A DNA stretch of 44,241 bases from Escherichia phage vB_EcoP_KAW1A4500. Numbering within the stretch: the first letter of the stretch is position 1; the number at the start of each line of letters is the position of its first letter. A program made the translations under genes and the position numbers. The stretch lies in the sequence record MK373773.1; one strand, given 5' to 3'. This document shows positions 1 through 44,241 of the stretch, piece by piece. Under the pieces are notes generated by a model. That model saw only the letters and a list, made by a program, of their open reading frames with translations, did no database searches and was not told where the DNA came from.

Positions 1-267
1 TCTCGCCCTCGCCCTCGCCGGATTTCCCCCATATGGGGCCGCGCTGCGGTTGGCTTGGGAGTTGGGCTGGGCTGGTCCGTCTTCGACGGGTGGCCTAGGG
101 CTTGCCGAGGTCTGCTCTTAGTGGCTGCACAAGGAGAACGCCTAGGAAGCGCTAGGGCACGCCTTAGTATTGGACAAGGTGATTGCCTTAGTGCAACCGC
201 TTAGGGCTTACACAGGCCGTTTTAGGGCCATTCCTGAGCTTTTGACAGGGTGGGCGTGGGTGGGCTA
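1..267. repeat. Left direct terminal repeat (DTR), 267 bp, GC-rich
   Basis: Bases 1..267 are identical to 43975..44241; both copies end at the same base and the right copy runs to the window end. Typical T7-group terminal redundancy. Confidence 0.9.
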
Positions 268-665
268 TCTGTTCGTTTCGCTCCACTGCGTTACGCTACA
301 CTCACCGCGCTTGTGTACCTTAGGTTATTCCTTGATGGATAGCTTAGGTTAGCCTTAGTGGACTACCTTAGTTAAAGCCTTAGTGCTTAGCTTAGTATCA
401 GCTTAGTAGTGTACCTTAGTCAGACTTAGTGTCTTCTCTTAGTGATTGCACATGCAAGCATGTAAGATGCCATTAGGTCGCGGTCGGTAGACCGCTAAAG
501 AAAGAGAATAGTAATAAGATGCAGTAGGAGGAACACCAGAAACCTAGCCTATCCTAGCTCTGTATCTATTGCTTTCCTTAGTCTCACATGTTAGACAACC
601 TATGTTTATCTTAGTAGTTGTGACATGTATCACATAAATAATCTATCTTAGTGAAACTTAGTGTT
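163..665. repeat. Array of about 18 short CTTAGT/CTTAGG repeats at the left end
   Basis: Irregularly spaced copies of (C)CTTAG(T/G) from inside the DTR to the first early promoter; positional analogue of the T7 left-end short-repeat array (analogy is inference). Confidence 0.55.
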
Positions 666-692
666 GACATAGGCAATCAACTGGTATACATT
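664..692 (+). promoter_or_regulatory. Host sigma70-type early promoter candidate (TTGACA-N17-TACATT)
   Basis: -35 TTGACA at 664..669, 17-bp spacer, -10 TACATT at 687..692; same arrangement recurs at 1631..1659. Confidence 0.5.
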
Positions 693-842
693 AGCAATCA
701 CTGAGACGGACCTAGCAAGCTGTCTCAGGTTATAAGCAGGAGAATTGATGCGTAAGCCATAGCTAGTGGATGTAGTCGCATGAAGGCTTGAGTAAGGGGC
801 CGCTTAATACCTTCTTCCTCTGGAGACAACGCTTATAACACT

Positions 843-855
843 GCTCTTTAACAAT
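843..855 (+). promoter_or_regulatory. Conserved 13-mer box GCTCTTTAACAAT (copy 1 of 3)
   Basis: Exact 13-mer repeated at 843, 1693 and 2005, each 55-110 bp upstream of an early gene start; function unknown. Confidence 0.4.
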
Positions 856-912
856 CTGCTTAGTGTAACCTATGTATGCCGTGGTTAATTACTTATTGAA
901 TAGGAATTACCT

Positions 913-1008
913 ATGAATTATGAAGAAATGTATGAAGTCTATTTCGACTCATTAGATGAAGGAGAAGAAGCATTATCCTTCGCTGAGTTTGTGGAGGCCT
1001 TATCGTGA
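913..1008 (+). CDS. Small acidic early protein (31 aa), hypothetical
   Basis: ATG at 913 after AGGA; below the ORF-track size cutoff; stop overlaps the GTG start of the next ORF. Confidence 0.3.
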   Translation: MNYEEMYEVYFDSLDEGEEALSFAEFVEALS

Positions 1009-1232
1009 AAGTACAGGTAAGGGCTTACAACATGCCAGTTGATGAGATTCAGCACTTTCTAGATAAAGGCTATGATTTATGTAAGATGCGCACACCAGAT
1101 AACTATGACTACTCACCTAAATATCTGCATTATATTGATCTTAAGATGGGTAAGAAGTTAGTTATTACAGGTACTGCATATAACCGCATTATCAAAGTTC
1201 TCAAAGAGGGTGCTAATCATGACATTAAATAA
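1005..1232 (+). CDS. Early protein, hypothetical (75 aa from GTG; alternative ATG at 1032)
   Basis: ORF track; GGAGG lies 7 nt upstream of GTG 1005; position in early operon. Confidence 0.5.
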   Translation: MKVQVRAYNMPVDEIQHFLDKGYDLCKMRTPDNYDYSPKYLHYIDLKMGKKLVITGTAYNRIIKVLKEGANHDIK

Positions 1233-1398
1233 CCGTGAACTGCACGTTCTCTTCACCCTGTTATGTTACATGATTCGTAACAACGAATTACTTACAGATG
1301 ATGAGTTAGCCTTGTATCACCGCTTTCTTAACGAAGGTTGGACCGATATAGTTAATCAATACCGTAACATGATAGATGAGTTGAGGGAGGGTAAATAA
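1219..1398 (+). CDS. Early protein, hypothetical (59 aa)
   Basis: ORF track 1210..1398; ATG at 1219 preceded by GAGGG; overlaps neighbours as in compact phage operons. Confidence 0.5.
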   Translation: MTLNNRELHVLFTLLCYMIRNNELLTDDELALYHRFLNEGWTDIVNQYRNMIDELREGK

Positions 1399-1622
1399 TG
1401 TATCAACATGAGGTATTCTTTGAATCAGCTAGCGAAGCTATTCGCTTCCGTGATGATATGATGCAAGCTGGTGTAGGCGTTGATGTGTATCACTATTTGA
1501 TAGACTACGACACTGAATATCACCGAGTTACCTTAGTATCTGAGTATGACAACCAAGTCATTACTGAGTATCTAGGTAGTGAAGATTATGATTACGATGA
1601 AGTAATCACGACAAATCTCTAA
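1398..1622 (+). CDS. Acidic early protein, hypothetical (74 aa)
   Basis: ORF track; ATG overlaps preceding stop (TAATG) with GGGAGGG upstream. Confidence 0.55.
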   Translation: MYQHEVFFESASEAIRFRDDMMQAGVGVDVYHYLIDYDTEYHRVTLVSEYDNQVITEYLGSEDYDYDEVITTNL

Positions 1623-1630
1623 ATTAACTA

Positions 1631-1659
1631 TTGACAACCACGGCATACAAGGTTACATT
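1631..1659 (+). promoter_or_regulatory. Host sigma70-type early promoter candidate (TTGACA-N17-TACATT)
   Basis: -35 TTGACA 1631..1636, 17-bp spacer, -10 TACATT 1654..1659; identical hexamers and spacing to the 664 promoter. Confidence 0.5.
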
Positions 1660-1692
1660 AAGCATCAAGACGGCGACGTCTTTAAACATCCC

Positions 1693-1705
1693 GCTCTTTA
1701 ACAAT
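1693..1705 (+). promoter_or_regulatory. Conserved 13-mer box GCTCTTTAACAAT (copy 2 of 3)
   Basis: Exact repeat of the 843 box, about 30 nt downstream of the predicted start of the 1631 promoter transcript. Confidence 0.4.
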
Positions 1706-1748
1706 AGGGCTAGTGCCTTGGTAGGCTAACTACTTACTAAGGTGAACT

Positions 1749-1961
1749 ATGAACTACTGCGACATCGCTCACGAATTACGCATGGAACGTGAGAAACAAG
1801 AGAAGCGGATTATCAAGAAGATGGCTGTACTGCTTGCACACTATAAGGCAGACAAACAGCCAACACATGATGAGTTCGTGGACTTCTGTAACATGTATCT
1901 TAATGTGAGTAAGGCCACTGGTTACAGATGGCTTAAAGCACTGAATGATGGAGAATTGTAG
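1749..1961 (+). CDS. Small early protein with helix-turn-helix-like C-terminus (70 aa)
   Basis: ORF track; C-terminal NVSKATGYRWLKALNDGEL resembles a DNA-binding helix-turn-helix (inference from motif only). Confidence 0.55.
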   Translation: MNYCDIAHELRMEREKQEKRIIKKMAVLLAHYKADKQPTHDEFVDFCNMYLNVSKATGYRWLKALNDGEL

Positions 1962-2004
1962 CAATAAGCCAGCTTAATAGCCAGCCTATCAAGGCACAAG
2001 CCAC

Positions 2005-2017
2005 GCTCTTTAACAAT
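2005..2017 (+). promoter_or_regulatory. Conserved 13-mer box GCTCTTTAACAAT (copy 3 of 3)
   Basis: Exact repeat, about 110 bp upstream of the Ocr start. Confidence 0.4.
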
Positions 2018-2113
2018 ATGGGTAGTCGCTTCTTAGTCTGGATAGGTTAAACCTAGGAGATTCTCTTGAGTCTCCTATAATGTAACCTAACTAACTAAAT
2101 GAGGATTAATAAC

Positions 2114-2470
2114 ATGGCTATGTCTAATAAGACTTACTCTCAGGTTTACAACACCGCTCATGCTGCATTAGTTGAACGTATCTGGGATGATGCTATTGAT
2201 TGTATCGATAACGCACATGATGCAATCCATGAGGTGGCGGATAGTGCTGTACCAATCTATTATGCTGACATCTTCTCGGTGATGGCCAGTGAAGGCATCG
2301 ACCACTTCTTCGAGGATTCTGGCTTAATGCCAGACACTAAGGATGTGACGGTCGTACTACAAGCCCGTATTTATGAACAACTCACCATTGATTTATGGGA
2401 ACGTGTTCAAGATATGATTGATGCGTACATCGATTCCGCTGAGGATTCAGAAGAAGAGGAGGAAGAATAA
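2114..2470 (+). CDS. ocr: Ocr-like DNA-mimic anti-restriction protein (T7 gene 0.3 family)
   Basis: Translation MAMSNKTY...[34 protein letters not shown]...[14 protein letters not shown]... with poly-Glu tail closely matches T7 Ocr as recalled; GAGGA RBS; first sizeable early gene. Confidence 0.88.
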
Positions 2471-2662
2471 AGATAGAAAGGCAATATAACTTCATCTTCT
2501 CAGACGGTGTAACCCTGAAATGTTCCTTACGATTTGCGCAGATTCGTGAGGAAGTACTAGGAACTACATACAAGCTATTTAGCTGACACTATAAGAGAAG
2601 GCTTAACAAGGCGTTGCTACGGTAGCGCCTGATTAAACTTTCACTTACTAGGAGTTAAGATT

Positions 2663-2890
2663 ATGGATTTAGATAGCATCATTATGGCATTTGCTCTTAT
2701 TGGCTTAAGCTGGTGCTCCTATCACCTTTACCGTGAGCTCTTATTTGATAAAGCTAAACGCAAACTAAGAAAGGAAGGCGGTAATTACCTTTGTATAAGA
2801 GGTGGCTTAGTCGAATACATTGCACCTAACGGCATGGAGTGCGCCATTAACAAAGATGCATTTATAGAGACGTGGCATTACATCAAGTAG
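2663..2890 (+). CDS. Small early membrane protein, hypothetical (75 aa)
   Basis: ORF track; N-terminal hydrophobic segment AFALIGLSWCSY; AGGAG RBS. Confidence 0.55.
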   Translation: MDLDSIIMAFALIGLSWCSYHLYRELLFDKAKRKLRKEGGNYLCIRGGLVEYIAPNGMECAINKDAFIETWHYIK

Positions 2891-2954
2891 CTAGCCTATA
2901 GCCTACCTGTGTGGGCTATGTGATATTTACTTACCACTATATAAGGTGACTATT

Positions 2955-3839
2955 ATGACTACTGAAAACACCCTCCTGTCTGTCCGCGAAGCTGCAACCG
3001 CTGAGATTAAGCAGCATTTGGATAATATCGGCACTTCTTACATCAAAGTAGGTGCTTGTCTGAATGAGTTACGCGGAGACTTCGAAGGTCAAAAAGAGTT
3101 CTTAGCCTATGTTGAAGCAGAGTTCGGCATCAAGAAAGCACAATGCTACAAGCTGATGAGTGTAGCCCGTGTCTTTGAAGGTGACGAACGATTCAAAGGC
3201 GTGGCTATGCGTGTAATGCTGGCGCTTGTTCCTTTCGCTGATGAGAGTATCATCATGGAGAAGGCCGCAGAACTTGCCGCAGAGGGCAAGCTGGACACTA
3301 ACGCCGTAAACGCCCTAATTGAGTCTAAGAAAGAGCCAAAGGCCGAGACGGTACAATCTAAGGCTGAGCCAGTAAAACCGCAGGAGAACGCGGCTGAGGC
3401 CGCAGAATCACAGGAAACGCAAGCGCCGCAGGTAGTGCCGCCAATGAGTGAGCCGGACACCGACGAATCCGCACAGTGGGAGGGCGAAAGCAAGCCGGAA
3501 GCACCTAAGGCTGCGCCTCTGGACAACACTGCTAACACAGAGAACGCCGCCATGGCTGGCCTGTTGGCACAAATTAAGGCACTGACTGAGCAATTACAGG
3601 CGGCTAACGACCGCATCGCAGCTCTAACCAGTGCACGTGAAAGCAAGAAGGCAGCCGCGCCTATGCTCCCACAATTCAAATCCAAATGTTTCTATGCTCG
3701 CTTGGGTTTGAGTGCTGAGGAGGCAGAGAAGAAAACAGCAGTGAACAAGGCACGCCGCGAACTGGTTAAACTGGGATACGGTGAAGGCCATGAGGCATGG
3801 CCCTTAATCTCTGAGGCAGTAGAAGAATTAACTAAGTAA
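2955..3839 (+). CDS. Early protein of unknown function (294 aa): HTH-like N-domain, Pro/Glu/Ala-rich linker, coiled-coil C-domain
   Basis: ORF track 2946..3839 with ATG at 2955; sits where T7 has gene 0.7 but shows no kinase-like sequence. Confidence 0.65.
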   Translation: MTTENTLLSVREAATAEIKQHLDNIGTSYIKVGACLNELRGDFEGQKEFLAYVEAEFGIKKAQCYKLMSVARVFEGDERFKGVAMRVMLALVPFADESIIMEKAAELAAEGKLDTNAVNALIESKKEPKAETVQSKAEPVKPQENAAEAAESQETQAPQVVPPMSEPDTDESAQWEGESKPEAPKAAPLDNTANTENAAMAGLLAQIKALTEQLQAANDRIAALTSARESKKAAAPMLPQFKSKCFYARLGLSAEEAEKKTAVNKARRELVKLGYGEGHEAWPLISEAVEELTK

Positions 3840-3902
3840 CCTTATCGGTGGCATCTTCTTAGGTGTCACCTATTAAGGTTTCTTTCACTAGGAGTAAACA
3901 AG

Positions 3903-6528
3903 ATGCAAGACCTACACGCTATTCAACTTCAACTTGAAGAAGAAATGTTTAACGGCGGTATCCGTCGCTTTGAAGCGGACCAACAACGCCAGATTGCATC
4001 CGGTAATGAATCAGACACGGCATGGAATCGCCGTTTATTGTCCGAGTTAATCGCGCCAATGGCTGAAGGTATTCAGGCATACAAGGAAGAGTATGAAGGT
4101 AAAAGAGGCCGTGCACCGCGTGCATTAGCTTTCATTAACTGCGTAGAAAACGAAGTGGCAGCATATATCACGATGAAAATCGTTATGGATATGCTGAATA
4201 CAGACGTTACCTTACAAGCAATCGCTATGAATGTAGCGGACCGCATCGAAGACCAAGTACGTTTTAGCAAGCTGGAAGGTCACGCAGCTAAGTACTTTGA
4301 GAAAGTGAAGAAGTCGCTTAAGGCTAGCAAGACTAAATCTTATCGTCATGCGCACAACGTAGCGGTAGTAGCTGAGAAATCTGTTGCTGACCGTGACGCG
4401 GATTTCTCCCGTTGGGAGGCATGGCCTAAAGATACCTTGCTACAAATCGGTATGACCTTGCTAGAAATACTGGAAAATAGTGTATTCTTCAATGGTCAGC
4501 CTGTCTTTCTTCGCACCTTGCGCACTAATGGTGGCAAGCATGGCGTTTACTACTTACAGACCAGTGAACACGTAGGGGAATGGATTACAGCATTTAAAGA
4601 ACATGTAGCGCAACTTAGCCCGGCTTATGCACCTTGCGTTATACCTCCGCGTCCGTGGGTTTCTCCTTTTAATGGCGGTTTTCACACTGAGAAGGTAGCA
4701 AGTCGTGTGCGTCTTGTTAAAGGCAGCCGTGAACGTCCGCAAGCTGACCAAAAAGCAAATGCCAGCGGTTTACAAGGCTGTTAACGCTTTGCAGGCGACT
4801 AAATGGCAGGTTAACAAGGAAGTTTTACAGGTTGTTGAGGACGTAATACGGCTTGATTTAGGCTATGGCGTACCTTCCTTCAAACCACTCATCGACCGCG
4901 AGAACAAGCCAGCTAATCCGGTGCCGTTAGAGTTCCAGCACCTGCGAGGCCGTGAACTGAAAGAAATGTTAACACCGGAACAATGGCAAGCCTTCATCAA
5001 CTGGAAAGGTGAATGCACCAAGCTGTATACCGCTGAGACTAAGCGCGGCAGCAAATCGGCGGCGACCGTCCGCATGGTAGGGCAGGCCCGTAAATACAGC
5101 CAATTTGACGCAATATACTTCGTGTATGCTCTGGACAGCCGCAGCCGCGTCTACGCGCAATCTAGCACGCTCTCTCCGCAATCAAACGACTTAGGCAAGG
5201 CATTGCTCCGTTTTACCGAAGGGCAGCGTCTTGATAGCGCTGAGGCGCTTAAGTGGTTTTTGGTGAACGGGGCTAATAACTGGGGTTGGGATAAGAAAAC
5301 TTTTGACGTGCGCACCGCTAACGTGCTGGATAGTGAATTTCAAGACATGTGCCGCGACATTGCAGCGGATCCGCTGACCTTCACTCAATGGGTAAATGCC
5401 GACTCCCCTTACGGCTTCCTTGCATGGTGCTTTGAATATGCGCGTTATCTGGATGCACTGGATGAAGGCACGCAAGACCAATTCATGACGCACCTCCCAG
5501 TCCATCAAGATGGTAGTTGTTCTGGTATCCAGCACTACAGTGCTATGCTACGCGATGCAGTAGGTGCGAAAGCGGTAAACCTTAAGCCCTCTGACTCACC
5601 TCAAGATATTTATGGTGCCGTTGCGCAGGTAGTAATTCAGAAGAATTATGCATACATGAATGCAGAGGATGCGGAAACCTTCACTTCTGGCAGCGTGACT
5701 TTAACAGGTGCAGAACTTCGTAGCATGGCTAGTGCGTGGGATATGATAGGAATCACTCGCGGCCTGACCAAAAAGCCTGTAATGACACTACCTTATGGCA
5801 GCACACGTCTAACCTGCCGTGAATCAGTGATTGATTATATCGTTGATTTGGAAGAAAAAGAGGCCCAACGGGCTATTGCGGAAGGGCGTACCGCCAATCC
5901 TGTACATCCTTTTGATAATGACCGCAAAGACAGCCTGACACCTAGCGCAGCTTATAACTATATGACAGCTTTAATCTGGCCTTCTATTTCGGAAGTGGTT
6001 AAAGCTCCTATAGTGGCAATGAAAATGATTCGTCAGCTTGCACGTTTCGCAGCTAAAAGAAACGAAGGCTTAGAATATCCCTTACCAACTGGCTTCATCT
6101 TGCAACAAAAGATAATGGCTACCGATATGCTCCGCGTATCCACTTGCTTGATGGGTGAAATCAAGATGAGTCTCCAGATTGAAACAGATGTAGTTGATGA
6201 AACGGCAATGATGGGTGCGGCTGCTCCTAACTTCGTCCATGGTCACGATGCTAGCCACCTGATTCTGACTGTATGTGACCTAGTGGATAAAGGTATTACA
6301 TCCATTGCAGTCATCCATGATTCTTTCGGTACTCATGCAGGACGTACCGCAGACCTGCGGGATAGCTTAAGGGAAGAAATGGTTAAGATGTATCAAAACC
6401 ATAATGCCCTGCAAAATCTGCTAGATGTGCACGAAGAGCGTTGGTTAGTAGACACCGGAATCCAAGTACCAGAGCAAGGAGAGTTTGACCTTAACGAAAT
6501 CTTAGTTTCAGACTATTGTTTCGCATAA
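3903..6528 (+). CDS. Phage single-subunit DNA-directed RNA polymerase (SP6-type), interrupted by an apparent frameshift near 4734
   Basis: Two overlapping ORFs (3903..4784 and 4705..6528) together give an RNAP of about 874 aa; N-terminus [19 protein letters not shown] and palm motifs ([21 protein letters not shown]) match SP6-type RNAP as recalled. Confidence 0.9.
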
Positions 6529-6535
6529 TATTAAT

Positions 6536-6564
6536 AGGCCATTCCTTAGGGAGTGGCCTTTTTC
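6536..6564 (+). terminator. Intrinsic terminator after RNA polymerase gene (early terminator)
   Basis: AGGCCA/TGGCCT 6-bp stem with internal pairing followed by TTTTT, 8 bp after the RNAP stop. Confidence 0.6.
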
Positions 6565-6602
6565 TTTACCTACTACCTGTAACATTTCATTAACATAAAA
6601 GT

Positions 6603-6618
6603 GTCTCACATGTGAGAC
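6603..6618. promoter_or_regulatory. Perfect 16-bp palindrome GTCTCACATGTGAGAC (family copy 1)
   Basis: Perfect dyad; 2 bp upstream of promoter P1. Family copies at 6794, 9103, 10261, 15203, 31645. Confidence 0.7.
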
Positions 6619-6620
6619 TT

Positions 6621-6643
6621 ATTTACCGGACACTATAGGATAG
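6621..6643 (+). promoter_or_regulatory. Phage RNAP promoter P1 (ATTTACCGGACACTATAGGATAG), variant
   Basis: Matches the genome-wide SP6-type consensus at the GGACACTATAG core; positional analogue of T7 phi1.1A. Confidence 0.65.
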
Positions 6644-6659
6644 CCGTCGGAGACGGGAA

Positions 6660-6790
6660 AGAAAGGGAAGATAAAGGATATAAAGGAAGTAATAGGTATT
6701 AAAGGTTATATAGGTTATCTAGGAACACCTAGGAATACCTATTACCTTCTTCCTTCCTCTTATTACCACTTAGAGGAAGGGCAGACCTAG
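6660..6790. other. AT/purine-rich TAGG-repeat element with dyad symmetry; candidate primary replication origin
   Basis: Repeats of TAAAGG/TATAGG/CCTAGG between two tandem phage promoters, downstream of the RNAP gene and upstream of gp1.1-like and primase genes, as at the T7 primary origin (analogy is inference). Confidence 0.4.
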
Positions 6791-6793
6791 GTT

Positions 6794-6809
6794 GTCTCAC
6801 ATGTGAGAC
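6794..6809. promoter_or_regulatory. Perfect 16-bp palindrome GTCTCACATGTGAGAC (family copy 2)
   Basis: Identical to copy 1; 5 bp upstream of promoter-like P2. Confidence 0.7.
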
Positions 6810-6814
6810 TTCGT

Positions 6815-6837
6815 ATTTACCGGACAGTATAGATAAG
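6815..6837 (+). promoter_or_regulatory. Phage RNAP promoter-like P2 (ATTTACCGGACAGTATAGATAAG), degenerate
   Basis: 19/23 match to consensus, with a C-to-G change in the core; positional analogue of T7 phi1.1B. Confidence 0.45.
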
Positions 6838-6863
6838 ACTAACTCACTTTGGAGATTTTAACC

Positions 6864-6992
6864 ATGCGTAACTTTGAGAAGATGTCCCGTAAAGCTAACC
6901 GTTTTGACATGGAAGAAGGGCAGACGAAAGGCAAGAAGCTGAATAAACCTGTCCGTGACCGTGCATCTAAACGCGCTGCGTGGGAGTTCTAA
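6864..6992 (+). CDS. Gene 1.1-like small basic protein (42 aa)
   Basis: Translation MRNFEKMSRKANRFDMEEGQTKGKKLNKPVRDRASKRAAWEF closely resembles T7 gp1.1 as recalled; GGAG RBS; below ORF-track cutoff. Confidence 0.7.
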   Translation: MRNFEKMSRKANRFDMEEGQTKGKKLNKPVRDRASKRAAWEF

Positions 6993-6995
6993 GTT

Positions 6996-8084
6996 ATGGC
7001 TATTATTCAGAACGTACCGTGTCCTGCCTGTCAAAAGAATGGACATGATATTACTGGCAACCATCTTATGATATTTGAGGATGGCGCTGGTTACTGCAAC
7101 CGTGGTCACTTCCATGATAACGGCAAGCCTTATTACCATAAGCCAGAGGGTGGCATCGAGATAACCGAATTACCTATTACTGGCAATATCAAATATACAC
7201 CTTCTCAGTTTAAAGAGATGGAGAAGGAAGGGAAGATTAGTGACCCTAAGCTACGCGCCATCGCACTTGGTGGTATGCGTATGAAAGACCGTTGGGAGGT
7301 CATGAATGAGCAAGAAAGGGCAGAACAAGAAGCAGAGTGGAAACTTGATGTTGAATGGTTCCTCACGCTCAAGCGTAAGAACCTTGTATCCCGTCACATT
7401 CGAGGTGACATCGCAGCAATGTACGATGTGCGCGTTGGACACGATGAAGAGGGAAGAGTCAACCGTCACTATTATCCACGATATGAAAAGGGTGTGCTTG
7501 TTGGAGCAAAATGCCGGACGTTGCCGAAGGATTTTAAGTTCGGACACCTAGGTAAACTCTTTGGTATGCAAGACCTTTTCGGTATGAACACTTTGTCTCA
7601 CGTGTTAGACAAGGGAAGACGAAAGGATTGCTTGCTTATTGTGGGCGGCGAACTGGATGCACTAGCAGCACAGCAGATGCTCCTTGATTCTGCCAAGGGT
7701 ACTAAGTGGGAAGGCCAGCCTTACCATGTATGGTCTGTCAATAAAGGTGAGTCTTGCCTTGAAGAGATAGTGCAGAACCGTGAGCATATCGCCCAATTCA
7801 AGAAGATTATATGGGGTTTTGATGGAGATGAGGTGGGGCAGAAGCAGAATCAGCAAGCGGCTCGCCTGTTTCCTGGCAAATCCTATATCCTTGAATACCC
7901 TTCTGGTTGCAAAGATGCTAACAAGGCATTGATGGCAGGGCTAAAGAGTTTGTTGATGCTTGGTTTAATGCCAAGTCATCTGATGAAGTCTTTGGTAGCC
8001 AGATTAAATCTATCGCATCTCAAAGGGATAAGCTCAAGGCTGCACGTCCAGAGCAAGGGTTATCATGGCCTTGGCCTAAGCTGA
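6996..8084 (+). CDS. DNA primase domain of a gene-4-like primase/helicase; ORF tail is out of frame
   Basis: N-terminal Cys4 zinc ribbon (CPACQ...CNRGH) and TOPRIM-like GFDGDE segment up to CKDAN; after about 7932 the homologous reading continues in another frame. Confidence 0.85.
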   Translation: MAIIQNVPCPACQKNGHDITGNHLMIFEDGAGYCNRGHFHDNGKPYYHKPEGGIEITELPITGNIKYTPSQFKEMEKEGKISDPKLRAIALGGMRMKDRWEVMNEQERAEQEAEWKLDVEWFLTLKRKNLVSRHIRGDIAAMYDVRVGHDEEGRVNRHYYPRYEKGVLVGAKCRTLPKDFKFGHLGKLFGMQDLFGMNTLSHVLDKGRRKDCLLIVGGELDALAAQQMLLDSAKGTKWEGQPYHVWSVNKGESCLEEIVQNREHIAQFKKIIWGFDGDEVGQKQNQQAARLFPGKSYILEYPSGCKDANKALMAGLKSLLMLGLMPSHLMKSLVARLNLSHLKGISSRLHVQSKGYHGLGLS

Positions 8085-8927
8085 ACAAGGTAACGCTAGG
8101 TATTCGTAAGAACCAGCTTATCATTGTAGGTGCAGGCTCTGGTGTAGGTAAGACTGAGTTCCTCCGCGAAGTGGTTAAACACCTCATTGAAGAGCACGGT
8201 GAATCTGTAGGCATCATTTCTACAGAAGACCCGATGGTCAAGGTGTCCCGTGCTTTTATCGGTAAGTGGATTGATAAGCGCATTGAGTTACCGCCAACCA
8301 ATGACCCGAAAGAAGACGGATACCGTGAGGTGTTCGACTACACCGAGGAAGAAGCTAACGCTGCCATTGATTATGTGGCTGATACAGGAAAGCTATTTGT
8401 GGCTGACTAGAAGGCGACTATTCTATGGAGAAGGTAGAGCAAACTTGCCTAGTTTGAGGCTATGGGCATTTCTAATATCATCATTGATAACTTAACGGGG
8501 ATTAAATTAGATGAGCGTGCTTTTGGGGAAGGTTGGTGCACTTGATGAATGCGTCAAACGAATTGGTACTATCAAAGACCGACATGCGGTTACGATTTTC
8601 CTTGTCTCTCACCTTACACGTCCTCCGGCAAACCGTACCCAACACGAAGAAGGTGGCGAAGTTATCCTTTCTGACTTCCGAGGCTCAGGCGCTATCGGAT
8701 TCTGGGCATCTTACGCCTTGGGATTGAGCGTAAGAGAACGCTTGATGAAAGGACTACCACGTACATCTCGTGTGTCAAAGACCGCGATCAAGGTATCTAC
8801 ACTGGAAAAGGTCATGCTTAAAGGTGACATTCAGACCGGACGTTTGATGGAACCACAAGCCCGTACTAAGTCATTTGATACAGTGAAGCAAGGCAGCAAG
8901 AGGTGCCTGATTTACCGGACACTATAG
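7922..8927 (+). pseudogene. Helicase domain of gene-4-like primase/helicase, split into at least three frame segments
   Basis: Walker A GAGSGVGKT in frame 2 (open 7922..8407), Walker B-like NIIIDNLTG in frame 2 (8453..8542), HEEGGEV...RGSGAI in frame 0 (8511..8927); stops in all three frames between 8404 and 8510. Confidence 0.8.
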
Positions 8928-8932
8928 AAGAG
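8910..8932 (+). promoter_or_regulatory. Phage RNAP promoter P3 (ATTTACCGGACACTATAGAAGAG)
   Basis: Near-perfect consensus 23-mer overlapping the 3-prime end of the helicase ORF. Confidence 0.8.
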
Positions 8933-8960
8933 AAAACTTTGAAGATGAACAGGAGTTTTA

Positions 8961-9086
8961 ATGGAAATTATTAAAAGTATTGATATCGGTATTGAGATTG
9001 TGATCAGATTATCACGATATGGATTCAAAGCGGTGAAAAATCTGGTTTTCTTATCAAATGTTCTTTATTGTAACACGCTTATCTAG
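8961..9086 (+). CDS. Small hydrophobic protein, hypothetical (41 aa)
   Basis: ATG at 8961 after AGGAG; first ORF downstream of P3; below ORF-track cutoff. Confidence 0.35.
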   Translation: MEIIKSIDIGIEIVIRLSRYGFKAVKNLVFLSNVLYCNTLI

Positions 9087-9102
9087 TGTATTTATCAGGG
9101 CT

Positions 9103-9120
9103 TGTCTCACACGTGAGACA
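9103..9120. promoter_or_regulatory. 18-bp palindrome TGTCTCAC-AC-GTGAGACA (family copy 3)
   Basis: Perfect 8-bp arms with 2-bp centre; GC-rich flanks extend the potential stem; intergenic. Confidence 0.7.
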
Positions 9121-9384
9121 GGCTTATTAAGTACATAAAAAATTGGAGATTGATTATGTATAATTAGTGCAGGTGATTATGTTCGTAACATCAATGCAAC
9201 CTCACGTAGATATCGTTGCCGTGGTACTAATGTAAGTGAAAACAGCTACTATGTAGAGTACAGTAATGGTATTAGACAGGCTTATCAAAAGGAATCAGCA
9301 CATAACTACCTTGAGAAGATTGGAGAGGTAAGCAATCAATGTAAGTGCGTACACGATGAGATTTGCGATAAGTGTGCCCGCCAG

Positions 9385-9816
9385 ATGCATAAAATGCTAT
9401 TATACCCTCTTCGCTATGGTGCTGGCATTCAAACCTTAGCAGAGGCATATGGCAAAGGTAAGACTACACTTAATAAAGATCGCCGCAATGTAATCACTAG
9501 TAAGACTCAAAGTGAAATGATTAAGCAATGTGGCACTGCACTAGGTGTTACGCAGTTTAACACTCGTGCTCTTGGTAAATCCACAGGACAAGCTATGGTG
9601 AAGATTGGTGAAGCCATGATGCACCCAAATGTACCTGTGCGAATCATGGATGTTGACCATGCAATCACAGAACACGGTACACCACGACGTGTAGCTAATA
9701 AGCATTTTGCCGACACTATAGAAGGTATTATCCGTAAGCAAGGGTTGAAAGGTCTTCACCTCTTGAATGGTGAAGAATTACTGTATCTCCCTATTGTTAC
9801 TGAAAAACCTACGTGA
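9385..9816 (+). CDS. Cys-rich protein, hypothetical; ORF may really begin at ATG 9156 (frame break at 9157-9165)
   Basis: ORF track 9385..9816; the same frame is open back to 9154 without a start codon, while a GGAG-preceded ATG at 9156 is one base out of frame. Confidence 0.5.
   Translation: MHKMLLYPLRYGAGIQTLAEAYGKGKTTLNKDRRNVITSKTQSEMIKQCGTALGVTQFNTRALGKSTGQAMVKIGEAMMHPNVPVRIMDVDHAITEHGTPRRVANKHFADTIEGIIRKQGLKGLHLLNGEELLYLPIVTEKPT
9703..9725 (+). promoter_or_regulatory. Weak internal phage-promoter-like site (GCCGACACTATAGAAGG core)
   Basis: Core GACACTATAGAAGG is exact; upstream recognition region has about 3 mismatches; lies inside the 9385..9816 ORF. Confidence 0.25.
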
Positions 9817-9836
9817 ATATTTAAGGAGTGTTAATC

Positions 9837-10052
9837 ATGACTAAAGTTCTAATTTATAAACAACGAGGTCTTAAGGCTTATGCTATTGTAGCACCAAATG
9901 GTGTTAAAAAAGTAAGTTGTAAGCCTCTTGCAATAAAAGGTGCAGGTATGTCTGCTAACTTCCAATTGCAACTTTTTGGCAATTTCACAGAAGCGCAATT
10001 CCGCAATAAACATGAAGTTATTGGTTCTTTTATGGTGAAACATGCAGAATAA
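9837..10052 (+). CDS. Hypothetical protein (71 aa)
   Basis: ORF track 9828..10052; ATG at 9837 with AAGGAG 8 nt upstream. Confidence 0.55.
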   Translation: MTKVLIYKQRGLKAYAIVAPNGVKKVSCKPLAIKGAGMSANFQLQLFGNFTEAQFRNKHEVIGSFMVKHAE

Positions 10053-10251
10053 ACACAGCCTTAAGATGTTTGATGGTCACGAAGACCTGCAAGCACACAT
10101 CACTAACCAAGCCTTCCTGTTTGCACAGTTAACTATGGCTGAAGCAAAGAAGAATAGTCTGACACGTGAGCAGGTTATCAAGGAGGCAACTTGGGAGCCA
10201 CACCAAGGCAAATACATGGGCCAGAGATTTACTGTAACACGCAGTCGATAA
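10042..10251 (+). CDS. Hypothetical protein (69 aa)
   Basis: ORF track; overlaps previous stop; a T7 gp2-like role is possible by position but unsupported. Confidence 0.45.
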   Translation: MQNKHSLKMFDGHEDLQAHITNQAFLFAQLTMAEAKKNSLTREQVIKEATWEPHQGKYMGQRFTVTRSR

Positions 10252-10260
10252 GTAAAGGGT

Positions 10261-10278
10261 TGTCTCACACGTGAGACA
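10261..10278. promoter_or_regulatory. 18-bp palindrome TGTCTCAC-AC-GTGAGACA (family copy 4)
   Basis: Identical to copy 3; 10 bp after the stop of the 10042..10251 ORF. Confidence 0.7.
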
Positions 10279-10308
10279 GCCTTTCATCATATTGATTGGA
10301 GGTACATT

Positions 10309-10416
10309 ATGTCACGTGATTATGATTCTGATTGGGACTACTATGACTCAATGAATCCAAAACCTGAACATTCAGATGATTATTATTGGGTGGAGGAAAT
10401 GTATGAAGACTGTTGA
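10309..10416 (+). CDS. Small acidic protein, hypothetical (35 aa)
   Basis: ATG at 10309 after GGAGG; overlaps the DNA polymerase start; below ORF-track cutoff. Confidence 0.3.
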   Translation: MSRDYDSDWDYYDSMNPKPEHSDDYYWVEEMYEDC

Positions 10417-12949
10417 TTGGAAGAAGGAGGCAGAAGGCCGTATCCTCGTGATGGATGCGGAAGCTAAAGGACTCCTTGACGCTATCCGCTATGGTCATCG
10501 TGAAGATGTGCATATCATTTGCTGCATGGACTTGCTTACTACCGAGGAGTTTCTCTTCTTTGACCCGTATGAGATGCGTGACCCTGAAGCAAGAGAACAC
10601 CTGAAGGAATGGGAAGGTCATCAAGATGGTGACTTGGTTGATGGTGTTAACTTCCTGAAGCACTGTGAAGCTATTGTGTCGCAGAACTTCCTAGGGTACG
10701 ACGGCCTTCTATTTGAGAAAGCATTCCCTGATATCTGGAAAGGCTTTAACTATACCGAGAGACGCGGCAAGGGCAGACTCCGCGCTGACCTGTGTCCGGT
10801 ACGCGTCATGGATACGCTGGTCATGAGTCGCCTGTTAAACCCCGATAGACGCCTCCCTCCGCAAGCATACGCCAAAGGCATGGGTAACGTAGCCCCTCAC
10901 TCAATTGAGGCGCACGGCATTCGTATAGGCCGTTATAAGCCGGAGAACGAGGATTGGTCTAAACTAACTGACCACATGGTACATCGTGTACGCGAGGACG
11001 TGGCGATAGGCCGTGACCTATTCCTCTGGCTATTTAACGGAGAATGGACGGAGCACAAACGCCGTGGCGTGAATAAACGCACTGGCCTAGGTATTGAGAC
11101 AGCCTTCCACATGGAGTCCATTGTGGCGCTGGAGATGAGCCGTCAGGCCGAGCGTGGATTCCGTCTGGATATAGATAAAGCATTAGCACGATGCGAGGAA
11201 TTGGACGCTAAGATTGATGAGACAGTCGCAGCGTTCCGTCCGCACATGCCTATGCGTATCAAGTCTAAACCTTTTAAACCGGAAGAAAAGAATGAAGTAT
11301 GCCAACGCGCAAATGAGTATGGAGCTAGCAACAATATACCTACTGTCCTTGACCCCTCTCACTTTCTTCACGCAGAGAGACGAGGAGATCGCAAGACAGT
11401 ATGGAGTGTCACTACTAAGTCTGGTGATTGGTCGGCTAGCGTCAAGAAAGACTTTCCTCACCTTAGAGGAAACCGTAATGACACGCCAAGCATCAAGTGG
11501 ATTGGCGCTTACTCGCCTGTTACTTTCGAAGAGATTCCCTTGGGTAACAGGGATACAGTTAAGCAAGTGCTCTATGATTATGGATGGAAAGGTGTTGAAT
11601 TTAACGATACCGAGCAAGCGCATCTCGATGAGCATGGCGTATTACCCAAGCCTTGGAGTGGGAAGATAAATGAAAAGTCCCTTACTTTATGGCAAGAGAG
11701 AGCCGCACGTGAAGGTAAAACAGTCCCTGATTGGTGCTTGGGTATCGCTGCATGGTACATACTCGTATCCCGTCGTGGTCAGATCCTCAACCGTGGTGAC
11801 GTTGAAGCCTTCGACCAGAAGGGGGTGTGGCCTTCGCAAGCTGGTATACGAAAGTGTCGCGGCCTTGTACCTGTAGCATTTAACAAGGAGTTAGGAATCA
11901 ATGCGCAGCAATACTACGAAAGGTACGGATGCTGGCCTACGTCAGACAAGGATGACGGAGAATGGCGTGTGCCAGCTATTGCTATTAGTATTGGAACTTC
12001 TACGTTCCGTATGCGTCATCGTAACGTGGTTAATATTCCTGCCCGTGGTTTGTATCCTTTACGTGATTTATTCATAGCCGGTAAAGGTAAGCTAATCCTT
12101 GGTTGTGATGGTGCTGGTCTTGAACTACGTGTACTGTCTCACTTCATGAATGACCCTGAATATCAAGATATTGTACTGCATGGTGACATTCACACCCATA
12201 ATCAAATGAAGGCTGGTCTTCCTAAGCGTGACATGGCGAAGACATTTATATATGCCTTCCTATATGGGTCTGGTATAGCTAACCTTGCAGCAGTATGTGG
12301 TGTTACTGAGGAAGAAATGGAGGAAGTTGTGGCAAGATTTGAGGTTGAACTACCATCTCTTGCACGTCTTCGTGAGAATGTTATCGCACAAGGTAACAAG
12401 TTTGGCTACCTACAAGCACCTGATGGTCATTGGGGTCGCATCCGTATGTCTGGTGGTGAACTTAAAGAGCACACTATGCTTAACGTACTACTCCAGATGA
12501 CTGGTTCTCTGTGTATGAAATACGCATTGGTCAGAGCGTTTGCAGTGATGCGCAAGGAAGGTGTGGCCTTAGATAGCATGGGAAACCCTTGCGGTATAGC
12601 TAACGTGCACGATGAAATCCAGATGGAAGTCCCTGAAGATGAGGTCTTGTATCTCAACTACGACTTGCCTTTCACCTTAGAAGGGTTCGAAACAGAGAAG
12701 GCTGCTGTGAAAGCAGTGTTCGATGCAGAGGAGAAACGTGTTCATGTGGATTCTGAAGGACGTATGTGGTCTGCTGCAAATCTCGTTAGCGTTGATGCTG
12801 ATGCTGGTGTACTTCATTGCCAGCGTCGTTATCACCGTGCAGGGCATATCATTGCCGATGCAATGACTTGGGCTGGTCATTATTTGAAGATGCGTTGTCC
12901 GATGGCAGGTGAGTATAAGATTGGTGCAAGCTGGAAGGAAACACACTGA
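10403..12949 (+). CDS. DNA polymerase, family A with 3-prime to 5-prime exonuclease domain (T7 gene 5 family)
   Basis: ORF track 10376..12949 with ATG at 10403 after GGAGGA; exo motif VMDAEAKGL, motif A GCDGAGLELRVLSHF, motif C VHDEIQ. Confidence 0.9.
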   Translation: MKTVDWKKEAEGRILVMDAEAKGLLDAIRYGHREDVHIICCMDLLTTEEFLFFDPYEMRDPEAREHLKEWEGHQDGDLVDGVNFLKHCEAIVSQNFLGYDGLLFEKAFPDIWKGFNYTERRGKGRLRADLCPVRVMDTLVMSRLLNPDRRLPPQAYAKGMGNVAPHSIEAHGIRIGRYKPENEDWSKLTDHMVHRVREDVAIGRDLFLWLFNGEWTEHKRRGVNKRTGLGIETAFHMESIVALEMSRQAERGFRLDIDKALARCEELDAKIDETVAAFRPHMPMRIKSKPFKPEEKNEVCQRANEYGASNNIPTVLDPSHFLHAERRGDRKTVWSVTTKSGDWSASVKKDFPHLRGNRNDTPSIKWIGAYSPVTFEEIPLGNRDTVKQVLYDYGWKGVEFNDTEQAHLDEHGVLPKPWSGKINEKSLTLWQERAAREGKTVPDWCLGIAAWYILVSRRGQILNRGDVEAFDQKGVWPSQAGIRKCRGLVPVAFNKELGINAQQYYERYGCWPTSDKDDGEWRVPAIAISIGTSTFRMRHRNVVNIPARGLYPLRDLFIAGKGKLILGCDGAGLELRVLSHFMNDPEYQDIVLHGDIHTHNQMKAGLPKRDMAKTFIYAFLYGSGIANLAAVCGVTEEEMEEVVARFEVELPSLARLRENVIAQGNKFGYLQAPDGHWGRIRMSGGELKEHTMLNVLLQMTGSLCMKYALVRAFAVMRKEGVALDSMGNPCGIANVHDEIQMEVPEDEVLYLNYDLPFTLEGFETEKAAVKAVFDAEEKRVHVDSEGRMWSAANLVSVDADAGVLHCQRRYHRAGHIIADAMTWAGHYLKMRCPMAGEYKIGASWKETH

Positions 12950-13065
12950 TGGACAGGTTTGATGTTGTTTGCCTATTCTCTATCTTCTTTCTTATATTCC
13001 TTATGCTTGCTTGCTATGGAAGTATGCGATTAGGTATACCTGATGAAGAGGAGGGTTACGATTGA
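12949..13065 (+). CDS. Small membrane protein, hypothetical (38 aa)
   Basis: ATG overlaps the DNAP stop; hydrophobic core VVCLFSIFFLIFLMLACY. Confidence 0.3.
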   Translation: MDRFDVVCLFSIFFLIFLMLACYGSMRLGIPDEEEGYD

Positions 13066-13163
13066 TGCAAACTGCTTTTATCATTCTTGGGATCATATTA
13101 TTTATGGTAGTATTCTGGGCTTTCTCTGGCATTGACCCAGATTGTGATGGTAACTACGACTGA
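13065..13163 (+). CDS. Small membrane protein, hypothetical (32 aa)
   Basis: ATG overlaps the previous stop; hydrophobic core AFIILGIILFMVVFWAF. Confidence 0.3.
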   Translation: MQTAFIILGIILFMVVFWAFSGIDPDCDGNYD

Positions 13164-13231
13164 GTTATACTCAAGGTCACTTACGAGTGGCCTTTATGAA
13201 TAACTTATTCCTACTTATTTTGTCTAACATG

Positions 13232-13254
13232 ATTTACTGGACACTATAGAAGGA
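13232..13254 (+). promoter_or_regulatory. Phage RNAP promoter P4 (ATTTACTGGACACTATAGAAGGA)
   Basis: Consensus 23-mer, intergenic. Confidence 0.8.
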
Positions 13255-13318
13255 AAGCCTAGGTAATCTAGGTTTATAAGGTAGTATAGGTAATTAAGTA
13301 AATATAGGAGATATAAAT
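13255..13318. other. AT-rich TAGG-repeat element downstream of P4
   Basis: CCTAGGTAATCTAGG...GTAGTATAGGTAATT resembles the elements at 6660..6790 and 38370..38435. Confidence 0.35.
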
Positions 13319-13696
13319 ATGTCTATGGTAACTACTCTGGTATTCGTGGCTCAATACTTTCGTGGTCTGGCTAATAAGTTCAAGGCTAAGGCTATCAAAG
13401 CTATTGAGTCTCGCATCGAAGCAGTGCAGGCAGAGCAGGTTGAAGTTGAAGAACATCGCAGCTCTCAAATGATTGACTGCCATAACCGCTACTATGCATC
13501 TCGTGATGACCTTAATGCGCGTCAAGTCAAAGAAGTGGAAGAGATGTTAGCTCGTCACCAGCAAGAGCGTGACAAACTGAAAGCTGACTTCGAAGAGAAC
13601 AAGGCATCCATTGCTCTGGTACATCAAGCTGCATCTGACAGTCTGAAGAAAGAGATTGTTATGCTGGAGATTGAACTGGACAACCTGACTAAGTAA
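13319..13696 (+). CDS. Coiled-coil protein, hypothetical (125 aa)
   Basis: ORF track; AGGAG RBS; charged heptad-like sequence. Confidence 0.6.
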   Translation: MSMVTTLVFVAQYFRGLANKFKAKAIKAIESRIEAVQAEQVEVEEHRSSQMIDCHNRYYASRDDLNARQVKEVEEMLARHQQERDKLKADFEENKASIALVHQAASDSLKKEIVMLEIELDNLTK

Positions 13697-13702
13697 GGAG
13701 TT

Positions 13703-14002
13703 ATGATGGAAGAAGTAATTCAAGCTAAACATGTAGGTATCATCTTTCGTGATCTAGAGCAGCGTAAAGTTGCAGGTCATACTCGTCTGGCTAAAGAAGA
13801 AGACACCGCAATCACTACTGTAGAACAAGCAGATACCTATCGTGGGCCAGAGTTCACTCAAGGTGAAACTTGTCACCAATTGAGCCTTTCACTTTGTGAT
13901 ACTATGGCTAGTGTAAATGTACAAGAGGTTGAAGATGGTGAATGTGTTAGCTATGTCTACCCTCTCGACACTATTGCACGTATTAAGGTAGTTCATAAGT
14001 AA
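13703..14002 (+). CDS. Hypothetical protein (99 aa)
   Basis: ORF track; AAGGAG RBS. Confidence 0.55.
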   Translation: MMEEVIQAKHVGIIFRDLEQRKVAGHTRLAKEEDTAITTVEQADTYRGPEFTQGETCHQLSLSLCDTMASVNVQEVEDGECVSYVYPLDTIARIKVVHK

Positions 14003-14023
14003 TTACTGGACACTATAGAACAA
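14001..14023 (+). promoter_or_regulatory. Phage RNAP promoter P5 (AATTACTGGACACTATAGAACAA)
   Basis: Consensus core; followed by a roughly 140-nt leader with short hairpins (GTGCATCTTGCAC, CCCGATACTATATCGGG). Confidence 0.7.
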
Positions 14024-14166
14024 TAGGTCGGCTTAGTTCGGCCTATGATTGTAAAGTGTTGAACCGCCTTTTGTGCATCTTGCACAACCCGATACTATAT
14101 CGGGCTTTCTAGTGAGTACATGCTTGTGCTCAGTACAAAGCTAACTGACAATAGGAGACTAAATAA

Positions 14167-14973
14167 ATGGCACGTGGTGATTTTGATTTTGGTGCTCAGG
14201 TTACTAAAGCTGAAGGTAAAGTATTTAAGAACCCTGAAGTTGGTGATCATGAAGCAGTAATCTCTGGCATCATTCATGTTGGTTCCTTCCAAGATATCTT
14301 TAAGAAAGGTAATACCACTGAAGTTAAGAAGCCAGCAAACTTTGTTCTTGTTAAGATTGTCCTGATGGGCGACGATGATAAGAACGAAGATGACTCTCGC
14401 ATGGAACAATGGATGGCTGTGCCTCTGAAGTCTGGTGATAAGGCAACACTAACTAAGTTCCTGAATGCAGTTGACCCTAAAGAGTTGCTGGGTGGCTTCG
14501 ATGATTTTATCGGTGAATGTCTGACTGCAACTATGGTTGGCTCTGGCGACAAGAATGATGATGGTACTTTCAAGTATGTTAACTGGAAAGGCTTTGGTGG
14601 TATGCCGGATAAGCTGAAGAAACTTGTCATTGCTCAGGTTGAAGAAGAGGGTCTGTCTATGACAGGTCATATTACCTTCGACAAGCTGACCAAAGAAATC
14701 CTTGATGATATTCCTGCTAACTTGGTGCGTCAATACTTCCTGAACGAGACGCCTCGTGGCAAGAACCTGTCTGTTGCTGGCTCTCACGTAGAAGCAATCA
14801 TCAAAGCTGCTCGTGAAGAAGACCCAGAGTGGAAGAAAGCTAAGAAGAAAGATGAAGAGGATGCCACTCCAGCTAATCGTAGATCTCTGGATACCGGCGA
14901 GTCTGTTCCACAGGAAGTACCTGAAGCGGAGGACAACCCTGCACCTGAAATGGATGAAGACGCGGAATACTAA
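14167..14973 (+). CDS. Hypothetical protein with acidic C-terminal tail (268 aa); possible gp2.5-like ssDNA-binding protein
   Basis: ORF track; AGGAG RBS; C-terminus ...EAEDNPAPEMDEDAEY is acidic with a terminal aromatic residue as in T7 gp2.5 (weak, inference). Confidence 0.6.
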   Translation: MARGDFDFGAQVTKAEGKVFKNPEVGDHEAVISGIIHVGSFQDIFKKGNTTEVKKPANFVLVKIVLMGDDDKNEDDSRMEQWMAVPLKSGDKATLTKFLNAVDPKELLGGFDDFIGECLTATMVGSGDKNDDGTFKYVNWKGFGGMPDKLKKLVIAQVEEEGLSMTGHITFDKLTKEILDDIPANLVRQYFLNETPRGKNLSVAGSHVEAIIKAAREEDPEWKKAKKKDEEDATPANRRSLDTGESVPQEVPEAEDNPAPEMDEDAEY

Positions 14974-14982
14974 GGAGGGCGG

Positions 14983-15201
14983 ATGAAAGTACAAATTGTA
15001 ACTCTGCATTGCAAGAAAGGCATCACCACGCTTGGCGGTGGCACTTTCCACTCCTTCTCCGAAGGAGACACATACTCTGACCTGCACTACATCTGGCGCG
15101 ATGGGCAGCACGTGGTGAACTATAGTGACCCGGCTACGGGGAAGCGCCACGGCGTATCGCTTCCGGCGCATGACATTGCTCAGGTGAACACAGTTTTATA
15201 A
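14983..15201 (+). CDS. Hypothetical protein (72 aa)
   Basis: ORF track; AAGGAGGG RBS. Confidence 0.5.
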   Translation: MKVQIVTLHCKKGITTLGGGTFHSFSEGDTYSDLHYIWRDGQHVVNYSDPATGKRHGVSLPAHDIAQVNTVL

Positions 15202-15202
15202 A

Positions 15203-15218
15203 GTCTCACGTGTGAGAC
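15203..15218. promoter_or_regulatory. 16-bp palindrome GTCTCAC-GT-GTGAGAC (family copy 5, centre inverted)
   Basis: Same 7-bp arms; starts 2 bp after the preceding stop and lies 15 bp upstream of P6. Confidence 0.7.
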
Positions 15219-15233
15219 AAATCGGTGTCCGGT

Positions 15234-15256
15234 ATTTACTGGACACTATAGAAGAG
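15234..15256 (+). promoter_or_regulatory. Phage RNAP promoter P6 (ATTTACTGGACACTATAGAAGAG)
   Basis: Exact consensus 23-mer. Confidence 0.85.
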
Positions 15257-15306
15257 AAGAATTTTAATCGGCGATAATGCCATAACCAACAAAAGGAGAA
15301 TTTAAT

Positions 15307-15678
15307 ATGTTCAAGATTGAAACTATCGTAAACCGTGTTGTTAAAGGTGCTGCTCTGGTATCCGTTGAGTCTTTCATTATCGTCGATGAAGCTGATCAAC
15401 TGGTAGCTGGTACTAAGGCTTACGATACCCGTGAAGAAGCTCAGGCTAAGATTGACAGCATGGGTAACTTCGCTGCTGGTCTGGAGTTCGCTCGTGCTTG
15501 CTTCCCTGAGCAGGCTGACAAAGCCCAGATCGGGAAGGCTAACATCGTAGCTGAATATCTGGATTGGATTGCTGCTGGTAAACCAGTGAAAGAAGTTAAA
15601 GCTGCTGAAGAAGCTGAAGCTCCTGCAGTAGAAGTGTCTGCACCGGAAGCTCCGGTTAGCGAAGAGGAAGAGTTTTGA
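15307..15678 (+). CDS. Hypothetical protein with acidic C-terminal tail ending EEEEF (123 aa)
   Basis: ORF track; AAGGAG RBS; acidic tail ending in Phe recalls T7 gp2.5/gp4 polymerase-binding tails (inference). Confidence 0.6.
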   Translation: MFKIETIVNRVVKGAALVSVESFIIVDEADQLVAGTKAYDTREEAQAKIDSMGNFAAGLEFARACFPEQADKAQIGKANIVAEYLDWIAAGKPVKEVKAAEEAEAPAVEVSAPEAPVSEEEEF

Positions 15679-15736
15679 TAATAGCAGGTGTAGCCTCTGT
15701 TAGTCCTAGTTGACTATCACGCTCACCTCATCTAAT

Positions 15737-15770
15737 GCCCTGTCTGCCTTAGTGTAGGCAGGGTCTTTTG
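15737..15770 (+). terminator. Hairpin plus T-tract terminator candidate
   Basis: GCCCTGTCTGCCTTAGTGTAGGCAGGGTCTTTTG; near-identical in sequence to the post-capsid terminator at 24772..24806. Confidence 0.5.
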
Positions 15771-15795
15771 CGTAATAGTTATTGGAGAATGAATT

Positions 15796-16068
15796 ATGCC
15801 GACTATTGAATCTCGAATTGAACTGGACATTAGCTACAATGCAATCACCAGACAGTATATTGGGGTTGCCTATGATTACAAAACTGGTGAGAAGCTAGTG
15901 GAGGTGAGACAATGGGATGACTATTGGTTAAGACAGAACCTCCATGATGCGGTGTCCTCCTTCTTGAAGGAGTGGCCTACATGCGACCAAACTTCGACTT
16001 CGGAGCTACAGTATCGGAAGACAATAATCTCATCCTGTGGCCGACTGAAGGTAATCGAATCGCTTTAA
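15796..16068 (+). CDS. Hypothetical protein (90 aa), 3-prime end overlaps exonuclease start
   Basis: ORF track; GGAG RBS; an 88-nt overlap with the exonuclease is unusual, so the true end is uncertain. Confidence 0.4.
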   Translation: MPTIESRIELDISYNAITRQYIGVAYDYKTGEKLVEVRQWDDYWLRQNLHDAVSSFLKEWPTCDQTSTSELQYRKTIISSCGRLKVIESL

Positions 16069-17009
16069 TAGATGCTGATATGTTACCCTACATCGTAGGT
16101 TATACAATCAGTGACATGACTTATTTACGAGCCACAACTCGTGTTAAGTCAGGACAAGTCCCATCAATCAAAGATACACCTGAGTGTAAGCAAGCATGTG
16201 ACCGTGTGAACTCCTTGCTTAACTCTTGGGTGTATGCAGCAGAGTGTGATGCAGCTAAGCTATTCATGACGAAATCAGAAGCTAACTTCCGTGTCCGCCT
16301 AGCATTCACAAAGCCTTATAAGGGTCAACGTAAGACCGAGAAGCCTCCGTTCTTCTATGAATTGCGAGAGCATCTCTTAGAGGTTCATGGTGCAATCTTG
16401 GCAGATGGAGAAGAAGCTGATGACCTCATGAGCATCGCACAATGGGACAGCCACCGCCGCTTCCAGCAAGATACAGGTAACGAGTTCCCTATCGGTAGTC
16501 CAGAGCATAAAGCATTCTCTGATACTTGCATCGTTTCCTTGGATAAGGATTTGATGATTGTACCCGGTTGGCATCTTCAGCCGGGAGGTGAGAAGAAATG
16601 GGTAGAACCTATGGGTTGGCTTGAGTTACGCCGCAAGGCTAATGGTCAAGTCAAAGACCTAAAAGGTGCTGGCCTCATGTTCCATTATGCACAGATGGTT
16701 ATTGGTGATGATATTGATAACTATGCTGGTATACCTGGACGTGGTGCTAAATACGCCTATGATCTTCTCAAAGATTGTAAGACAGAGAAAGAGTTGTACA
16801 TGGCAGTGCTTGGTGCATATAAGGCTAAGTTCGGACATGGACAAGTTAAGATTAAGAATTACCGAGGTGGTTATCGTATCGGCAAGGCTTTTGATCTCAT
16901 GCTTGAATGCGGTCGCCTAGCTCACATGGCAAGATTCAAAGGTGACATCTGGCGAGCCGATAAGAATGAAATCTTATGGGGAGAAGGTGATGGATGGCTA
17001 ATAAACTAA
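15981..17009 (+). CDS. 5-prime to 3-prime exonuclease (T7 gene 6 / FEN family)
   Basis: ORF track 15972..17009 with ATG at 15981 after AAGGAG; IALIDADMLPY, GEEADDLM and GDDIDNYAGIPG motifs typical of flap endonuclease-like exonucleases. Confidence 0.8.
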   Translation: MRPNFDFGATVSEDNNLILWPTEGNRIALIDADMLPYIVGYTISDMTYLRATTRVKSGQVPSIKDTPECKQACDRVNSLLNSWVYAAECDAAKLFMTKSEANFRVRLAFTKPYKGQRKTEKPPFFYELREHLLEVHGAILADGEEADDLMSIAQWDSHRRFQQDTGNEFPIGSPEHKAFSDTCIVSLDKDLMIVPGWHLQPGGEKKWVEPMGWLELRRKANGQVKDLKGAGLMFHYAQMVIGDDIDNYAGIPGRGAKYAYDLLKDCKTEKELYMAVLGAYKAKFGHGQVKIKNYRGGYRIGKAFDLMLECGRLAHMARFKGDIWRADKNEILWGEGDGWLIN

Positions 17010-17404
17010 AATCTTCAGAGGTGGCAACTTATAAGAAAGAGCTTATGGAAAAGCAAGGTTGGAAGTGCCCTCTGTGCGGAGGCAGCCTCAAGGCAGTAAG
17101 TCCTATCAACCGTGTACTTGACCATGATCATGAGACAGGTTTCTGTCGTGCTGTTGTGTGTCGAGGTTGCAACGGTGCAGAAGGAAAGATTAAAGGTGTT
17201 ATATCTGGCTACGGAAAGGCAGGTAATAACCGCTACTTCCAACTACAATGGTTAGAACGCCTGTATAACTACTGGAAGCTACATAGTACACCTCAGACAG
17301 ATAAGTTATATCATAATCATAAAACGGAGGCAGAGAAACGAGAGGCTAAGAATCGTAAAGCTCGCCTTGCTTATGCAAGAAAGAAGGAGGTTAAGAGTGG
17401 CTAA
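16994..17404 (+). CDS. Endonuclease VII-type Holliday junction resolvase (136 aa)
   Basis: CPLCG...DHDHETG...CRGCNGAEG zinc-binding and catalytic motifs as in T4 endonuclease VII. Confidence 0.8.
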   Translation: MANKLKSSEVATYKKELMEKQGWKCPLCGGSLKAVSPINRVLDHDHETGFCRAVVCRGCNGAEGKIKGVISGYGKAGNNRYFQLQWLERLYNYWKLHSTPQTDKLYHNHKTEAEKREAKNRKARLAYARKKEVKSG

Positions 17405-18404
17405 ACTTCGTAGCCTTTATAAAGACTCCGAGGTGCTTGATGCAATCGAGCAAGCTACCGACGAGAAAGGTAATGTTAACTATAATGAGATGGCGAAGAT
17501 TCTATCTAGCCACCCTGTGGGTAAGAAGATCACCCGTCAACTTGCTCGCTATTGGCATGGTCAATTCAAGAAGACCAAGAAGAATGGTGATTACTACCAG
17601 ACTCTTCTGCAAGAGGATAAGCGTATCAAAGAAGAGCGTAAGCTCAGGACTCCTGACCGCTACGAGGATTTGGCTATTGTACCATTGCCTGACTCGCCTC
17701 ATCGAAGTGTACTGGTAATCCCTGATACCCATGCACCGTATGAGCACCCAGATACCTTAGAGTTCCTTGCAGCAGTGGCAGCACGTTACCGTCCTGATAC
17801 GGTGGTTCATCTTGGAGATGAGGCAGACAAACATGCCTTATCGTTCCACGATTCGGACCCAAATCTGGACAGTGCTGGCATGGAATTAGAGAAGGCTCGT
17901 GTCTTCATGCACAAGTTGCACAAGATGTTTCCTGTGATGCGCCTGTGTCATTCTAATCACGGCTCTATGCACTTCCGTAAGGCAAGCGCCAAGGGTATTC
18001 CAGTGCAATATCTTCGTACATACCGTGAAGTCTTCTTCCCAAATGGAGGTGGCGACCAGTGGGATTGGCAACATACACACGTACTTGAGTTGCCGAATGG
18101 TGAACAGGTAGCATTCAAGCATCAACCTGCTGGCTCTGTCTTAGCAGATGCAGCGCATGAGCGTATGAACCTTGTGTGTGGTCACTTGCATGGTAAGATG
18201 TCTGTGGAGTACGCACGTAATACACATGAACAGTATTGGGCTGTGCAGGGCGGCTGTTTGATTGATGAGTCATCTCGTGCATTTGCCTATGGTCGTGAGT
18301 CCAAATACAAGCCAGCATTAGGTTGTGTGGTTATTCTGGAGGGTGTGCCGCACATTGTCCCGATGCAGACCAATAGTGACAATCGCTGGATTGGTAAGAT
18401 TTAG
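17397..18404 (+). CDS. Calcineurin-like metallophosphoesterase with N-terminal extension (335 aa from GTG)
   Basis: ORF track 17367..18404; GTG at 17397 follows AAGGAGG; metallophosphatase motifs DTHAPY, GDEAD, GHLHG. Confidence 0.72.
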   Translation: MAKLRSLYKDSEVLDAIEQATDEKGNVNYNEMAKILSSHPVGKKITRQLARYWHGQFKKTKKNGDYYQTLLQEDKRIKEERKLRTPDRYEDLAIVPLPDSPHRSVLVIPDTHAPYEHPDTLEFLAAVAARYRPDTVVHLGDEADKHALSFHDSDPNLDSAGMELEKARVFMHKLHKMFPVMRLCHSNHGSMHFRKASAKGIPVQYLRTYREVFFPNGGGDQWDWQHTHVLELPNGEQVAFKHQPAGSVLADAAHERMNLVCGHLHGKMSVEYARNTHEQYWAVQGGCLIDESSRAFAYGRESKYKPALGCVVILEGVPHIVPMQTNSDNRWIGKI

Positions 18405-18421
18405 TTGACACTATAGAACAA
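18399..18421 (+). promoter_or_regulatory. Phage RNAP promoter P7 (ATTTAGTTGACACTATAGAACAA)
   Basis: Consensus core with 2 upstream substitutions; overlaps the phosphoesterase stop. Confidence 0.65.
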
Positions 18422-18474
18422 AAAGGGGAGGTATTAGCTTACCCTTGATTGTATAGTGAATGGAGGAATTAATT

Positions 18475-18945
18475 ATGTCAAAGATTTATATTGGCGAATA
18501 CGTCGTACGCCGTGCAGCTTACCGAGATGCCTTCTGGAATAAATTGTGTGAAAGCCTAGGCAAGAAACCAGATGGGGTATTCAAAGTATCCCGTGCAGAG
18601 CCTAATTATAACTCTATCATGTTAGAAGGTGTTGAGAAGCGCGAATGGTATGCACCTTACTTCAAGGTTGTTGACTCATTGCAAGATGAAGATCCTAGCA
18701 CGTTGGACAACAATATGGTTACTAAGCCTAAGCACTACGAGTTCTTCGATGGGGTAGAGGCAATCACTATCATTGCTCGTAGTATGACCGAGAAGCAATT
18801 TGCTGGATATTGCATGGGTAATGCTTTGAAGTATCGTCTGCGTGCAGGTAAGAAATTCAATACTGAAGAAGACCTGAAGAAAGCAGACTACTATAAAGAG
18901 TTATTCCAGAAACATCGTCACGAATGTATTGATGAGGATATTTGA
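18475..18945 (+). CDS. DUF3310-like protein (156 aa)
   Basis: ORF track 18460..18945 with ATG at 18475; C-terminal KPKHYEFFDGVEAITIIA...GNALKYRLRAGKK...DLKKADYY matches the remembered DUF3310 pattern. Confidence 0.6.
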   Translation: MSKIYIGEYVVRRAAYRDAFWNKLCESLGKKPDGVFKVSRAEPNYNSIMLEGVEKREWYAPYFKVVDSLQDEDPSTLDNNMVTKPKHYEFFDGVEAITIIARSMTEKQFAGYCMGNALKYRLRAGKKFNTEEDLKKADYYKELFQKHRHECIDEDI

Positions 18946-18946
18946 T

Positions 18947-19063
18947 ATGACTTGTCCTAATTGTGGAAGTGAAGAAACAGAACATGTAGTTATGTCAGAT
19001 ACTTATCATTTCTATTTCTGTCATAACTGCGACACTACCATTGAAGAGGAAGAAGCTGTATGA
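18947..19063 (+). CDS. Small zinc-ribbon protein (38 aa)
   Basis: MTCPNCG...FCHNCDT gives a CxxC...CxxC pair; start and stop overlap neighbours (TGATATG, ATGA). Confidence 0.45.
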   Translation: MTCPNCGSEETEHVVMSDTYHFYFCHNCDTTIEEEEAV

Positions 19064-20007
19064 ATATCTTTGAGTTCCTAGGTCTTCCAGAAGATCACCG
19101 CAATCACCCATTCATGCTAGTGAAACATCGCGGTGAAGTCCCTGAGAAGAAACTTACTTTTCCATGTTATGCACAGGTGAAACGAGATGGTATCTTTTCT
19201 GCTGTTGCTGTTCGCACTGATGGTGTCGTTGGCATTTTTGGTCGCACTGGTAAGAAACTGGCAAACACTGAAGTCCTCGAACAAACATTTGCTACCTTTC
19301 CGGTTGGCATTTATCTTGGTGAGCTTCAGTCTATGGCCGTTGATATCTACCTTGAAGCTCTATCAGGGGTGGTAAATCCTAATCGTACAGAGCCGCTTGA
19401 CTTTATAGGCCAGCAGATTAAAGACAACCTGTATATCGACTTCTTCGATATGTTAACCATTAAGGCATTCCATGATGGATTCACTGATGTTTCTTATCTC
19501 AAACGTTACGATGCTTTACATCGTCGCATCGGCACTCATCTTAGCGGGTACAACGCTATCCTTCCTATTACTCCTTGCCATAATGAGCGAGAAGTTGAAG
19601 CGTTTGCGCAAGAGCAAATAGACGCAGGCCGAGAGGGTGCTGTGTTTAAGCTGGACTGTGATTATGAAGCAGGCCACAAAGGTTATCGTCAGACTAAAGA
19701 AGTCCGTAAGGTAACTTATGACCTTACTTGTATTGGCTTTGAAGAAGGCAAAGGTAAGTACAAAGGTAAGGTAGCTAACCTCATTTTCAAATGGAAAGGA
19801 GGCAAGACAATCAAAGCTATGTTAGGTAAAGGGTGGACTCATGCAGATGCAGAACAGATGTTCCACGACATTAAACATGGTGGACGATTGAATGTCATTG
19901 GTAAAATCTTTGAAGTAAAAGGTCTTCAGGATTCAAGCAAGGGCAACATTCGTCTGCCCAAAGCGGGAGAATTAAGACATGACAAAGATGAACCAGATTT
20001 CTTTTGA
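19060..20007 (+). CDS. ATP-dependent DNA ligase (315 aa)
   Basis: ORF track; adenylation motif I KxDG (AQVKRDGIFS) and ligase-like downstream regions. Confidence 0.78.
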   Translation: MNIFEFLGLPEDHRNHPFMLVKHRGEVPEKKLTFPCYAQVKRDGIFSAVAVRTDGVVGIFGRTGKKLANTEVLEQTFATFPVGIYLGELQSMAVDIYLEALSGVVNPNRTEPLDFIGQQIKDNLYIDFFDMLTIKAFHDGFTDVSYLKRYDALHRRIGTHLSGYNAILPITPCHNEREVEAFAQEQIDAGREGAVFKLDCDYEAGHKGYRQTKEVRKVTYDLTCIGFEEGKGKYKGKVANLIFKWKGGKTIKAMLGKGWTHADAEQMFHDIKHGGRLNVIGKIFEVKGLQDSSKGNIRLPKAGELRHDKDEPDFF

Positions 20008-20194
20008 TAGCATGAAGGCAACTCGTGCAGTTGAGGTAGCAGAAGCTATCTTTGAAACTTTATCCTGTGGCATGGAAGTGCCATATAACTTACTGGCGGA
20101 TGCAGAAGCGCTTGGTCTTTCTGTAGAAGCTATCCAAGAGAAGGTTGAGGAACTCTATGGTACAGACGAAGAAGAAACCGACGATTTCATTTGA
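19979..20194 (+). CDS. Acidic protein, hypothetical (71 aa)
   Basis: ORF track; GGGAG RBS. Confidence 0.45.
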   Translation: MTKMNQISFDSMKATRAVEVAEAIFETLSCGMEVPYNLLADAEALGLSVEAIQEKVEELYGTDEEETDDFI

Positions 20195-20327
20195 AGGAAT
20201 GGAGATGCTTGAGATGATTCTCAAGCCTTCATCTCCGAAGGTGACTAAGACTCATGAAGAGCTAATTGTTGATGAAGTGAAGCGTTACATAATGGATTGT
20301 GTCAGAGCACAACTGGTGGTCCAATGA
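20157..20327 (+). CDS. Hypothetical protein (56 aa)
   Basis: ORF track 20145..20327 with ATG at 20157; overlaps neighbours. Confidence 0.35.
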   Translation: MVQTKKKPTISFEGMEMLEMILKPSSPKVTKTHEELIVDEVKRYIMDCVRAQLVVQ

Positions 20328-20785
20328 TACGTCCAGCTTCATTCCTAGATATTCCTGAGATTATAAACCTTGGGAATAAATATGTGGAAGAGGAAGTCAA
20401 GGTAGTGGCCCATCACTCAGCCTCATGGAATGCAGAACAAAGCGCACATAACCTTTGCGCATCTCTTAGTAGAGAGGATTTATTCCTGTGGGTAGCTGTG
20501 GATGAAGGGCAGATTGTAGGATTCCTGTGGGCTGGTTATCACGAGTTGGCCCCTTGGACACCTGTAAGAGTTGCCTCTGATATTCTCTTTTACATTATAC
20601 CAGAGAAGCGAGGGACACTGCTTGGTATGCGTCTCATCAAAGCGCTTAAGCAATGGGCTAGTGATAATGAATGCTCTGAGGTTCGCCTGTCTATCGCCTC
20701 TGGTATTAATGAAGAACGTGTCGGACGTATGTATAAGCGACTTGGCTTTGAACCGTTTGGCACTGTGTACAACCTGAAGTTCTAA
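20324..20785 (+). CDS. GNAT-family N-acetyltransferase (153 aa)
   Basis: ORF track 20297..20785 with ATG at 20324; ...IVGFLWAGY...IIPEKRGTLLGMRLIKALKQWA...RMYKRLGFEPFG matches the GNAT acetyl-CoA binding pattern. Confidence 0.72.
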   Translation: MIRPASFLDIPEIINLGNKYVEEEVKVVAHHSASWNAEQSAHNLCASLSREDLFLWVAVDEGQIVGFLWAGYHELAPWTPVRVASDILFYIIPEKRGTLLGMRLIKALKQWASDNECSEVRLSIASGINEERVGRMYKRLGFEPFGTVYNLKF

Positions 20786-20794
20786 GGAGATAAC

Positions 20795-21004
20795 ATGGGT
20801 GTTGTAAAGAAAGCATTTAAGGCTATCGGTCTTGCTCAAGATGCACCACGTATTGAAGCCAAAGTCCCAGCACAGCAGCTTGAGCGTAAGCCTGAGACTG
20901 AAGCTGAAGATATTCAAATTGGTGCAGGTGGTGATGATGCGACTGCATCTGCAAAAGGTAAGCGCGGCCTTGTCCGTCCGGTAGCTTCTAGCTTGAAGGT
21001 GTAA
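20795..21004 (+). CDS. Small virion-associated protein, gp6.7-like (69 aa)
   Basis: ORF track; AAGGAG RBS; immediately upstream of portal; composition resembles T7 gp6.7 (weak). Confidence 0.5.
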   Translation: MGVVKKAFKAIGLAQDAPRIEAKVPAQQLERKPETEAEDIQIGAGGDDATASAKGKRGLVRPVASSLKV

Positions 21005-21005
21005 T

Positions 21006-22556
21006 ATGAAACAGAGCACAGATTTGGAGTATGGAGGTAAGCGGTCTAAGATACCTAAGCTATGGGAGAAGTTCTCCACTAAACGTAGCTCTTTCCTTGA
21101 TAGGGCGAAGCATTACTCCAAATTAACCTTGCCCTATCTGATGAATGACAAAGGTGATAACGAGACTTCGCAGAATGGATGGCAAGGTGTAGGTGCTCAG
21201 GCAACTAATCATCTAGCCAACAAGCTAGCGCAAGTACTATTCCCTGCACAGCGTTCCTTCTTCCGTGTAGACTTAACTGCACAAGGTGAGAAGGTTCTTA
21301 ATCAGCGTGGCCTGAAGAAGACAGAGCTAGCTACCATCTTCGCTCAAGTTGAAACACGGGCAATGAAAGAGTTAGAGCAACGTCAATTCCGGCCTGCTGT
21401 AGTGGAAGCATTCAAGCATCTTATTGTTGCTGGTAGCTGTATGCTATACAAGCCGAGCAAAGGTGCAATCAGTGCTATCCCAATGCATCACTATGTAGTT
21501 AACCGTGATACCAATGGCGACCTGTTAGACATTATCTTACTGCAAGAGAAAGCCTTACGCACCTTTGACCCAGCTACACGTGCTGTAGTAGAGGTTGGCC
21601 TGAAAGGTAAGAAGTGCAAGGAGGATGACAGCGTTAAGCTGTACACACATGCTAAGTATCTTGGTGATGGATTTTGGGAACTCAAGCAATCTGCTGATGA
21701 TATCCCTGTGGGTAAGGTGAGTAAAATCAAATCAGAAAAGCTACCTTTCATCCCATTAACTTGGAAGCGAAGCTATGGTGAGGATTGGGGTCGCCCTCTT
21801 GCAGAGGATTACTCCGGTGATTTATTCGTTATCCAATTCTTATCTGAAGCGGTTGCCCGTGGTGCTGCGCTGATGGCAGATATCAAGTACCTGATTCGTC
21901 CGGGTGCTCAAACTGATGTTGACCACTTTGTTAACTCTGGCACTGGTGAGGTTGTCACTGGTGTAGAAGAAGACATCCATATTGTACAGTTAGGTAAGTA
22001 CGCAGACCTCACACCTATTAGCGCGGTTCTAGAGGTATACACTCGCCGTATCGGTGTTGTCTTCATGATGGAGACAATGACACGCCGTGACGCCGAACGT
22101 GTTACTGCTGTAGAAATCCAGCGAGATGCGTTAGAGATTGAGCAGAACATGGGTGGTGTATACTCCCTCTTTGCTACTACTATGCAATCGCCAGTAGCGA
22201 TGTGGGGTCTGCTGGAGGCAGGGGAGTCCTTCACTAGTGACTTAGTGGACCCTGTGATTATCACAGGTATTGAAGCTTTAGGACGCATGGCTGAGTTGGA
22301 TAAACTGGCTAACTTTGCTCAGTATATGTCACTGCCATTACAATGGCCTGAGCCTGTCCTAGCTGCTGTGAAATGGCCTGACTATATGGATTGGGTGCGT
22401 GGTCAAATCTCTGCTGAACTGCCGTTCCTTAAATCGGCTGAAGAGATGGCACAAGAACAGGAAGCACAGATGCAAGCGCAGCAAGCACAGATGCTTGAAG
22501 AGGGTGTGGCTAAGGCCGTGCCTGGTGTAATTCAACAAGAACTTAAGGAGGCGTAA
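21006..22556 (+). CDS. Portal (head-to-tail connector) protein
   Basis: 516 aa; first gene of the late module directly before scaffold and capsid, as in the T7 group; overlapping start/stop. Confidence 0.82.
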   Translation: MKQSTDLEYGGKRSKIPKLWEKFSTKRSSFLDRAKHYSKLTLPYLMNDKGDNETSQNGWQGVGAQATNHLANKLAQVLFPAQRSFFRVDLTAQGEKVLNQRGLKKTELATIFAQVETRAMKELEQRQFRPAVVEAFKHLIVAGSCMLYKPSKGAISAIPMHHYVVNRDTNGDLLDIILLQEKALRTFDPATRAVVEVGLKGKKCKEDDSVKLYTHAKYLGDGFWELKQSADDIPVGKVSKIKSEKLPFIPLTWKRSYGEDWGRPLAEDYSGDLFVIQFLSEAVARGAALMADIKYLIRPGAQTDVDHFVNSGTGEVVTGVEEDIHIVQLGKYADLTPISAVLEVYTRRIGVVFMMETMTRRDAERVTAVEIQRDALEIEQNMGGVYSLFATTMQSPVAMWGLLEAGESFTSDLVDPVIITGIEALGRMAELDKLANFAQYMSLPLQWPEPVLAAVKWPDYMDWVRGQISAELPFLKSAEEMAQEQEAQMQAQQAQMLEEGVAKAVPGVIQQELKEA

Positions 22557-23476
22557 TGTCTTTCTCATTTACTGAACCGTCAACCACTCACCCTACTGCT
22601 GAAGAGGGTACGGTAGAAACCAAGGAGGTAACAACTGATGCTGCTATTACTGATGCTCCTGCTGACGCTGGCACTGCTGTACAAGATGACAATGCTGGTG
22701 CACAACCTACTGAAGACACCGGAGGAGAAGCTTCTGGACAGCCTTCAGAAAAAGGAGACAATGGCGGAGAGAATGGTGAACCTAAGCCAGATGATACCGC
22801 GACCGACACTGAGGAAGTGCAATACTTCTTCGGAGAACATGAAGTAACAGTAGACATCCCACAGGATGTAACTGACAGCCTTAAAGAGAAAGGCATTGAT
22901 GCCAAGCAGGTTGCCAAGGAACTCTATTCCAAAGGTGGCAAGTTTGAACTGTCAGATGCAACCAAGCAGAAATTGTATGATGCTTTTGGCAAGTTTGCGG
23001 TAGATGCTTACCTGTCAGGTCTTAAGGCTCAAAATGAAGCCTTCTTCCTGAAAGAAGCCAACGCAGCTAAAGAGTTGGAAGCAGCTAACACCCAACGATT
23101 CTCTGATGTTTCTAAGGAAATTGGTGGCGAAGAAGGTTGGTCCCGTCTTGAGGAGTGGGCGCTTGAAACTCTATCCGATGACGAACTCACGGCATTCAAT
23201 GCGGTGATGGAGTCTGGCAACCAGTACCTCCAGCAGTACGCTGTGCGTGAACTGGAGAGCCGCCGTAAGCAGGCACAGGGGGATGATAAGCCATCCCTGA
23301 TTGAGCCATCAGCACCTGCTAAGGCTAATGAAGAGAATGGCCCACTGACGCGAGATCAGTACGTTCAAGCAATCGCAACTCTTAGCCAGAAGTACGGCAA
23401 TGACCGTAAAGCTATGGCAGAAGCTCAGGCTAAACTGGACGCCCGTCGCCGTGCTGGCATGGCTCGCGGTATCTAA
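22556..23476 (+). CDS. Capsid assembly scaffolding protein
   Basis: 306 aa, acidic low-complexity N-terminus and helical C-terminus; between portal and capsid. Confidence 0.78.
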   Translation: MSFSFTEPSTTHPTAEEGTVETKEVTTDAAITDAPADAGTAVQDDNAGAQPTEDTGGEASGQPSEKGDNGGENGEPKPDDTATDTEEVQYFFGEHEVTVDIPQDVTDSLKEKGIDAKQVAKELYSKGGKFELSDATKQKLYDAFGKFAVDAYLSGLKAQNEAFFLKEANAAKELEAANTQRFSDVSKEIGGEEGWSRLEEWALETLSDDELTAFNAVMESGNQYLQQYAVRELESRRKQAQGDDKPSLIEPSAPAKANEENGPLTRDQYVQAIATLSQKYGNDRKAMAEAQAKLDARRRAGMARGI

Positions 23477-23482
23477 TTCAGT

Positions 23483-23505
23483 ATTTACTGGACACTATAG
23501 AAGGG
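23483..23505 (+). promoter_or_regulatory. Phage RNAP promoter P8 for capsid gene (ATTTACTGGACACTATAGAAGGG)
   Basis: Consensus 23-mer; transcript would begin with a GGGAGA/TCTCCC hairpin (23503..23519). Confidence 0.82.
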
Positions 23506-23555
23506 AGAAAAGCTCTCCCTAGTTATCAATTTGATTTATAAGGAGATTATAATAC

Positions 23556-24764
23556 ATGTCTACACCGAATACTCTGACTAACGTTGCTGTATCTGCATCC
23601 GGTGAGGTTGACAGCCTTCTCATTGAGAAGTTTAATGGTAAGGTCAATGAGCAGTACCTAAAAGGTGAGAACATTCTGTCCTACTTTGATGTACAAACTG
23701 TTACTGGCACTAACACAGTGAGCAACAAATATTTGGGCGAAACTGAGTTGCAGGTGCTAGCACCGGGTCAGTCTCCTAATGCCACCCCTACTCAGGCGGA
23801 TAAAAACCAGTTGGTAATTGATACCACTGTCATTGCTCGTAACACTGTGGCTCACATCCACGATGTACAAGGTGACATCGATAGCCTGAAACCAAAACTG
23901 GCTATGAACCAAGCCAAGCAACTGAAACGTCTGGAAGACCAGATGGCAATTCAGCAGATGCTGTTAGGCGGTATTGCTAACACCAAGGCCAAACGTAACA
24001 AGCCGCGTGTTAAAGGGCATGGCTTCTCTATCAACGTTAACGTAACTGAGAGTGAAGCACTGGCTAACCCTCAGTATGTTATGGCTGCGGTAGAGTATGC
24101 TCTGGAGCAACAGCTTGAGCAGGAAGTGGACATCTCTGATGTAGCTATCATGATGCCGTGGAAGTTCTTCAATGCTCTGCGTGATGCAGACCGAATTGTA
24201 GATAAGACTTACACTATCAGCCAGTCTGGTGCAACCATTAATGGCTTCGTTCTCTCTTCTTATAACTGCCCTGTGATCCCGTCTAACCGATTCCCTACCT
24301 TCGCTCAGGATCAGGCTCACCACCTGTTGTCTAATGAAGATAACGGCTATCGTTATGACCCTATCGCAGAGATGAATGGTGCAGTTGCTGTTCTGTTCAC
24401 TGCCGACGCACTGCTGGTGGGTCGTACCATTGAAGTGACTGGTGACATCTTCTATGAGAAGAAAGAGAAGACTTATTACATTGACACCTTCATGGCTGAG
24501 GGTGCAATCCCTGACCGTTGGGAAGCAGTGTCTGTAGTTACCACTAAACGTAATGCAACTACTGGTGCTGCTGAAGGTTCTGGTGATGATCACGCAACCG
24601 TACTGGCTCGTGCACAGCGTAAGGCTGTATATGTCAAAACCGAAGGTGCTGCGGCTGCATTCTCTGCTGCCCCAGCAGGTATCCAAGCGGAAGACCTTGT
24701 AGCGGCGGTACGTGCTGTAATGGCAAATGACATCAAGCCGACTGCAATGAAACCTGCTGAGTAA
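23556..24764 (+). CDS. Major capsid protein
   Basis: 402 aa; own strong promoter and strong terminator downstream; after scaffold as in T7 gene 10. Confidence 0.85.
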   Translation: MSTPNTLTNVAVSASGEVDSLLIEKFNGKVNEQYLKGENILSYFDVQTVTGTNTVSNKYLGETELQVLAPGQSPNATPTQADKNQLVIDTTVIARNTVAHIHDVQGDIDSLKPKLAMNQAKQLKRLEDQMAIQQMLLGGIANTKAKRNKPRVKGHGFSINVNVTESEALANPQYVMAAVEYALEQQLEQEVDISDVAIMMPWKFFNALRDADRIVDKTYTISQSGATINGFVLSSYNCPVIPSNRFPTFAQDQAHHLLSNEDNGYRYDPIAEMNGAVAVLFTADALLVGRTIEVTGDIFYEKKEKTYYIDTFMAEGAIPDRWEAVSVVTTKRNATTGAAEGSGDDHATVLARAQRKAVYVKTEGAAAAFSAAPAGIQAEDLVAAVRAVMANDIKPTAMKPAE

Positions 24765-24771
24765 TACCTAT

Positions 24772-24806
24772 GCCCTATCTACCTTGCGTAGGTAGGGTTA
24801 TTTTTG
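24772..24806 (+). terminator. Strong hairpin plus T-tract terminator after capsid gene
   Basis: GCCCTATCTACCTTGCGTAGGTAGGGTTATTTTTG; stem about 10 bp followed by TTATTTTT. Confidence 0.6.
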
Positions 24807-24818
24807 TTAGGAGGATTC

Positions 24819-25556
24819 ATGCCTGTAATTAGACAAACCAGTAAAGTAGGACACATGATGGAAGATGTGGCCTTCCAGATTATTGATAGTAAACTTGAAG
24901 CGGTCAACCTGTGTATGCGAGCTATTGGTCGTGAGGGTGTGGATTCTCTCGACTCAGGGGACTTGGACGCAGAAGATGCAAGCAAGATGATCGACATCGT
25001 ATCCCAGCGGTTCCAGTACAACAAAGGAGGTGGCTGGTGGTTCAATCGTGAACCAAATTGGCAGATTGCACCTGATACCAATGGTGAAGTCAATTTACCT
25101 AACAACTGCCTAGCAGTATTGCAGTGTTACGCTTTAGGTGAAAAGAAAGTACCTATGACTATGCGAGCAGGTAAGCTCTACTCTACTTGGAGTCACACCT
25201 TTGATATGCGTAAGCATGTTAATGCTAATGGTATGATTCGTCTTACCTTACTCACCTTACTACCCTACGAGCATTTACCTACAAGTGTAATGCAGGCTAT
25301 TGCCTATCAAGCTGCTGTAGAGTTTATTGTGTCTAAGGATGCAGATCAGACTAAGCTAGCCACTGCGCAGCAGATAGCCACTCAGCTTCTTATGGATGTA
25401 CAATCTGAGCAAATGTCACAGAAGCGATTAAACATGCTGGTACATAACCCCACTCAGCGTCAGTTTGGTATCATGGCTGGTGGCTCTCAGAATGTACCTG
25501 CTTACTCTCATTCACCTTATGAGAGTTGGGCGCTCCGTCCGTGGGAGGATCGTTAA
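24819..25556 (+). CDS. Tail tubular protein A (T7 gene 11 family)
   Basis: ORF track 24804..25556 with ATG at 24819 after AGGAGGA; follows capsid. Confidence 0.78.
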   Translation: MPVIRQTSKVGHMMEDVAFQIIDSKLEAVNLCMRAIGREGVDSLDSGDLDAEDASKMIDIVSQRFQYNKGGGWWFNREPNWQIAPDTNGEVNLPNNCLAVLQCYALGEKKVPMTMRAGKLYSTWSHTFDMRKHVNANGMIRLTLLTLLPYEHLPTSVMQAIAYQAAVEFIVSKDADQTKLATAQQIATQLLMDVQSEQMSQKRLNMLVHNPTQRQFGIMAGGSQNVPAYSHSPYESWALRPWEDR

Positions 25557-27958
25557 TGGAAGTACAAGGTTCATTAGGTAGACAAATCCAAGGGATTAGC
25601 CAGCAGCCGCCAGCGGTACGCTTGGATGGTCAGTGCACAGCTATGGTTAATATGATACCTGATGTAGTGAATGGTACTCAATCACGCATGGGTACAACTC
25701 ATATTGCAAAGATACTTGATGCGGGGACTGATGACATGGCTACTCATCATTATCGCAGAGGTGATGGTGATGAAGAGTATTTCTTCACGTTGAAGAAAGG
25801 ACAAGTTCCTGAGATATTTGATAAGTATGGGCGCAAATGTAATGTGACTTCACAAGATGCACCTATGACCTACCTCTCTGAGGTTGTTAATCCAAGGGAA
25901 GATGTGCAATTCATTACGATAGCTGATGTTACTTTCATGCTTAATCGTAGGAAAGTAGTTAAAGCTAGTAACAGGAAGTCACCTAAAGTTGGAAACAAAG
26001 CCATTGTGTTTTGTGCGTATGGTCAATATGGTACATCTTATTCCATTGTAATTAATGGGACCAACGCTGCTAGTTTTAAAACACCGGATGGTGGAAGTGC
26101 AGACCATGTTGAACAAATTCGAACTGAACGTATCACTTCTGAATTGTACGCTAAGTTGCAGCAATGGAGCGGTGTGAGTGACTATGAAATACAAAGAGAC
26201 GGTACTAGTATATTTATCGAGAGACGGGATGGTGCTAGCTTTACAATAACAACCACCGATGGTGCAAAAGGTAAGGACTTAGTGGCTATCAAGAATAAAG
26301 TTAGCTCTACTGACCTACTCCCTTCTCGTGCGCCTGCTGGTTATAAAGTACAAGTGTGGCCTACTGGCAGCAAACCTGAGTCTCGTTACTGGCTGCAAGC
26401 TGAGCCTAAAGAGGGAAACCTTGTGTCTTGGAAAGAAACAATAGCTGCTGATGTATTACTTGGGTTTGATAAAGGCACAATGCCTTACATTATTGAACGT
26501 ACAGGTATCATCGACGGCATAGCTCAATTCAAGATAAGACAAGGTGATTGGGAAGATCGTAAAGTAGGGGATAACTTGACTAACCCTATGCCTTCTTTTA
26601 TTGATGAGGAAGTACCCCAGACAATAGGTGGAATGTTCATGGTGCAGAACCGCCTATGCTTTACAGCAGGTGAAGCGGTTATTGCTTCTCGTACATCATA
26701 CTTCTTCGATTTCTTTCGTTATACGGTTATCTCTGCATTGGCAACTGACCCATTTGATATTTTCTCAGATGCTAGTGAAGTCTACCAGCTAAAACATGCA
26801 GTGACCTTAGATGGCGCTACCGTGTTGTTCTCTGATAAGTCACAATTCATACTGCCAGGCGATAAGCCTTTAGAGAAGTCAAATGCACTGCTTAAGCCTG
26901 TTACAACATTTGAAGTGAACAATAAAGTGAAGCCAGTAGTAACTGGTGAATCGGTAATGTTTGCCACTAACGATGGTGCTTACTCTGGTGTCCGAGAGTT
27001 CTATACAGACTCTTATAGTGACACTAAGAAGGCACAAGCAATCACAAGTCATGTGAATAAGCTTATCGAAGGTAACATTATCAACATGGCAGCAAGTACC
27101 AATGTCAACCGATTGCTTGTCACTACCGATAAATATCGTAACATAATTTACTGCTATGATTGGTTATGGCAAGGTACAGACCGTGTACAATCAGCATGGC
27201 ATGTATGGGAGTGGCCTATGGGTACAAAGGTGCGAGGTATGTTTTATTCTGGTGAATTACTTTATCTACTCCTTGAGCGAGGCGATGGCGTCTATCTGGA
27301 GAAGATGGACATGGGTGATGCACTAACCTATGGTTTGAATGACCGCATCAGAATGGATAGGCAAGCAGAGTTGATCTTCAAGCATTTTAAAGCAGAAGAT
27401 GAATGGATATCTGAACCACTTCCTTGGACTCCTACTAACCCAGAACTTTTGGATTGCATCTTAATAGAAGGGTGGGATTCATACATTGGAGGTTCTTTCC
27501 TGTTCAAATATAACCCTAGTGATAACACCTTGTCTACAACCTTTGACATGCACGATGATAACCACGTAAAAGCGAAGGTTATTGTTGGTCAGATTTACCC
27601 TCAAGAGTTTGAACCTACACCTGTAGTTATCAGAGATAGGCAAGATCGTGTATCCTATATTGATGTACCTGTTGTGGGGTTGGTTCACCTTAATCTTGAT
27701 ATGTATCCTGATTTCTCTGTGGAAGTTAAGAATGTGAAGAGTGGTAAAGTACGCAGGGTGCTAGCGTCAAACCGTATAGGTGGTGCTCTCAACAACACAG
27801 TAGGTTATGTTGAACCAAGGGAGGGTGTCTTCAGATTCCCACTGAGGGCTAAGAGTACGGATGCTGTTTATCGTATTATTGTAGAATCACCTCATACATT
27901 CCAGCTTCGCGATATTGAGTGGGAAGGGAGCTACAATCCAACCAAAAGGAGGGTCTAA
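25556..27958 (+). CDS. Tail tubular protein B (T7 gene 12 family)
   Basis: ORF track 25526..27958 with ATG at 25556; N-terminus MEVQGSLGRQIQGISQQP matches the T7 gp12 GGISQQP N-terminus. Confidence 0.85.
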   Translation: MEVQGSLGRQIQGISQQPPAVRLDGQCTAMVNMIPDVVNGTQSRMGTTHIAKILDAGTDDMATHHYRRGDGDEEYFFTLKKGQVPEIFDKYGRKCNVTSQDAPMTYLSEVVNPREDVQFITIADVTFMLNRRKVVKASNRKSPKVGNKAIVFCAYGQYGTSYSIVINGTNAASFKTPDGGSADHVEQIRTERITSELYAKLQQWSGVSDYEIQRDGTSIFIERRDGASFTITTTDGAKGKDLVAIKNKVSSTDLLPSRAPAGYKVQVWPTGSKPESRYWLQAEPKEGNLVSWKETIAADVLLGFDKGTMPYIIERTGIIDGIAQFKIRQGDWEDRKVGDNLTNPMPSFIDEEVPQTIGGMFMVQNRLCFTAGEAVIASRTSYFFDFFRYTVISALATDPFDIFSDASEVYQLKHAVTLDGATVLFSDKSQFILPGDKPLEKSNALLKPVTTFEVNNKVKPVVTGESVMFATNDGAYSGVREFYTDSYSDTKKAQAITSHVNKLIEGNIINMAASTNVNRLLVTTDKYRNIIYCYDWLWQGTDRVQSAWHVWEWPMGTKVRGMFYSGELLYLLLERGDGVYLEKMDMGDALTYGLNDRIRMDRQAELIFKHFKAEDEWISEPLPWTPTNPELLDCILIEGWDSYIGGSFLFKYNPSDNTLSTTFDMHDDNHVKAKVIVGQIYPQEFEPTPVVIRDRQDRVSYIDVPVVGLVHLNLDMYPDFSVEVKNVKSGKVRRVLASNRIGGALNNTVGYVEPREGVFRFPLRAKSTDAVYRIIVESPHTFQLRDIEWEGSYNPTKRRV

Positions 27959-28680
27959 TGGCTATAGGTTCAGCCGTTATGGCTGGTATGTCTTCTATTG
28001 GTAGCATGTTTGCAGGCAGTGGTGCAGCAGCCGCTGCTGGAGGTGCTGCCGCAGGTGGCGGAGGTTTGCTAGGTTCACTAGGCGGATTCCTAAGTGGTTC
28101 CACTGCTGGTTTCTCTAATGCTGGCCTTCTTGGTGCTGGCCTTCAAGGGTTAGGCTTGATTGGTGATCTATTTGGTGGAAGTGATGAAGCCAAGGCGATG
28201 AAGAAAGCACAAGAAGAGCAATGGCGGCAGCAGCTTATTGCTACACAAGAGGCGTACAAGACAGTGGCAGACGCAGAACGTTCTGCTGCTAAACAATATC
28301 ATGCAGATGCAATCAGTAATCAGGCTTCACTGCTACAGCAGCGAGCACAGGTTGCATTACTTGCTGGGGCTACTGGTACTGGTGGTAATTCTGTGTCCTC
28401 TATGCTTAATGACTTAGCAGCAGATGGCGGCAGGAACCAGAGTACTATCATTGATAACTATGAGAATCAGAAGATTAATTTCACCAACCAGCTTAAGTCT
28501 ATCCAACGTGGTGGTCAGATGCAGATGCGTGAGTTTAAGAAGCCTTCTGCTATGAATACCTTGGTTAAAGGTATTCCAAGTCTGGCATCTGCCTATGTAA
28601 CTGGTAGTAAGTCTGGCAAGGCATTGGGTAAAGCCTTAACTGATTCTCGCACATATTCATCTGGAACAAGAGGTATTTAA
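27958..28680 (+). CDS. Internal virion protein, Gly/Ala-rich membrane-associated (gp14-like)
   Basis: ORF track 27919..28680 with ATG at 27958 after AAGGAGGG; Gly/Ala-rich hydrophobic N-terminus. Confidence 0.62.
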   Translation: MAIGSAVMAGMSSIGSMFAGSGAAAAAGGAAAGGGGLLGSLGGFLSGSTAGFSNAGLLGAGLQGLGLIGDLFGGSDEAKAMKKAQEEQWRQQLIATQEAYKTVADAERSAAKQYHADAISNQASLLQQRAQVALLAGATGTGGNSVSSMLNDLAADGGRNQSTIIDNYENQKINFTNQLKSIQRGGQMQMREFKKPSAMNTLVKGIPSLASAYVTGSKSGKALGKALTDSRTYSSGTRGI

Positions 28681-31628
28681 TGGCAATTGAGCGACAAGCA
28701 GTACAAGGTCTGCCACAAGTGCAGGCCACTTCTCCTAATGTCATGACCTTTGCACCTCAACAAGTGGGAGGTGTGGAGGCTGGCGTGGCTTCTACCTCCG
28801 GTAGTAGATTTATCGAAGACCTTATTCGTGCAGCAAGCAGCGTGGCTGATGTTACCACTGGTATCCTTAATCAGAAGATTGAGGAAGATAAGGTTATTCA
28901 AATGGAGCGGGCATATAATGGATTAATGCCTTCTGAGGATGCAACTCGTGGTGGCGCTCGTGCTAACATGCTTGTCAAAGCTCAACTGCTAGCTAATGAT
29001 GAAGCAGCACGAATGAAAGACATGGCTACTCGTTTCCAAGGAACGGATGATGAGTGGACACAACTTATGGTTGACTCTCGTAATGAGATGCAGAATAAGC
29101 TGTTCCAGCAATACCCTGAGTTGCAAGGTGACAAAGATACTATGCGTATGGTCACTAATGTCTTCCAAGAACAGCAGCCTCAGATTTGGGCTACACGAAC
29201 CCAGCATAAACTTGACCGTGAACAAGCAGACCGTGAGGATACCTTTGACGGGCGAGTGGCTTCTACTTGGGATTCTAATATTGACCCTGAAGCCTCTGGC
29301 TATGCTTTACAGGAACGAATCCGCGAAGGTCTTACTCAAGGATTACTACCTGAACAGATGCACAAGAAGTTAGTCCAGCGAGCAATTTCACTTGCACAAG
29401 GCGGTGATGTTAGCATGGCTGAAGCCCTGAAGTATGTGAAGGACGATAAGGGTGTTTCTGTTTATGCTAAGAATCCACAGCTTATCACAGCCATCACTAG
29501 TGGTAATGCAGTTTGGGCTAGGAATAATGTAGCTGATGTAACTCGTATGTCTTTCGAAGTTAAAGAATCCTACCTTGCAGGTGATTTAACTGATGAAGAA
29601 CTGTTGGAACGAGCACAGCACATTAATAATCTGACAGGTAACTCTGTCTTCTCTAATCCAGAGCTAGAGGCACTGATGCGCCAACGGGCTAAGCAGAATG
29701 CAGAGCTAGGTGCAATGCAGGATATGCGACGTGAGCTTTACTCCGACCGCCTGACTGGCTTCCAAGGTAAGACTGATAAAGAGAAGAAGGCTTACATTGA
29801 TGTTATCAAACAGGATAGCCAACTTTATGCAGACCAGCAAATCAAACAACGTGGCTTGGACCCTTACAGTCAAGAGGCTGAAGCTATTCGTGGTGCAGTG
29901 GAAGTGCAGCGCCTGCAATTCATGAACTCCAAAGGCTTAGTGGATGATACCTTTGAGTCTCGTATCAAAGCCATGGAATCTATGCTATCGCCTGAGCACT
30001 TTGCCAAGGGCGAACCACAGGAGTTGATGACTATTCGCCAGTTGTGGGAACAGTTGCCAGAAGAGAGCCGAGGTGTCTTTGGTGACACGGTGAATGGCTA
30101 CATGGATAACTACAACACTGCACTACAAATGGGAGAGACACCTTTGCAGGCTGCAAGGTTTGCGCGTGAAGCACAGCAGAAATTCTCTCGTACTGAGAAG
30201 GAAACCAAGAAGTTCAACTCAGCTATTGGAGATGCACTGGATGAGGTATCTGGTGCTGGCTGGTTTGATGGTAAAACCGAAGTGTCAGACTTAGGTAAAG
30301 CTATTGCGGAAGAAGAGTTACGAGCTAAGGCCAATATGTTGTGGTCTAGTGGTATGCGTAACATGGATTCTATCAAGAAGGCTTTAATTACTTGGGGCAA
30401 TAAACGCTACACTCAAACAGAGGATGCAAAGACTTCCGGTGGCTATTTCATTAAAGGTGATTACACTTCTGCATCTGATATGCTTATGTCAGTTGGGAAA
30501 GGCGTAAACCCTACCGATGTACCTCTGGCGCTTGGTAGGTATGTAGAAACACAGATGCCAGAATTGAAGAAGGAGCTTCAAGAGTGGGAAACTAAAGATG
30601 ATATATACATTGATTACAATGAACAGAAAGGAACTTTTGTGATTCGTGCTGGTGCAGCAGGTCGCCCTCTTTCTGGAGTAATCCCTGTAACTTCTTTGGA
30701 TACCACTTCACTACTGGATTCTGCCTATCAGAAGAAAGTAGAAGAACGAGATAAAGGCGAGTATGTTCACCCGTATCGTACAGATATTGGTGCACAAGAG
30801 CCTATGCCAGCTAAACCAACTGCCAAAGATATTGGTAAATTTGGACTAGCTAACTTCCTCATGTCTTCTGCTTTTGCTTCTGGTGAGAATCTACCTTCTA
30901 ACTTCGAGATTAACTATCGAGGTAATATGCAACAATTCTATGACAAGCTAGCTATGGATGAGAATAAAGATAAAGTTGGCTTTAATAAGGCAACTGGAAC
31001 CTTTACTCCATATAAAGACGCTCACGGTGAGTCTATCGGTTACGGTCATTTCTTAACGGAAGAAGAGAAGCGAAACGGGTATATTAAGATTGGCGATGAA
31101 CTAGTTCCCTATCGAGGGTCTATGTCTCAGCTTACAGAGAGTAAGGCTCGCGCTCTTATGGAGCAAGATGCTAAGAAGCATGTGCCTTCTACTCGTGACT
31201 GGAAGATTCCGTTTGACCAGATGCATCCTGCACAGCAACGTGGCTTGATGGATTTAACCTACAATTTAGGTAAAGGTGGAATCCAGAACTCACCGCGTGC
31301 TCTTGCTGCATTCAAAGCTGGTAAGCTTACGGAAGGCTTTATCGAAATGCTGGGCACTGCATCAAGTGAAGGTAAGCGTATTCCTGGCCTACTGAAGCGA
31401 CGCGCTGAGGCATACAATATGGCATCTGCTGGTGGTGTGCCTAAGATTACCGAAGTGGAGACTCGTGAAGATGGCTCCATGTGGGTTAGGTTTGGTGGAC
31501 CTATGCCAGCAGGTTCTGTCTCGGCATGGACTCATAAACGTATTGGCGCGGATGGTTGGTATCAGGTTTATGAGGCTGCACCTACCAAGTTAGCTAAAGG
31601 TTCTAAGGTAGGTAAAGTTAAGTTGTAG
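28680..31628 (+). CDS. Internal virion (ejection) protein with C-terminal lysozyme-like domain (982 aa)
   Basis: Large ORF in the internal-core position; C-terminal region (about 31020..31470) has a phage-lysozyme-like pattern GYGHFLTEEE...GLMDLTYNLGKGG. Confidence 0.75.
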   Translation: MAIERQAVQGLPQVQATSPNVMTFAPQQVGGVEAGVASTSGSRFIEDLIRAASSVADVTTGILNQKIEEDKVIQMERAYNGLMPSEDATRGGARANMLVKAQLLANDEAARMKDMATRFQGTDDEWTQLMVDSRNEMQNKLFQQYPELQGDKDTMRMVTNVFQEQQPQIWATRTQHKLDREQADREDTFDGRVASTWDSNIDPEASGYALQERIREGLTQGLLPEQMHKKLVQRAISLAQGGDVSMAEALKYVKDDKGVSVYAKNPQLITAITSGNAVWARNNVADVTRMSFEVKESYLAGDLTDEELLERAQHINNLTGNSVFSNPELEALMRQRAKQNAELGAMQDMRRELYSDRLTGFQGKTDKEKKAYIDVIKQDSQLYADQQIKQRGLDPYSQEAEAIRGAVEVQRLQFMNSKGLVDDTFESRIKAMESMLSPEHFAKGEPQELMTIRQLWEQLPEESRGVFGDTVNGYMDNYNTALQMGETPLQAARFAREAQQKFSRTEKETKKFNSAIGDALDEVSGAGWFDGKTEVSDLGKAIAEEELRAKANMLWSSGMRNMDSIKKALITWGNKRYTQTEDAKTSGGYFIKGDYTSASDMLMSVGKGVNPTDVPLALGRYVETQMPELKKELQEWETKDDIYIDYNEQKGTFVIRAGAAGRPLSGVIPVTSLDTTSLLDSAYQKKVEERDKGEYVHPYRTDIGAQEPMPAKPTAKDIGKFGLANFLMSSAFASGENLPSNFEINYRGNMQQFYDKLAMDENKDKVGFNKATGTFTPYKDAHGESIGYGHFLTEEEKRNGYIKIGDELVPYRGSMSQLTESKARALMEQDAKKHVPSTRDWKIPFDQMHPAQQRGLMDLTYNLGKGGIQNSPRALAAFKAGKLTEGFIEMLGTASSEGKRIPGLLKRRAEAYNMASAGGVPKITEVETREDGSMWVRFGGPMPAGSVSAWTHKRIGADGWYQVYEAAPTKLAKGSKVGKVKL

Positions 31629-31644
31629 TACCTAACTCAAGGCT

Positions 31645-31662
31645 TGTCTCACATGTGAGACA
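31645..31662. promoter_or_regulatory. 18-bp perfect palindrome TGTCTCACATGTGAGACA (family copy 6)
   Basis: Between the two large internal virion protein genes; flanked by GGCT/AGGTC, extending the potential stem. Confidence 0.7.
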
Positions 31663-31692
31663 GGTCTTTATGATAGGCACTATGGAGGAATT

Positions 31693-34600
31693 ATGGAACA
31701 AGACATTAAGACTAATTGGGCTGGATATGTCCAGTCTACTCCTGAGCCGTTTTCTATTGAGGCGGCTCCGGTATCGGCTCCTACGATACGCCAGCGTAAT
31801 GAGTTACAAGAGCAAGTTCTTGAAGCTAAAGCTGACGCTGATATTTTAGGTGCTGTAGGTGCTGCCTTCCAGAATGAGTGGTTGGCATTCGGAGGCAAGC
31901 GGTGGTATGACCGTGCCACTGCTGATTTCACACCTCAACCAGACTTTGAGATACAACCTGAGCAACGTGAAGCACTACGTTTCAAATATGGTACGGATAT
32001 GATGCAGACAATCACTGAGGGTGTTCGTTCTGAGGATGAATTGAACTTCCGTATTCAGAATGCTGATGAAGACCTTGAGCGCAATAAGCGCATTGCTCAG
32101 GCTGGCTGGGTTGGCTCTGTGGCGACGATTGGCGCTGCTGTGCTTGACCCTGTGGGATGGGTTGCCTCTATTCCAACCGGTGGTGCCGCTAAAGTTGGAC
32201 TCGTAGGACGTGCTGTGCGTGGCGCTATCGCCGCTGGCGTGAGTAATGCCGCTATTGAATCCGTATTGGTCCAAGGTGACATGACTCGTGATTTAGATGA
32301 CATTATGGTAGCACTAGGTTCCGGTATGGCGATGGGTGGCGTTATTGGCGCTGTAGCGCGTGGTAGGGCCACTAAGCTCAGTGAGCAAGGGGATGACAGG
32401 GCTGCGAGCATTGTGCGCAGTGCAGACGCAGGGGACCGCTATGTGCGTGCTGTTGCTGATGATAGTATCGGTGCGATGCGTGTTAAGGGTGAAGAGGTAC
32501 TCACGGAGGGTGCATTTGATGTCTCTAGCAAAGGTGAAGATTTGCTGAAAACCCTACAGCGGGAAGGTAATGCAATTGATATGACCCCTCGCCGCTGGGC
32601 CGGAACTCTGTCTGCCCTTGGTACTGTCGTACATTCCTCTCAGGATGCAAGTGTACGCGGCCTTGGTGCTCGCCTGTTTGAGTCCCCCCAAGGCTTAGGT
32701 ATGCAGAAGGCATCTGCTAGTCTCATGCAGAATACTAACTTGAACCGTCTGAAATCTGCTGATATGAATCGTTTCAACGATGGGTTCGATTTATGGCTCA
32801 AAGAGAATAATATCAACCCGGTTGCAGGTCATACTAACTCTCACTATGTGCAGCAATATAATGAGAAGGTATGGGAAGCTGTACGCATCGGTATGGACGA
32901 GTCTACGCCTAAGTCTATCCGTATGGCAGCAGAGGGGCAGCAAGCTATGTATCGTGAAGCATTAGCATTACGTCAACGCTCTGGTGAAGCTGGGTTTGAA
33001 AAGGTTAAAGCAGATGATAAGTACATGCCTGATATTTTTGACAGTATGAAGGCTCGTCGTCAATTCAGTATGCACGATAAAGAGGACATCATTGAGTTAT
33101 TCTCTCGTGCATACCAGAATGGTTCTCGTAAGGTTCCAAAGGAAGTGGCTGATGATATTGCACGAGCACAAGTAAACCGCGTTGCTGATGCCACCTTGAC
33201 CGGACAGCTTAGCTTTGAAAAGGCTATGTCTGGTCAAACCAAAGCAGAATATGAAGCACTCATGCGCAAAGCAGGCTTTAGTGATGAAGAGATTGAAAAG
33301 ATGGTAGAAGCTCTGGATAATAAAGAAACCAGAGATAATATCTCTAACCGAGCTAAGATGAGTTTAGGCTTAGATGTTACTCAAGAGTACAATGGTATTC
33401 GTATGCGTGACTTTATGAACACTAACGTGGAAGAGTTAACAGATAACTACATGAAGGAAGCGGCAGGTGGTGCTGCCTTGGCTCGTCAAGGTTTCTCTAC
33501 CTATCAGGCTGCACTTAATGCAATTGATCTTGTAGAGCGAAATGCACGAAATGCAGCTAAAGATACAAAAGCACACGCACAATTTGAAGCGGAGTCGGCT
33601 AAGATCCGTCAATCAGAGCCTGATTACAAGAAGGCACAAGAGAAGATTGAAGAGTTAAAGAAGCGACTTAAATTGAAAGAGAAAGATGAAGCAGCAGGTC
33701 TGGCTATTGATGAAGAAATCCGTCAGATGCGAGAGGGGCTTCGCTTGATTATGGGTAAATCTATCGATTCAAACCCACAAGATTTGTCTACTAAAATGCT
33801 GCGTCGTGGGCGTGACATTACAGGCGTACTTCGCTTAGGTCAGATGGGCTTCGCACAGCTAGGTGAACTTGCTAACTTCATGGGTGAGTTTGGTATTGCT
33901 GCCACCACTATGGCTTTAGGTAAGCAATTCCGCTTCACCTCTAAGGCGTTGCGTAATGGCGATGGCTTCTTTCGAGATAAGAATTTAGCTGAGGTTGAGC
34001 GAATGGTAGGTTACATTGGTGAAGACAACTGGCTAACAACTAAGGGTGCGCGTCCAGATGAGTTTGGTGATGTAACCACAGTGCGAGGTATGATGGCCCA
34101 TTTTGACCAGTCCATGAACTCTATACGACGTGCTCAGACAAACCTATCCCTCTTCCGCATGGCACAGGGTTCTCTGGAGCGAATGACCAATAGGCAAATA
34201 GCTTTGTCTTTCATTGACCACCTTGAAGGCAAGAAGATTATCCCTCAGAAGAAACTGGAGGAACTTGGTCTTACTCAGGAGTTCATGACTAACCTACAGA
34301 AGCACTATGATGCTAACTCTAAAGGTTCTGGCTTGCTTGGCTTTGATACAATGCCTTATGCCATGGGTGAAACTTTAGCTAATGCTATTCGTCGTAAGTC
34401 AGGTCTAATTATCCAACGTAACTTCATTGGTGATGAAGGTATCTGGATGAACAAAGCACTAGGTAAGACATTTGCACAGCTTAAGTCATTCTCTCTTGTA
34501 TCTGGTGAGAAGCAATTTGGTCGAGGGATTCGACACGATAAAATTGGTCTTGCTAAGAAGACAGCTTACGGGTTTGCTTTGGGTTCAATAGTGTATGCGG

Positions 34601-35001
34601 CAAAAGCCTATGTGAACTCTATTGGGCGAGAAGACCAAGATGAATATTTGGAAGAGAAGTTATCGCCTAAAGGGTTGGCCTTTGGTGCAATGGGTATGAT
34701 GAGTACAACTGCTGTATTTAGTCTAGGTGGAGATTTCTTAGGTGGCCTAGGTGTTCTGCCTTCTGAGTTAGTACAATCCCGTTATGAGGCTGGCTTTCAG
34801 ACTAAGGGTTTGATAGACCAAATACCACTAGTAGGTGTTGGTCAAGATGCATATCGTTTAGCAGATTCTATAACTAAATATGCAGAGGGTGATACAGAAG
34901 GTGTAGATGTGGCACGTAGGGCTTTACGCTTAGTGCCTCTAACTAATGTAATAGGAATCCAGAACGCATTGCGTTATGGCTTAGATGAACTGGAGGATTG
35001 A
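31693..35001 (+). CDS. Large internal virion (ejection) protein, gp16-like (1102 aa)
   Basis: Largest ORF; GGAGG RBS; position equivalent to T7 gene 16. Confidence 0.75.
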   Translation: MEQDIKTNWAGYVQSTPEPFSIEAAPVSAPTIRQRNELQEQVLEAKADADILGAVGAAFQNEWLAFGGKRWYDRATADFTPQPDFEIQPEQREALRFKYGTDMMQTITEGVRSEDELNFRIQNADEDLERNKRIAQAGWVGSVATIGAAVLDPVGWVASIPTGGAAKVGLVGRAVRGAIAAGVSNAAIESVLVQGDMTRDLDDIMVALGSGMAMGGVIGAVARGRATKLSEQGDDRAASIVRSADAGDRYVRAVADDSIGAMRVKGEEVLTEGAFDVSSKGEDLLKTLQREGNAIDMTPRRWAGTLSALGTVVHSSQDASVRGLGARLFESPQGLGMQKASASLMQNTNLNRLKSADMNRFNDGFDLWLKENNINPVAGHTNSHYVQQYNEKVWEAVRIGMDESTPKSIRMAAEGQQAMYREALALRQRSGEAGFEKVKADDKYMPDIFDSMKARRQFSMHDKEDIIELFSRAYQNGSRKVPKEVADDIARAQVNRVADATLTGQLSFEKAMSGQTKAEYEALMRKAGFSDEEIEKMVEALDNKETRDNISNRAKMSLGLDVTQEYNGIRMRDFMNTNVEELTDNYMKEAAGGAALARQGFSTYQAALNAIDLVERNARNAAKDTKAHAQFEAESAKIRQSEPDYKKAQEKIEELKKRLKLKEKDEAAGLAIDEEIRQMREGLRLIMGKSIDSNPQDLSTKMLRRGRDITGVLRLGQMGFAQLGELANFMGEFGIAATTMALGKQFRFTSKALRNGDGFFRDKNLAEVERMVGYIGEDNWLTTKGARPDEFGDVTTVRGMMAHFDQSMNSIRRAQTNLSLFRMAQGSLERMTNRQIALSFIDHLEGKKIIPQKKLEELGLTQEFMTNLQKHYDANSKGSGLLGFDTMPYAMGETLANAIRRKSGLIIQRNFIGDEGIWMNKALGKTFAQLKSFSLVSGEKQFGRGIRHDKIGLAKKTAYGFALGSIVYAAKAYVNSIGREDQDEYLEEKLSPKGLAFGAMGMMSTTAVFSLGGDFLGGLGVLPSELVQSRYEAGFQTKGLIDQIPLVGVGQDAYRLADSITKYAEGDTEGVDVARRALRLVPLTNVIGIQNALRYGLDELED

Positions 35002-35963
35002 TGAGTTATACTTTCACAGAACATGTAGCCAATGGTACGCAAGTAACCTATCCCTTTAGATTTGCTGGCAGGGATAAAGGCTATCTTCGTGCCTCAGATG
35101 TGATAGTGGAATCTCTTCAAGGTAACACTTGGATTGAGGTTACATCTGGCTGGCAATTAACTGGTACGCATCAAATCACTTTTGATGTAGCACCTGTTGC
35201 AGGTTTGAAGTTCCGTATTCGAAGGGAAGTACAAAAGGAATATCCATACGCTGAGTTTGACCGTGGTGTTACCTTGGATATGAAGTCTTTAAATGGCTCT
35301 TTCATTCATATACTGGAGATTACACAGGAGTTACTTGATGGGTTTTATCCAGAAGGATACTTCATTAAGCAGAATGTAAGCTGGGGCGGCAATAAGATTA
35401 CTGACCTAGCTGATGGTGAGAATCCAAAAGATGCAGTAAATAAATCACAGCTAGATGCTATCGACAAGAAGCATACTGATTGGAACTCTGCACAAGATAT
35501 AGAGATTGCTGGTATTAAGAGAGGAATGGTGTCTGGTGTATCTCATCGCACTATTCCTTGGTATATGGTCGCCTCCGGTGGAGAGCAAATCATTCGACCA
35601 CCTTACTCATTTGATGATGCTATGGTGTTTATAAACGGTGTATTCCAGCATGAACTAGCAGGTGCAGTATCAGTGGGGTATAATGTTATAACCCTGTCCG
35701 AGCCATTACAGGCTGGGGATGAAGTTTATGTGCTTATCGGTAGTCGCTTAACCCCACCTACAAGTGCGGATACTATCCTCTTTACACAAGCAGTGAGTGA
35801 AGGTACACAATCTATCGACATTGTAACGGCTTTCCAACGTCTTGATGTATACTTGGATGGCCTGTATCAACCTAATAATGCTTATGAAATCGTAGGGTCT
35901 ACTATCACTTTCAGTGAGCCATTACCTGAGTGTGTCGTAAGTATGAAGCTACAACTAGTGTAA
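35001..35963 (+). CDS. Tail-fibre-type adaptor protein (T7 gp17 N-terminal domain homolog)
   Basis: ORF track 34998..35963 with ATG at 35001; shares the general N-terminal pattern of the T7 gp17 tail-attachment domain; length fits an adaptor rather than a full fibre. Confidence 0.75.
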   Translation: MSYTFTEHVANGTQVTYPFRFAGRDKGYLRASDVIVESLQGNTWIEVTSGWQLTGTHQITFDVAPVAGLKFRIRREVQKEYPYAEFDRGVTLDMKSLNGSFIHILEITQELLDGFYPEGYFIKQNVSWGGNKITDLADGENPKDAVNKSQLDAIDKKHTDWNSAQDIEIAGIKRGMVSGVSHRTIPWYMVASGGEQIIRPPYSFDDAMVFINGVFQHELAGAVSVGYNVITLSEPLQAGDEVYVLIGSRLTPPTSADTILFTQAVSEGTQSIDIVTAFQRLDVYLDGLYQPNNAYEIVGSTITFSEPLPECVVSMKLQLV

Positions 35964-35972
35964 GGAGGTGAG

Positions 35973-36167
35973 ATGATTAACTCCGAACTGGTAGATAGTG
36001 GTGTGAAGCTTGCGCCACCTGCATTAGTCTCAGGTGGGTACTTCCTCGGTATCAGTTGGGATAATTGGGTGTTAATAGCAACATTCATTTATACCGTGTT
36101 GCAAATTGGAGACTGGTTTTATACCAAGATTAAACTATGGAGGAAGAATCGTGAGCGTCCACAATAA
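35973..36167 (+). CDS. Class II holin (T7 gp17.5-like)
   Basis: 64 aa; ...VLIATFIYTVLQIGDWFYTKIKLWRKNRE resembles the T7 holin C-terminal region; AAGGAGG RBS. Confidence 0.72.
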   Translation: MINSELVDSGVKLAPPALVSGGYFLGISWDNWVLIATFIYTVLQIGDWFYTKIKLWRKNRERPQ

Positions 36168-36450
36168 ACATGCAGCTACAGAAGATGAGGTTGGCATCCT
36201 GCATGGTGCTATTACCAAAATCTTTAATAAGAAAGCACAGGCAATACTGGACACTATAGAAGAAGACCCAGATGCAGCACTGCATTTAGTCTCTGGTAAA
36301 GACATTGGAGCTATGTGTAAGTGGGTTCTTGATAATGGTATTACCGCTACACCTGCTGCACAGCAGGAGGAGTCCAAGCTATCTAAGCGCCTCAAGGCTA
36401 TCCGAGAGGCATCAAGTGGCAAGATTATTCAATTCACTAAGGAGGATTGA
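36151..36450 (+). CDS. Terminase small subunit (by position)
   Basis: ORF track 36106..36450; GTG at 36151 follows GGAGGAAG; located between holin and large terminase as T7 gene 18. Confidence 0.55.
   Translation: MSVHNKHAATEDEVGILHGAITKIFNKKAQAILDTIEEDPDAALHLVSGKDIGAMCKWVLDNGITATPAAQQEESKLSKRLKAIREASSGKIIQFTKED
36243..36265 (+). promoter_or_regulatory. Internal phage-promoter-like site inside small terminase gene (AATACTGGACACTATAGAAGAAG)
   Basis: 15-nt core GGACACTATAGAAGA is exact, with 2 upstream mismatches; could feed the large terminase gene. Confidence 0.3.
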
Positions 36451-38348
36451 TGGCTAAGGCAAGAGAATCACAAGCGGAGGCTCTTGCCAGATGGGAGATG
36501 CTACAGGAGTTACAGCAGACCTTTCCTTACACAGCGGAAGGTTTGCTTCTCTTTGCAGATACAGTTATTCATAACTTAATTGCAGGCAACCCTCATCTGA
36601 TTCGTATGCAGGCGGATATCTTGAAGTTCCTATTTTACGGACACAAGTACCGCCTCATCGAAGCGCCTCGTGGTATCGCTAAGACAACACTATCAGCAAT
36701 CTATACGGTATTCCGTATTATTCATGAACCACATAAGCGTATCATGGTTGTGTCCCAAAACGCCAAGCGAGCAGAGGAAATCGCAGGTTGGGTAGTTAAA
36801 ATCTTCCGTGGCTTAGACTTTCTTGAGTTTATGCTGCCGGATATCTACGCTGGGGACCGTGCATCCGTTAAGGCGTTTGAGATTCATTACACCCTACGTG
36901 GTAGTGATAAGTCTCCTTCTGTATCCTGTTACTCAATCGAAGCAGGTATGCAGGGTGCTCGTGCTGATATTATTCTAGCGGATGACGTAGAGTCGATGCA
37001 GAATGCTCGTACGGCAGCGGGCCGTGCCTTGCTTGAGGAACTGACTAAGGAGTTTGAATCTATCAACCAGTTTGGGGATATCATTTACCTTGGTACACCT
37101 CAGAACGTAAACTCTATCTACAACAACCTACCTGCTCGTGGTTACTCTGTTCGTATCTGGACTGCGCGTTACCCTTCAGTAGAGCAAGAGCAATGTTATG
37201 GCGACTTCCTTGCACCTATGATTGTTCAAGATATGAAGGACAACCCAGCACTTCGCTCAGGATACGGGTTGGATGGTAATAGTGGTGCACCTTGTGCCCC
37301 TGAAATGTATGATGATGAAGTCCTGATTGAGAAGGAAATCTCTCAGGGTGCTGCTAAGTTCCAGCTTCAGTTCATGCTTAACACTCGCATGATGGATGCT
37401 GACAGATACCCATTACGCCTGAACAATCTAATCTTCACCTCGTTTGGTACAGAGGAAGTCCCTGTGATGCCTACGTGGAGTAATGATTCCATAAACATCA
37501 TTGGTGATGCACCTAAGTATGGTAACAAGCCTACGGATTTCATGTACAGACCTGTAGCTCGCTCATACGAATGGGGTGCTGTCTCCCGCAAGATTATGTA
37601 TATTGACCCTGCGGGTGGTGGTAAGAACGGAGATGAGACGGGTGTAGCCATCGTATTCCTGCACGGCACATTCATTTATGTGTATCAGTGCTTTGGTGTA
37701 CCTGGCGGATACCGAGAGTCGTCCCTGAATCGCATTGTGCAGGCCGCAAAGCAGGCGGGTGTTAAAGAGGTATTCATTGAGAAGAACTTTGGTCATGGCG
37801 CGTTTGAGGCGGTAATTAAGCCGTACTTTGAACGAGAGTGGCCTGTAACTCTGGAAGAGGATTACGCCACCGGACAGAAAGAGTTGCGTATCATTGAGAC
37901 GCTGGAGCCGCTCATGGCAGCCCATAGGCTTATCTTCAATGCAGAGATGGTGAAGTCAGACTTTGAGTCGGTACAGCACTATCCGCTTGAACTACGCATG
38001 TCCTACAGTCTTTTCAATCAAATGTCGAACATAACGATTGAGAAGAACAGCCTCCGGCACGATGACCGCCTAGACGCCCTGTATGGCGCTATACGGCAAT
38101 TAACTTCTCAGATAGACTATGACGAGGTTACACGGATTAATCGCCTCAGAGCGCAGGAGATGCGCGATTACATCCATGCTATGAATACACCTCATCTACG
38201 CAGGGCAATGCTATATGGAGATTACGGTACTGAGCGAAGAGTGACCAACACTTCCGTAGCGATGCAGCAGCGAGTTTACGGGCAGAACTACCGAAATAAA
38301 TCGGCAAGCAGAAATACACTTTCTGCAAGGATTTCAAGGACCTATTAA
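36447..38348 (+). CDS. Terminase large subunit (633 aa)
   Basis: Large ORF after the small terminase with overlapping start; size and position as T7 gene 19. Confidence 0.82.
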   Translation: MMAKARESQAEALARWEMLQELQQTFPYTAEGLLLFADTVIHNLIAGNPHLIRMQADILKFLFYGHKYRLIEAPRGIAKTTLSAIYTVFRIIHEPHKRIMVVSQNAKRAEEIAGWVVKIFRGLDFLEFMLPDIYAGDRASVKAFEIHYTLRGSDKSPSVSCYSIEAGMQGARADIILADDVESMQNARTAAGRALLEELTKEFESINQFGDIIYLGTPQNVNSIYNNLPARGYSVRIWTARYPSVEQEQCYGDFLAPMIVQDMKDNPALRSGYGLDGNSGAPCAPEMYDDEVLIEKEISQGAAKFQLQFMLNTRMMDADRYPLRLNNLIFTSFGTEEVPVMPTWSNDSINIIGDAPKYGNKPTDFMYRPVARSYEWGAVSRKIMYIDPAGGGKNGDETGVAIVFLHGTFIYVYQCFGVPGGYRESSLNRIVQAAKQAGVKEVFIEKNFGHGAFEAVIKPYFEREWPVTLEEDYATGQKELRIIETLEPLMAAHRLIFNAEMVKSDFESVQHYPLELRMSYSLFNQMSNITIEKNSLRHDDRLDALYGAIRQLTSQIDYDEVTRINRLRAQEMRDYIHAMNTPHLRRAMLYGDYGTERRVTNTSVAMQQRVYGQNYRNKSASRNTLSARISRTY

Positions 38349-38369
38349 TTACTGGACACTATAGAAGGA
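38347..38369 (+). promoter_or_regulatory. Phage RNAP promoter P9 (AATTACTGGACACTATAGAAGGA)
   Basis: Consensus 23-mer overlapping the terminase stop; positional analogue of T7 phiOR. Confidence 0.75.
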
Positions 38370-38460
38370 AGGCCAGATAATAAGAGAAATAATAGGTAAT
38401 ATAGGTTAACCTAGGTTATATAGGTATGCCTTAGTATGGGTGTACTCCTGTACACCCTAT
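38370..38460. other. AT-rich TAGG-repeat element plus 8-bp-stem hairpin downstream of P9
   Basis: AATAATAGGTAATATAGGTTAACCTAGGTTATATAGGTAT resembles 6700..6745 and 13258..13300; hairpin GGGTGTAC-TCCT-GTACACCC at 38438..38457. Confidence 0.4.
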
Positions 38461-38503
38461 TCCTTACTACCTTACTATATTTACATAATAGGAGAGAGAG
38501 ACA

Positions 38504-38779
38504 ATGGCTAATGATTATAGTAGTCAACCATTAACAGGTAAGTCTAAGAGAAAGCAGGTACAACCTGTAAGTGAAGAACTAATGCTTCCGGTAATCCCAA
38601 AAGAGGCAGCTAGTAAGAAAAGCAATGTTATTAATGATGCCACCAAATCAGGTAAACAGAAAGGGGCCATGGTATGCCTTGAAGTGGACGGTGCATTGAA
38701 GATTGCTATCGCTGTTGATGGCAAAGAAGATTCAGAGTGGAAGTTAGTGACAGGGGAACCCACTGTTACCCCAGTTTAA
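38504..38779 (+). CDS. Paralog family member 1 (91 aa), hypothetical late protein
   Basis: ORF track; shares SGKQxGAMV...IAIAVDGKE...W core with the next two ORFs. Confidence 0.6.
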   Translation: MANDYSSQPLTGKSKRKQVQPVSEELMLPVIPKEAASKKSNVINDATKSGKQKGAMVCLEVDGALKIAIAVDGKEDSEWKLVTGEPTVTPV

Positions 38780-38797
38780 GAGAAGGAGGAAGATTAC

Positions 38798-39085
38798 ATG
38801 GCTAAATATGGTACTACAGGTTCTGTTACGGGTCAGGCTTTTCGAGTGAAAGCAGTACAAACTATTGCAACGGCAATTCCTATGCCTGTTGTTGCTGAAG
38901 AAGACCTTAAGAAGAAAGATCATCCTATCAACATCAAATATTTATCAGGTAAACAGAGAGGTGCAATGGTTGTTATTTCGAGAGCGGACACAACCGTGCA
39001 TATTGCTGTTGCACGTGGTAGTGAGCCCACCGACGCTTGGGATGTAACTGCTATGGATATCACTGCTGTTACACCAGGGGAGTGA
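38798..39085 (+). CDS. Paralog family member 2 (95 aa), hypothetical late protein
   Basis: ORF track; motif KYLSGKQRGAMVVISRADTTVHIAVARGSEPTDAW; AAGGAGGA RBS. Confidence 0.6.
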   Translation: MAKYGTTGSVTGQAFRVKAVQTIATAIPMPVVAEEDLKKKDHPINIKYLSGKQRGAMVVISRADTTVHIAVARGSEPTDAWDVTAMDITAVTPGE

Positions 39086-39092
39086 TATTATC

Positions 39093-39770
39093 GTGTTAGG
39101 TATTACAGGACAACGAAGTGTAAGTCATCAAGCTAAGGTTGCCACGGAAGTGGCTCCTATCGTTGATATCTCAGATGTGTCTGACGCTAACTCTTATCTA
39201 AACCAAAAGTACCTATCAGGTAAACAGGAAGGATATACTGTTCTGACTAAGAAAGGTTCACGTTATTCATTGTATGCTGCAACAGGTTCTAAGCCAGAAG
39301 ATAAGTGGTTGCCTTTAGAGCAAGCAACCCTACCTGATTCGAGTGCATTAGGGCTAATTGACACCATCGATGTTGAAGTTGCAAGTGCAAGCGACACAGT
39401 AGAGGTTAATGTAACCAAAGAGAGGACTGTGTGCATCCAGACGCCTATGAAGGACTTAGCAGGTGATACAGTTTACCGGCAAGAATTGACTGCCAACATT
39501 AACCTTACCATTAATGAAAACGGAAGCCCAAGCGATACGGTTAAATTAAACATATCAATTCCTAATTTGCCAGGAACATCTAGTGGGTCTTACTATACAG
39601 TTGACAATGTGCTGTGTACTTCTTTTGGAGACGACAGTCCTGTTATTGCCAATATAGATGTCGATAAGGCTACCACTAACTTGATTGCTGTTACACTTCG
39701 TAAAGAGACGGCAACAGATATTAGGCTGTCTCTTGTAATTAGGTGGTCAATGCCAGTGGGGGTTGTATAA
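39093..39770 (+). CDS. Paralog family member 3 (225 aa) with C-terminal extension
   Basis: ORF track; motif KYLSGKQEGYTVLTKKGSRYSLYAATGSKPEDKW followed by a Ser/Thr/Asn-rich extension. Confidence 0.6.
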   Translation: MLGITGQRSVSHQAKVATEVAPIVDISDVSDANSYLNQKYLSGKQEGYTVLTKKGSRYSLYAATGSKPEDKWLPLEQATLPDSSALGLIDTIDVEVASASDTVEVNVTKERTVCIQTPMKDLAGDTVYRQELTANINLTINENGSPSDTVKLNISIPNLPGTSSGSYYTVDNVLCTSFGDDSPVIANIDVDKATTNLIAVTLRKETATDIRLSLVIRWSMPVGVV

Positions 39771-40114
39771 TGCTTAACAAATACTTCAAGCGTAAAGAGT
39801 TTGCTTGCCGTTGTGGGTGCGGTACATCCACTGTTGATGCTGAGTTACTACAGGTAGTAACAGATGTGCGTGAGCACTTTGGTACTCCTGTTGTTATCAC
39901 TTCTGGTCATCGCTGCGCCAAGCACAATGCTAATGTAGGTGGAGCTAAGAACTCTATGCATCTTACTGGTAAGGCTGCTGACATTAAGGTACGAGGCATC
40001 TTACCTTCTGATGTACATAAGTACCTTACTGATAAGTACCAAGGCAAGTATGGTATTGGTAAATATACCTCCTTTACTCATATTGATGTACGTGACGGGT
40101 GTTCACGATGGTAG
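39770..40114 (+). CDS. Endolysin, peptidase M15-like (114 aa)
   Basis: ORF track 39743..40114 with ATG at 39770; zinc-peptidase pattern SGHRCAKHNANVGGAKNSMHLTGKAADI...HIDVR. Confidence 0.75.
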   Translation: MLNKYFKRKEFACRCGCGTSTVDAELLQVVTDVREHFGTPVVITSGHRCAKHNANVGGAKNSMHLTGKAADIKVRGILPSDVHKYLTDKYQGKYGIGKYTSFTHIDVRDGCSRW

Positions 40115-40222
40115 GTTGTGTTGCATGGTGTGAACGCATGGTTGCTAAGGCTTCAGAGGAAGGCAACTATGAAGATTGGCAGAACTACTCAACTTTATTA
40201 GCTCAATGGAAAGGGAGATGCA

Positions 40223-40372
40223 ATGAAAAAGCTGTTTAAGTCTAAGAAAGTGGTAGGTGCACTGGTTGCACTGGTGATTGCTCTTGTTTCTGTAGGTCTT
40301 GGCGTAGACCTAGGTGAAGGTACGGAAGGCTCAGTCACTGACGTGGTATGCCAAGTAATCACCTGTGAATAA
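40223..40372 (+). CDS. Small membrane protein (49 aa), lysis-cassette associated
   Basis: ATG at 40223 after GGGAG; single hydrophobic segment VVGALVALVIALVSVGLGV; below ORF-track cutoff. Confidence 0.35.
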   Translation: MKKLFKSKKVVGALVALVIALVSVGLGVDLGEGTEGSVTDVVCQVITCE

Positions 40373-40586
40373 GGTGCTTGAGGTGGTGGCAGGTCTTATT
40401 GGCCTGCTGCTTGCCGCTAAGAAGAAGAAGGAAGAGAAGGAGGTACAAAGTGAGGCGAATCATGCTAGCGACAATCCTGCTGATTGGTTCGCTGATCACT
40501 TCAGGGTGTCAGACGGCGTTACCAGAGAATCCAAAGGTGAAACCTCTGAAGCCGACGCTTACGGCAGTCTACGAGGTGGACGATAG
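40365..40586 (+). CDS. Putative i-spanin (Rz-like) with N-terminal transmembrane segment (73 aa)
   Basis: ORF track; N-terminal hydrophobic VLEVVAGLIGLLLAA then charged region; overlapped by a lipoprotein ORF in another frame; shorter than typical i-spanins. Confidence 0.35.
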   Translation: MNKVLEVVAGLIGLLLAAKKKKEEKEVQSEANHASDNPADWFADHFRVSDGVTRESKGETSEADAYGSLRGGR

Positions 40587-40659
40587 AGTCTGCTTCAGTA
40601 AACCTGACGCTACAAAATTGGGTCTGTACATTCTCTCGCTAGAACGCGGATATAATTAA
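40462..40659 (+). CDS. Putative o-spanin (Rz1-like) lipoprotein (65 aa)
   Basis: Internal ATG of ORF 40378..40659; signal peptide plus lipobox MLATILLIGSLITSGC; Pro-rich mature region. Confidence 0.5.
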   Translation: MLATILLIGSLITSGCQTALPENPKVKPLKPTLTAVYEVDDRVCFSKPDATKLGLYILSLERGYN

Positions 40660-40688
40660 TACATAGTTTTATGTATCAGTGTCTTACG

Positions 40689-40711
40689 ATTTACTGGACA
40701 CTATAGAAGAG
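40689..40711 (+). promoter_or_regulatory. Phage RNAP promoter P10 for tailspike genes (ATTTACTGGACACTATAGAAGAG)
   Basis: Exact consensus 23-mer upstream of the tailspike remnant and endosialidase. Confidence 0.85.
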
Positions 40712-40790
40712 ATGAGATAGTGCCGTTCTTTTGAGCGGCCTATTACTAGCCAATCTTCATAGGGAGGGTTGGGAAGTAATAGGAGAGTAT

Positions 40791-41126
40791 ATGGCTAAGT
40801 TAACTAAACCCAAGACAACGGGCTTACTACATAGAGATACTGTACTAGCTAACTTATTAGATAATTTACTATCTAAAAGGCGTGTTACATTTGAAGGTGT
40901 AGCCCCAAGTGAAGATACTAAAATTGAGATAGAAGTACCTGTAACAGGAGACTTAGATTCTTCGTGGGCATCAATTGTATCATTAAGTACACCTGCACTT
41001 TGTACAGCTTGGATCACTAAACTGTCAGATACTACTTTAGAGATTCATGTCTTTCATACAGCACAAGTAGAAATAGACATAGAGGTAGATGTTTACGTTC
41101 TAGGTAAGCACACTGTCAGTGCGTAA
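40791..41126 (+). CDS. Truncated tailspike N-terminal (adaptor-binding) remnant, 111 aa
   Basis: ORF track 40731..41126 with ATG at 40791 after AGGAG; a roughly 111-aa ORF before the endosialidase is described for phage K1E (recalled literature). Confidence 0.6.
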   Translation: MAKLTKPKTTGLLHRDTVLANLLDNLLSKRRVTFEGVAPSEDTKIEIEVPVTGDLDSSWASIVSLSTPALCTAWITKLSDTTLEIHVFHTAQVEIDIEVDVYVLGKHTVSA

Positions 41127-41193
41127 GCACTGCTTTTCGCGCAACTTTTCTTAAAGGTTATCATGATGGTAGCCTTTCAGAAAAGGAGGTTAC

Positions 41194-43629
41194 ATGATTC
41201 AAAGACTAGGTTCTTCATTAGTTAAATTCAAGAGTAAAATAGCAGGTGCAATCTGGCGTAACTTGGATGACAAGCTCACCGAGGTTGTATCGCTTAAAGA
41301 TTTTGGAGCCAAAGGTGATGGTAAGACAAACGACCAAGATGCAGTAAATGCAGCTATGGCTTCAGGTAAGAGAATTGATGGTGCTGGTGCTACTTACAAA
41401 GTATCATCTTTACCTGATATGGAGCGATTCTATAACACCCGCTTCGTATGGGAACGTTTAGCAGGTCAACCTCTTTACTATGTGAGTAAAGGTTTTATCA
41501 ATGGTGAACTATATAAAATCACGGATAACCCTTATTACAATGCTTGGCCTCAAGACAAAGCGTTTGTATATGAGAACGTGATATATGCACCTTACATGGG
41601 TAGTGACCGTCATGGTGTTAGTCGTCTGCATGTATCATGGGTTAAGTCTGGTGACGATGGTCAAACATGGTCTACACCAGAGTGGTTAACTGATCTGCAT
41701 CCAGATTACCCTACAGTGAACTATCATTGTATGAGTATGGGTGTATGTCGCAACCGTCTGTTTGCCATGATTGAAACACGTACTTTAGCCAAGAACGCAC
41801 TAACCAATTGTGCATTGTGGGATCGCCCTATGTCTCGTAGTCTGCATCTTACTGGTGGTATCACTAAGGCTGCAAATCAGCGTTATGCAACAATCCATGT
41901 ACCTGATCACGGATTATTCGTGGGCGATTTTGTTAGCTTCTCTAATTCTGCGGTAACAGGTGTAACTGGTGATATGAAAGTTGCAACAGTTATAGATAAG
42001 GACAACTTCACGGTTCTTACAGCCAATCAGCAGACCTCTGATTTGAACAATGCTGGAAAGAATTGGCACATGGGTACTTCCTTCCATAAGTCTCCATGGC
42101 GTAAGACAGATCTTGGCCTGATACCTCGTGTCACTGAAGTTCATAGCTTTGCTACTATTGATAACAATGGCTTTGTTATGGGTTATCACCAAGGCGACGT
42201 AGCTCCACGCGAAGTTGGTCTTTTCTACTTCCCTGATGCTTTTAACAATCCATCTAATTATGTTCGTCGTCAGATACCATCTGAGTACGAACCGGATGCT
42301 GCAGAGCCATGCATCAAGTACTATGACGGTGTGTTATACCTTATCACTCGTGGTACTCGTGGTGACAGGCTTGGAAGCTCTTTGCATCGCAGTAGAGATA
42401 TAGGTCAAACTTGGGAGTCACTAAGATTTCCACATAATGTGCATCATACTACTTTACCGTTTGCTAAGGTAGGAGATGATCTTATTATGTTTGGTTCAGA
42501 ACGTGCAGAAAATGAATGGGAAGCAGGTGCACCTGATGATCGTTACAAGGCATCTTATCCCCGCACCTTCTATGCACGATTGAATGTAAACAAGTGGAGT
42601 GCAGATGACATTGAATGGGTTAACATCACAGACCAAATCTATCAGGGTGACATTGTTAACTCCAGTGTAGGTGTAGGTTCGGTGGTAGTTAAAGACAGTT
42701 ACATTTACTATATCTTTGGTGGTGAAAACCATTTCAACCCAATGACTTATGGTGACAACAAAGATAAAGACCCATTTATTGGACATGGACACCCTACTGA
42801 TATATACTGCTATAAGATGCAGATTGCAAATGACAGTCGTGTATCTCGTAAGTTTACATATGGTGCAACTCCTGGTCAGGCTATACCTACTTTCATGGGT
42901 ACTGATGGTATTCGTACTATTCCTGCTCCACTTCACTTATCAGGAGAGGTAGTTGCCGCAGATATGACTGTAGAACATCTTACCCTGAAGGCGAGTACAA
43001 GTGCTAATATTCGCTCAGAGATGCTGATGGAAGGTGAATATGGGTTCATTGGTAAGACTATACCAACGGATAACCCAACCGCACAACGTGTTATCATCTC
43101 GGGTGGAGAAGGTACAGCAGCAGATAAAGGTGCTCAGATTACCCTACATGGAGCAGGTTCTAGTACTTCTAGACGCGCAGTGTATAATGCCAATGAGCAC
43201 TTGTTCAAAAGTGGGGCTATCATGCCATACAACGATAACCTGTACCCTGCTGGCGGTCCTCATAATAGATTCACCACTATCCATCTTACAAGTGACCCTA
43301 TTATTACATCGGATGCCACTCATAAGTATGGCTCACAAGGTATTGATGAGAGTGTACTAAAGGCATGGGGTAAGGTTGCCTTCAAGCAGTACAAGTTGAT
43401 TGGCGAGATGTCTCGTGGTGTGCATCACACTCACTTTGGTGTATTGGCACAAGACATTGTAGCTGCTTTTGCATCCGAAGGGTTAGATGCAATCGACTTC
43501 GGCATTGTCTCCTTCGAAGAAGGTCAGTTTGGTGTTAGATATAGTGAAATCTTAATCTTGGAGGCTGCTTATACTCGCTATCGTTTAGACAAGTTAGAGG
43601 AGATGTATGCCACTAATAAAAGCAGTTAA
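41194..43629 (+). CDS. Endo-N-acetylneuraminidase (endosialidase) tailspike, 811 aa
   Basis: Two Asp-box sialidase motifs (SGDDGQTW, SRDIGQTW); N-terminus MIQRLGSSLVKFKSKIAG...GAKGDGKTND and 811-aa length match K1E/K1-5 endosialidase as recalled. Confidence 0.88.
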   Translation: MIQRLGSSLVKFKSKIAGAIWRNLDDKLTEVVSLKDFGAKGDGKTNDQDAVNAAMASGKRIDGAGATYKVSSLPDMERFYNTRFVWERLAGQPLYYVSKGFINGELYKITDNPYYNAWPQDKAFVYENVIYAPYMGSDRHGVSRLHVSWVKSGDDGQTWSTPEWLTDLHPDYPTVNYHCMSMGVCRNRLFAMIETRTLAKNALTNCALWDRPMSRSLHLTGGITKAANQRYATIHVPDHGLFVGDFVSFSNSAVTGVTGDMKVATVIDKDNFTVLTANQQTSDLNNAGKNWHMGTSFHKSPWRKTDLGLIPRVTEVHSFATIDNNGFVMGYHQGDVAPREVGLFYFPDAFNNPSNYVRRQIPSEYEPDAAEPCIKYYDGVLYLITRGTRGDRLGSSLHRSRDIGQTWESLRFPHNVHHTTLPFAKVGDDLIMFGSERAENEWEAGAPDDRYKASYPRTFYARLNVNKWSADDIEWVNITDQIYQGDIVNSSVGVGSVVVKDSYIYYIFGGENHFNPMTYGDNKDKDPFIGHGHPTDIYCYKMQIANDSRVSRKFTYGATPGQAIPTFMGTDGIRTIPAPLHLSGEVVAADMTVEHLTLKASTSANIRSEMLMEGEYGFIGKTIPTDNPTAQRVIISGGEGTAADKGAQITLHGAGSSTSRRAVYNANEHLFKSGAIMPYNDNLYPAGGPHNRFTTIHLTSDPIITSDATHKYGSQGIDESVLKAWGKVAFKQYKLIGEMSRGVHHTHFGVLAQDIVAAFASEGLDAIDFGIVSFEEGQFGVRYSEILILEAAYTRYRLDKLEEMYATNKSS

Positions 43630-43756
43630 GCAAGCTGCTGTACGCCAGAACATAGAAGAGCTTATTCAATCAGGACGTGACCCTAAGCAGGCTTATGCCA
43701 TTGCTAAGGGTGTACAACGTCGTGTCATGAAGAAACCTTCTGCATCTTCTGCGTGA
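43607..43756 (+). CDS. Small basic protein (49 aa), last gene before right terminal repeat
   Basis: ATG at 43607 after GAGGAG, overlapping the endosialidase 3-prime end in another frame; below ORF-track cutoff. Confidence 0.35.
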   Translation: MPLIKAVKQAAVRQNIEELIQSGRDPKQAYAIAKGVQRRVMKKPSASSA

Positions 43757-43974
43757 GCAGGTTAATATCTTAGTGTACACAAGGGCAGACCTAGGTTTGC
43801 TCTTAGTGCCATCAAAGGAGGGTGTAGGTATGTTATCTTTGTTGTGTATACTCAGTGATGTCCTAGGTCGTAAGAGGTACATTCTTAGTGAAGACCAAAT
43901 AAGGGACGAGAAGATACGGAGGTCGCTCACAAAGTAACCAAAGTCAAAATTTTGATATAGGCGTGTGTGAGGTG

Positions 43975-44241
43975 TCTCGCCCTCGCCCTCGCCGGATTTC
44001 CCCCATATGGGGCCGCGCTGCGGTTGGCTTGGGAGTTGGGCTGGGCTGGTCCGTCTTCGACGGGTGGCCTAGGGCTTGCCGAGGTCTGCTCTTAGTGGCT
44101 GCACAAGGAGAACGCCTAGGAAGCGCTAGGGCACGCCTTAGTATTGGACAAGGTGATTGCCTTAGTGCAACCGCTTAGGGCTTACACAGGCCGTTTTAGG
44201 GCCATTCCTGAGCTTTTGACAGGGTGGGCGTGGGTGGGCTA
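43975..44241. repeat. Right direct terminal repeat (DTR), 267 bp
   Basis: Identical to 1..267; preceded by CTTAGTG-type short repeats at about 43770..43890. Confidence 0.9.

Follow-up and report, generated by a model that had tools for sequence, protein, structure and literature searches.

Early region and the repeated 13-mer

The window analyzed here is the whole 44,241-nucleotide (nt) stretch of Escherichia phage vB_EcoP_KAW1A4500 DNA (MK373773.1), an SP6/K1E-like phage, and all features described below lie on its plus strand. A consensus scan placed a sigma70-like early promoter (P1; TTGACA-17-TACATT, 10 of 12 matches) at 664 to 692, with a predicted start near 699, and a second sigma70-like promoter of the same composition (P2) at 1631 to 1659 (TTGACA, 1631 to 1636; TACATT, 1654 to 1659), with a predicted start near 1666. 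Four small early open reading frames (ORFs) without an assigned function (913 to 1008, 1005 to 1232, 1219 to 1398, and 1398 to 1622) occupy 913 to 1622 and are followed by a 70-amino-acid early ORF homologous to K1E gp2.5 (1749 to 1961) and by ocr, the gene 0.3 homologue (2114 to 2470; Pfam PF08684, E = 7e-41). The first phage-type (SP6-like) promoter core, at 2577 to 2597, marks the end of the stretch that is readable by host RNA polymerase (RNAP) only. Among local structures, a small hairpin, AAGACG-GCGA-CGUCUU (1667 to 1682), lies where transcripts from P2 are predicted to start, and its sequence is conserved in relatives, and a long irregular hairpin (2023 to 2108; fold z = -4.5) is situated directly upstream of ocr. 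A post-stop hairpin that seemed to covary (GGCTGGC...GCCAGCC versus GCCAGC...GCTGGC) was rejected as not universal, direct repeats being found there in SP6 and in one relative, L112.

The sequence-only reading of this DNA had described an exact 13-mer repeated three times in the early-gene leaders, far above chance. Indeed, GCTCTTTAACAAT occurs as three exact copies in the whole stretch, at 843 to 855 (boxA1), 1693 to 1705 (boxA2), and 2005 to 2017 (boxA3), all on the plus strand, and a fourth copy is absent from both strands of the 44 kb even with up to two mismatches allowed. In 100 shuffles of the window that preserved dinucleotides, not one exact 13-mer appeared, i.e., the chance expectation is zero, so that both the repeat and its excess over chance were confirmed.

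The 13-mer is identical to the leader boxA of the Escherichia coli rrnB operon, which stands about 130 nt before 16S, and differs by one base from the boxA of the rrnB 16S-23S spacer. All three copies exactly fit the published gammaproteobacterial boxA consensus (GYTCTTTAANA) and the E. coli rrn sequence 5'-UGCUCUUUAACAA, and they belong by sequence to the rrn type. Besides, the 13-mer agrees with the rrn boxA RNA of published binding studies, being an rrn-type box with UUUA, and boxA1 together with the upstream CACT is identical to the rrnB leader over 17 bases in a row (CACTGCTCTTTAACAAT). Judged by sequence, the repeated 13-mer is the boxA signal of host rRNA operons and is not a new motif. 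BoxA of E. coli rrnB is the binding site of NusB/NusE(S10), and we predict that the 13-mer is bound by this host complex. The earlier suggestion of a site for an early phage regulator did not hold, because the 13-mer is the host rrnB leader boxA and fits its consensus. An Rfam scan of bases 1 to 6000 by E value returned chance matches to miRNA models only, and no family covers the boxA leaders.

Position on early transcripts

Each block of early genes has one box ahead of it. Measured from start to start, the boxes precede the next plausible start codons (913, 1749, and 2114) by 70, 56, and 109 nt, in agreement with the 55 to 110 bp given earlier; the gaps from the end of the box to the start codon are 57 nt for boxA1, 43 nt for boxA2, and 96 nt for boxA3. 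The predicted P1 start lies about 145 nt before boxA1, and for boxA3 no promoter-like site of its own was found upstream, either by consensus scan or by eye. All copies are located 3' of predicted sigma70-like promoters and 5' of the phage-type promoter at 2577 to 2597, and they would, given these promoters, be read in the sense orientation by the multisubunit host RNAP, as is proper to an rrn-type boxA. It is reasonable, on the predicted promoters upstream and the first phage-type promoter downstream, to place the boxes on early host-RNAP transcripts, which bears out the proposal that they are cis-acting signals there. Nus factors are not used by T7 RNAP. No N- or Q-like antiterminator was found among the early ORFs, and this is consistent with an rrn-type system that uses host factors only.

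RNA structures near the boxes

The 13-mers are unpaired in the minimum-free-energy (MFE) and centroid folds of whole units (boxA1 in the fold of 843 to 1705), the one exception being boxA2, for which a single MFE fold shows weak pairing; they are thus predicted to be single stranded, as expected of an rrn-type boxA. Folding of the flanks, which had been proposed as a check, did reveal structures near the boxes, namely, two long-range helices (A and B, described below) and the hairpin at 2023 to 2108. By its position, this hairpin is equivalent to the T7/T3 RNase III site R0.3, as comparison with the R0.3 stem-loops annotated in T3 and phiYeO3-12 showed; in both of these phages, the 13-mer precedes the start of the stem-loop by 29 nt. 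RNase III sites of the T7 group themselves form irregular double-stranded RNA (dsRNA) of about 20 bp, which the 13-mer does not, and only the neighboring structures qualify. The idea that the 13-mer is itself an RNase III signal was therefore not sustained, since it is predicted to be unpaired and lies outside the R0.3 sites of T3 and phiYeO3-12; RNase III-type processing near the boxes, however, gained support, the long-range helices and the local hairpin after boxA3 being probable substrates according to the predicted folds. A duplex length of 25 to 30 nt is compatible with RNase III. In addition, a competing local hairpin after boxA2 (1715 to 1743) overlaps the Shine-Dalgarno sequence. Taken as a whole, the earlier list of candidates was right about a cis-acting signal on early transcripts with RNase III nearby, but none of its candidates named boxA.

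Predicted long-range helices next to boxA

An inverted-repeat search found that boxA1 and boxA2 are each followed by the 5' arm of a long-range helix. In helix A, the 5' arm (857 to 886) starts 1 nt after boxA1 and the 3' arm (1636 to 1664) lies beyond the four small ORFs; 29 of 29 positions are paired, with one bulge, and the helix is closed in both MFE and centroid folds (z = -5.5). Helix B encloses the gp2.5 homologue, its 5' arm (1708 to 1732) starting 2 nt after boxA2 and its 3' arm (1978 to 2002) stopping 2 nt before boxA3, with 19 of 20 positions paired and none of 300 permuted arms as good. After boxA3, the local R0.3-like hairpin comes next.

Over seven distinct relatives, 99.5% of helix A cells are paired, with two compensatory pairs, and comparison with the divergent homologous helix of L009 yielded five more double-sided changes, counted over listed base pairs. 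The majority of helix columns are invariant (27 of 30 in helix A). Because the 3' arm overlaps the spacer and -10 element of P2, part of its conservation could reflect promoter function, and an RNA started at P2 (near 1666) would lack this arm. The helix B family is 97.2% paired and includes one A-U to U-A swap, and in L112 both arms of helix B are 2 nt shorter, with matching substitutions in each. Double-sided changes in this family did not exceed the shuffle control, since the arms are interchangeable between cassettes. In the B-, C-, and D-type cassettes of relatives, the 3' arm stops exactly 2 nt before the next boxA. Where cassettes adjoin in a genome, a 3' arm could instead pair locally with the 5' arm that comes next, on the other side of the same boxA.

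As a positive control, the same test was applied to rrnB, where the 16S and 23S leader-trailer helices start at their boxAs; in both rrnB and SP6-like phages, none of 300 permuted arms matched the real one. Helices A and B thus share the layout of rrn operons, with a 5' strand at or just after boxA that pairs beyond the enclosed product. No significant long-range arm was detected by the permutation test in T7, T3, phiYeO3-12, K1F, K11, or gh-1. For a negative control, we used IMG/VR loci gathered with the 14-mer CGCTCTTTAACAAT regardless of phage type (at least 120, mostly not T7/SP6-like): such an arm was present at 2 of 137 boxA-like sites in 120 loci, and both were in SP6-like contigs. Since T7-type phages have boxA without a long-range helix, the helices are not required for boxA function. 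What is new here is that SP6-like boxA1 and boxA2 stand 1 to 2 nt before the 5' arm of a predicted helix enclosing the next gene block.

Conservation in related phages

Conservation in relatives, another check proposed from the sequence alone, was found as well. The same 13-mer is present in the early leaders of T7 (position 813), T3 (781), phiYeO3-12 (915), K1F (669), and K11 (767), the early leader of gh-1 (728) matches it at 12 of 13 positions, and the box is also found in the early leader of Era103 (1493); it occurs in seven further T7/SP6-type genera. SP6-like phages carry two to five copies each, confined to the region read by host RNAP. Across 17 SP6-like genomes, 50 of the 55 copies (gathered with at most one mismatch allowed) are exact, and the upstream flanks vary freely (0.3 to 1.1 bits), i.e., the box is conserved relative to its flanks. 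Further matches with at most one mismatch were not found on either strand in the window, K1-5, SP6, K1F (39 of 39.7 kb searched), or Era103 (45 of 45.4 kb). BoxA is not universal in the Autographiviridae, as it is absent from the first 5 to 6 kb of phiKMV and VP4.

Copy number tracks the number of cassettes; close relatives have from two to five, and the order in which shared cassettes stand is not constant. Phage fTuEco01, 99.3% identical over the 1.6-kb early region compared, has a cassette that is missing from the window, and by sequence comparison the deletion junction of the window falls in the post-stop hairpin, not in the box.

A boxA feature is absent from the public records of T7, T3, phiYeO3-12, K11, gh-1, K1E, K1-5, and SP6, and among the papers searched in full text, none linked boxA to T7/SP6-like phages. 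Reviews of T7 have reportedly pointed out that its copy resembles the boxA of rrn, with no role assigned.

Comparison with known systems

The phage arrangement resembles that of E. coli rrn operons (rrnTAC) in the identical 13-mer, a box of the host-factor-only type with UUUA, one boxA before each long-range helix, a helix arm that starts at boxA or directly behind it, and another boxA following the first helix. It differs in that the phage helices enclose protein-coding blocks of 0.2 to 0.75 kb instead of rRNAs, that their arms measure 25 to 30 nt versus about 56 nt in rrn, and that copy number varies from two to five between close relatives. No convincing boxB was found near the phage boxes; a GU-rich stretch after the phage box bears only a loose resemblance to boxC.

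In T7-type phages (T7, 813 to 825; T3, 781 to 793; phiYeO3-12, K1F, K11, and gh-1), the box has the same sequence and strand, lies between the last early host promoter and gene 0.3, and is followed by an RNase III-type hairpin, as is boxA3 here, whereas those phages carry the box once, not three times, and lack a long-range helix after it. RNase III sites of the T7 group (R0.3, R0.5, R1, and others) are likewise intergenic dsRNA elements between early genes, but helices A and B enclose whole genes between distant strands, unlike local hairpins, and the 13-mer is outside the dsRNA.

With nutL and nutR of lambda, the phage boxes share their place on a phage early transcript, where boxA (in lambda) recruits Nus factors, and the order of boxA, RNase III structure, and first gene start. 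The lambda boxA, CGCUCUUA, however, needs a boxB hairpin and protein N, in contrast to the full rrn-type box found here; folding revealed no boxB-like short hairpin after any copy and no N-like family was found among the early ORFs, so the boxes are not of the lambda nut type. Finally, the suhB 5' untranslated region and the leaders of CRISPR arrays also have a consensus boxA in a non-rRNA leader, on untranslated or poorly translated host-RNAP transcripts, although these are single boxes without flanking long-range helices. The output is translational repression in suhB and protection of a long noncoding RNA from Rho in CRISPR arrays.

Discussion

We consider it probable (roughly 0.7) that the 13-mers are functional rrn-type boxAs, predicted from their sequence to load the Nus complex onto host RNAP. 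From the identity, strand, location, and conservation of the boxes, the covarying helices, and the parallel in rrnB, we infer Nus binding, antitermination, helix chaperoning, and RNase III cleavage. Host RNAP starting from early sigma70 promoters would transcribe the box into single-stranded RNA, GCUCUUUAACAAU, to be bound by host NusB-NusE(S10), which would nucleate a Nus complex (NusA, NusG, and SuhB) on RNAP in the way known from the rRNA operons of E. coli. This complex would render the polymerase processive and Rho resistant, which would suit a leader-rich and poorly translated early RNA. The boxA RNA would remain tethered to the polymerase, in keeping with the published model that boxA anchors the leader strand at RNAP, and the tether would keep the 5' arm of the helix close to where RNA leaves the enzyme (the RNA exit channel) for as long as the 3' arm has yet to appear, a mechanism already proposed for the leader-trailer helix of 16S. 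RNase III would cut the duplexes and the hairpin after boxA3, splitting the polycistron into stable mRNAs, and the complex would be re-established at the next boxA, which follows each 3' arm at a distance of 2 to about 30 nt. The antitermination half of this model is uncertain, because Nus factors have been reported to be unnecessary for Rho resistance at rrn loci. Besides, strict reloading after every cut is not the whole story, since no further boxA was found downstream of boxA3 and its hairpin in the roughly 4.4 kb that extend from ocr to the end of the gene for the RNA polymerase.

Alternatively, the boxes might time or limit early translation, if a boxA-bound Nus complex looped the leader and hindered the ribosome until an RNase III cut nearby relieved it. 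The ends of boxA2 and boxA1, 43 and 57 nt before the start codons, are near the 50-nt window published for suhB-type targets, the order of boxA3, hairpin, and ocr start mirrors that of nutL, RNase III site, and N, and the Shine-Dalgarno sequence is overlapped by the local hairpin after boxA2. The distance from box to first gene, however, varies from about 100 nt in T7 to 320 to 430 nt in K1F, K11, and gh-1, a lytic phage has no obvious gain from repressing early anti-restriction and takeover genes, and the adjoining of helix arms to boxes would be left unexplained; we regard this explanation as unlikely.

It is improbable, too, that the unit of 3' arm, boxA, and 5' arm acts mainly as a DNA-level junction, i.e., as portable homology for the recombination of early cassettes, with the likeness to rrn boxA being secondary. 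Such a junction would accord with a copy number that follows cassette number (two to five), with cassette orders that differ among close relatives, and with the absence from the window of a cassette present in fTuEco01. Yet homology alone would not fix the exact host rrn boxA sequence, nor does it fit the sense orientation of all copies, their limitation to the host-RNAP region, or the single copy without a cassette array in T7, T3, K1F, K11, and gh-1, and the deletion junction is in the post-stop hairpin, not in the box. The shuffling of cassettes is better regarded as a side effect of the repeats.

Multiple copies of a consensus, rrn-type box (predicted to be of high affinity) behind strong-looking promoters could also serve as a decoy that titrates NusB-S10 off host rrn operons and aids host shut-off. 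This seems very improbable: one copy suffices in T7-type phages, the fixed placement beside helix arms is left unexplained, and host shut-off in this phage group is normally ascribed to dedicated proteins. It is hardly credible that the 13-mer itself is the signal for recognition or processing by RNase III, or that it serves an early phage regulator as a DNA operator, for although it sits in intergenic leaders and its third copy directly precedes the R0.3-like hairpin, it is single stranded in predicted folds and 29 nt upstream of the R0.3 sites of T3 and phiYeO3-12, is not palindromic, is present on one strand only, and recurs identically in the leader of the host rrn operon as well as in phages whose early proteins are unrelated.

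Returning to the reading of the 13-mers as rrn-type boxAs, we tentatively suggest, with somewhat less than even confidence, that SP6/K1E-like phages have an early operon that mimics an rRNA operon in modular form. Its cassette unit would consist of boxA, 5' arm, one or more ORFs, and 3' arm and would borrow the machinery with which the host transcribes, folds, and processes its rRNA; the Nus complex, as an RNA chaperone, and then RNase III would excise a stable mRNA, and the shared junctions would let ready-to-express cassettes swap between phages. If true, this would account for both the copy number of two to five and the variation in cassette order between nearly identical genomes.

The 13-mer itself is not new, boxA being a textbook element, but it is missing from all the phage genome annotations compared. 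Its recognition would supply an annotation rule for signals of the early region and for the limits of cassettes in a phage group that is widely used in therapy against K1 E. coli and Salmonella. Furthermore, the SP6-like layout of one boxA per helix offers a small and nonessential system that is genetically tractable and in which a dispute over rRNA operons could be addressed, namely, whether the Nus/boxA complex is mainly an antiterminator or a tether that helps distant RNA strands to pair.

Occurrence and identity of the repeated 13-mer

We confirmed three exact copies of the 13-mer GCTCTTTAACAAT, at 843-855, 1693-1705, and 2005-2017 (boxA1 to boxA3), each time on the plus strand, with no further copy at up to two mismatches on either strand of the 44 kb. 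In 100 dinucleotide-preserving shuffles of the window, an exact match never arose. Plausible start codons next follow at 913, 1749, and 2114, giving start-to-start distances of 70, 56, and 109 nt. Thus, the sequence-only reading, in which three exact copies far above chance lie 55 to 110 bp upstream of early gene starts, held on both counts.

The complete genome of an SP6/K1E-like coliphage (Vectrevirus, Autographiviridae) makes up the window, the left genome end being base 1. Its early region (600-2200; 1.6 kb compared) is 99.3% identical to that of vB_EcoA_fTuEco01 and about 95% identical to that of K1E. Consensus matches predict sigma70-like promoters (TTGACA-17-TACATT) at 664-692 and 1631-1659 (P2). 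The first phage-type promoter core, a variant (ACACTATAAGAG), lies at 2577-2597 with a strong hairpin after it (2586-2657; z = -4.7), and eight identical SP6-type cores (ACACTATAGAAG) follow at 8919, 9713, 13241, 15243, 23492, 36251, 38356, and 40698; all nine cores in the window are on the plus strand. Because these promoter positions bracket them, the three boxes fall within a stretch transcribable by host RNA polymerase (RNAP) only, in agreement with their earlier assignment to early host-RNAP transcripts. Inspection by eye showed short CTTAG(T)/CCTTAG repeats densely clustered near the left end (about 300-460 and 640-660), upstream of the early promoters. A hairpin that resembles an intrinsic terminator and has a T-rich tail (2897-2920) lies directly 3' of a 75-aa open reading frame (ORF; 2663-2890) and upstream of the gene at 2955-3839. 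Around 4733, the phage RNA polymerase gene (3903-6528) lacks 2 bp present in K1-5 (CGTGA--ACGTCC) and is thereby split into ORFs 3903-4784 and 4705-6528; the frameshift is either genuine or an error of sequencing or assembly.

The leader of Escherichia coli K-12 rrnB carries the identical 13-mer about 130 nt upstream of 16S, and the 16S-23S spacer carries it again with one mismatch; these sites coincide with the leader and spacer boxAs of rrn. Copy 1 has 17 consecutive bases in common with rrnB (CACTGCTCTTTAACAAT), and the 13-mer agrees with the published boxA consensus GYTCTTTAANA and with the rrn boxA RNA of binding studies, 5'-CACugcucuuuaacaauuua. A consensus scan of the window returned the three copies as its only full matches, and the five 1-mismatch matches were confined to the minus strand, at chance level.

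Conservation in related phages

Conservation in relatives had been proposed as a check, and the same box was indeed present in the early leaders of T7- and SP6-like phages, in each case on the sense strand: T7 (813-825, between promoter A3 and gene 0.3), T3 (781), phiYeO3-12 (915), K1F (669), K11 (767, just past the final host promoter in its annotation), Pseudomonas phage gh-1 (728), Era103 (1493, a GTTC variant), SP6 (656 and 926, with a third, degenerate copy, GATCTTTAACAAT, at the cassette junction at 1536), and K1-5 (710, 1255, and 1467). The first 5 to 6 kb of phiKMV and of VP4 yielded no copy, and five genomes searched (nearly) in full held no extra match at up to one mismatch on either strand. 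Among 17 SP6-like genomes and contigs, boxA was present in 2 to 5 copies per genome; 50 of the 55 copies gathered at up to one mismatch were exact, and the bases just upstream varied freely. The feature is absent from the public annotations of T7, T3, phiYeO3-12, K11, gh-1, K1E, K1-5, and SP6. PMC11863960 describes a plasmid with T7 439-1012 (promoters A1 to A3, the boxA region, and the ocr start) as highly toxic.

Degenerate boxes were also seen at the cassette junctions of K1E (about 2238; GCTCTTTTAACAAT, with an extra T) and of fTuEco01 (2012) and UTI89UKE2 (1935), both GCCCTTTAACAAT; the consensus box is retained at some, not all, junctions. The 14-mer CGCTCTTTAACAAT was present in at least 120 IMG/VR viral contigs, and among the matches listed about ten could be classed as T7- or SP6-like from similarity of Ocr or RNAP. 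Hence other phage groups, or prophages, may commonly carry rrn-type boxAs.

Predicted long-range helices adjoining boxA

Folding of the flanks, also suggested earlier, placed structures next to the boxes and left the 13-mer itself unpaired in both local and whole-unit folds. The 30-nt 5' arm of helix A (857-886) starts 1 nt past boxA1 and is complementary to 1636-1664; that of helix B (25 nt; 1708-1732) starts 2 nt past boxA2 and is complementary to 1978-2002, which ends 2 nt ahead of boxA3. Four small ORFs (913-1622) lie within helix A and one (1749-1961) within helix B. Both helices closed in the minimum free energy (MFE) and centroid structures of the whole units (843-1705, z = -5.5; 1693-2017, z = -4.0), and K1-5 and SP6 behaved the same. 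BoxA3 is followed by a long irregular hairpin (2023-2108; z = -4.5) immediately upstream of ocr (2114-2470; Pfam E = 7e-41), at the position of R0.3, the T7-group RNase III site ahead of that gene.

In every B/C/D-type cassette of the relatives, the 20-nt arm 2 nt past boxA paired at best at 19 to 20 of 20 positions, with a partner whose end lies exactly 2 nt short of the following boxA, against background best scores of 13 to 16. As a positive control, the same search of rrnB recovered the 16S leader-trailer helix (521-576/2201-2256), starting within the leader boxA, and the 23S helix (2533-2553/5580-5600), starting at the end of the spacer boxA. None of 300 permuted arms did as well for both rrnB boxAs, boxA2 of the window, boxA1 and boxA2 of SP6, and boxA2 of K1-5; a central bulge keeps helix A of the window and of K1-5 from passing, as the test is ungapped over 20 nt. 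The test gave no significant distant partner in T7, T3, phiYeO3-12, K1F, K11, or gh-1, and in Era103 genes 02 to 04 are enclosed by a weaker helix, unrelated in sequence. For a negative control, 120 IMG/VR loci among the matches listed were taken regardless of phage type; they held 137 boxA-like sites, of which only 2 had such an arm, both in SP6-like contigs. In UTI89UKE2 (1465-1635) and T145P2 (1569-1739), a 158-nt mini-cassette without a convincing ORF lies between two boxAs, closed by a 12-bp stem adjoining both; it may be a small structured RNA.

Helix A was paired in 99.5% of cells (7 distinct rows, 30 pairs), against 24 to 38% with the partner slid by 1 to 3 columns, and had double-sided changes at two pairs. 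The homologous helix of one IMG/VR contig (L009) was paired at 25 of 25 positions with five double-sided changes relative to the window, at both ends. The helix B family was 97.2% paired (11 rows, 23 pairs), with one A-U to U-A swap and six one-sided, wobble-preserving changes; in another contig (L112), each arm is 2 nt shorter with matching substitutions in both. For these helices in general, most columns are invariant and the structures derive from the very sequences counted. The helix B family does not exceed the shuffle control because its arms are interchangeable between cassettes, and a local hairpin with boxA in its loop could therefore also form in genomes with adjacent cassettes. Since the 3' arm of helix A overlaps P2, RNA started there (near 1666) would lack that arm.

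Possible roles of boxA in the early leaders

With its rrn boxA identity, sense-strand location in the host-RNAP region, conservation, predicted accessibility, and adjoining covarying predicted helices as in rrnB, the 13-mer is, judged by sequence, probably (about 0.7) a functional rrn-type boxA recruiting Nus factors. At rrn and other boxAs, NusB-S10 binding nucleates a Nus complex on RNAP, which confers Rho resistance in reporter constructs and CRISPR arrays, and the RNAP-anchored boxA has been proposed to retain the leader strand until the trailer emerges. By analogy, host RNAP would acquire the Nus complex at the phage boxAs during early transcription; the tether in SP6-like phages would favor formation of the bracketing helices, RNase III would cut these, and the next boxA would restore the complex. 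The part given to helix chaperoning and RNase III is a tentative model to which we would grant somewhat less than even odds. The mechanism has three weak points: rrn loci reportedly resist Rho without Nus factors; past the hairpin ahead of ocr, the approximately 4.4 kb from ocr through the RNA polymerase gene hold no boxA; and T7-type phages, unlike SP6-like phages, lack the long-range helices.

Translational repression through a Nus-dependent loop, of the suhB or lambda N type, is an unlikely alternative, if the best of those considered. Slightly less probable is that the repeat serves mainly as a recombination junction. BoxA copy number tracks the number of small gene cassettes, and close relatives carry the same cassettes in different orders. 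A comparison of 1962-2004 in the window with 1968-2283 in fTuEco01 shows that fTuEco01 has an extra small-gene cassette between two boxes, absent from the window. The window junction, GCCAGCttaataGCCAGC (1966-1983), combines both fTuEco01 flanks as a hybrid and destroys a short hairpin found there in relatives. Evidently, shared junctions allow cassette gain and loss; T7-type phages retain one box, so we take cassette exchange to be a consequence of the repeats and not their purpose. A decoy for Nus factors is more improbable still. The RNase III signal or phage-regulator site first suggested is the least credible, and the former was rejected because the 13-mer is unpaired and the annotated R0.3 stem-loops of T3 and phiYeO3-12 start 29 nt past it.

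As for rrn-type boxA itself, the element is of a well-known kind, and we presume that its copy in the T7 early leader has been noted before. What appears to be new is the multicopy, cassette-wise layout in which every box except the last is fused to a predicted long-range helix. As in E. coli rrnB, boxA adjoins a long-range helix in SP6-like phages, and protein-coding blocks would thus be organized like rRNAs.

What the first reader, a model, noticed from the sequence alone, without database searches (positions are those of the whole stretch)
2955..3839. Large early protein of unknown function in the position of the T7 protein kinase gene
The 294-aa product has three parts: an N-terminal roughly 125-aa domain with an HTH-like segment (...FLAYVEAEFGIKKAQCYKLMSVARVF...), a roughly 90-aa Pro/Glu/Ala/Gln-rich linker, and a helical C-terminal domain (...LLAQIKALTEQLQAANDRIAALT...FYARLGLSAEEAEKK...). 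It sits between Ocr and the RNA polymerase, where T7 encodes the gp0.7 kinase and host-shutoff protein, but I see no kinase-like sequence. An early, host-promoter-driven position fits host takeover or anti-defence.
Basis: partly seen in the sequence, partly recalled or inferred. Interest (0 to 1): 0.6.

Follow-up and report, generated by a model that had tools for sequence, protein, structure and literature searches.

The report
Phage DNA-binding regulator with J-like tail
This conserved early gene of SP6-like phages, so far annotated only as hypothetical, most likely encodes a paired DNA-binding protein that reads a 16-base palindrome present eight times in the phage's own genome, several copies next to promoters, and that carries a crippled copy of the domain that normally recruits the Hsp70 chaperone.

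Summary
The ORF is real: 2955-3839, 294 aa, an early gene between an Ocr homologue and the RNA polymerase gene. The phage is SP6/K1E-like (Vectrevirus), not T7-like. The protein is K1E gp6 / SP6 gene 6 (phrog_4571, function unknown). It is conserved full-length just upstream of the RNA polymerase gene in Molineuxvirinae and Colwellvirinae.

Its parts are a DUF3102-type helix-turn-helix domain with a ParB/KorB-like fold, an acidic disordered linker, a short coiled coil, and a C-terminal J-like domain whose HPD motif is replaced by GYGEGH. No kinase is present.

The window holds eight copies of the palindrome GTCTCAC-NN-GTGAGAC. One lies upstream of the early host-type promoters, three lie next to phage promoters, and one lies inside the primase gene. 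Across about 50 related phages the half-site co-varies with residues 63 and 66 of the predicted recognition helix (K66 with C, N/H66 with A, seen in two separate lineages). No column of the adjacent RNA polymerase shows this.

Best reading: a dimeric, KorB-like site-specific DNA-binding regulator of the phage's own genome, with the J-like domain as effector. Binding and regulatory effect are inferred, not shown.

The parts
2943..2948 (+). Shine-Dalgarno AAGGTG, 6 nt before the ATG
   Evidence: Read directly from the sequence.
2955..3839 (+). CDS, 294 aa plus stop. Orthologue of K1E gp6 and SP6 gene 6; phrog_4571.
   Evidence: (E 1.4e-128, full length).
2955..3329 (+). N-terminal all-helical domain (residues 1-125). 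DUF3102-type with a ParB/KorB-like helix-turn-helix fold.
3090..3176 (+). Predicted helix-turn-helix: helix 46-57, turn, recognition helix 61-74 (KAQCYKLMSVARVF). Q63 is at nt 3141-3143 and K66 at nt 3150-3152; these are the proposed specificity residues.
   Evidence: Secondary structure. Positions 63 and 66 are hypervariable inside an otherwise conserved helix. They are the two N-domain columns best associated with the palindrome class.
3330..3527 (+). Acidic disordered linker (residues 126-191, pI 4.2). It contains the acidic-aromatic motif DESAQWEGES. Relatives have P at residue 174; the window has Q, caused by A at nt 3475.
3528..3650 (+). Long helix (residues 192-232) with a 3-4 heptad pattern (L203, I207, L210, L214, A217, I221, L224). 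Putative dimerising coiled coil.
   Evidence: AlphaFold2 helix 192-232. Conserved L203, L204, I207, L210. The heptad pattern was read from the sequence.
3657..3836 (+). Conserved APMLPQF motif followed by a J-like domain (residues 235-294). The place of the HPD motif is taken by Y275-G276-E277 within the conserved GYGEGH loop.
581..596 (.). Palindrome copy 1, GTCTCACATGTTAGAC (1 mismatch). It lies 24 bp upstream of the -35 hexamer of the first sigma-70-like early promoter (620-649; a second at 664-692).
   Evidence: A site at the same place exists in SP6 (493), VEN (571), Nerthus (438) and PM116 (386).
6603..6618 (.). Palindrome copy 2, GTCTCACATGTGAGAC. It ends 1 nt before the phage promoter at 6620-6638, just after the early terminator at 6536-6559.
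6794..6809 (.). Palindrome copy 3, perfect. It ends 4 nt before the phage promoter at 6814-6832.
7595..7610 (.). Palindrome copy 4, GTCTCACGTGTTAGAC (2 mismatches), inside the primase/helicase ORF. The site is conserved in SP6, where a His-to-Asn codon change follows the half-site change.
9104..9119 (.). Palindrome copy 5, GTCTCACACGTGAGAC, intergenic.
10262..10277 (.). Palindrome copy 6, intergenic, upstream of the DNA polymerase region.
15203..15218 (.). Palindrome copy 7, GTCTCACGTGTGAGAC, 14 nt upstream of the phage promoter at 15233-15251.
31646..31661 (.). Palindrome copy 8, perfect, between the two large internal-virion-protein ORFs (28680-31628 and 31693-35001).

Best explanation
The gene encodes an early protein that most likely works as a homodimer.

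Mechanism proposed:
- A short coiled coil (residues about 200-228) pairs two chains.
- Each chain carries an N-terminal DUF3102-type helix-turn-helix domain with a ParB/KorB-like fold.
- The pair reads the two half-sites of the 16-bp palindrome GTCTCAC-NN-GTGAGAC.
- Residues Q63 and K66 of the recognition helix set the inner bases of the half-site.

The phage genome carries eight such sites: one 24 bp upstream of the early host-type promoters, two abutting the first two phage promoters after the RNA polymerase gene, one near the promoter at 15.2 kb, one inside the primase gene, and three in other intergenic gaps.

The protein would therefore be a genome-wide regulator acting on the phage's own DNA, in the manner of plasmid RK2 KorB with its dispersed operators. 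The most probable role is timing or limiting transcription at the borders of the early operon and at some phage promoters. Replication control at the origin-like region between sites 2 and 3 is a close alternative.

The acidic linker and the C-terminal J-like domain (J-domain fold, HPD replaced by a conserved GYGEGH loop) would form the effector end. They would contact a partner, either the DnaK/DnaJ system without canonical ATPase stimulation, or an RNA polymerase.

Shown here: the ORF, its conservation and synteny, the domain homologies, the sites, and the covariation between protein and site. Inferred: physical binding, dimerisation, the direction of the regulatory effect, and the partner of the J-like domain.
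For: Family and synteny: the protein is conserved full-length and sits next to the RNA polymerase gene in SP6-, K1E-, Erwinia-, Proteus-, Vibrio-, Pseudomonas- and Marinomonas-infecting podophages.

Sites:
- The palindrome occurs 8 times at up to 3 mismatches, against 0.21 expected by chance.
- It is the only recurrent palindrome family in the window.
- 7 of 8 copies lie in the 14% of the window not covered by ORFs, P about 9e-6.
- 3 copies abut phage promoters.

Covariation between recognition-helix residues and half-site:
- Q63/K66 goes with GTCTCAC in Vectrevirus, Erwinia, Vibrio and Pseudomonas phages and in two clades with other J-like loop types. These proteins are only 35-46% identical, and the phages use four different phage-promoter types.
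- Q63 with N66 or H66 goes with GTC(C/T)AAC in the SP6/Salmonella/Klebsiella/Proteus group, which is 50-74% identical to the window protein.
- The same N66 pairing appears independently in a clade about 25% identical (L174-176).
- Y63/R66 goes with GTCTACA, W63/R66 with GTCTAGT, F63/R66 with GTTCACC, and S65 with GTTTCAC.

Statistics: column 66 carries 1.44 of 1.66 bits of class information, with 0.11 bits of variation within classes, and column 63 ranks next. None of 860 columns of the adjacent RNA polymerase comes close; the best scores 0.41.

Other support:
- K paired with a G:C base pair and N paired with A fit the usual amino-acid-to-base preferences (established knowledge).
- In the reverse search, 8 of 11 viral stretches with at least 2 palindromes encode the protein with the KAQxYK helix, against 1 of 69 single-copy stretches.
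- The control phage K1F lacks both the gene and any recurrent palindrome.
- The intragenic primase site keeps its place in SP6 while a His codon becomes Asn, following the half-site change.
- J-like domain.
Against: - No binding experiment exists and none could be run here.
- The window protein itself hits neither DUF3102 nor DnaJ in Pfam. Both assignments rest on relatives and on a predicted structure.
- The N-domain is net acidic, pI about 5.
- Only the RNA polymerase was tested as a covariation control. Another phage protein could co-vary too.
- The number of independent specificity switches is small, about 5-6.
- Only 3 of 10 phage promoters carry a site, and the spacing to +1 varies (-27 to -40). 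A simple promoter-operator logic is therefore not established.
- One locus with Q63/R66 (L177) showed no recurrent palindrome.
- Palindromes are also potential RNA hairpins, and some have G.U-compatible flanks.
- The older SP6 and K1-5 genome papers could not be read, so prior description of the repeat cannot be excluded.
Confidence: 0.6

Rival explanations
1. Host-chaperone hijacker. The main job would be done by the C-terminal J-like domain, which binds DnaK or the J-domain of DnaJ/CbpA. It would redirect or inhibit the Hsp70 system, as Rki of phage RB43 does when it stabilises sigma-32, or as Tim16 restrains Tim14. The N-domain would be only a scaffold or targeting module.
For: The J-domain homology of the C-terminus is solid at family level, and the fold matches J-domains and both Tim14 and Tim16. 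Two relatives keep a true HPD and pass the Pfam DnaJ threshold (P0254, 43.7 bits). They sit in phage-early-like contexts. A phage J-domain protein with an early role is known (PMC3486835). Helix II stays basic.
Against: HPD is missing in 138 of 140 representatives. In the window protein the helix II positions equivalent to DnaJ R22, Y25 and R27 are N, R and E. Mutation of HPD abolishes functional interaction with Hsp70 (PMC3486835). This reading does not explain the palindromes or their covariation with residues 63 and 66. It is compatible with the best explanation as the effector step.
Confidence: 0.2
2. The palindromes are RNA elements, such as processing sites, stabilising hairpins or translation enhancers, or they are read by some other phage factor. 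The match with residues 63 and 66 of this protein would then be coincidental or indirect. The protein's function would remain unrelated and unknown.
For: All sites lie on the transcribed strand. Many sit just 5' of Shine-Dalgarno sequences. Three window copies have flanks that extend the stem with G.U pairs. T7-type phages use RNase III hairpins between genes (established knowledge).
Against: A purely structural hairpin would drift copy by copy. Here all copies in a genome change together, and the same 7-mer persists across phages whose proteins share only about 35% identity. Imperfect copies break RNA pairing: C.U at 581, C.A in L042. The central 2-3 nt vary freely. Position 66 stands out against 120 own columns and 860 RNA polymerase columns. 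The stem of 7-8 bp is short for RNase III.
Confidence: 0.15
3. Replication-origin factor. The protein would bind the palindromes that flank the origin-like region after the RNA polymerase gene and would help to start or organise phage DNA replication. Its J-like domain would act as in SV40 large T antigen, or as DnaJ/DnaK act at lambda and plasmid origins.
For: Sites 2 and 3 (6603, 6794) bracket two phage promoters and a purine- and AT-rich repeated stretch at 6640-6790. That is the position where T7 has its primary origin behind promoters 1.1A and 1.1B (established knowledge). This pair of sites is near-universal in relatives. A J domain combined with a sequence-specific DNA-binding domain is the T-antigen layout.
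Against: The sites are spread over 31 kb, including the left end and the late region. No origin has been mapped here. HPD is absent. It is an early gene, expressed before the replication genes.
Confidence: 0.2
4. Functional analogue of T7 gp0.7 or gp2, or an anti-defence protein. On this reading it shuts off host transcription, or blocks a host immune system, by protein-protein contacts.
For: Early position between Ocr and the RNA polymerase gene. The long acidic linker carries a conserved acidic-aromatic motif in part of the family. From memory, SP6-like phages lack gp0.7 and gp2 homologues.
Against: No kinase or known anti-defence similarity. The gene is a conserved core gene across hosts as different as Vibrio, Pseudomonas and E. 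coli, unlike typical accessory anti-defence genes. The DNA-site covariation points to the phage genome.
Confidence: 0.1

Closest known systems
KorB of IncP plasmid RK2 (ParB-family global repressor)
   Different: No detectable sequence similarity. No ParB N-terminal CTP-binding domain and no KorA or IncC partner seen. This protein has a coiled coil plus a J-like domain instead of the KorB C-terminal dimerisation domain. The genome is a lytic phage, not a plasmid.
ParB/Spo0J/Noc/SopB centromere-binding proteins
   Different: It lacks the defining ParB/Srx N-domain, and no ParA gene was noticed. The sites are dispersed rather than clustered into a centromere.
Pfam DUF3102 (PF11300), uncharacterised
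   Same: 68 of 129 relatives match it at the same region (profile positions 23-73 against the helix-turn-helix), best E 1.2e-10. Viral DUF3102 proteins are the structural neighbours in BFVD.
   Different: The window protein itself gives no hit. The family has no known function, and only three papers in the held library mention it, each only once or twice.
Rki (gp057w) of T4-like phage RB43, the first functional phage J-domain protein
   Same: An early phage protein carrying a J-type domain (PMC3486835).
   Different: Rki has a working HPD and needs it. Here HPD is replaced, the domain is C-terminal, and it is fused to a DNA-binding domain.
SV40 large T antigen and E. coli CbpA (J domain plus DNA binding)
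   Same: A J-type domain combined with a DNA-binding module in one protein. This rests on my own knowledge, not on a test here.
   Different: Both have a canonical HPD J domain at the N-terminus and unrelated DNA-binding domains. CbpA binds curved DNA without sequence specificity.
Tim16/Pam16 (J-like protein without HPD)
   Different: A mitochondrial import-motor subunit. The similarity is in fold only.
T7 gp0.7 protein kinase and host shut-off protein
   Same: Gene position between the Ocr gene and the RNA polymerase gene, and early expression.
   Different: No kinase domain and no sequence or fold similarity.

Membership tests
J-domain proteins (Pfam DnaJ, PF00226) | J fold: helices I-III(IV) with an antiparallel helix II/III hairpin | tested here: met
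J-domain proteins (Pfam DnaJ, PF00226) | Conserved His-Pro-Asp tripeptide in the loop between helices II and III | tested here: not met
   The window has KLGYGEGHEAW. GYGxGH is invariant in the 28-sequence clade. HPD is present in only 2 of 140 representatives.
J-domain proteins (Pfam DnaJ, PF00226) | Stimulates the ATPase of Hsp70/DnaK | not testable with these tools
   This needs a biochemical assay. HPD mutations abolish functional interaction in known J-domains (PMC3486835).
DUF3102 (PF11300) | Match to the Pfam profile above the gathering score (24.4 bits) | tested here: inconclusive
   The window protein has no hit even at E<=10. 68 of 129 homologues match at E<=0.1, and at least one passes the cut-off (P0159, 26.7 bits). 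Membership rests on transitive homology: phmmer E 1e-10 to 1e-90 between the window protein and those homologues.
ParB/KorB family | N-terminal ParB/Srx CTP-binding domain | tested here: not met
   No Pfam or NCBIfam hit. The helix-turn-helix domain starts within about 25 residues of the N-terminus.
ParB/KorB family | Helix-turn-helix DNA-binding domain of the ParB type | tested here: met
ParB/KorB family | Binds a palindromic parS or operator sequence | tested here: inconclusive
   Binding is inferred from covariation of helix residues 63 and 66 with the recurrent palindrome. There is no physical test.
T7 gp0.7 protein kinase | Ser/Thr protein kinase domain | tested here: not met
   No kinase family in Pfam or NCBIfam. 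The all-helical model has no kinase-like neighbour.
T7 gp0.7 protein kinase | Early gene located between gene 0.3 and gene 1 | tested here: met
   Ocr homologue at 2099-2470 and RNA polymerase from 3903.
phrog_4571 (K1E gp6 / SP6 gene 6 family) | Full-length match to the family profile | tested here: met
   E 1.4e-128, residues 1-294 against profile positions 1-287 of 289. 92-93% identical to K1E gp6 and 67% identical to SP6 gene 6.

The most novel reading that the evidence does not exclude
SP6-like and Colwellvirinae podophages share a so far undescribed regulatory system. An early DUF3102-type helix-turn-helix protein has a specificity that is re-set by two helix residues (63 and 66). It marks 5-10 palindromic sites on the phage chromosome, at the borders of the early operon, beside phage promoters and the likely origin, and even inside the primase and RNA polymerase genes. 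Through a J-domain that has lost HPD it brings or blocks the host Hsp70 machinery, or an RNA polymerase, at those sites to drive the early-to-middle switch. This would be a T-antigen-like coupling of site-specific DNA binding and chaperone control in a bacterial virus. It would also give DUF3102 its first function and a readable recognition code.
Probability: 0.25. Interest if true: 0.8.

Novelty: new variant of a known kind. Interest (0 to 1): 0.68.

Why it matters
SP6 and its relatives are classic phages. They are the source of SP6 RNA polymerase and include K1- and Klebsiella-capsule-specific therapy candidates. Even so, this conserved early gene next to the polymerase gene is still 'hypothetical' in every record seen, or carries a spurious name (endolysin, VLTF-4, UPF0137).

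The analysis turns it into a directly testable hypothesis with a defined protein, a defined 16-bp DNA site and two defined specificity residues.

If confirmed, it would:
- reveal how these phages, which from memory lack T7's gp0.7, gp2 and gp3.5 regulators, time their transcription or replication;
- assign a first function and a recognition code to DUF3102;
- add a second and very different case of a J-type domain in a phage, one that has abandoned HPD;
- matter for engineered SP6-like therapeutic phages, where deleting 'hypothetical' early genes or recoding intergenic regions could remove a regulator or its sites.

Tried and rejected
Searches that gave nothing useful:
- Direct searches of the window protein found nothing in Pfam, NCBIfam or PADLOC and only noise against PDB sequences.
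- A profile of the GYGxGH clade alone does not reach J-domains in the PDB. The J assignment needs the wider family, hhalign and the fold.
- The N-domain profile has no sequence-level PDB match.
- The afdb50 fold library was not available.
Single-protein and small-alignment scans returned few loci.
- A second homologue search with a distant profile was again swamped by Vectrevirus sequences.
- Literature searches for DUF3102, SP6/K1-5 early genes, Molineuxvirinae with DnaJ, the palindrome sequence, and transcriptomics found nothing on this gene or the repeat. One paper only states that gp6 is of unidentified function in SP6 (PMC4099482). The 2004 SP6 genome paper is not held.

Ideas rejected:
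- Kinase or gp0.7 analogue: no such domain.
- Record names 'endolysin/andolysin', 'late transcription factor VLTF-4', 'periplasmatic protein', 'UPF0137' and 'PRK05035' have no support in any search here and probably come from the low-complexity linker.
- The palindrome as part of the phage promoter: promoters differ among phages that share the palindrome.
- The palindrome as a purely structural RNA hairpin: see the rival explanations.
- The SSB-tail-like acidic PF/PW motif as a universal feature: it is present in only about a quarter of representatives.
Full report
**1. The observation**

The ORF is present as described: ATG 2955 to stop 3839, 294 aa, with a Shine-Dalgarno AAGGTG 6 nt upstream. 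The mechanical ORF list starts it at GTG 2946. That codon lies inside the Shine-Dalgarno, and almost all database orthologues are 294 aa and start MTTEN.

The gene lies in an early region:
- Sigma-70-like promoters sit at 620-649, 664-692 and 1631-1659.
- A strong hairpin plus T-run at 6536-6559 follows the RNA polymerase gene.
- Upstream are small ORFs of unknown function, an Ocr homologue (2099-2470, phrog_2568) and a 75-aa ORF (2663-2890).
- Downstream is the RNA polymerase gene.

**2. Identity of the phage and the family**

The region is 99.9% identical to Escherichia phage vB_EcoA_fTuEco01 and about 92% identical to K1E. The window is therefore a Vectrevirus (Molineuxvirinae, SP6-like), not a T7-like phage in the strict sense. 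The product is K1E gp6 / SP6 gene 6 and matches phrog_4571 (unknown function) end to end, E 1.4e-128.

tblastn finds it in 213 phage records, 210 of them covering at least 80% of the protein. Hosts include Escherichia, Klebsiella, Salmonella, Proteus, Erwinia, Pectobacterium, Vibrio, Pseudomonas and Marinomonas, with identity down to about 32%. In Vibrio phage VEN, Pseudomonas phage Nerthus and Klebsiella phage Roth32 the gene again lies just upstream of the RNA polymerase gene.

An exhaustive HMMER scan of 1.84 billion representatives finds only 140 clusters at 50% identity. This is a compact, essentially phage-restricted family. The only statement about it that I found in the literature is that gp6 'is likely to be of unidentified function in SP6' (PMC4099482).

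**3. Architecture**

The window protein hits nothing in Pfam, NCBIfam, PADLOC or PDB sequences. AlphaFold2 on a 24-sequence alignment gives:
- a confident helical N-domain (residues 1-123);
- a disordered acidic stretch (126-192; pI 4.2, E/A/P-rich);
- a long helix (192-232) with a regular a/d pattern (L203, I207, L210, L214, A217, I221, L224);
- a confident small helical domain (239-293).

The HPD tripeptide is absent. The window has KLGYGEGHEAW, GYGxGH is invariant in its clade, and only 2 of 140 representatives keep HPD. A profile of the clade alone does not reach J-domains, so the assignment is transitive. I therefore call it a J-like domain, not a J-domain protein.

**4. The lead that changed the picture**

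A terminator scan flagged a perfect 16-bp palindrome twice. GTCTCACATGTGAGAC occurs eight times at up to 3 mismatches, at 581, 6603, 6794, 7595, 9104, 10262, 15203 and 31646. Chance expectation is 0.21. It is the only recurrent palindrome family in the window.

Seven of the eight copies lie in the 14% of the window not covered by ORFs (P about 9e-6). Their positions are as follows:
- Copy 1 is 24 bp upstream of the -35 of the first early promoter.
- Copies 2 and 3 end 1 and 4 nt before the first two phage promoters (TATTTACCGGACACTATAG).
- Copy 7 is 14 nt before another phage promoter.
- Copy 4 lies inside the primase gene.

**5. Comparative test**

The same arms, GTCTCAC...GTGAGAC, recur 4-8 times in Vibrio phage VEN, Pseudomonas phage Nerthus and Erwinia phiEa100. 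Their orthologues are only 35-46% identical to the window protein, and their phage promoters all differ. Proteus PM116 has TGTCCAACA(n)TGTTGGACA at homologous places.

Using 39 loci from IMG/VR and further loci from three sub-family scans and a metagenome scan, I compared the dominant palindrome of each locus with the predicted recognition helix, window residues 60-68, KKAQCYKLM:

| Helix residues | Half-site | Where seen |
|---|---|---|
| Q63/K66 | GTCTCAC | Vectrevirus, Erwinia, Vibrio and Pseudomonas phages, plus two clades with different J-like loops (L089, L105, L185) |
| Q63 with N66 or H66 | GTC(C/T)AAC | SP6, Salmonella, Klebsiella, Lelliottia, Pectobacterium and Proteus phages |
| Q63/N66, independent lineage | GTCTAAC | A clade about 25% identical (L174-176) |
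| Y63/R66 | GTCTACA | L047, L049, L050 |
| W63/R66 | GTCTAGT | Roth32 (L002), L051 |
| F63/R66 | GTTCACC | L046 |
| Q63/S65/K66 | GTTTCAC | L192 |

Vectrevirus proteins are 67-74% identical to the N66 group. Yet they share both K66 and the GTCTCAC site with phages at about 35% identity.

SP6 has nine sites at positions homologous to those of the window. At the intragenic primase site the window reads TCT CAC GTG TTA GAC (S H V L D). SP6 reads TCT AAC GTG TTG GAC (S N V L D). A His-to-Asn change in the primase thus follows the half-site change.

Positions 63 and 66 are the hypervariable positions of an otherwise conserved helix across all 140 representatives. On 51 unique loci, column 66 carries 1.44 of 1.66 bits of class information with 0.11 bits of within-class variation, and column 63 is next. 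None of 860 columns of the adjacent RNA polymerase approaches this; the best score is 0.41 against 1.32.

In the reverse direction, among viral stretches found by the palindrome alone, 8 of 11 with at least 2 copies encode the protein, all with KAQxYK. Two of the remaining three come from contigs known to carry it. Only 1 of 69 single-copy, chance-level stretches does. Phage K1F lacks the gene and has no recurrent palindrome.

**6. DNA or RNA**

The palindromes could fold in the mRNA, and three copies have G.U-compatible flanks. Several points favour a double-stranded DNA site read by a symmetric dimer:
- Imperfect copies do not preserve pairing (C.U at 581; C.A in three sites of L042).
- The central 2-3 nt vary freely.
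- All copies in a genome change together.
- The residue-to-base pairs fit the usual major-groove preferences: Lys with a G:C pair, Asn or His with A, Arg with a G:C pair.

This remains an inference.

**7. Mechanism proposed**

The protein is made early from host promoters. It dimerises through the short coiled coil and binds the eight operators through its helix-turn-helix. The near-universal sites are the one just upstream of the early promoters and the pair just after the RNA polymerase gene, that is, the two borders of the early operon that contains the gene itself. This suggests control of early transcription and of the hand-over to the phage polymerase, as a repressor, a roadblock or a recruiter.

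Sites 2 and 3 also bracket a purine- and AT-rich stretch (6640-6790), where T7 has its primary origin. A replication role is therefore a serious alternative.

The closest working analogue is KorB of RK2: a ParB-type helix-turn-helix with many dispersed palindromic operators. The protein fails the ParB membership test because it has no CTP-binding N-domain.

The J-like domain, together with the conserved APMLPQF motif and the acidic linker, is the likely effector end. Its loop motif is conserved within clades but differs between them (GYGxGH, YTxExN, IFNAKTCP). That pattern looks like a partner interface. Without HPD, classical stimulation of DnaK is unlikely. Docking on DnaK, pairing with a host J-domain as Tim16 does, or contact with an RNA polymerase all remain open.

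**8. Comparison, novelty and limits**

The ingredients are known kinds: a helix-turn-helix regulator with operators, and a J-type domain in a phage (Rki, PMC3486835). What I could not find described is:
- their combination;
- the loss of HPD;
- the assignment of a DNA target and a two-residue specificity code to a DUF3102 protein;
- the existence of this site system across two podophage subfamilies.

Limits:
- There is no experiment.
- The domain calls for the window protein itself are transitive.
- Fold scores are modest.
- There are only about 5-6 independent specificity switches.
- Only one control protein and one control phage were used.
- One Q63/R66 locus showed no clear site (L177).

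**9. Verdict**

The best explanation, at confidence 0.6, is a dimeric, KorB-like site-specific DNA-binding regulator of the phage genome with a degenerate J-domain effector. Interest is 0.68. It is a new variant of a known kind.

Noticed in passing
window 4732-4733 (RNA polymerase gene, ORFs 3903-4784 and 4705-6528): The RNA polymerase gene is split into two overlapping ORFs by a 2-bp deletion (AC) relative to the near-identical phage fTuEco01, where it is one 875-aa ORF. This could be a sequencing error or a real frameshift. A very similar 2-nt deletion with a GTG restart was reported for Vibrio phage phiAs51 (PMC4099482).
   Followed up: partly
window 7900-9300 (primase/helicase; ORF 6996-8084 ends early): Compared with fTuEco01 the window has many 1-12 bp deletions here, and the primase/helicase reading frame is broken (362 aa instead of 662). 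Beyond about 7 kb the two genomes are only about 95% identical. This suggests poor sequence quality or a mosaic or defective genome.
   Followed up: partly
window 1977/1978 and 540/541: The window lacks 271 bp that fTuEco01 has upstream of the Ocr gene (including a small annotated ORF) and lacks a 9-bp unit, AACCTAGCC, near the left end. The first 260 bp also differ at many positions.
   Followed up: no
window 2576-2594 and 2897-2920: There is a weak phage-promoter-like sequence, TATTTAGCTGACACTATAA (3 mismatches, closer to the SP6 type), upstream of ORF 2663-2890 and the gene studied. A 10-bp-stem hairpin lies between that ORF and the gene. Together they might add phage-polymerase-driven or processed expression of the gene and of the RNA polymerase gene.
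   Followed up: no
window 6640-6790: A purine-rich, AT-rich, internally repetitive stretch (ggaaagaaagggaagataaaggatataaaggaag...) lies between the first two phage promoters and their palindromes. This is the place where T7 has its primary replication origin.
   Followed up: no
window 3474-3476 (residue 174): The window protein has Gln where its closest relatives have Pro, in an acidic 'P-W/F-D/E' motif of the linker (ESAQWEG against ESAPWEE). The motif resembles the SSB C-terminal tip in some relatives (DEDDIPFD in P0130; PFDxG in many). It occurs in only about a quarter of representatives.
   Followed up: partly
homologues P0129-P0235 (for example P0130, P0150, P0235): Most distant homologues carry an extra 60-200-aa N-terminal extension with a recurring '...TLK..K...' motif. 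It is absent from the window protein. Its function is unknown.
   Followed up: no
L009:4636, L010:5159, L180:4986, L047:13683, L049:3062: Colwellvirinae-type phages keep a palindrome copy inside the RNA polymerase gene at a homologous place. Its half-site follows the specificity class of the phage (GTCTCAC or GTCTACA).
   Followed up: partly
L002:8353-8440 (Klebsiella phage Roth32); L045:6738-6790: There are tandem arrays of a 10-bp unit just downstream of the RNA polymerase region in two relatives: CTATAGTAAG about 10 times, and GACGTCATGG about 5 times. They lie close to palindrome copies.
   Followed up: no
GenBank records KY295891, KY295893, OQ729742, PQ657801, MZ031013 (orthologues of the gene): Orthologues are annotated as 'andolysin/endolysin', 'late transcription factor VLTF-4', 'periplasmatic protein', 'UPF0137 family protein' or 'PRK05035 superfamily'. 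None of these names is supported by any search made here.
   Followed up: yes

Follow-up and report, generated by a model that had tools for sequence, protein, structure and literature searches.

Results

Two overlapping open reading frames with homology to RNA polymerase

The window analysed here is the whole 44,241-nt stretch of sequence record MK373773.1 of Escherichia phage vB_EcoP_KAW1A4500. Over its whole length it can be aligned to genomes of K1E-like Vectrevirus with 95–98% identity and, because it carries an exact direct repeat at its two ends (Table 1), represents a complete linear genome. Sequence related to phage RNA polymerase (RNAP) is distributed over two open reading frames (ORFs), which lie in frames 3 and 1 of the ORF listing and have 80 nt (4705..4784) in common. 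The original prediction had described exactly this arrangement; its coordinates were exact, and both tblastn and Pfam agree with it. The upstream ORF matches the N-terminal RNAP domain RPOL_N (PF14700, E 9.8e-30) and the downstream ORF the domain RNA_pol (PF00940, E 1.4e-89), so named in Pfam, with the catalytic palm and fingers located wholly in the downstream ORF.

Table 1. Features of the window discussed in the text
Feature	Position	Strand	Remarks
N-terminal RNA polymerase ORF, ATG start	3903..4784	+	293 aa; ORF listing, Pfam RPOL_N
C-terminal RNA polymerase ORF, GTG start at 4705	4705..6528	+	607 aa; ORF listing, Pfam RNA_pol
Private 2-nt deletion site	4733..4734	+	alignment; placement ambiguous within 4732..4735
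Private deletion cluster	7933..9229	+	~24 deletions, 1–14 nt each, ~75 nt in total, no insertions
Private 1-nt deletion	~9805	+	last 5 codons of the homologue of a 227-aa gene lost
Private 2-nt insertion	~9830	+	census against three full genomes
SP6/K1E-type promoters, consensus ATTTACTGGACACTATAGAAG	6621, 8910, 13232, 14001, 15234, 18399, 23483, 36242, 38347, 40689	+	
Additional SP6/K1E-type promoter matches	2577, 9704	+	
Exact direct terminal repeat	1..267 and 43975..44241		267 nt (266 bp in the paper)

When the 875-aa RNAP of phage vB_EcoA_fTuEco01 was searched against the window with tblastn, residues 1–277 were found at 3903..4733 in frame 3 with 100% identity and residues 278–875 at 4732..6525 in frame 1 with 99.8% identity. 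Outside the break, a single amino acid differs between the two polymerases. Homology of the N-terminal ORF extends to Glu277 (3903..4733) and is followed by an out-of-frame tail of 16 codons (4734..4781) and the stop codon TAA at 4782..4784. In the C-terminal ORF homology begins at Val279 (4735) and runs through to the end, and the frame itself opens at 4699, immediately after a TAG at 4696..4698. The RNAP of an intact relative is homologous to T7 RNAP (1aro) over residues 7–875 (E 1.2e-111), and this end-to-end homology together with the domain order RPOL_N–RNA_pol places the gene among the T7/SP6-type single-subunit RNAPs. The single uninterrupted ORF of approximately 875 codons that belongs to such an enzyme is absent from the window sequence as written, but adding back 2 nt present in the relatives yields one ORF of 875 codons. 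Judged by these alignments, the two ORFs are a single conserved gene cut by one lesion and not a chance pattern of reading frames.

The 293-aa product of the N-terminal ORF is identical to QBQ76715.1, annotated as 'putative RNA polymerase' of vB_EcoP_KAW1A4500. The other 14 members listed for the 90% cluster of this protein (382 members) are all 875 aa long, and the 293-aa product occurs among the listed members only as QBQ76715.1.

The lesion removes two nucleotides at His278

A four-way DNA alignment revealed a sole length difference in the gene: the junction sequence is GTGAACACGTCC in the relatives but GTGAACGTCC in the window. An ACAC dinucleotide repeat has lost one of its AC (or CA) units, so that ACAC has become AC and the His278 codon CAC has shrunk to a lone C at 4734. 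It had been proposed that the homologous reading switches between Glu (4731..4733) and Val (4735..4737), leaving a single extra C at 4734. The switch point is correct; C4734 itself is no extra base and instead represents the remnant of His278 after the loss of 2 nt.

Megablast with 3903..6528 matched 76 phage records. In all 30 relatives for which lengths were listed the RNAP gene comprises 2628 nt, compared to 2626 nt in the window, and these include genes that are 99.9% (fTuEco01), 99.8%, 99.7% and 99.5% identical to that of the window. When 81 nt spanning the junction were used as query, 104 phage records matched, none of them with 100% identity, and all 60 records listed, which had been sampled at even steps through the ranking of the 104, span 2 nt more than the query. 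The sample included SP6, K1-5, both K1E and Klebsiella, Salmonella, Lelliottia and Proteus phages. In the comparison with the SP6, K1-5 and K1E RNAP genes that had been suggested as a check, all of them carry the two bases. From these comparisons the 2-nt deletion is private to MK373773. In IMG/VR viral contigs, neither the junction pattern that contains the two bases nor the one lacking them had a match. The Logan contig SRR33526640 and the K1E record KY435490 share the exact DNA polymerase sequence with the window; however, the Logan contig belongs to a different relative, approximately 96% identical, in which the RNAP and primase/helicase genes are intact.

Other private indels in the record

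The translations of all 57 annotated fTuEco01 genes served as queries against the window. The genes were found full-length in one frame except for RNAP, the primase/helicase and two small genes downstream of the latter. The primase/helicase comprises 662 aa in the relatives, whereas the window has 6996..8084 and, after it, fragments in two other frames. Compared to three relatives, the segment 6990..9160 has 19 deletions with a total of 62 nt and no insertions. The private cluster as a whole (Table 1) breaks the primase/helicase gene (start at 6996) and the next two genes. In a genome-wide census against three full genomes, private frame-breaking indels were limited to 4733..9830.

The deletions are unevenly distributed. 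Counted per 200 nt from 7800 to 9400, there are 1, 0, 0, 3, 2, 5, 9 and 1 private events and then none, i.e. the density climbs toward ~9000–9230 and stops abruptly. Private substitutions are near zero across the deletion-rich zone. Nine of 22 cluster deletions, where 5 would be expected (P ~0.02), resemble the RNAP lesion in dropping one complete unit from a short tandem repeat (TGGCTGGC, AGAG). This enrichment (9/22 versus 5) is modest, and collapse of tandem repeats was therefore rejected as the whole explanation of the deletions. A helicase gene in this state is impossible in a viable phage, and the record therefore contains consensus errors. At the non-coding left end of the genome, a 9-nt deletion at ~541..549 relative to all three compared genomes may be either real variation or an error.

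Mosaicism elsewhere in the genome

Within the primase domain, the stretch 7400..7600 contains 42 substitutions that are private when compared with fTuEco01, KY435490 and UKE2. We considered these as further errors and rejected this reading, because the stretch is 99.2–99.6% identical to K1E AM084415, ACG-C91, VEc3 and T205P5. Based on these matches, it is a real recombinational mosaic allele. The endonuclease VII-like gene (16994..17401) has 69% protein identity to its fTuEco01 counterpart, compared to 97–99% for its neighbours, and similar divergence is seen in the scaffolding protein (22556..23473, 83%) and at the end of the capsid gene. By their local divergence, these segments look like mosaic replacements. 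The counterpart of the fTuEco01 gene at 2070..2237 is missing at ~1960..2110, and the early region of the window is approximately 270 nt shorter than that of fTuEco01, which is ordinary early-gene mosaicism.

Promoters and viability of the source phage

In T7- and SP6-like phages, replication, structural and lysis genes are dependent on the phage's own RNAP. The genome contains 10–12 SP6-type promoters with the core GACACTATAGAA, where zero would be expected by chance; four of them are perfect copies. Apart from one weak match, all are located 3' of the polymerase gene and ahead of replication, structural and lysis genes, which is consistent with the proposal that the polymerase is essential. 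The promoter at 8910..8930 sits within the damaged helicase region.

The source paper of MK373773 is Korf et al. (2019, Viruses 11:454; PMC6563267). The phages of that study went through single-plaque purification four or more times in succession and were propagated at an MOI of 0.1 to lysates above 1e9 PFU/ml, and electron micrographs were taken (PMC6563267). Given the repeated plaque purification, the high titre and the electron microscopy, the phage is viable. Sequencing was performed with PacBio RSII (HGAP3) or Illumina (SPAdes), the paper leaving the platform used for vB_EcoP_KAW1A4500 unspecified, and a single contig was 'linearized' at observed ends (PMC6563267). In the supplementary genome table, the entry for MK373773 gives 44,241 bp, 58 CDS, 90.5% coding and terminal repeats of 266 bp, compared to ~94–96% coding in the neighbouring rows shown, as well as a value of 774.2, which we read as mean coverage (PMC6563267). 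The words 'frameshift' and 'RNA polymerase' were both absent from the text of the paper (PMC6563267), and the RNAP split was simply carried through by automatic annotation.

Discussion

A polymerase gene that is intact in nearly identical phages appears in this record as two overlapping ORFs. We consider it very probable that the split is a consensus or assembly error in MK373773 and not biology, a judgement made from the deposited consensus. The lesion is private and missing from near-identical genomes, as would be the case for an artefact, and the same record contains other lesions with which the phage, viable as it is, could not live. Most likely, the real phage carries an intact gene of 2628 nt encoding an SP6/K1E-type RNAP of 875 aa. 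The original prediction had also held that no viable phage could arise from the sequence as written unless sequence correction or recoding restored the frame. The argument from essentiality holds. As to the remedy, correction is favoured by the private deletion, the viable phage and the ~24 other private deletions; recoding lacks conservation, signal and structure.

With respect to the technical cause, we infer that re-linearising the single contig to the physical genome ends moved a poorly supported contig end inside. In this scheme the consensus would have lost two bases, one AC unit of the ACAC in GAA-CAC-GTC, at ~4733/4734, and the same process would have produced the run of deletions at 7933..9229 with a density peaking near ~9230. 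The RNAP deletion, 4.5 kb upstream of ~9230, is probably the most distant error belonging to this taper or else arose sporadically. Two observations argue against parts of this scheme. A coverage of 774.2, if that is what the value denotes, makes random consensus errors unexpected unless local coverage or polishing failed. In addition, 3.2 kb separate the RNAP deletion from the point where the dense cluster starts, and the gene that it interrupts is otherwise essentially perfect. The RNAP deletion therefore need not share the cause of the cluster.

Three rival explanations were weighed. Programmed recoding by a +1 (or −2) ribosomal frameshift or by transcriptional slippage within 4699..4781 could restore the full-length polymerase, and a long product would result from a +1 shift at any point of 4699..4781, because no stop codon interrupts the downstream frame from 4699 onward. 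Candidate sites can be named: at CAA-AAA-G (4749..4755) tRNA-Lys paired with AAA could slip onto the +1-frame codon AAG, and AAGG stands just ahead of UGU-UAA (4773..4784). The latter resembles the +1 frameshifting of prfB (RF2) in the direction of the shift and in having a weak SD-like AAGG ahead of a stop codon. Unlike prfB, however, the window offers neither a slippery P-site codon nor a stimulatory structure, and the arrangement is not conserved. The Lys codon has no adjoining slow or stop codon, tRNA-Cys is unable to re-pair at UGU-U, the A run of 5 nt is too short for transcriptional slippage, and recoding at these sites would swap out 7–16 conserved residues. The RNA downstream folded no better than shuffled sequences (z = +0.89), an Rfam scan of 4400..5100 found no element, and the overlap showed no slippery site accompanied by an element that would cause pausing, such as a rare or stop codon, an SD upstream or structure downstream. 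All 60 records listed of the 104 are in frame at this position, and because genomes 99.5–99.9% identical read straight through without a frameshift, there is no conserved recoding site. We therefore regard recoding as hardly conceivable. A mixed population, in which defective genomes with a real deletion were complemented in trans and the consensus took up the mutant allele, is quite improbable as well. The loss of a dinucleotide-repeat unit is a typical replication-slippage mutation and high-titre lysates permit co-infection, but at least four serial single plaques and propagation at an MOI of 0.1 stand against it. A lethal allele would also need a majority to enter the consensus, and the clustered helicase-gene deletions would be left unexplained.

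The remaining alternative is a genuine 2-nt deletion in a phage that lives with a naturally bisected, non-covalently assembled RNAP. The fragments would be residues 1–277 with a 16-aa out-of-frame tail and a C-terminal piece made from the GTG at 4705 or by re-initiation at the ATG at 4759. Ikeda and Richardson reportedly described a form of T7 RNAP nicked at position 179. T7 RNAP tolerates bisection in five regions, one of which is 301–302 (Segall-Shapiro et al. 2014, PMC4299498, Supplementary Fig S3). The break in the window aligns to T7 K303/A304 and thus adjoins this seam at a distance of two residues, although the tolerance was measured in T7 and not in an SP6-type enzyme. The two ORFs would jointly hold everything but His278, and the catalytic palm and fingers are not divided between them. 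Start signals are conceivable too, since the GTG that opens the C-terminal ORF has an SD-like AGAAGG 9 nt upstream and the ATG at 4759 is in frame, 23 nt ahead of the stop of the upstream ORF. However, the putative GTG start and its SD occur unaltered in relatives whose genes are intact and hence indicate no adaptation to a split. The engineered T7 fragments had designed start signals and demonstrated activity, whereas the window has no genome-specific expression signal and contains obviously erroneous deletions elsewhere. Split T7 enzymes are, moreover, far less active unless they are aided by added interaction domains. The deletion was present in none of the other records, as seen in the 60 listed of 104 matches. 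Finally, the indels of this record are not trustworthy, because the ~24 deletions in the primase/helicase region cannot be functional in that gene. A functional split would be the first natural case of a split single-subunit phage RNAP; we consider it very improbable.

If the split is an error, as we think, its value lies in a curation flag for MK373773, and it carries little biological weight. The 293-aa fragment QBQ76715.1 has already been propagated into UniRef. Both the split RNAP and the shredded primase/helicase region (7933..9830) should be fixed or flagged before the record is used for taxonomy, pangenomes or protein families. Frameshift-split essential genes recur in deposited Vectrevirus records: in KY435490 (phage K1E, host IHE3034) the head-tail connector is divided into 61 + 397 aa, compared to 516 aa elsewhere, and the phosphoesterase into 237 + 104 aa, compared to 335 aa elsewhere.

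Indel errors in deposited phage assemblies, such as the decay of long-read contig ends, share with this record lesions that are private and consist of deletions only. They likewise break essential genes in viable, plaque-purified phages and rise in density to one point; for the record discussed here, the exact technical cause would be our reconstruction from this pattern. The polymerase itself is an ordinary K1E/SP6-type enzyme. In domain content, genome position and SP6-type promoters, the window corresponds to the RNAPs of the SP6/K1E/K1-5 type (Autographiviridae, Molineuxvirinae, Vectrevirus). It differs from them in a codon 278 that is short by 2 nt, with two overlapping ORFs as the result. 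The nearest relative is the RNAP of vB_EcoA_fTuEco01 (QVW53734.1), followed by K1E gp7, and the DNA identity of the gene to K1E NC_007637 is 96.4%.

Follow-up and report, generated by a model that had tools for sequence, protein, structure and literature searches.

The spacer between the RNA polymerase gene and gene 1.1

The window analysed here is the complete 44,241-bp genome of Escherichia phage vB_EcoP_KAW1A4500, a K1E-like Vectrevirus of the SP6 group with a terminal repeat of 267 bp. In this phage of the SP6/K1E type, positions 6533-6863 form the non-coding stretch behind the RNA polymerase gene. To its right lie gene 8 (6864-6992, + strand, ATG at 6864), which encodes 42 amino acids, and the 5' part of the primase/helicase gene (6996-8084, + strand) with a zinc-finger N-terminus and a Toprim domain; the primase/helicase reading frame is shortened in the KAW1A4500 genome by small deletions. 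The product of gene 8 shares 56% identity with T7 gp1.1 (E 5e-13) and matches the Pfam family PF08200 (Phage_1_1, E 1.4e-14), and judged by these similarities gene 8 and T7 gene 1.1 are true homologues. All elements that a preliminary description of this DNA had listed were found at 6533-6863, with minor corrections to the coordinates, and the gp1.1-like and primase genes that it placed downstream are both present, with starts at 6864 and 6996.

Directly 3' of the stop codon of the RNA polymerase gene (6528) a hairpin is followed by the T-run TTTTTCTTT (6533-6568, + strand). Its stem at 6536-6559 comprises 10 pairs, 6 of them G-C, and can be extended to 13-nt arms (6533-6545/6550-6562) with 85% complementarity. 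The alignment shows that the hairpin is kept in SP6, BP12B and the Klebsiella phages with compensatory changes in the stem. A G+C-rich hairpin, a T-run and a location right after a gene together identify this element as a predicted intrinsic terminator, as had been described. An apparent 218-bp insertion in phage ULINTec4 turned out to be a poly-T assembly artefact at the terminator T-run. The terminator runs into the strongly conserved non-coding block TTACCTACTACCTGTAACATTTCATTAACATAA (6566-6598, + strand), which in the alignment of relatives is almost invariant across the K1E, SP6 and Klebsiella lineages and missing from L026, L033 and L036.

Two putative promoters of the phage RNA polymerase follow on the + strand. 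P1, ATTTACCGGACACTATAG, occupies 6621-6638 with +1 at G6638 and is conserved in all relatives. Used as an 18-nt search pattern with up to 3 mismatches, the P1 sequence itself retrieved 12 sites genome-wide against 0.01 expected by chance, namely P1, an identical promoter at 8910 (18/18) and 10 other sites with 1-3 mismatches. P2, ATTTACCGGACAGTATAG, lies at 6815-6832 with +1 at G6832 and differs from P1 by a single change, C to G at -5, a base found at this position in P2 alone among the 12 promoters; in SP6 and the Klebsiella phages the promoter corresponding to P2 deviates at -1 instead. Both promoters had been noted before and were thus recovered, and P2 may be the weaker of the two, as had been described, whereas a sigma-70 scan of the spacer between the RNA polymerase gene and gene 1.1 returned no promoter. 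The P1 leader of 226 nt is non-coding, and no + strand open reading frame of at least 20 amino acids was found between P1 and P2. Since P1 has no open reading frame before P2 and the tandem promoters are widely kept, we suggest that P1 has a function that P2 lacks. The replication promoters of T7 likewise have no open reading frame behind them.

Repeats, hairpins and possible processing signals in the P1 leader

Most of the leader is taken up by an AT-rich and purine-rich array on the + strand (6657-6741) of about eight units of 9-10 bp that contain (A/T)AGG. TRF also returned repeat units of 9-10 bp, and AGG occurs eight times at 6664-6731 with spacings of 11, 9, 10, 9, 9, 9 and 10. Nowhere else in the genome is AGG as dense as in the P1 region, with 9 per 110 bp against a mean of 2.15 (sd 1.41), and no 60-bp window contains more purine than the one at 6649 (0.82). 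The AT content of the array is 0.73-0.77 versus 0.548 for the genome. Within and beyond the array two dyads are found. In the long one (6683-6751) a purine arm (6683-6700) pairs with a pyrimidine arm (6734-6751) around a CCTAGG-centred apex; the arms of 18 nt are 89% complementary and fold into a leader hairpin of 17-18 pairs plus an apex helix. The small one (6752-6780) consists of the arms CCTTCCTCT and AGAGGAAGG (6752-6760/6772-6780; 9 bp, 100% complementary) with an 11-nt loop. The AT- and purine-rich TAGG repeats with dyad symmetry are therefore real, and the 17-bp box of the preliminary description, AAGGGCAGACCTAGGTT, is present at 6777-6793 (+ strand). This box holds the sole top-strand GCA (6781-6783) between P1 and gene 8, is conserved in the K1E group and SP6 only, and has a second copy inside gene 8.

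The stretch could be incidental, that is, AT-rich intergenic DNA with slippage repeats whose sole role is to carry two promoters. The array of KAW1A4500 has one extra 10-bp unit (CTAGGAACAC) compared with the K1E reference and K1-5, and among close relatives its length differs by whole 10-bp units; such gains and losses fit a sequence under no coding constraint. Moreover, the box and its copy in gene 8 could match by chance, and several other intergenic sites are almost as AT-rich. Against this stand the maxima of purine content and AGG density as well as the conservation of the whole arrangement. Terminator, palindrome, P1, 5' hairpin, purine-rich leader with dyad, P2, gene 1.1 and primase follow each other in the same order in K1E, K1-5, SP6, BP12B, the Klebsiella phages and relatives from metagenomes whose primases are as little as 56% identical; from K1E to relatives with primases 56-74% identical, content is conserved as well as order. 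The spacer is about 70% identical to that of SP6 across 86% of its length, and a dyad stem of 12-18 bp is kept in every lineage despite differing arm sequences. We consider an incidental origin of these features very improbable.

The regular AGG spacing of 9-11 bp over eight units could also indicate an iteron-like array for a protein that binds double-stranded DNA, with TAGG units repeated directly in the left part, inverted in the right part and the CCTAGG dyad in the centre. A phage or host protein bound there would regulate P1 and P2 or assemble the replication helicase. A near-palindromic apex (TAACCTAGGTTA-like) is conserved at the switch from purines to pyrimidines in several lineages, the dyad is strand-symmetric, and the TAGG unit occurs at three promoter-proximal sites in K1E and likewise in SP6, all of which would suit such a protein. 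However, we found no candidate binding protein, the right arm is aperiodic (CCT spacings of 10, 7, 7 and 4), the unit drifts between lineages and, with 9-10 bp, falls short of one turn of the DNA helix. Neither a DnaA box nor an IHF site, GATC or T7 class II pause signal was found in 6500-6900, and replication of the T7 type is not known to require any initiator protein besides RNA polymerase (PMC8373140). A protein-binding array is accordingly an improbable explanation.

Other features of the leader point to RNA. Upstream of the array lies the 5' hairpin CCGTC-GGA-GACGG (6644-6656, + strand; +7 to +19 of the P1 transcript). As in RNA elements, its GGA loop is invariant and its stem changes in a compensatory manner (CCCTC/GAGGG in L027, CCTTC/GAAGG in L031-L033), and hairpins also begin the transcripts of other promoters in the genome, e.g. 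23483 and 14001. The region might thus be a module for expression and RNA processing only, in which P1 and P2 drive the DNA-metabolism genes while replication starts elsewhere. The 5' hairpin would block decay, the Shine-Dalgarno-like (A/U)AGG units would bind ribosomes or proteins and thereby raise mRNA stability or adjust expression, and the palindromes, together with the long hairpin of purine and pyrimidine arms, would act as processing or 3'-end hairpins, possibly as RNase III sites. In favour of such a module, the other two TAGG arrays of the genome, after the promoters at 13232 and 38347, lead straight into the ribosome-binding sites of genes 13320 and 38505. The long leader hairpin folds in every lineage, with z of about -5 in L033/L031 but only modest single-sequence values of -1.0 to -2.4 in K1E, SP6, BP12B, the Klebsiella phages and L026. 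With 14 relatives, RNAalifold recovered just two conserved helices, the 5' hairpin and the palindrome; it probably missed the long hairpin because the repeats are not unambiguously alignable. A search of 6300-7100 against Rfam gave nothing near any gathering score. Folded as DNA, the dyad stretch reaches z = -2.6 and -3.1 on the two strands, and as both fold equally well the dyad is not specific to RNA and gives no means of telling a role in RNA from one in DNA.

The palindromes themselves give a mixed picture. The same perfect 16-bp sequence GTCTCACATGTGAGAC was confirmed at 6603-6618, ending 2 nt upstream of P1, and at 6794-6809, ending 5 nt upstream of P2, and belongs to a dispersed family with 8 copies genome-wide. 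Its arms change in step across all copies of a lineage (GTCTCAC..GTGAGAC in K1E, GTC(C/T)AAC..GTTGGAC in SP6 and GTCTACA..TGTAGAC in a distant clade), and the T.G pair present in most SP6 copies is tolerated only in the + strand, which favours the RNA-processing reading. The copies at 9104, 10262 and 31646 combine an upper stem, an internal loop and a lower stem (z -4 to -7) and share this bipartite shape with T7 RNase III sites such as R1.1. In contrast, the copies next to P1 and P2 are bare 16-bp hairpins of only 6-8 pairs with z near 0, without an extended or lower stem, and appear too short for RNase III. We also searched for RNase III sites with the 15-nt pattern GAGTGGCCTTTATGA, a form of the conserved motif GGCCUUUAUGA on the 3' side of the upper stem. 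It occurs exactly at 13185-13199 and, with 3 mismatches, in the 3' arm and tail of the terminator, GAGTGGCCTTTTTCT (6551-6565); it was not found in the leader hairpin at 6683-6751. In T7, R1.1 sits between phi1.1A and phi1.1B, so that a possible R1.1-type hairpin element close to the origin candidate has a parallel there. A module for RNA alone leaves unexplained why P1, with its 226-nt leader and no gene of its own, stands beside P2 in all lineages. We regard it as a serious possibility that nevertheless falls short of being probable, and it is compatible with an origin at this site, because T7 transcripts do both jobs.

Duplex stability and further copies of the module

An AT-rich, easily melted region directly follows promoter P1. 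When all 50-bp windows of the genome were ranked by duplex stability, the least stable ones were those at 13275, 38377 and 6671, which correspond to three TAGG arrays after promoters. The window at 6671, in the array after P1, is third (0.05th percentile); this array also ranks third at 40 and 80 bp and fourth at 60 bp, and falls outside the top 6 at 30 bp. The sites 885, 9126 and 40837 are nearly as unstable. In T7, which served as a control, the four least stable 50-bp windows (427, 5937, 18560 and 39244) lie just downstream of phiOL, phi1.1B, phi6.5 and phiOR and remain in the top 5 at window sizes of 30-80 bp. The test thereby picks four T7 promoters, including all three documented origin promoters (phi1.1B, phi6.5 and phiOR); phiOL, too, is a T7 replication promoter. 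Within the locus of about 4 kb, no window is less stable than the array after P1 in SP6, L023, L025, L028, L041 and L010, while L033 and L036 have kept the tandem promoters and lost the AT-richness. Judged from the aligned sequences, the pairing of two tandem phage promoters with easily melted DNA behind the first one appears to be conserved across the SP6 group.

The two less stable arrays belong to similar modules on the + strand. The second module (13232-13319) consists of a phage promoter (13232-13249) and a TAGG array (13260-13308) and contains the least stable 50-bp window of the genome. The third (38347-38504), with the second least stable window, consists of a promoter (38347-38364), a TAGG array (38392-38426), a hairpin (38434-38455) and a pyrimidine arm. 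TAGG arrays and the palindrome thus recur genome-wide, and this architecture is not origin-specific. As genome-wide elements, the palindromes and TAGG repeats should not be taken as origin markers. The promoter-repeat-palindrome architecture that had been described as origin-like therefore stands as far as its parts are concerned, all of which are present, but not as an identifying sign. That the arrays at 13232 and 38347 rank above the one after P1 also speaks against P1 as the origin, as does the loss of AT-richness in L033 and L036.

Like phiOR, phi6.5 and phiOL, the secondary origins and replication promoters of T7, these modules combine a promoter with a very AT-rich, meltable stretch. 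There are three of them here (6621, 13232 and 38347) and four in T7; those at 13232 and 38347 lie at 30% and 87% of the genome compared with 1%, 46% and 98% in T7. Unlike those of T7, the K1E/SP6 modules have the TAGG unit in common, and two of them also serve as leaders of adjacent genes.

Two further signals were computed. At 6636 an RNA:DNA hybrid is predicted to have an advantage over the DNA duplex that is in the top 0.2% of windows. T4 ori(uvsY)/ori(34) and ColE1 are transcription-primed (R-loop) origins, and the region resembles them in having a promoter, a DNA-unwinding element and a purine-rich transcript expected to form a stable hybrid with its template. It differs from them in that the hybrid is a prediction, and since the same calculation leaves the T7 origins unmarked and hence provides no control, we rejected the hybrid advantage as an origin marker and report it as a side observation. 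The GC-skew change point was uninformative: the detrended cumulative minimum lies at 7207 here and at 6690 in SP6 (block-permutation p 0.08 and 0.34), and in the T7 control it lies at 9537, away from the T7 origin.

Relation to the T7 primary origin

T7 replication starts at phi1.1A/phi1.1B, with secondary origins such as phiOR and phi6.5 being possible, and each of the T7 origins depends on a T7 promoter as one of its components (PMC8373140). P1 and P2 are predicted to provide the corresponding promoters for the phage's own single-subunit RNA polymerase. With gene 8 as a member of the gene 1.1 family of T7, the spacer matches the T7 primary origin in position, the T7 annotation showing phi1.1A and phi1.1B in the corresponding spacer, and its placement between the RNA polymerase gene and gene 1.1 is, by this homology, that of a primary origin. 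In both phages this spacer is found about 15% from the left end (15.0% for P1, 14.8% for the T7 origin region), carries tandem phage promoters and has a very unstable duplex just downstream of one of them. There are also differences. The AT-rich stretch follows the second promoter in T7 but lies between the promoters here; it is TTAAG-rich in T7 and made up of purine-rich 9-10-bp repeats with a dyad here; and the early terminator of T7 comes after gene 1.3, whereas a host-type terminator precedes P1 here.

The T7 origin also includes a primase recognition site (PMC2910064), and the recognition site of SP6 primase is 5'-GCA-3' (PMC2034472). Neither GCA nor TGC occurs in 6523-6781, both strands considered, although the specificity of the K1E primase may differ from that of SP6. 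The one GCA, at 6781, falls beyond the array, and 9 of the 14 relatives compared do not have it, lineages without it being BP12B, the Klebsiella phages, L026 and L033. T7-type primase pentamers were found in a scan of 6500-6900 only at 6601 (+) and 6629 (-). The AT-rich region thus holds no conserved GCA, which argues against an origin of the T7 kind. The proposed mirroring of the T7 primary origin consequently holds for position, tandem promoters and melting stretch, and does not extend to the placement of the AT-rich region or to the primase site. Where it holds, the resemblance is more than the similarity "by layout only" suggested earlier, as it includes gene 1.1 homology, position, conservation and duplex stability. 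A further objection comes from SP6: a passage in PMC4837284 reports Dobbins et al. 2004 as placing a bidirectional SP6 origin at gene 14 (DNA polymerase).

Given its T7-origin position and similar build, the region is a reasonable origin candidate. Our preferred reading, which we hold with slightly less than even confidence, is that of a probable promoter-leader module which yields mRNA and, as in T7, may prime replication too. Early transcription by the host polymerase would end at the terminator that follows the RNA polymerase gene. From P1 the phage polymerase would then produce a 226-nt leader, in which a stabilising hairpin precedes the purine-rich, easily melted stretch. P2 would serve gene 1.1 and the primase/helicase gene as an ordinary promoter with a short leader, and the region would form the start of the first middle-gene (DNA metabolism) transcription unit. 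It is by analogy with T7 that a start of DNA synthesis can be proposed here: some P1 transcripts might stay hybridised in the array and be extended by the phage DNA polymerase into a rightward leading strand, and the displaced strand could then allow loading of the primase/helicase and leftward synthesis. Gene expression and replication priming would thus be combined as at phi1.1A/phi1.1B, and the T7 secondary origins would have their counterparts in the modules at 13232 and 38347. A more far-reaching proposal is that the three promoter-TAGG unwinding modules, two of them with a dyad, represent one primary and two secondary origins of SP6-group phages that have previously not been described and that, separately, the palindrome copies mark sites for a lineage-specific factor rather than plain hairpins. 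We consider this proposal unlikely.

To our knowledge, the searchable literature contains no experimentally mapped origin for the SP6/K1E/K1-5 group (Molineuxvirinae), although the SP6 and K1-5 genome papers may already propose one. Phages of this group are widely used in therapy and engineering, and recent T7-origin plasmids provide a model for plasmid systems that rely on SP6-type polymerases. With a defined origin candidate, genome rebooting, minimal-genome design and the construction of such SP6-type-polymerase plasmids would become easier. The duplex-stability ranking yields three precise candidate sites that are cheap to test, and the outcome would show if the T7 rule of a promoter plus an easily melted stretch extends across the Autographiviridae.

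Position and elements of the spacer

The spacer between the RNA polymerase gene and gene 8 (6533–6863) had been likened to the T7 primary origin in a preliminary description, by layout only. The layout stands; "only" does not, since the downstream gene is a gene 1.1 homologue at the same position. Gene 8 (start 6864, 42 aa) shares 56% identity with T7 gp1.1 (E 5e-13) and scores above the cutoff of Pfam PF08200 ('Bacteriophage 1.1 protein'). In the T7 record, promoters phi1.1A (5848) and phi1.1B (5923) are annotated between genes 1 and 1.1. The region therefore occupies the position of the T7 primary origin, at 15.0% of the genome here and 14.8% in T7. Replication of T7 begins at phi1.1A/phi1.1B; if these two are deleted, secondary origins take over, phiOR and phi6.5 among them, and every T7 origin needs a T7 promoter (PMC8373140). 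A single primase site lies inside the T7 primary origin (PMC2910064).

In the published K1E annotation the RNA polymerase gene (3903–6528 here) is followed, after the spacer, by gene 8 and the primase/helicase gene. The window is the complete 44,241-bp genome of a K1E-like Vectrevirus (Autographiviridae, Molineuxvirinae, SP6 group); K1E isolates are 99.3–99.5% identical to it across 6400–7000, and 83 phage records match this stretch. Its direct terminal repeat of 267 bp (1–267 = 43975–44241) starts with three copies of CTCGCC, and beside the left copy a CTTAGG/CTTAGT motif array with a period of ~24 bp (316–440) recalls the short repeats adjoining the T7 terminal repeat. Relative to two K1E records, a 2-bp deletion at 4732–4733 splits the RNA polymerase frame (3903–4784/4705–6528), and dozens of 1–10-bp deletions at 7900–9230 break primase/helicase after 8084 and the following genes as well. 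These frame-breaking deletions look like faults of assembly or sequencing and not like true biological differences.

All elements previously listed for the spacer were found, within 6536–6863. A terminator-like hairpin of 10 pairs (6536–6559, extendable to 13-nt arms at 6533–6545/6550–6562) is followed by TTTTTCTTT, and the perfect 16-bp palindrome GTCTCACATGTGAGAC is present at 6603–6618 and 6794–6809. The block TTACCTACTACCTGTAACATTTCATTAACATAA between terminator and first palindrome (6566–6598) is near-invariant in the K1E, SP6 and Klebsiella lineages and more conserved than its surroundings; it has no recognised function and did not pass a sigma-70 scan. Searching with an 18-nt pattern derived from P1 itself (6621–6638) returned 12 phage-promoter sites in the genome versus 0.01 expected. 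Promoter 8910 is identical to P1, while P2 (6815–6832) differs by one base and is alone among the promoters in having G at −5; the promoter that corresponds to it in SP6 and in the Klebsiella phages departs from the pattern at −1. The promoter subclass ATTTACCGGACAC occurs only at 6621, 6815 and 8910, the three around the replication genes, and the subclass ATTTACTGGACAC at the later promoters 13232, 15234, 23483 and 40689.

The array after P1 contains eight AGG within 6664–6731, spaced by 9–11 bp (TRF units of 9–10 bp). AGG density of the region and purine content in the 60-bp window at 6649 (0.82) are genome maxima, and AT content reaches 0.73–0.77 versus 0.548 genome-wide. Two dyads (6683–6700/6734–6751 and 6752–6760/6772–6780) and the 17-bp box (6777–6793) also lie in the spacer. 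That the repeat array is a protein-binding site is unlikely, less likely than the two main readings set out below; no DnaA or IHF site was found in the region.

Duplex stability and the three TAGG arrays

All 50-bp windows were ranked by nearest-neighbour duplex stability, with SantaLucia parameters and T7 as control. The four least stable T7 windows (starts 427, 5937, 18560 and 39244) lie directly downstream of phiOL (a replication promoter), phi1.1B, phi6.5 and phiOR, respectively. The result is stable at window sizes of 30–80 bp, with the four always within the top five. phi1.1B, phi6.5 and phiOR are named as T7 origins (PMC8373140).

Here, the three least stable 50-bp windows (starts 13275, 38377 and 6671) are the three TAGG arrays, set apart from the next promoter-proximal site (−52.8 vs −55.8 kcal/mol). 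The array after P1 ranks third with windows of 40, 50 and 80 bp and fourth with 60 bp; with 30 bp it is no longer among the first six. Within its ~4-kb locus it has the lowest stability in SP6, four other lineages and the close K1E relative L010, and does not in the lineages of L033 and L036. The genome's two least stable 50-bp windows belong to the modules 13232–13319 (promoter 13232, array 13260–13308) and 38347–38504 (promoter 38347, array 38392–38426, then a hairpin and pyrimidine arm), whose 9-bp TAGG repeats are the same as those after P1. SP6 has counterparts after promoters 12542 (12542–12630) and 37773 (37773–37925). The hairpin of the 38347 module shows compensatory substitutions between K1E (GGGTGTAC/GTACACCC) and SP6 (GGGAGGTA/TACCTCCC).

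Conservation of the leader and the palindrome family

SP6 is ~70% identical to the spacer across 86% of its length. A single arrangement recurs in alignments of K1E, K1-5, SP6, BP12B and Klebsiella phages and of loci recovered via the primase gene: terminator, palindrome, P1, 5' hairpin, AGG array, pyrimidine arm, palindrome, P2, gene 1.1 and primase. Loci L031–L033 (74% primase identity) keep it without the second palindrome. In L036–L039 (56%) it is simplified: both palindromes (GTCTACA..TGTAGAC) and both promoters are there, and the 140-nt spacer is rich in purines but has no clean array. A region devoid of any function is very improbable, again below the two main readings. Several relatives carry small genes, including an HNH homing endonuclease, between gene 1.1 and primase or upstream of P2 (BP12B, 904–1270; L029–L031, L035, L043), which makes this junction a common site of insertion. 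In Escherichia phage ULINTec4 (MZ997839.1), ~220 bp of nearly pure T at the terminator T-run (locus 465–690), annotated as a 94-aa protein, are almost certainly an assembly artefact.

The main rival, that the leader works only as RNA, is a real possibility. In the 5' hairpin (+7 to +19 of the P1 transcript) the GGA loop is constant and the stems are compensatory (CCGTC/GACGG, CCCTC/GAGGG, CCTTC/GAAGG), and each lineage forms a 12–18-bp purine/pyrimidine stem despite differing arm sequences. Folding z-scores are −1 to −2.4 across lineages and about −5 in L033/L031. The dyad folds equally on both DNA strands; RNAalifold recovered just two conserved helices, the 5' hairpin and the palindrome, and not the long stem, and Rfam gave no match in the region, nor was a hidden ORF found there.

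The components of the region do not by themselves single out an origin. Copies of the palindrome occur eight times in the window versus 0.21 expected (581, 6603, 6794, 7595, 9104, 10262, 15203 and 31646) and nine times in SP6 (493, 6093, 6264, 7071, 8547, 9383, 14255, 17752 and 30569), there as GTC(C/T)AAC..GTTGGAC and in eight of nine cases at matching positions; six of the nine have a T.G pair, tolerated solely in the + strand. Its sequence is lineage-specific, both half-sites changing together (K1E-like, SP6, and a third version in L036–L039). Copies 9104, 10262 and 31646 adopt the fold seen in T7 RNase III sites, with an internal loop between an upper and a lower stem (z −4 to −7). The remaining copies are bare, among them the region's own 6603 and 6794 (z near 0). 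The T7 RNase III-site motif GAGTGGCCTTTATGA has seven matches in T7, whose ends coincide with the cleavage sites R0.3, R0.5, R1.1, R1.3, R4.7, R6.5 and R18.5. In the window it is exact at 13185–13199 and degenerate in the terminator (6551–6565). The exact copy sits in a hairpin (13160–13225, z = −3.85) directly upstream of promoter 13232 that likewise has two stems parted by an internal loop and is very similar to T7 R1.1; SP6 does not have it at the corresponding place.

A candidate transcription-primed origin

By analogy with T7, we tentatively favour a dual-purpose promoter-leader module serving both mRNA and replication priming, a reading compatible with the RNA-only one. P1 transcripts would serve as messages that the 5' hairpin stabilises and that may be processed. 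As in T7, some may also act as primers for rightward DNA synthesis within the array, which is purine-rich and melts easily. P2 would be the ordinary promoter of gene 1.1 and the primase gene, and modules 13232 and 38347 putative counterparts of the T7 secondary origins. Some observations count against an origin here, and others are neutral. The SP6 primase site is GCA (PMC2034472); neither GCA nor TGC occurs in 6523–6781, and the sole GCA, at 6781, is not conserved among relatives. According to a secondary source (PMC4837284), Dobbins et al. put the SP6 origin at gene 14. GC skew gave no usable origin signal, since it fails on T7 as control.

If the dual-purpose reading is true, the region would be another T7-type transcription-primed origin, as a specialist would expect from analogy. 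Less expected are the three-module pattern and a palindrome family whose copies change together in each lineage.

Follow-up and report, generated by a model that had tools for sequence, protein, structure and literature searches.

The genome of Escherichia phage vB_EcoP_KAW1A4500 (MK373773.1) carries the same short palindrome at several sites, and this raises the question of what reads such an element and whether it is read on duplex DNA or on the transcript. The whole stretch of 44,241 nucleotides, referred to as the window in the following, was searched for GTCTCAC-N0-10-GTGAGAC. Six matches were found (6603, 6794, 9104, 10262, 15203 and 31646), in agreement with the six copies of the initial annotation, and the pattern did not occur once in 100 dinucleotide-preserving shuffles of the window. 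All six copies are located after a gene end, as had been claimed. The unit which is common to them has 16 bp and consists of 7-bp arms (GTCTCAC and GTGAGAC) and a 2-bp centre which, in this genome, is AT, AC or GT and thus always a purine-pyrimidine step. The palindromes had been described as perfect over 16-18 bp. The stricter 18-bp form TGTCTCAC...GTGAGACA, with its T...A extension, fits only three of them, and only copies with an AT centre are strictly perfect.

Three of the copies are free-standing: copy a (6603-6618, GTCTCAC-AT-GTGAGAC), copy b (6794-6809, AT centre) and copy f (15203-15218, GT centre). The other three occupy the apex of a larger hairpin, copy d (9104-9119, AC centre) downstream of the primase/helicase gene, copy e (10262-10277, AC centre) between gene 11 and the next gene, and copy g (31646-31661, AT centre) in a hairpin of the T7 RNase III type. 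The 7-mer GTCTCAC is found 16 times in the window where 5.8 +/- 2.4 occurrences are expected, and among the surplus occurrences further copies emerged that had been missed when the six sites were taken as the full set. A degenerate copy is present near the left end of the genome (581-596, GTCTCAC-AT-GTTAGAC) and another one within the primase/helicase coding sequence (7595-7610, + strand, GTCTCAC-GT-GTTAGAC), where it encodes S-H-V-L-D. A half-copy, GTCTAACATG (13222-13231), directly joins the phage promoter at 13232 on its upstream side. The replicon therefore has six perfect copies, two degenerate copies and one half-copy of the palindrome. The site duplexes named in the analysis are GTCTCACATGTGAGAC, GTCCAACATGTTGGAC and GTCTAACATGTTAGAC. 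Rfam has no family for any of the copies, and a search of the literature for the exact sequences and for regulatory elements of SP6-like phages, which did not extend to the founding genome papers (Dobbins 2004, Scholl 2004), returned no description of the palindromes.

The window belongs to a Vectrevirus of the SP6 group which resembles K1E and K1-5, with 96% identity to a K1E isolate over 4 kb. The motif and its positions were sought in SP6/K1E/K1-5 relatives, as proposed initially, and the palindrome was found at the same syntenic sites in all relatives of the comparison set (K1-5, K1E, SP6, Proteus phage Pm5460, Klebsiella phages K44PH129C1 and Kp7, Pectobacterium phage POP72, Erwinia phage Era103 and 20 IMG/VR loci). 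The arms had been noted to be identical in every copy. Within this genome they are, but relatives use GTCCAAC or GTCTAAC, and within any genome nearly all copies share one arm type. The GTCTCAC (TC) type is found in Vectrevirus and Era103, the GTCCAAC (CA) type in phages of Klebsiella, Proteus, Pectobacterium and others, and the GTCTAAC (TA) type mostly in hybrids, while it is dominant in the SP6 lineage. The centre is R-Y throughout the relatives, where GC is also seen, and R-N-Y in Proteus phages. This set of centres is closed under reverse complement, and the orientation of the centre at a given site varies between relatives. Spacings of 16 and 17 bp coexist, sometimes within a single genome (Pm5460). 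Members of the Colwellvirinae (Vibrio phages VEN and phi-A318, Pseudomonas phage Nerthus) have 6-7 copies of GTCTCAC-RNY-GTGAGAC, and since this is another subfamily, the element predates the subfamily to which the window belongs. Other palindromes are found in ECBP5 (GTCTAGT-RY-ACTAGAC) and in Marinomonas phage CB5A (GTTCGAG-AT-CTCGAAC).

Two deviations from the uniform arm type were observed. In the SP6 lineage, at least six sites have a T at arm position 4 on the 5' arm only and in the same orientation, so that the transcript has a U.G pair there. Either a constraint on the RNA would account for this, or a bias of C-to-T mutation to one strand together with a reader to which any Y is acceptable at position 4. 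Furthermore, lone GTCCAAC-type palindromes occur in genomes of the GTCTCAC type, at 9570 in K1-5 (L002), at 3222 in CrRp3 (L012) and at 17412 in genome L015. As the K1-5 site coincides with a different downstream gene, these lone foreign-type palindromes mark recombination junctions between phage modules.

The hairpins which host copies d, e and g (9086-9136, 10242-10298 and 31626-31682, all on the + strand) have 22-24 bp, with a lower stem of 9 bp, a conserved asymmetric internal loop and an upper stem of 12-14 bp (12 bp for d and 13 bp for e). RNA folding z-scores are -7.7 (d), -7.3 (e) and -5.3 (g). Compensatory changes across relatives affect both stems of all three hairpins; they are found in 5 pairs of hairpin d, and double changes occur in 10 of the 24 pairs of hairpin e. 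Site g is flanked by ACUCAAGG...CUUUAUGAU, exactly as are T7 R0.3, R1.1 and R18.5. A covariance model was trained on seven RNase III sites from phage T7, and it recovers T7 R6.5, which was absent from its training set. The model matches site g with 27.7 bits (E 1.3e-4) in this genome and with 36-46 bits in relatives, while the match to site e is marginal (19.1 bits, E 0.027), site d (9104) was not reported and copy a (6603) reached only 9.6 bits (E 9.8). The model also revealed a canonical, palindrome-free RNase III site of the T7 type at 13162-13213 (+ strand, ACUCAAGGUCACUUACGAGUGGCCUUUAUGAA; 55.2 bits, E 4.6e-12), which is conserved in K1-5 and SP6 and was taken as the reference for an unmodified host hairpin, and weaker candidates at 3836-3889, 41146-41196, 2043-2096 and 2887-2937.

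Hairpins d, e and g have the same architecture as the RNase III sites of T7 (R0.3, R0.5, R1, R1.1, R1.3, R4.7, R6.5, R18.5). They differ in that the upper stem is 3-4 bp longer owing to the inserted palindrome, and in that the palindrome also occurs outside such hairpins, namely in copies a, b and f, in the left-end and in-gene copies and in all copies of Era103. A hairpin of about 20 bp with an asymmetric internal loop is present only for d, e and g. The free-standing copies a, b and f and those at 581 and 7595 form hairpins of 6-7 bp only and do not fold better than shuffled sequences, with z-scores of about 0 for a, b and f. In Era103, site g is a canonical RNase III hairpin that lacks the palindrome, and in T7 the apex of R6.5 holds a DNA signal of another kind, the promoter phi6.5. 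For these reasons, the palindrome is a separable add-on in a permissive spot, outside the RNase III signal proper. The initial proposal of an RNA-processing site therefore holds for the hairpins around 9104, 10262 and 31646, but not for the palindrome itself. SP6-like phages are predicted to have T7-type RNase III processing sites, with the hairpin apex serving as a parking place for DNA signals.

Three copies had been placed 2-15 bp upstream of a phage promoter, and the spacings are indeed 2 bp from copy a to 6621, 5 bp from copy b to 6815 and 15 bp from copy f to the consensus promoter at 15234, all of these being SP6-type promoters. Palindromes are found upstream of the middle-region promoters (6621, 6815, 13232 and 15234) and not upstream of the late promoters (23483, 38347 and 40689). 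Copies also abut promoters in Era103, Pm5460, VEN and Nerthus. The left-end copies are hybrids of allowed half-sites (e.g. TC/TA and TA/TC). In the relatives, they precede the first promoters, and in most of those examined (e.g. K1-5, K44 and L019) a TTGACA promoter of the host type is found within the next 10-40 bp.

A second conserved palindrome, ATACATA-N4-TATGTAT, is found at 40659-40676, where it precedes the tailspike promoter (40689) by 12 bp, and also in SP6 (39880) and K44PH129C1 (4302); its motif differs from the GTCTCAC palindrome. The region between the tandem promoters 6621 and 6815, just after the RNA polymerase gene, is a module in its own right (6638-6793). The transcript from 6621 opens with a small hairpin, CCGUC...GACGG, followed by a long one of -44 kcal/mol in which a purine-rich tract pairs with its pyrimidine-rich complement. 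The primary replication origin of T7 likewise lies between tandem promoters just after the RNA polymerase gene. In Era103 this promoter-plus-inverted-repeat module is missing, and only the two palindromes remain, at a distance of 35 bp.

Some copies overlap coding sequence. In the helicase gene, genomes of the CA type have a perfect GTCCAACGTGTTGGAC, which encodes the peptide LSNVLDK, while Vectrevirus has GTCTCACGTGTTAGAC with the peptide LSHVLDK. All nucleotides of the Vectrevirus copy that are free to shift toward the TC arm have shifted, and this includes an Asn-to-His replacement and a pair-breaking change. At the single nucleotide which has not shifted, the full TC arm would create a TGA stop. 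The same GTCTCACGTGTTAGAC solution is found in the RNA polymerase and ligase genes of Era103, and in the RNA polymerase gene of VEN the peptide VSNVLD is changed to VSRCET and holds a perfect 19-bp copy. The in-gene and left-end copies change half-site by half-site toward the arm type of their genome, whereby C.U and A.G mispairs are tolerated. Judged from these substitutions, the arm sequence is under selection beyond base pairing. The evolution by half-sites, the R-Y centre that is closed under reverse complement and the copy upstream of the first promoters together suggest a symmetric reading of duplex DNA.

A candidate for such a reader is the product of gene 6 (gp6; 2955-3839, + strand), an early protein of 294 residues which is encoded just upstream of the RNA polymerase gene and is conserved in all compared phages. 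Its predicted layout comprises an N-terminal helix-turn-helix (HTH) domain, a disordered acidic linker, a helix of 44 residues and a small helical domain at the C-terminus. The HTH domain, which begins about 25 residues from the N-terminus, was found to be of the ParB/KorB fold. Residues 61-74 represent the recognition helix, and in an AF2 model of residues 1-128 (pLDDT 83) Lys66 is located in the second helix of the HTH. The 44-residue helix could form a dimerising coiled coil, and gp6 is probably a dimer through this helix. The N-terminal ParB/Srx CTPase domain with its GERRxRA box is absent, as judged by the lack of a Pfam or NCBIfam match and of such a motif in the alignment. Sequence searches of Pfam, NCBIfam and PDB with gp6 gave nothing significant, the only trace being a faint DUF3102 match for one homolog (E 0.04). 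By eye, the C-terminal segment (3600-3839; YARLGLSxEEA...KAxRELVKLGYGxGHEAW) resembles a J-domain without the HPD motif, while Pfam did not report a J-domain match for it even at E 10.

The identity of residue 66 co-varies with the palindrome. In the gp6 motif KAQCY-X-LM, X is Lys in every GTCTCAC genome, which covers five lineages (Vectrevirus, Era103, VEN, phi-A318 and Nerthus), and it is Asn or His in every genome with GTCCAAC or GTCTAAC arms, that is with A at half-site position 5. Residue 66 thus tracks half-site position 5 (Lys with C, Asn/His with A) in about 35 genomes. ECBP5 and CB5A, which have other palindromes, also have other gp6 helices. In the close relative L037, gp6 is 86% identical and has Asn66, and the left arm of its left-end site is GTCCAAC within near-identical flanks. 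Two fresh contigs, selected solely by their gp6 residue, fit the predicted arm type; a third was identical to L026, a contig that had already been counted. Few independent switches of specificity underlie this pattern. At the root of the ingroup Lys was replaced by Asn, and Vectrevirus regained Lys; the others are the variant in L037 and the changes in ECBP5 and CB5A. With its HTH, its predicted long helix and this co-variation, gp6 supports the initial suggestion of sequence-specific recognition by a dimeric DNA-binding protein, for which the product of 2955-3839 had been named as one of two HTH-like examples.

Conserved proteins were screened for alignment columns that separate the arm types. 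The helicase, the DNA polymerase, gp16, gp18, gp11, gp17, gp25 and gp28 showed no such columns or only isolated ones. For the RNA polymerase, the residue aligned to T7 N748 initially tracked the arms (Ser/Ser/Phe with GTCTCAC, Arg/Lys with GTCCAAC), but this was refuted by Nerthus and phi-A318, which have GTCTCAC arms and yet a Lys at this position. A comparison of the mosaic contig L019 with the window, performed to narrow down the reader gene, did not discriminate, as L019 is about 78% identical to everything. A weak match of gp16 to 'replication initiation protein' (19 bits where the cutoff is 75) was dropped, since its acidic C-terminal tail makes the protein look more like a replisome protein of the single-stranded DNA-binding (SSB) type. 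A resemblance of the palindrome to CRP, LexA or TyrR boxes was considered and dropped, as was a resemblance to the phage promoter, for which no consistent register was found. Recognition of GTC by a T7-type primase was also abandoned; the SP6 primase reportedly uses GCA.

We consider it likely that the palindromes are binding sites of the phage's own gp6, that is parS- or OB-like operators on duplex DNA. A gp6 dimer would occupy the palindrome, with each monomer reading one 8-bp half-site GTC-Y-M-AC-R. Residue 66 would read half-site position 5, Lys going with C (G on the other strand) and Asn/His with A, and the central purine-pyrimidine step would fit a symmetric or indirect readout. The sites would have been placed where a compact genome tolerates 16 bp, which is upstream of promoters, within a few genes and in the apices of RNase III hairpins, where those at 9104, 10262 and 31646 may be likened to phi6.5 inside R6.5. 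Sites next to promoters would be the left-end copy, with a host-type early promoter in most relatives, and those at the middle-gene promoters 6621, 6815, 13232 and 15234. As a multi-site regulator, gp6 may insulate or shut down early and middle transcription units, as KorB does, or may otherwise organise the region. The fold, the co-variation, the similarity to parS and the anatomy of the sites were obtained by computation. What gp6 does once bound is much less certain than the binding; the example of KorB on RK2, and the location of sites at early and middle but not at late promoters, lead us to prefer KorB-like control or insulation of early and middle transcription. Some observations run counter to gp6 as the reader: the CTPase domain of ParB and any significant database match are missing, the heptamers of the phage are 2-3 bp further apart than in parS, two spacings (16 and 17 bp) coexist, the T on only the 5' arm in the SP6 lineage would suit an RNA hairpin better than a symmetric dimer, the switches behind the co-variation are few, and a few foreign-type sites persist in Lys-type genomes (9570 in K1-5, 3222 in CrRp3).

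One of the closest known systems is ParB-parS. The parS consensus is TGTTNCACGTGAAACA, with half-sites GTTTCAC and GTTCCAC (PMC7022226), and the phage arm GTCTCAC equals the half-parS GTTTCAC at 6 of 7 positions. In both systems, a palindrome of two 7-bp arms is dispersed in several copies over a replicon. In the phage, however, the arms are separated by 2-3 extra bp, gp6 lacks the ParB/Srx CTPase domain and probably dimerises by a coiled coil instead of the C-terminal domain of ParB, and the replicon is a strictly lytic phage of the T7 supergroup which has no obvious need for partition. No ParA-like gene is apparent in the annotations of K1-5, K1E and relatives. Chromosomal par genes are absent from E. 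coli (PMC7022226), and the phage itself must therefore encode the reader. The second parallel is KorB of the IncP plasmid RK2, a ParB-family HTH protein which acts as a global transcriptional repressor via its OB sites (PMC11790492). Here too, many copies of one short palindrome are spread over the replicon, some next to promoters and some far from them. KorB differs in being a CTP-dependent sliding clamp that acts with KorA, while gp6 has neither a CTPase domain nor a known partner, and repression is established for KorB but would be an extrapolation for gp6.

Multi-copy intergenic elements are also found in other phages. The stoperators of mycobacteriophages are asymmetric 13-bp sites for the repressor of a temperate phage, and the PeSLs of T4-type phages are promoter-plus-stem-loop cassettes. 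Both resemble the palindromes in their many copies, in their short intergenic location, often next to promoters, and in the functions suggested for them, a block to transcription or the marking of module boundaries. We know of no dedicated reader for PeSL cassettes and, to our knowledge, neither stoperators nor PeSLs involve a ParB-type fold.

Several other explanations were weighed against gp6 binding. The palindrome may act on the transcript, as a conserved RNA mini-hairpin of RNase III signals or as the target of an RNA-binding factor, and thereby affect mRNA processing, stability or translation. The strong hairpins of copies d, e and g, with z-scores of -5 to -8 and compensatory changes in both stems, would be accounted for, as would the match of the T7 model to g and marginally to e. 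The G.U pairs used in the flank extensions of the palindrome, which are workable on the + strand only, and the U.G at arm position 4 that six sites of the SP6 lineage keep in one orientation point in the same direction. We nevertheless regard a function on the transcript as unlikely. The stems of 6-7 bp in copies a, b and f are too short for RNase III and have z-scores of about 0, the left-end copy precedes the first promoters in relatives, and in-gene and left-end copies accept pair-breaking C.U and A.G combinations in order to match the arm type of their genome. Era103 has a canonical hairpin at site g from which the core is missing, and both the R-Y centre and the link to gp6 residue 66 are left unexplained. 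A role as pause or termination signal for the phage RNA polymerase, or as an ordinary terminator, is scarcely credible. The annotation of Proteus phage Pm5460 labels the site-d copy as a rho-independent terminator, and a simple scan for intrinsic terminators (G+C-rich hairpin followed by a U run) weakly flagged 6603 and 6794. The same scan did not flag 9104, 10262 and 15203, and the T-rich tails at 6603 and 6794 are simply the ATTTAC start of the next promoter and are missing in CA-type relatives. The correlation with the N748-equivalent of the RNA polymerase, which had seemed to favour this role, was broken by Nerthus and phi-A318, and the RNA polymerase gene is followed by a terminator proper in another hairpin, at 6536-6559. 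The RNAP-specific pause or termination signal considered in the initial annotation thus found no support.

The palindromes might also have no dedicated reader and represent short stretches of homology at the borders of modules, which recombination or gene conversion keeps identical and which matter only as hot spots of mosaic exchange between phages. The sites are indeed located at module junctions; the core of site e in K1-5 is of the foreign CA type and is followed by a gene that differs from the one in K1E; CrRp3 and L015 each have a single foreign core; and copies a and b flank the module that is missing in Era103. We consider this explanation quite improbable, because 16 bp between unrelated flanks are a poor substrate for conversion and because the in-gene copies have changed at three separate nucleotides while skipping the stop-creating one between them, which a contiguous conversion tract cannot do. 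In addition, GTCTCAC is conserved across phages of Vibrio, Pseudomonas, Erwinia and E. coli despite a protein identity of only 40-60%, and the perfect link to a gp6 residue is not explained.

If the palindromes are gp6 operators, a wider scenario may be sketched, which we put forward as a tentative possibility. The protein and its dispersed parS-like sites would be a global switch of the KorB or VirB kind, ancestral to the SP6-like phages (Molineuxvirinae, Colwellvirinae), with a role in the timing of shut-off or insulation of early and middle transcription, in countering silencing by the host nucleoid or in organising replication origins, and a single Lys/Asn switch would have re-specified the set of sites several times. 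Such a switch would stand in for regulatory circuits like those of gp0.7, gp2 and lysozyme in T7. The lysozyme of T7 that inhibits its RNA polymerase is an amidase and thus different in kind from the lysin of close relatives of this phage, which is an M15 peptidase. This may indicate that these phages lack the T7 lysozyme switch and need another one.

The classic phages SP6, K1E and K1-5 have provided RNA polymerases that are in wide use and are candidates for phage therapy, but their gene 6 is annotated as 'hypothetical'. The palindromes and gp6 point to an unrecognised regulatory system that is common to two subfamilies of T7-like phages. If gp6 is of the ParB/KorB type with a regulon of 8-10 sites, it would be a type of sequence-specific DNA-binding regulator that the T7 supergroup is not known to have. 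The co-variation of Lys/Asn with C/A would then represent a natural specificity code for a ParB-type HTH, and the palindromes could be used as engineering handles, in the form of orthogonal operator/repressor pairs beside SP6-type promoters.

Some additional observations were made in the window. Directly 3' of the RNA polymerase gene and ahead of copy a, there is a strong intrinsic terminator (6536-6559), AGGCCATTCC-TTAG-GGAGTGGCCT followed by TTTTTCTTT, which is probably the early terminator for the host RNA polymerase. The RNA polymerase gene (3903-6528) is split between two reading frames at about 4732, and the primase/helicase gene (6996-8985) is split, relative to K1-5, at about 7934 and again around 8526-8882. 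Gene 10 starts with ATG TAT AAT TAG and thus stops after three codons (9156). These disruptions are either sequencing or assembly errors or the sign of a defective genome. Finally, acidic tails with a terminal aromatic residue are found on gp16 (14167-14973), gp18 (15307-15678), gp25 (19979-20194) and the C-terminus of the primase/helicase (...EY, ...SEEEEF, ...EEETDDFI and ...DEEQEF). They resemble the DNA-polymerase-binding tails of T7 gp2.5 and gp4, and gp16 may be an unannotated single-stranded DNA-binding protein.

Follow-up and report, generated by a model that had tools for sequence, protein, structure and literature searches.

Introduction

Primase/helicase genes closely related to the one described here are known from several Escherichia phages. 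K1E gp9, mutPK1A2 p11, ACG-C91 gp42 and fTuEco01 QVW53736 (662 aa) represent the same gene at the same genomic position, and their DNA is 95–97% identical to that of phage KAW1A4500. A gene with more than one annotated CDS has also been found at this position in the same genus. In ULINTec6 and ULINTec7, the primase/helicase is interrupted inside Walker A (GAGSGV/GKT) by an insertion of 787 nt that encodes an HNH homing endonuclease, and the two exons (aa 1–385 and 386–662) are complete. The insertion occupies 3656–4442 of the ULINTec6 locus (MZ997840.1) and the same coordinates in ULINTec7. When the ULINTec6 locus was searched against Rfam at the gathering threshold, nothing was found; a permissive search alone matched the insertion to a group I intron, below threshold (38 bits, where the gathering score is 50; E = 6e-8). 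A second HNH gene is located directly 3′ of the ULINTec6 helicase. Several ENA/Logan contigs of 45–46 kb share this arrangement, with the primase/helicase called as 391/399 aa plus 245/248 aa.

Escherichia phage vB_EcoP_KAW1A4500 (GenBank MK373773) was described by Korf et al. 2019 (PMC6563267). It is a lytic, plaque-forming phage from clinical wastewater (2016, E. coli host), which was propagated, imaged by TEM and tested for host range (PMC6563267). Its genome was reported with 266-bp terminal repeats and a mean coverage of 774x (PMC6563267). The sequencing platforms of that study were PacBio RSII with HGAP3 or Illumina MiSeq with SPAdes; 7–8 barcoded phages were run per SMRT cell on the PacBio RSII, and contigs were re-linearised at recognised physical genome ends (PMC6563267).

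The window analysed here is the entire 44,241-nt stretch of record MK373773.1. It corresponds to a complete genome, with end-to-end matches to K1E/SP6-like podoviruses when the region and both genome halves were used in megablast. The phage belongs to Autographiviridae, Molineuxvirinae, Vectrevirus, and many annotated phages are 92–97% identical to it by megablast. In this record the primase/helicase gene is interrupted by several changes of reading frame, and their nature is addressed in the present analysis.

Results

The primase/helicase gene lies between a gp1.1-like gene and gp9.5, as in the relatives. In the annotation of MK373773 its pieces appear as three hypothetical proteins (KAW1A4500_00012, _00013 and _00014). 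The following features were located in the deposited sequence.

6996..8962, + strand: primase/helicase gene, T7 gp4-like, homologue of K1E gene 9; 23 nt fewer than the 1989-nt / 662-aa ORF of the relatives
6996..7931, + strand: undamaged 5′ part, with a putative zinc-motif region (CxxC/CxxH) followed by the TOPRIM primase domain, to CKDAN; aa 1–315 in one frame, 97% identity
8129..8155, + strand: Walker A (P-loop) GAGSGVGKT, frame 2; aligned to T7 gp4 SGSGMGKS
8474..8500, + strand: Walker B-type segment NIIIDNLTG, frame 2 (ORF 8462–8545); aligned to T7 gp4 VIILDHIS
8595..8708, + strand: helicase motifs IFLVSHLTR, HEEGGEV and FRGSGAIGFWA, frame 0 (ORF 8511–8927)

The first ORF, of 362 aa (6996–8084), stays in the primase frame (position mod 3 = 0) as far as CKDAN (7908–7922); homology is lost just past this motif, at 7932, and the remainder is out of frame. 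Zinc-type residues can be read from the sequence as C9-x2-C12 and C34-x2-H37. Pfam Toprim_2 was detected in the 362-aa fragment at aa 218–312 with 22.8 bits (cut-off 22.1), and the fragment also aligns with the TOPRIM domain of T7 gp4. Frame 2, which carries Walker A, terminates at a TAG at 8408–8410, and stops are present in all three forward frames between 8404 and 8512. The 79-aa and 138-aa helicase fragments, as deposited, gave no match to a Pfam family. The helicase motifs alternate between frames and no continuous DnaB_C/SF4 domain of the T7 gp4 type is present. A single ORF of about 650–670 aa, which is found in all close relatives and in most of the 120 listed homologues, is likewise absent from the deposited gene.

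An SP6/K1E-type promoter consensus, GATTTACCGGACACTATAGAAGAG, is present at 8906–8930, within the 3′ end of the primase/helicase CDS. The relatives share it, and it presumably serves to transcribe gp9.5 and gene 10.

The deposited gene was aligned to the intact 1989-nt genes of mutPK1A2, K1E and ACG-C91. All length differences from these three genes are deletions in KAW1A4500; ten events account for the 23 missing nt.

7932..7938, + strand: deletion 1, loss of 4 nt, TGGC (one unit of TGGCTGGC), after 7932, with an adjacent A>G at 7938; frame 0 to frame 2
8406..8410, + strand: deletion 2, loss of 1 nt, C of GACCTAG; creates the in-frame TAG at 8408–8410
8450..8451, + strand: deletion 3, loss of 2 nt, AG of CTAGAG
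8525..8526, + strand: deletion 4, loss of 2 nt, GT of TTGGTGGG; frame 2 to frame 0
8719..8933, + strand: deletions 5–10, loss of 1 nt (G) at 8719, 5 nt at 8731, 4 nt at 8736, 2 nt (CC) at 8807, 1 nt (G) at 8882 and 1 nt (C) at 8933

Coding segments between the frame changes are as short as 5–75 nt. The initial annotation, made from the letters of the sequence, had described at least four frame disruptions at 7919–8545. These breaks are real features of the deposited sequence; each coordinate given for them was reproduced, and four of the deletions fall in this interval (at 7932, 8406, 8450 and 8525). The suggestion of a single missing A near 7932 was wrong, because 4 nt are missing there: they were lost from the TGGCTGGC repeat, together with the A>G change. 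The consequence for the frame is the same.

When the 23 nt were restored from the consensus of the relatives, a 1989-nt, 662-aa ORF without internal stop was obtained, 98–98.6% identical to the proteins of the relatives. A single uninterrupted ORF upon correction is the outcome that had been named beforehand as indicating sequence errors, although the length expected then was about 640 aa. In the repaired protein DnaB_C was detected at aa 357–604 with 54.3 bits (cut-off 27). The damaged half contains seven window-specific substitutions. Four of them are free-standing and all four are synonymous; the other three are non-synonymous, and each is located inside or adjoining a deletion event. These three changes are therefore considered part of the same mis-called spots. 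The signature of a pseudogene, with substitutions alongside the indels, dN/dS moving toward 1 and insertions as well as deletions, was not seen in 8419–9111 or in the damaged half.

Two independent assemblies, K1E strain KY435490.1 and a Logan contig from SRR33526640, encode exactly the DNA polymerase of KAW1A4500. In both of them the 875-aa RNA polymerase (RNAP), the 662-aa primase/helicase and the 53-aa gp9.5 are intact. Substitutions and deletion events relative to KY435490.1 were counted in three intervals.

8195–9240 (1046 bp): 9 substitutions, 24 deletion events (73 nt)
8419–9111, within 8195–9240 (693 bp): 0 substitutions, 19 deletion events
9836–13000 (3165 bp): 4 substitutions, 0 deletion events

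The 9.1-kb alignment to KY435490.1 contains 27 deletion events, and 25 of them are confined to 14% of its length (P = 2e-19). Against the same genome, deletions outnumber insertions by 25 to 1 (P = 8e-7). KAW1A4500 is essentially a sequence of the KY435490.1/SRR33526640 type from which bases have been dropped.

The relatedness of KAW1A4500 to individual phages is mosaic. In the RNAP region it is identical to the SRR33526640 contig and nearly identical to KY435490.1. The primase part is nearest to mutPK1A2 and includes a dense block of substitutions at 7400–7600, and from about 8420 to 13000 the genome is again near-identical to KY435490.1. This mosaicism is typical recombination and has no link to the error patch. 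A chimeric consensus at a recombination breakpoint was considered and rejected; the block divergent from KY435490.1, at about 7300–7700, lies ahead of the first deletion at 7932.

The fragments were also compared with a collection of about 15 billion public proteins. The fragment of 138 aa is alone in its cluster, and those of 362 and 79 aa were each found on a single 44,241-bp contig. At 90% identity, the 79-aa fragment falls into a cluster of 538 proteins; those listed are almost all 659–662 aa long. In R4596, a sister Vectrevirus that Korf et al. also sequenced, the genes for RNAP, helicase and gp9.5 are all intact. An artefact of the whole pipeline was rejected on this ground, and the fault is therefore specific to the MK373773 record.

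A genome-wide map of small indels was made against four full relatives. The deletions form a patch of about 1.3 kb (7932–9240) with 25 events and 76 nt lost. The part of the patch beyond the ten events in the helicase gene, and three outliers, are as follows.

8961..9240, + strand: continuation of the patch, 15 events, 53 nt, including losses of 12, 7 and 6 nt
4732..4733, + strand: 2-nt deletion, AC of ACAC, in the RNA polymerase gene (3903–6528), which is left in two frames
9804, + strand: outlying loss of 1 nt (G), altering the last codons of gene 10 (IVTEKPT* versus IVTEETYV* in the relatives)
9828, + strand: outlying gain of 2 nt (GT) in the spacer ahead of gene 10.5

The losses at 8961–9240 damage gp9.5, a 53-aa ORF in the relatives, and a terminator-like palindrome at about 9094–9122. 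Gene 10 is truncated after its third codon, and what remains of it is a 143-aa ORF at 9385–9816; in K1E and fTuEco01 gene 10 measures about 684 nt. The patch ignores gene boundaries and passes from the end of one gene through a small gene and a terminator hairpin into the first codons of the next. Deletion density is maximal at 8975–9060, and the spacing between events widens on either side.

In the RNAP gene, aa 1–277 are encoded in frame 3 and aa 278–875 in frame 1; both parts are 100% identical to fTuEco01 by tblastn. The 2-nt loss at 4732 is probably another consensus error in the record. The indels at 9804 and 9828 may be errors or real variants. Window-specific indels at 6856, 18420, 23477–23555 and 38372–38394, all intergenic, and those at 24586–24681 in the major capsid gene may represent natural variation and were not counted as errors. 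The 3′ end of the capsid gene (24560–24700) is highly divergent from the four relatives, with several indels of which those at 24586–24681 are window-specific, and its ORF is intact. The divergence of the capsid C-terminus looks like natural variation, not error.

The initial annotation had held that the indel density is local, with DNA polymerase, portal, capsid, ejection proteins, terminase and endosialidase all intact. Gene-by-gene tblastn with the fTuEco01 proteome bore this out for the genes listed, and the tail genes proved intact as well. The damage is nevertheless wider than the helicase domain, as the patch runs from 7932 to 9240 into gp9.5 and gene 10 and a separate frameshift is present in the RNAP gene at 4732.

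Near-perfect palindromes (TGTCTCACATGTGAGACA and variants) were observed between early genes, at 6600–6620, 6790–6812 and 9094–9122. Palindromes of the TGTCTCACATGTGAGACA type are often located directly upstream of SP6-type promoters (ATTTACCGGACAGTATAGA...), and in R4596 the corresponding site carries the annotation of a putative terminator.

Discussion

The frame breaks in the primase/helicase gene of KAW1A4500 are in all probability local sequencing or assembly consensus errors in MK373773 and not mutations of the phage. This reading is drawn from comparison of sequences and from the fact that the isolate is viable. Deletions are found without substitutions and without insertions, they disregard gene boundaries, their density follows a gradient and a second essential gene is also broken; such a pattern fits consensus error and does not fit mutational decay. 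The single-subunit RNA polymerase and the replicative helicase are both essential in the T7 supergroup. A phage that forms plaques and can be propagated is therefore incompatible with the loss of both. The real KAW1A4500 almost certainly encodes a normal 662-aa primase-helicase of the T7 gp4 type.

Long-read contig ends and unpolished stretches obtained with PacBio RSII and HGAP are deletion-prone and yield spurious frameshifts. In KAW1A4500 a stretch of about 1.3 kb (7932–9240) would have been called from poor or sparse evidence, with an error mode producing deletions only. Twenty-five such deletions would have removed the 76 bases from the helicase half of gene 9, from gp9.5, from the terminator and from the start of gene 10, and the RNA polymerase gene would have lost 2 nt separately. 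The most likely cause, we infer, is that a long-read contig (PacBio RSII/HGAP) had poorly polished ends, which re-linearisation moved to an internal position. The density peak at about 8975–9060, which decays in both directions, fits such contig ends. The mechanism is put forward as an inference because the paper gives neither the platform used for this phage nor its local coverage. Some observations stand against consensus error. With a mean coverage of 774x a low-quality patch is surprising, unless coverage was locally poor or the stretch was unpolished. The losses of 12, 7 and 6 nt exceed what is typical of errors in polished long reads, and the clean sequence of R4596 speaks against a failure of the pipeline in general.

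A heterogeneous template would also give a faulty record. Two Vectrevirus variants, or barcode bleed among the 7–8 pooled phages, could have been collapsed into a deletion-ridden hybrid consensus. Mobile elements do occupy this region in relatives, as seen from the HNH-bearing intron of the ULINTec6 helicase and the further HNH gene right after it; libraries of 7–8 phages shared a SMRT cell and a second Vectrevirus was part of the study; and genomes of the genus are mosaic around the helicase locus. Against this, the patch equals KY435490.1 apart from the deletions, with 0 substitutions in 693 bp and no mixed haplotypes, and consensus callers normally follow the majority haplotype. A mixed template is accordingly considered unlikely, and the lesser alternative to contig ends as a cause. 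In that event, which is unlikely to the same degree, the record would remain an artefact, though one obtained from a mixed stock.

Readings in which the deletions exist in the DNA of the phage have to account for the same pattern. The breaks are present in the deposited sequence, and a defective genome with inactive helicase, gp9.5, gene 10 and RNAP, complemented by an intact co-infecting phage, could in theory be carried along when the multiplicity of infection is high. Such a genome must, however, make up most of a plaque-derived lysate, at 774x, without any intact haplotype having been assembled. Its fragments occur in no other public record. It would also carry 25 deletions, no insertions, 0 substitutions over 693 bp and free-standing changes that are synonymous only, which is unlike relaxed selection. 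We regard real deletions of this kind as very improbable. Still more improbable is that the record is accurate in the full sense, that is, that the stock was dominated by a replication- and transcription-defective Vectrevirus complemented by a minor, intact co-infecting variant; if true, it would represent a natural defective-interfering or satellite-like phage of the T7 supergroup. A genuinely split or recoded gene, whose product would be made by programmed ribosomal frameshifting or as two polypeptides, a primase and a helicase, is the hardest of all to credit. The genus does offer precedents, as the K1E terminase is annotated as 40A/40.5/40B and the primase/helicase of ULINTec6/7 is broken inside Walker A. 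That genuine split, however, consists of one clean insertion with seamless exons, whereas KAW1A4500 has no insertion and is, on balance, short of 23 nt, lost at 10 sites. At all of these sites the aligned relatives, KY435490.1 and the Logan contig keep their frame; the frame changes are separated by coding segments of 5–75 nt, and the helicase fragments lack a Pfam domain. Programmed frameshifting was rejected, as no shift site is conserved in the aligned relatives, and so was a split by an intron or homing endonuclease gene, the gene being 23 nt shorter than its intact homologues and free of inserted DNA.

With consensus error as the preferred reading, the broken helicase is, with near certainty, not a biological feature, and the primase-helicase of this phage is an ordinary one. 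MK373773 and the UniProt entries derived from it would then contain at least three spurious hypothetical proteins (QBQ76718–20), a split RNAP and a damaged gp9.5 and gene 10. Entries of this kind raise counts of orphan proteins and skew pangenome, clustering and taxonomy metrics for Vectrevirus, and the fragments could pass for gene decay or for split helicases. An error patch can be told from a real pseudogene by many deletions without substitutions relative to a near-identical genome; disregard of gene boundaries and damage to other essential genes are further signs. MK373773 and its derived protein entries merit flagging for correction.

Compared with known systems, the deposited gene differs from K1E gp9, mutPK1A2 p11, ACG-C91 gp42 and fTuEco01 QVW53736 in that 23 nt are missing at 10 sites, and it reads as a 362-aa primase followed by short helicase fragments. 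The repaired protein aligns with T7 gp4 structures (PDB 5ikn, 6n7i, 1q57, 1e0j, 1cr0) over the TOPRIM and SF4 helicase domains (aa 215–607, E = 1.7e-23), and the Walker A, Walker B, HEEG and RGSGA motifs of T7 gp4 are conserved in it. Unlike T7 gp4, of which it is a distant homologue, it is about 100 aa longer and belongs to an SP6-like lineage. Some of the losses in KAW1A4500 (12, 7 and 6 nt) are larger than the usual long-read errors. In other respects they resemble the errors of long-read-only assemblies: they are deletions only, often in short repeats or homopolymers (TGGCTGGC, AGAG, ACAC, CC, GGGG), and the patch is sharply localised, shows a gradient, ignores gene boundaries and is free of substitutions.
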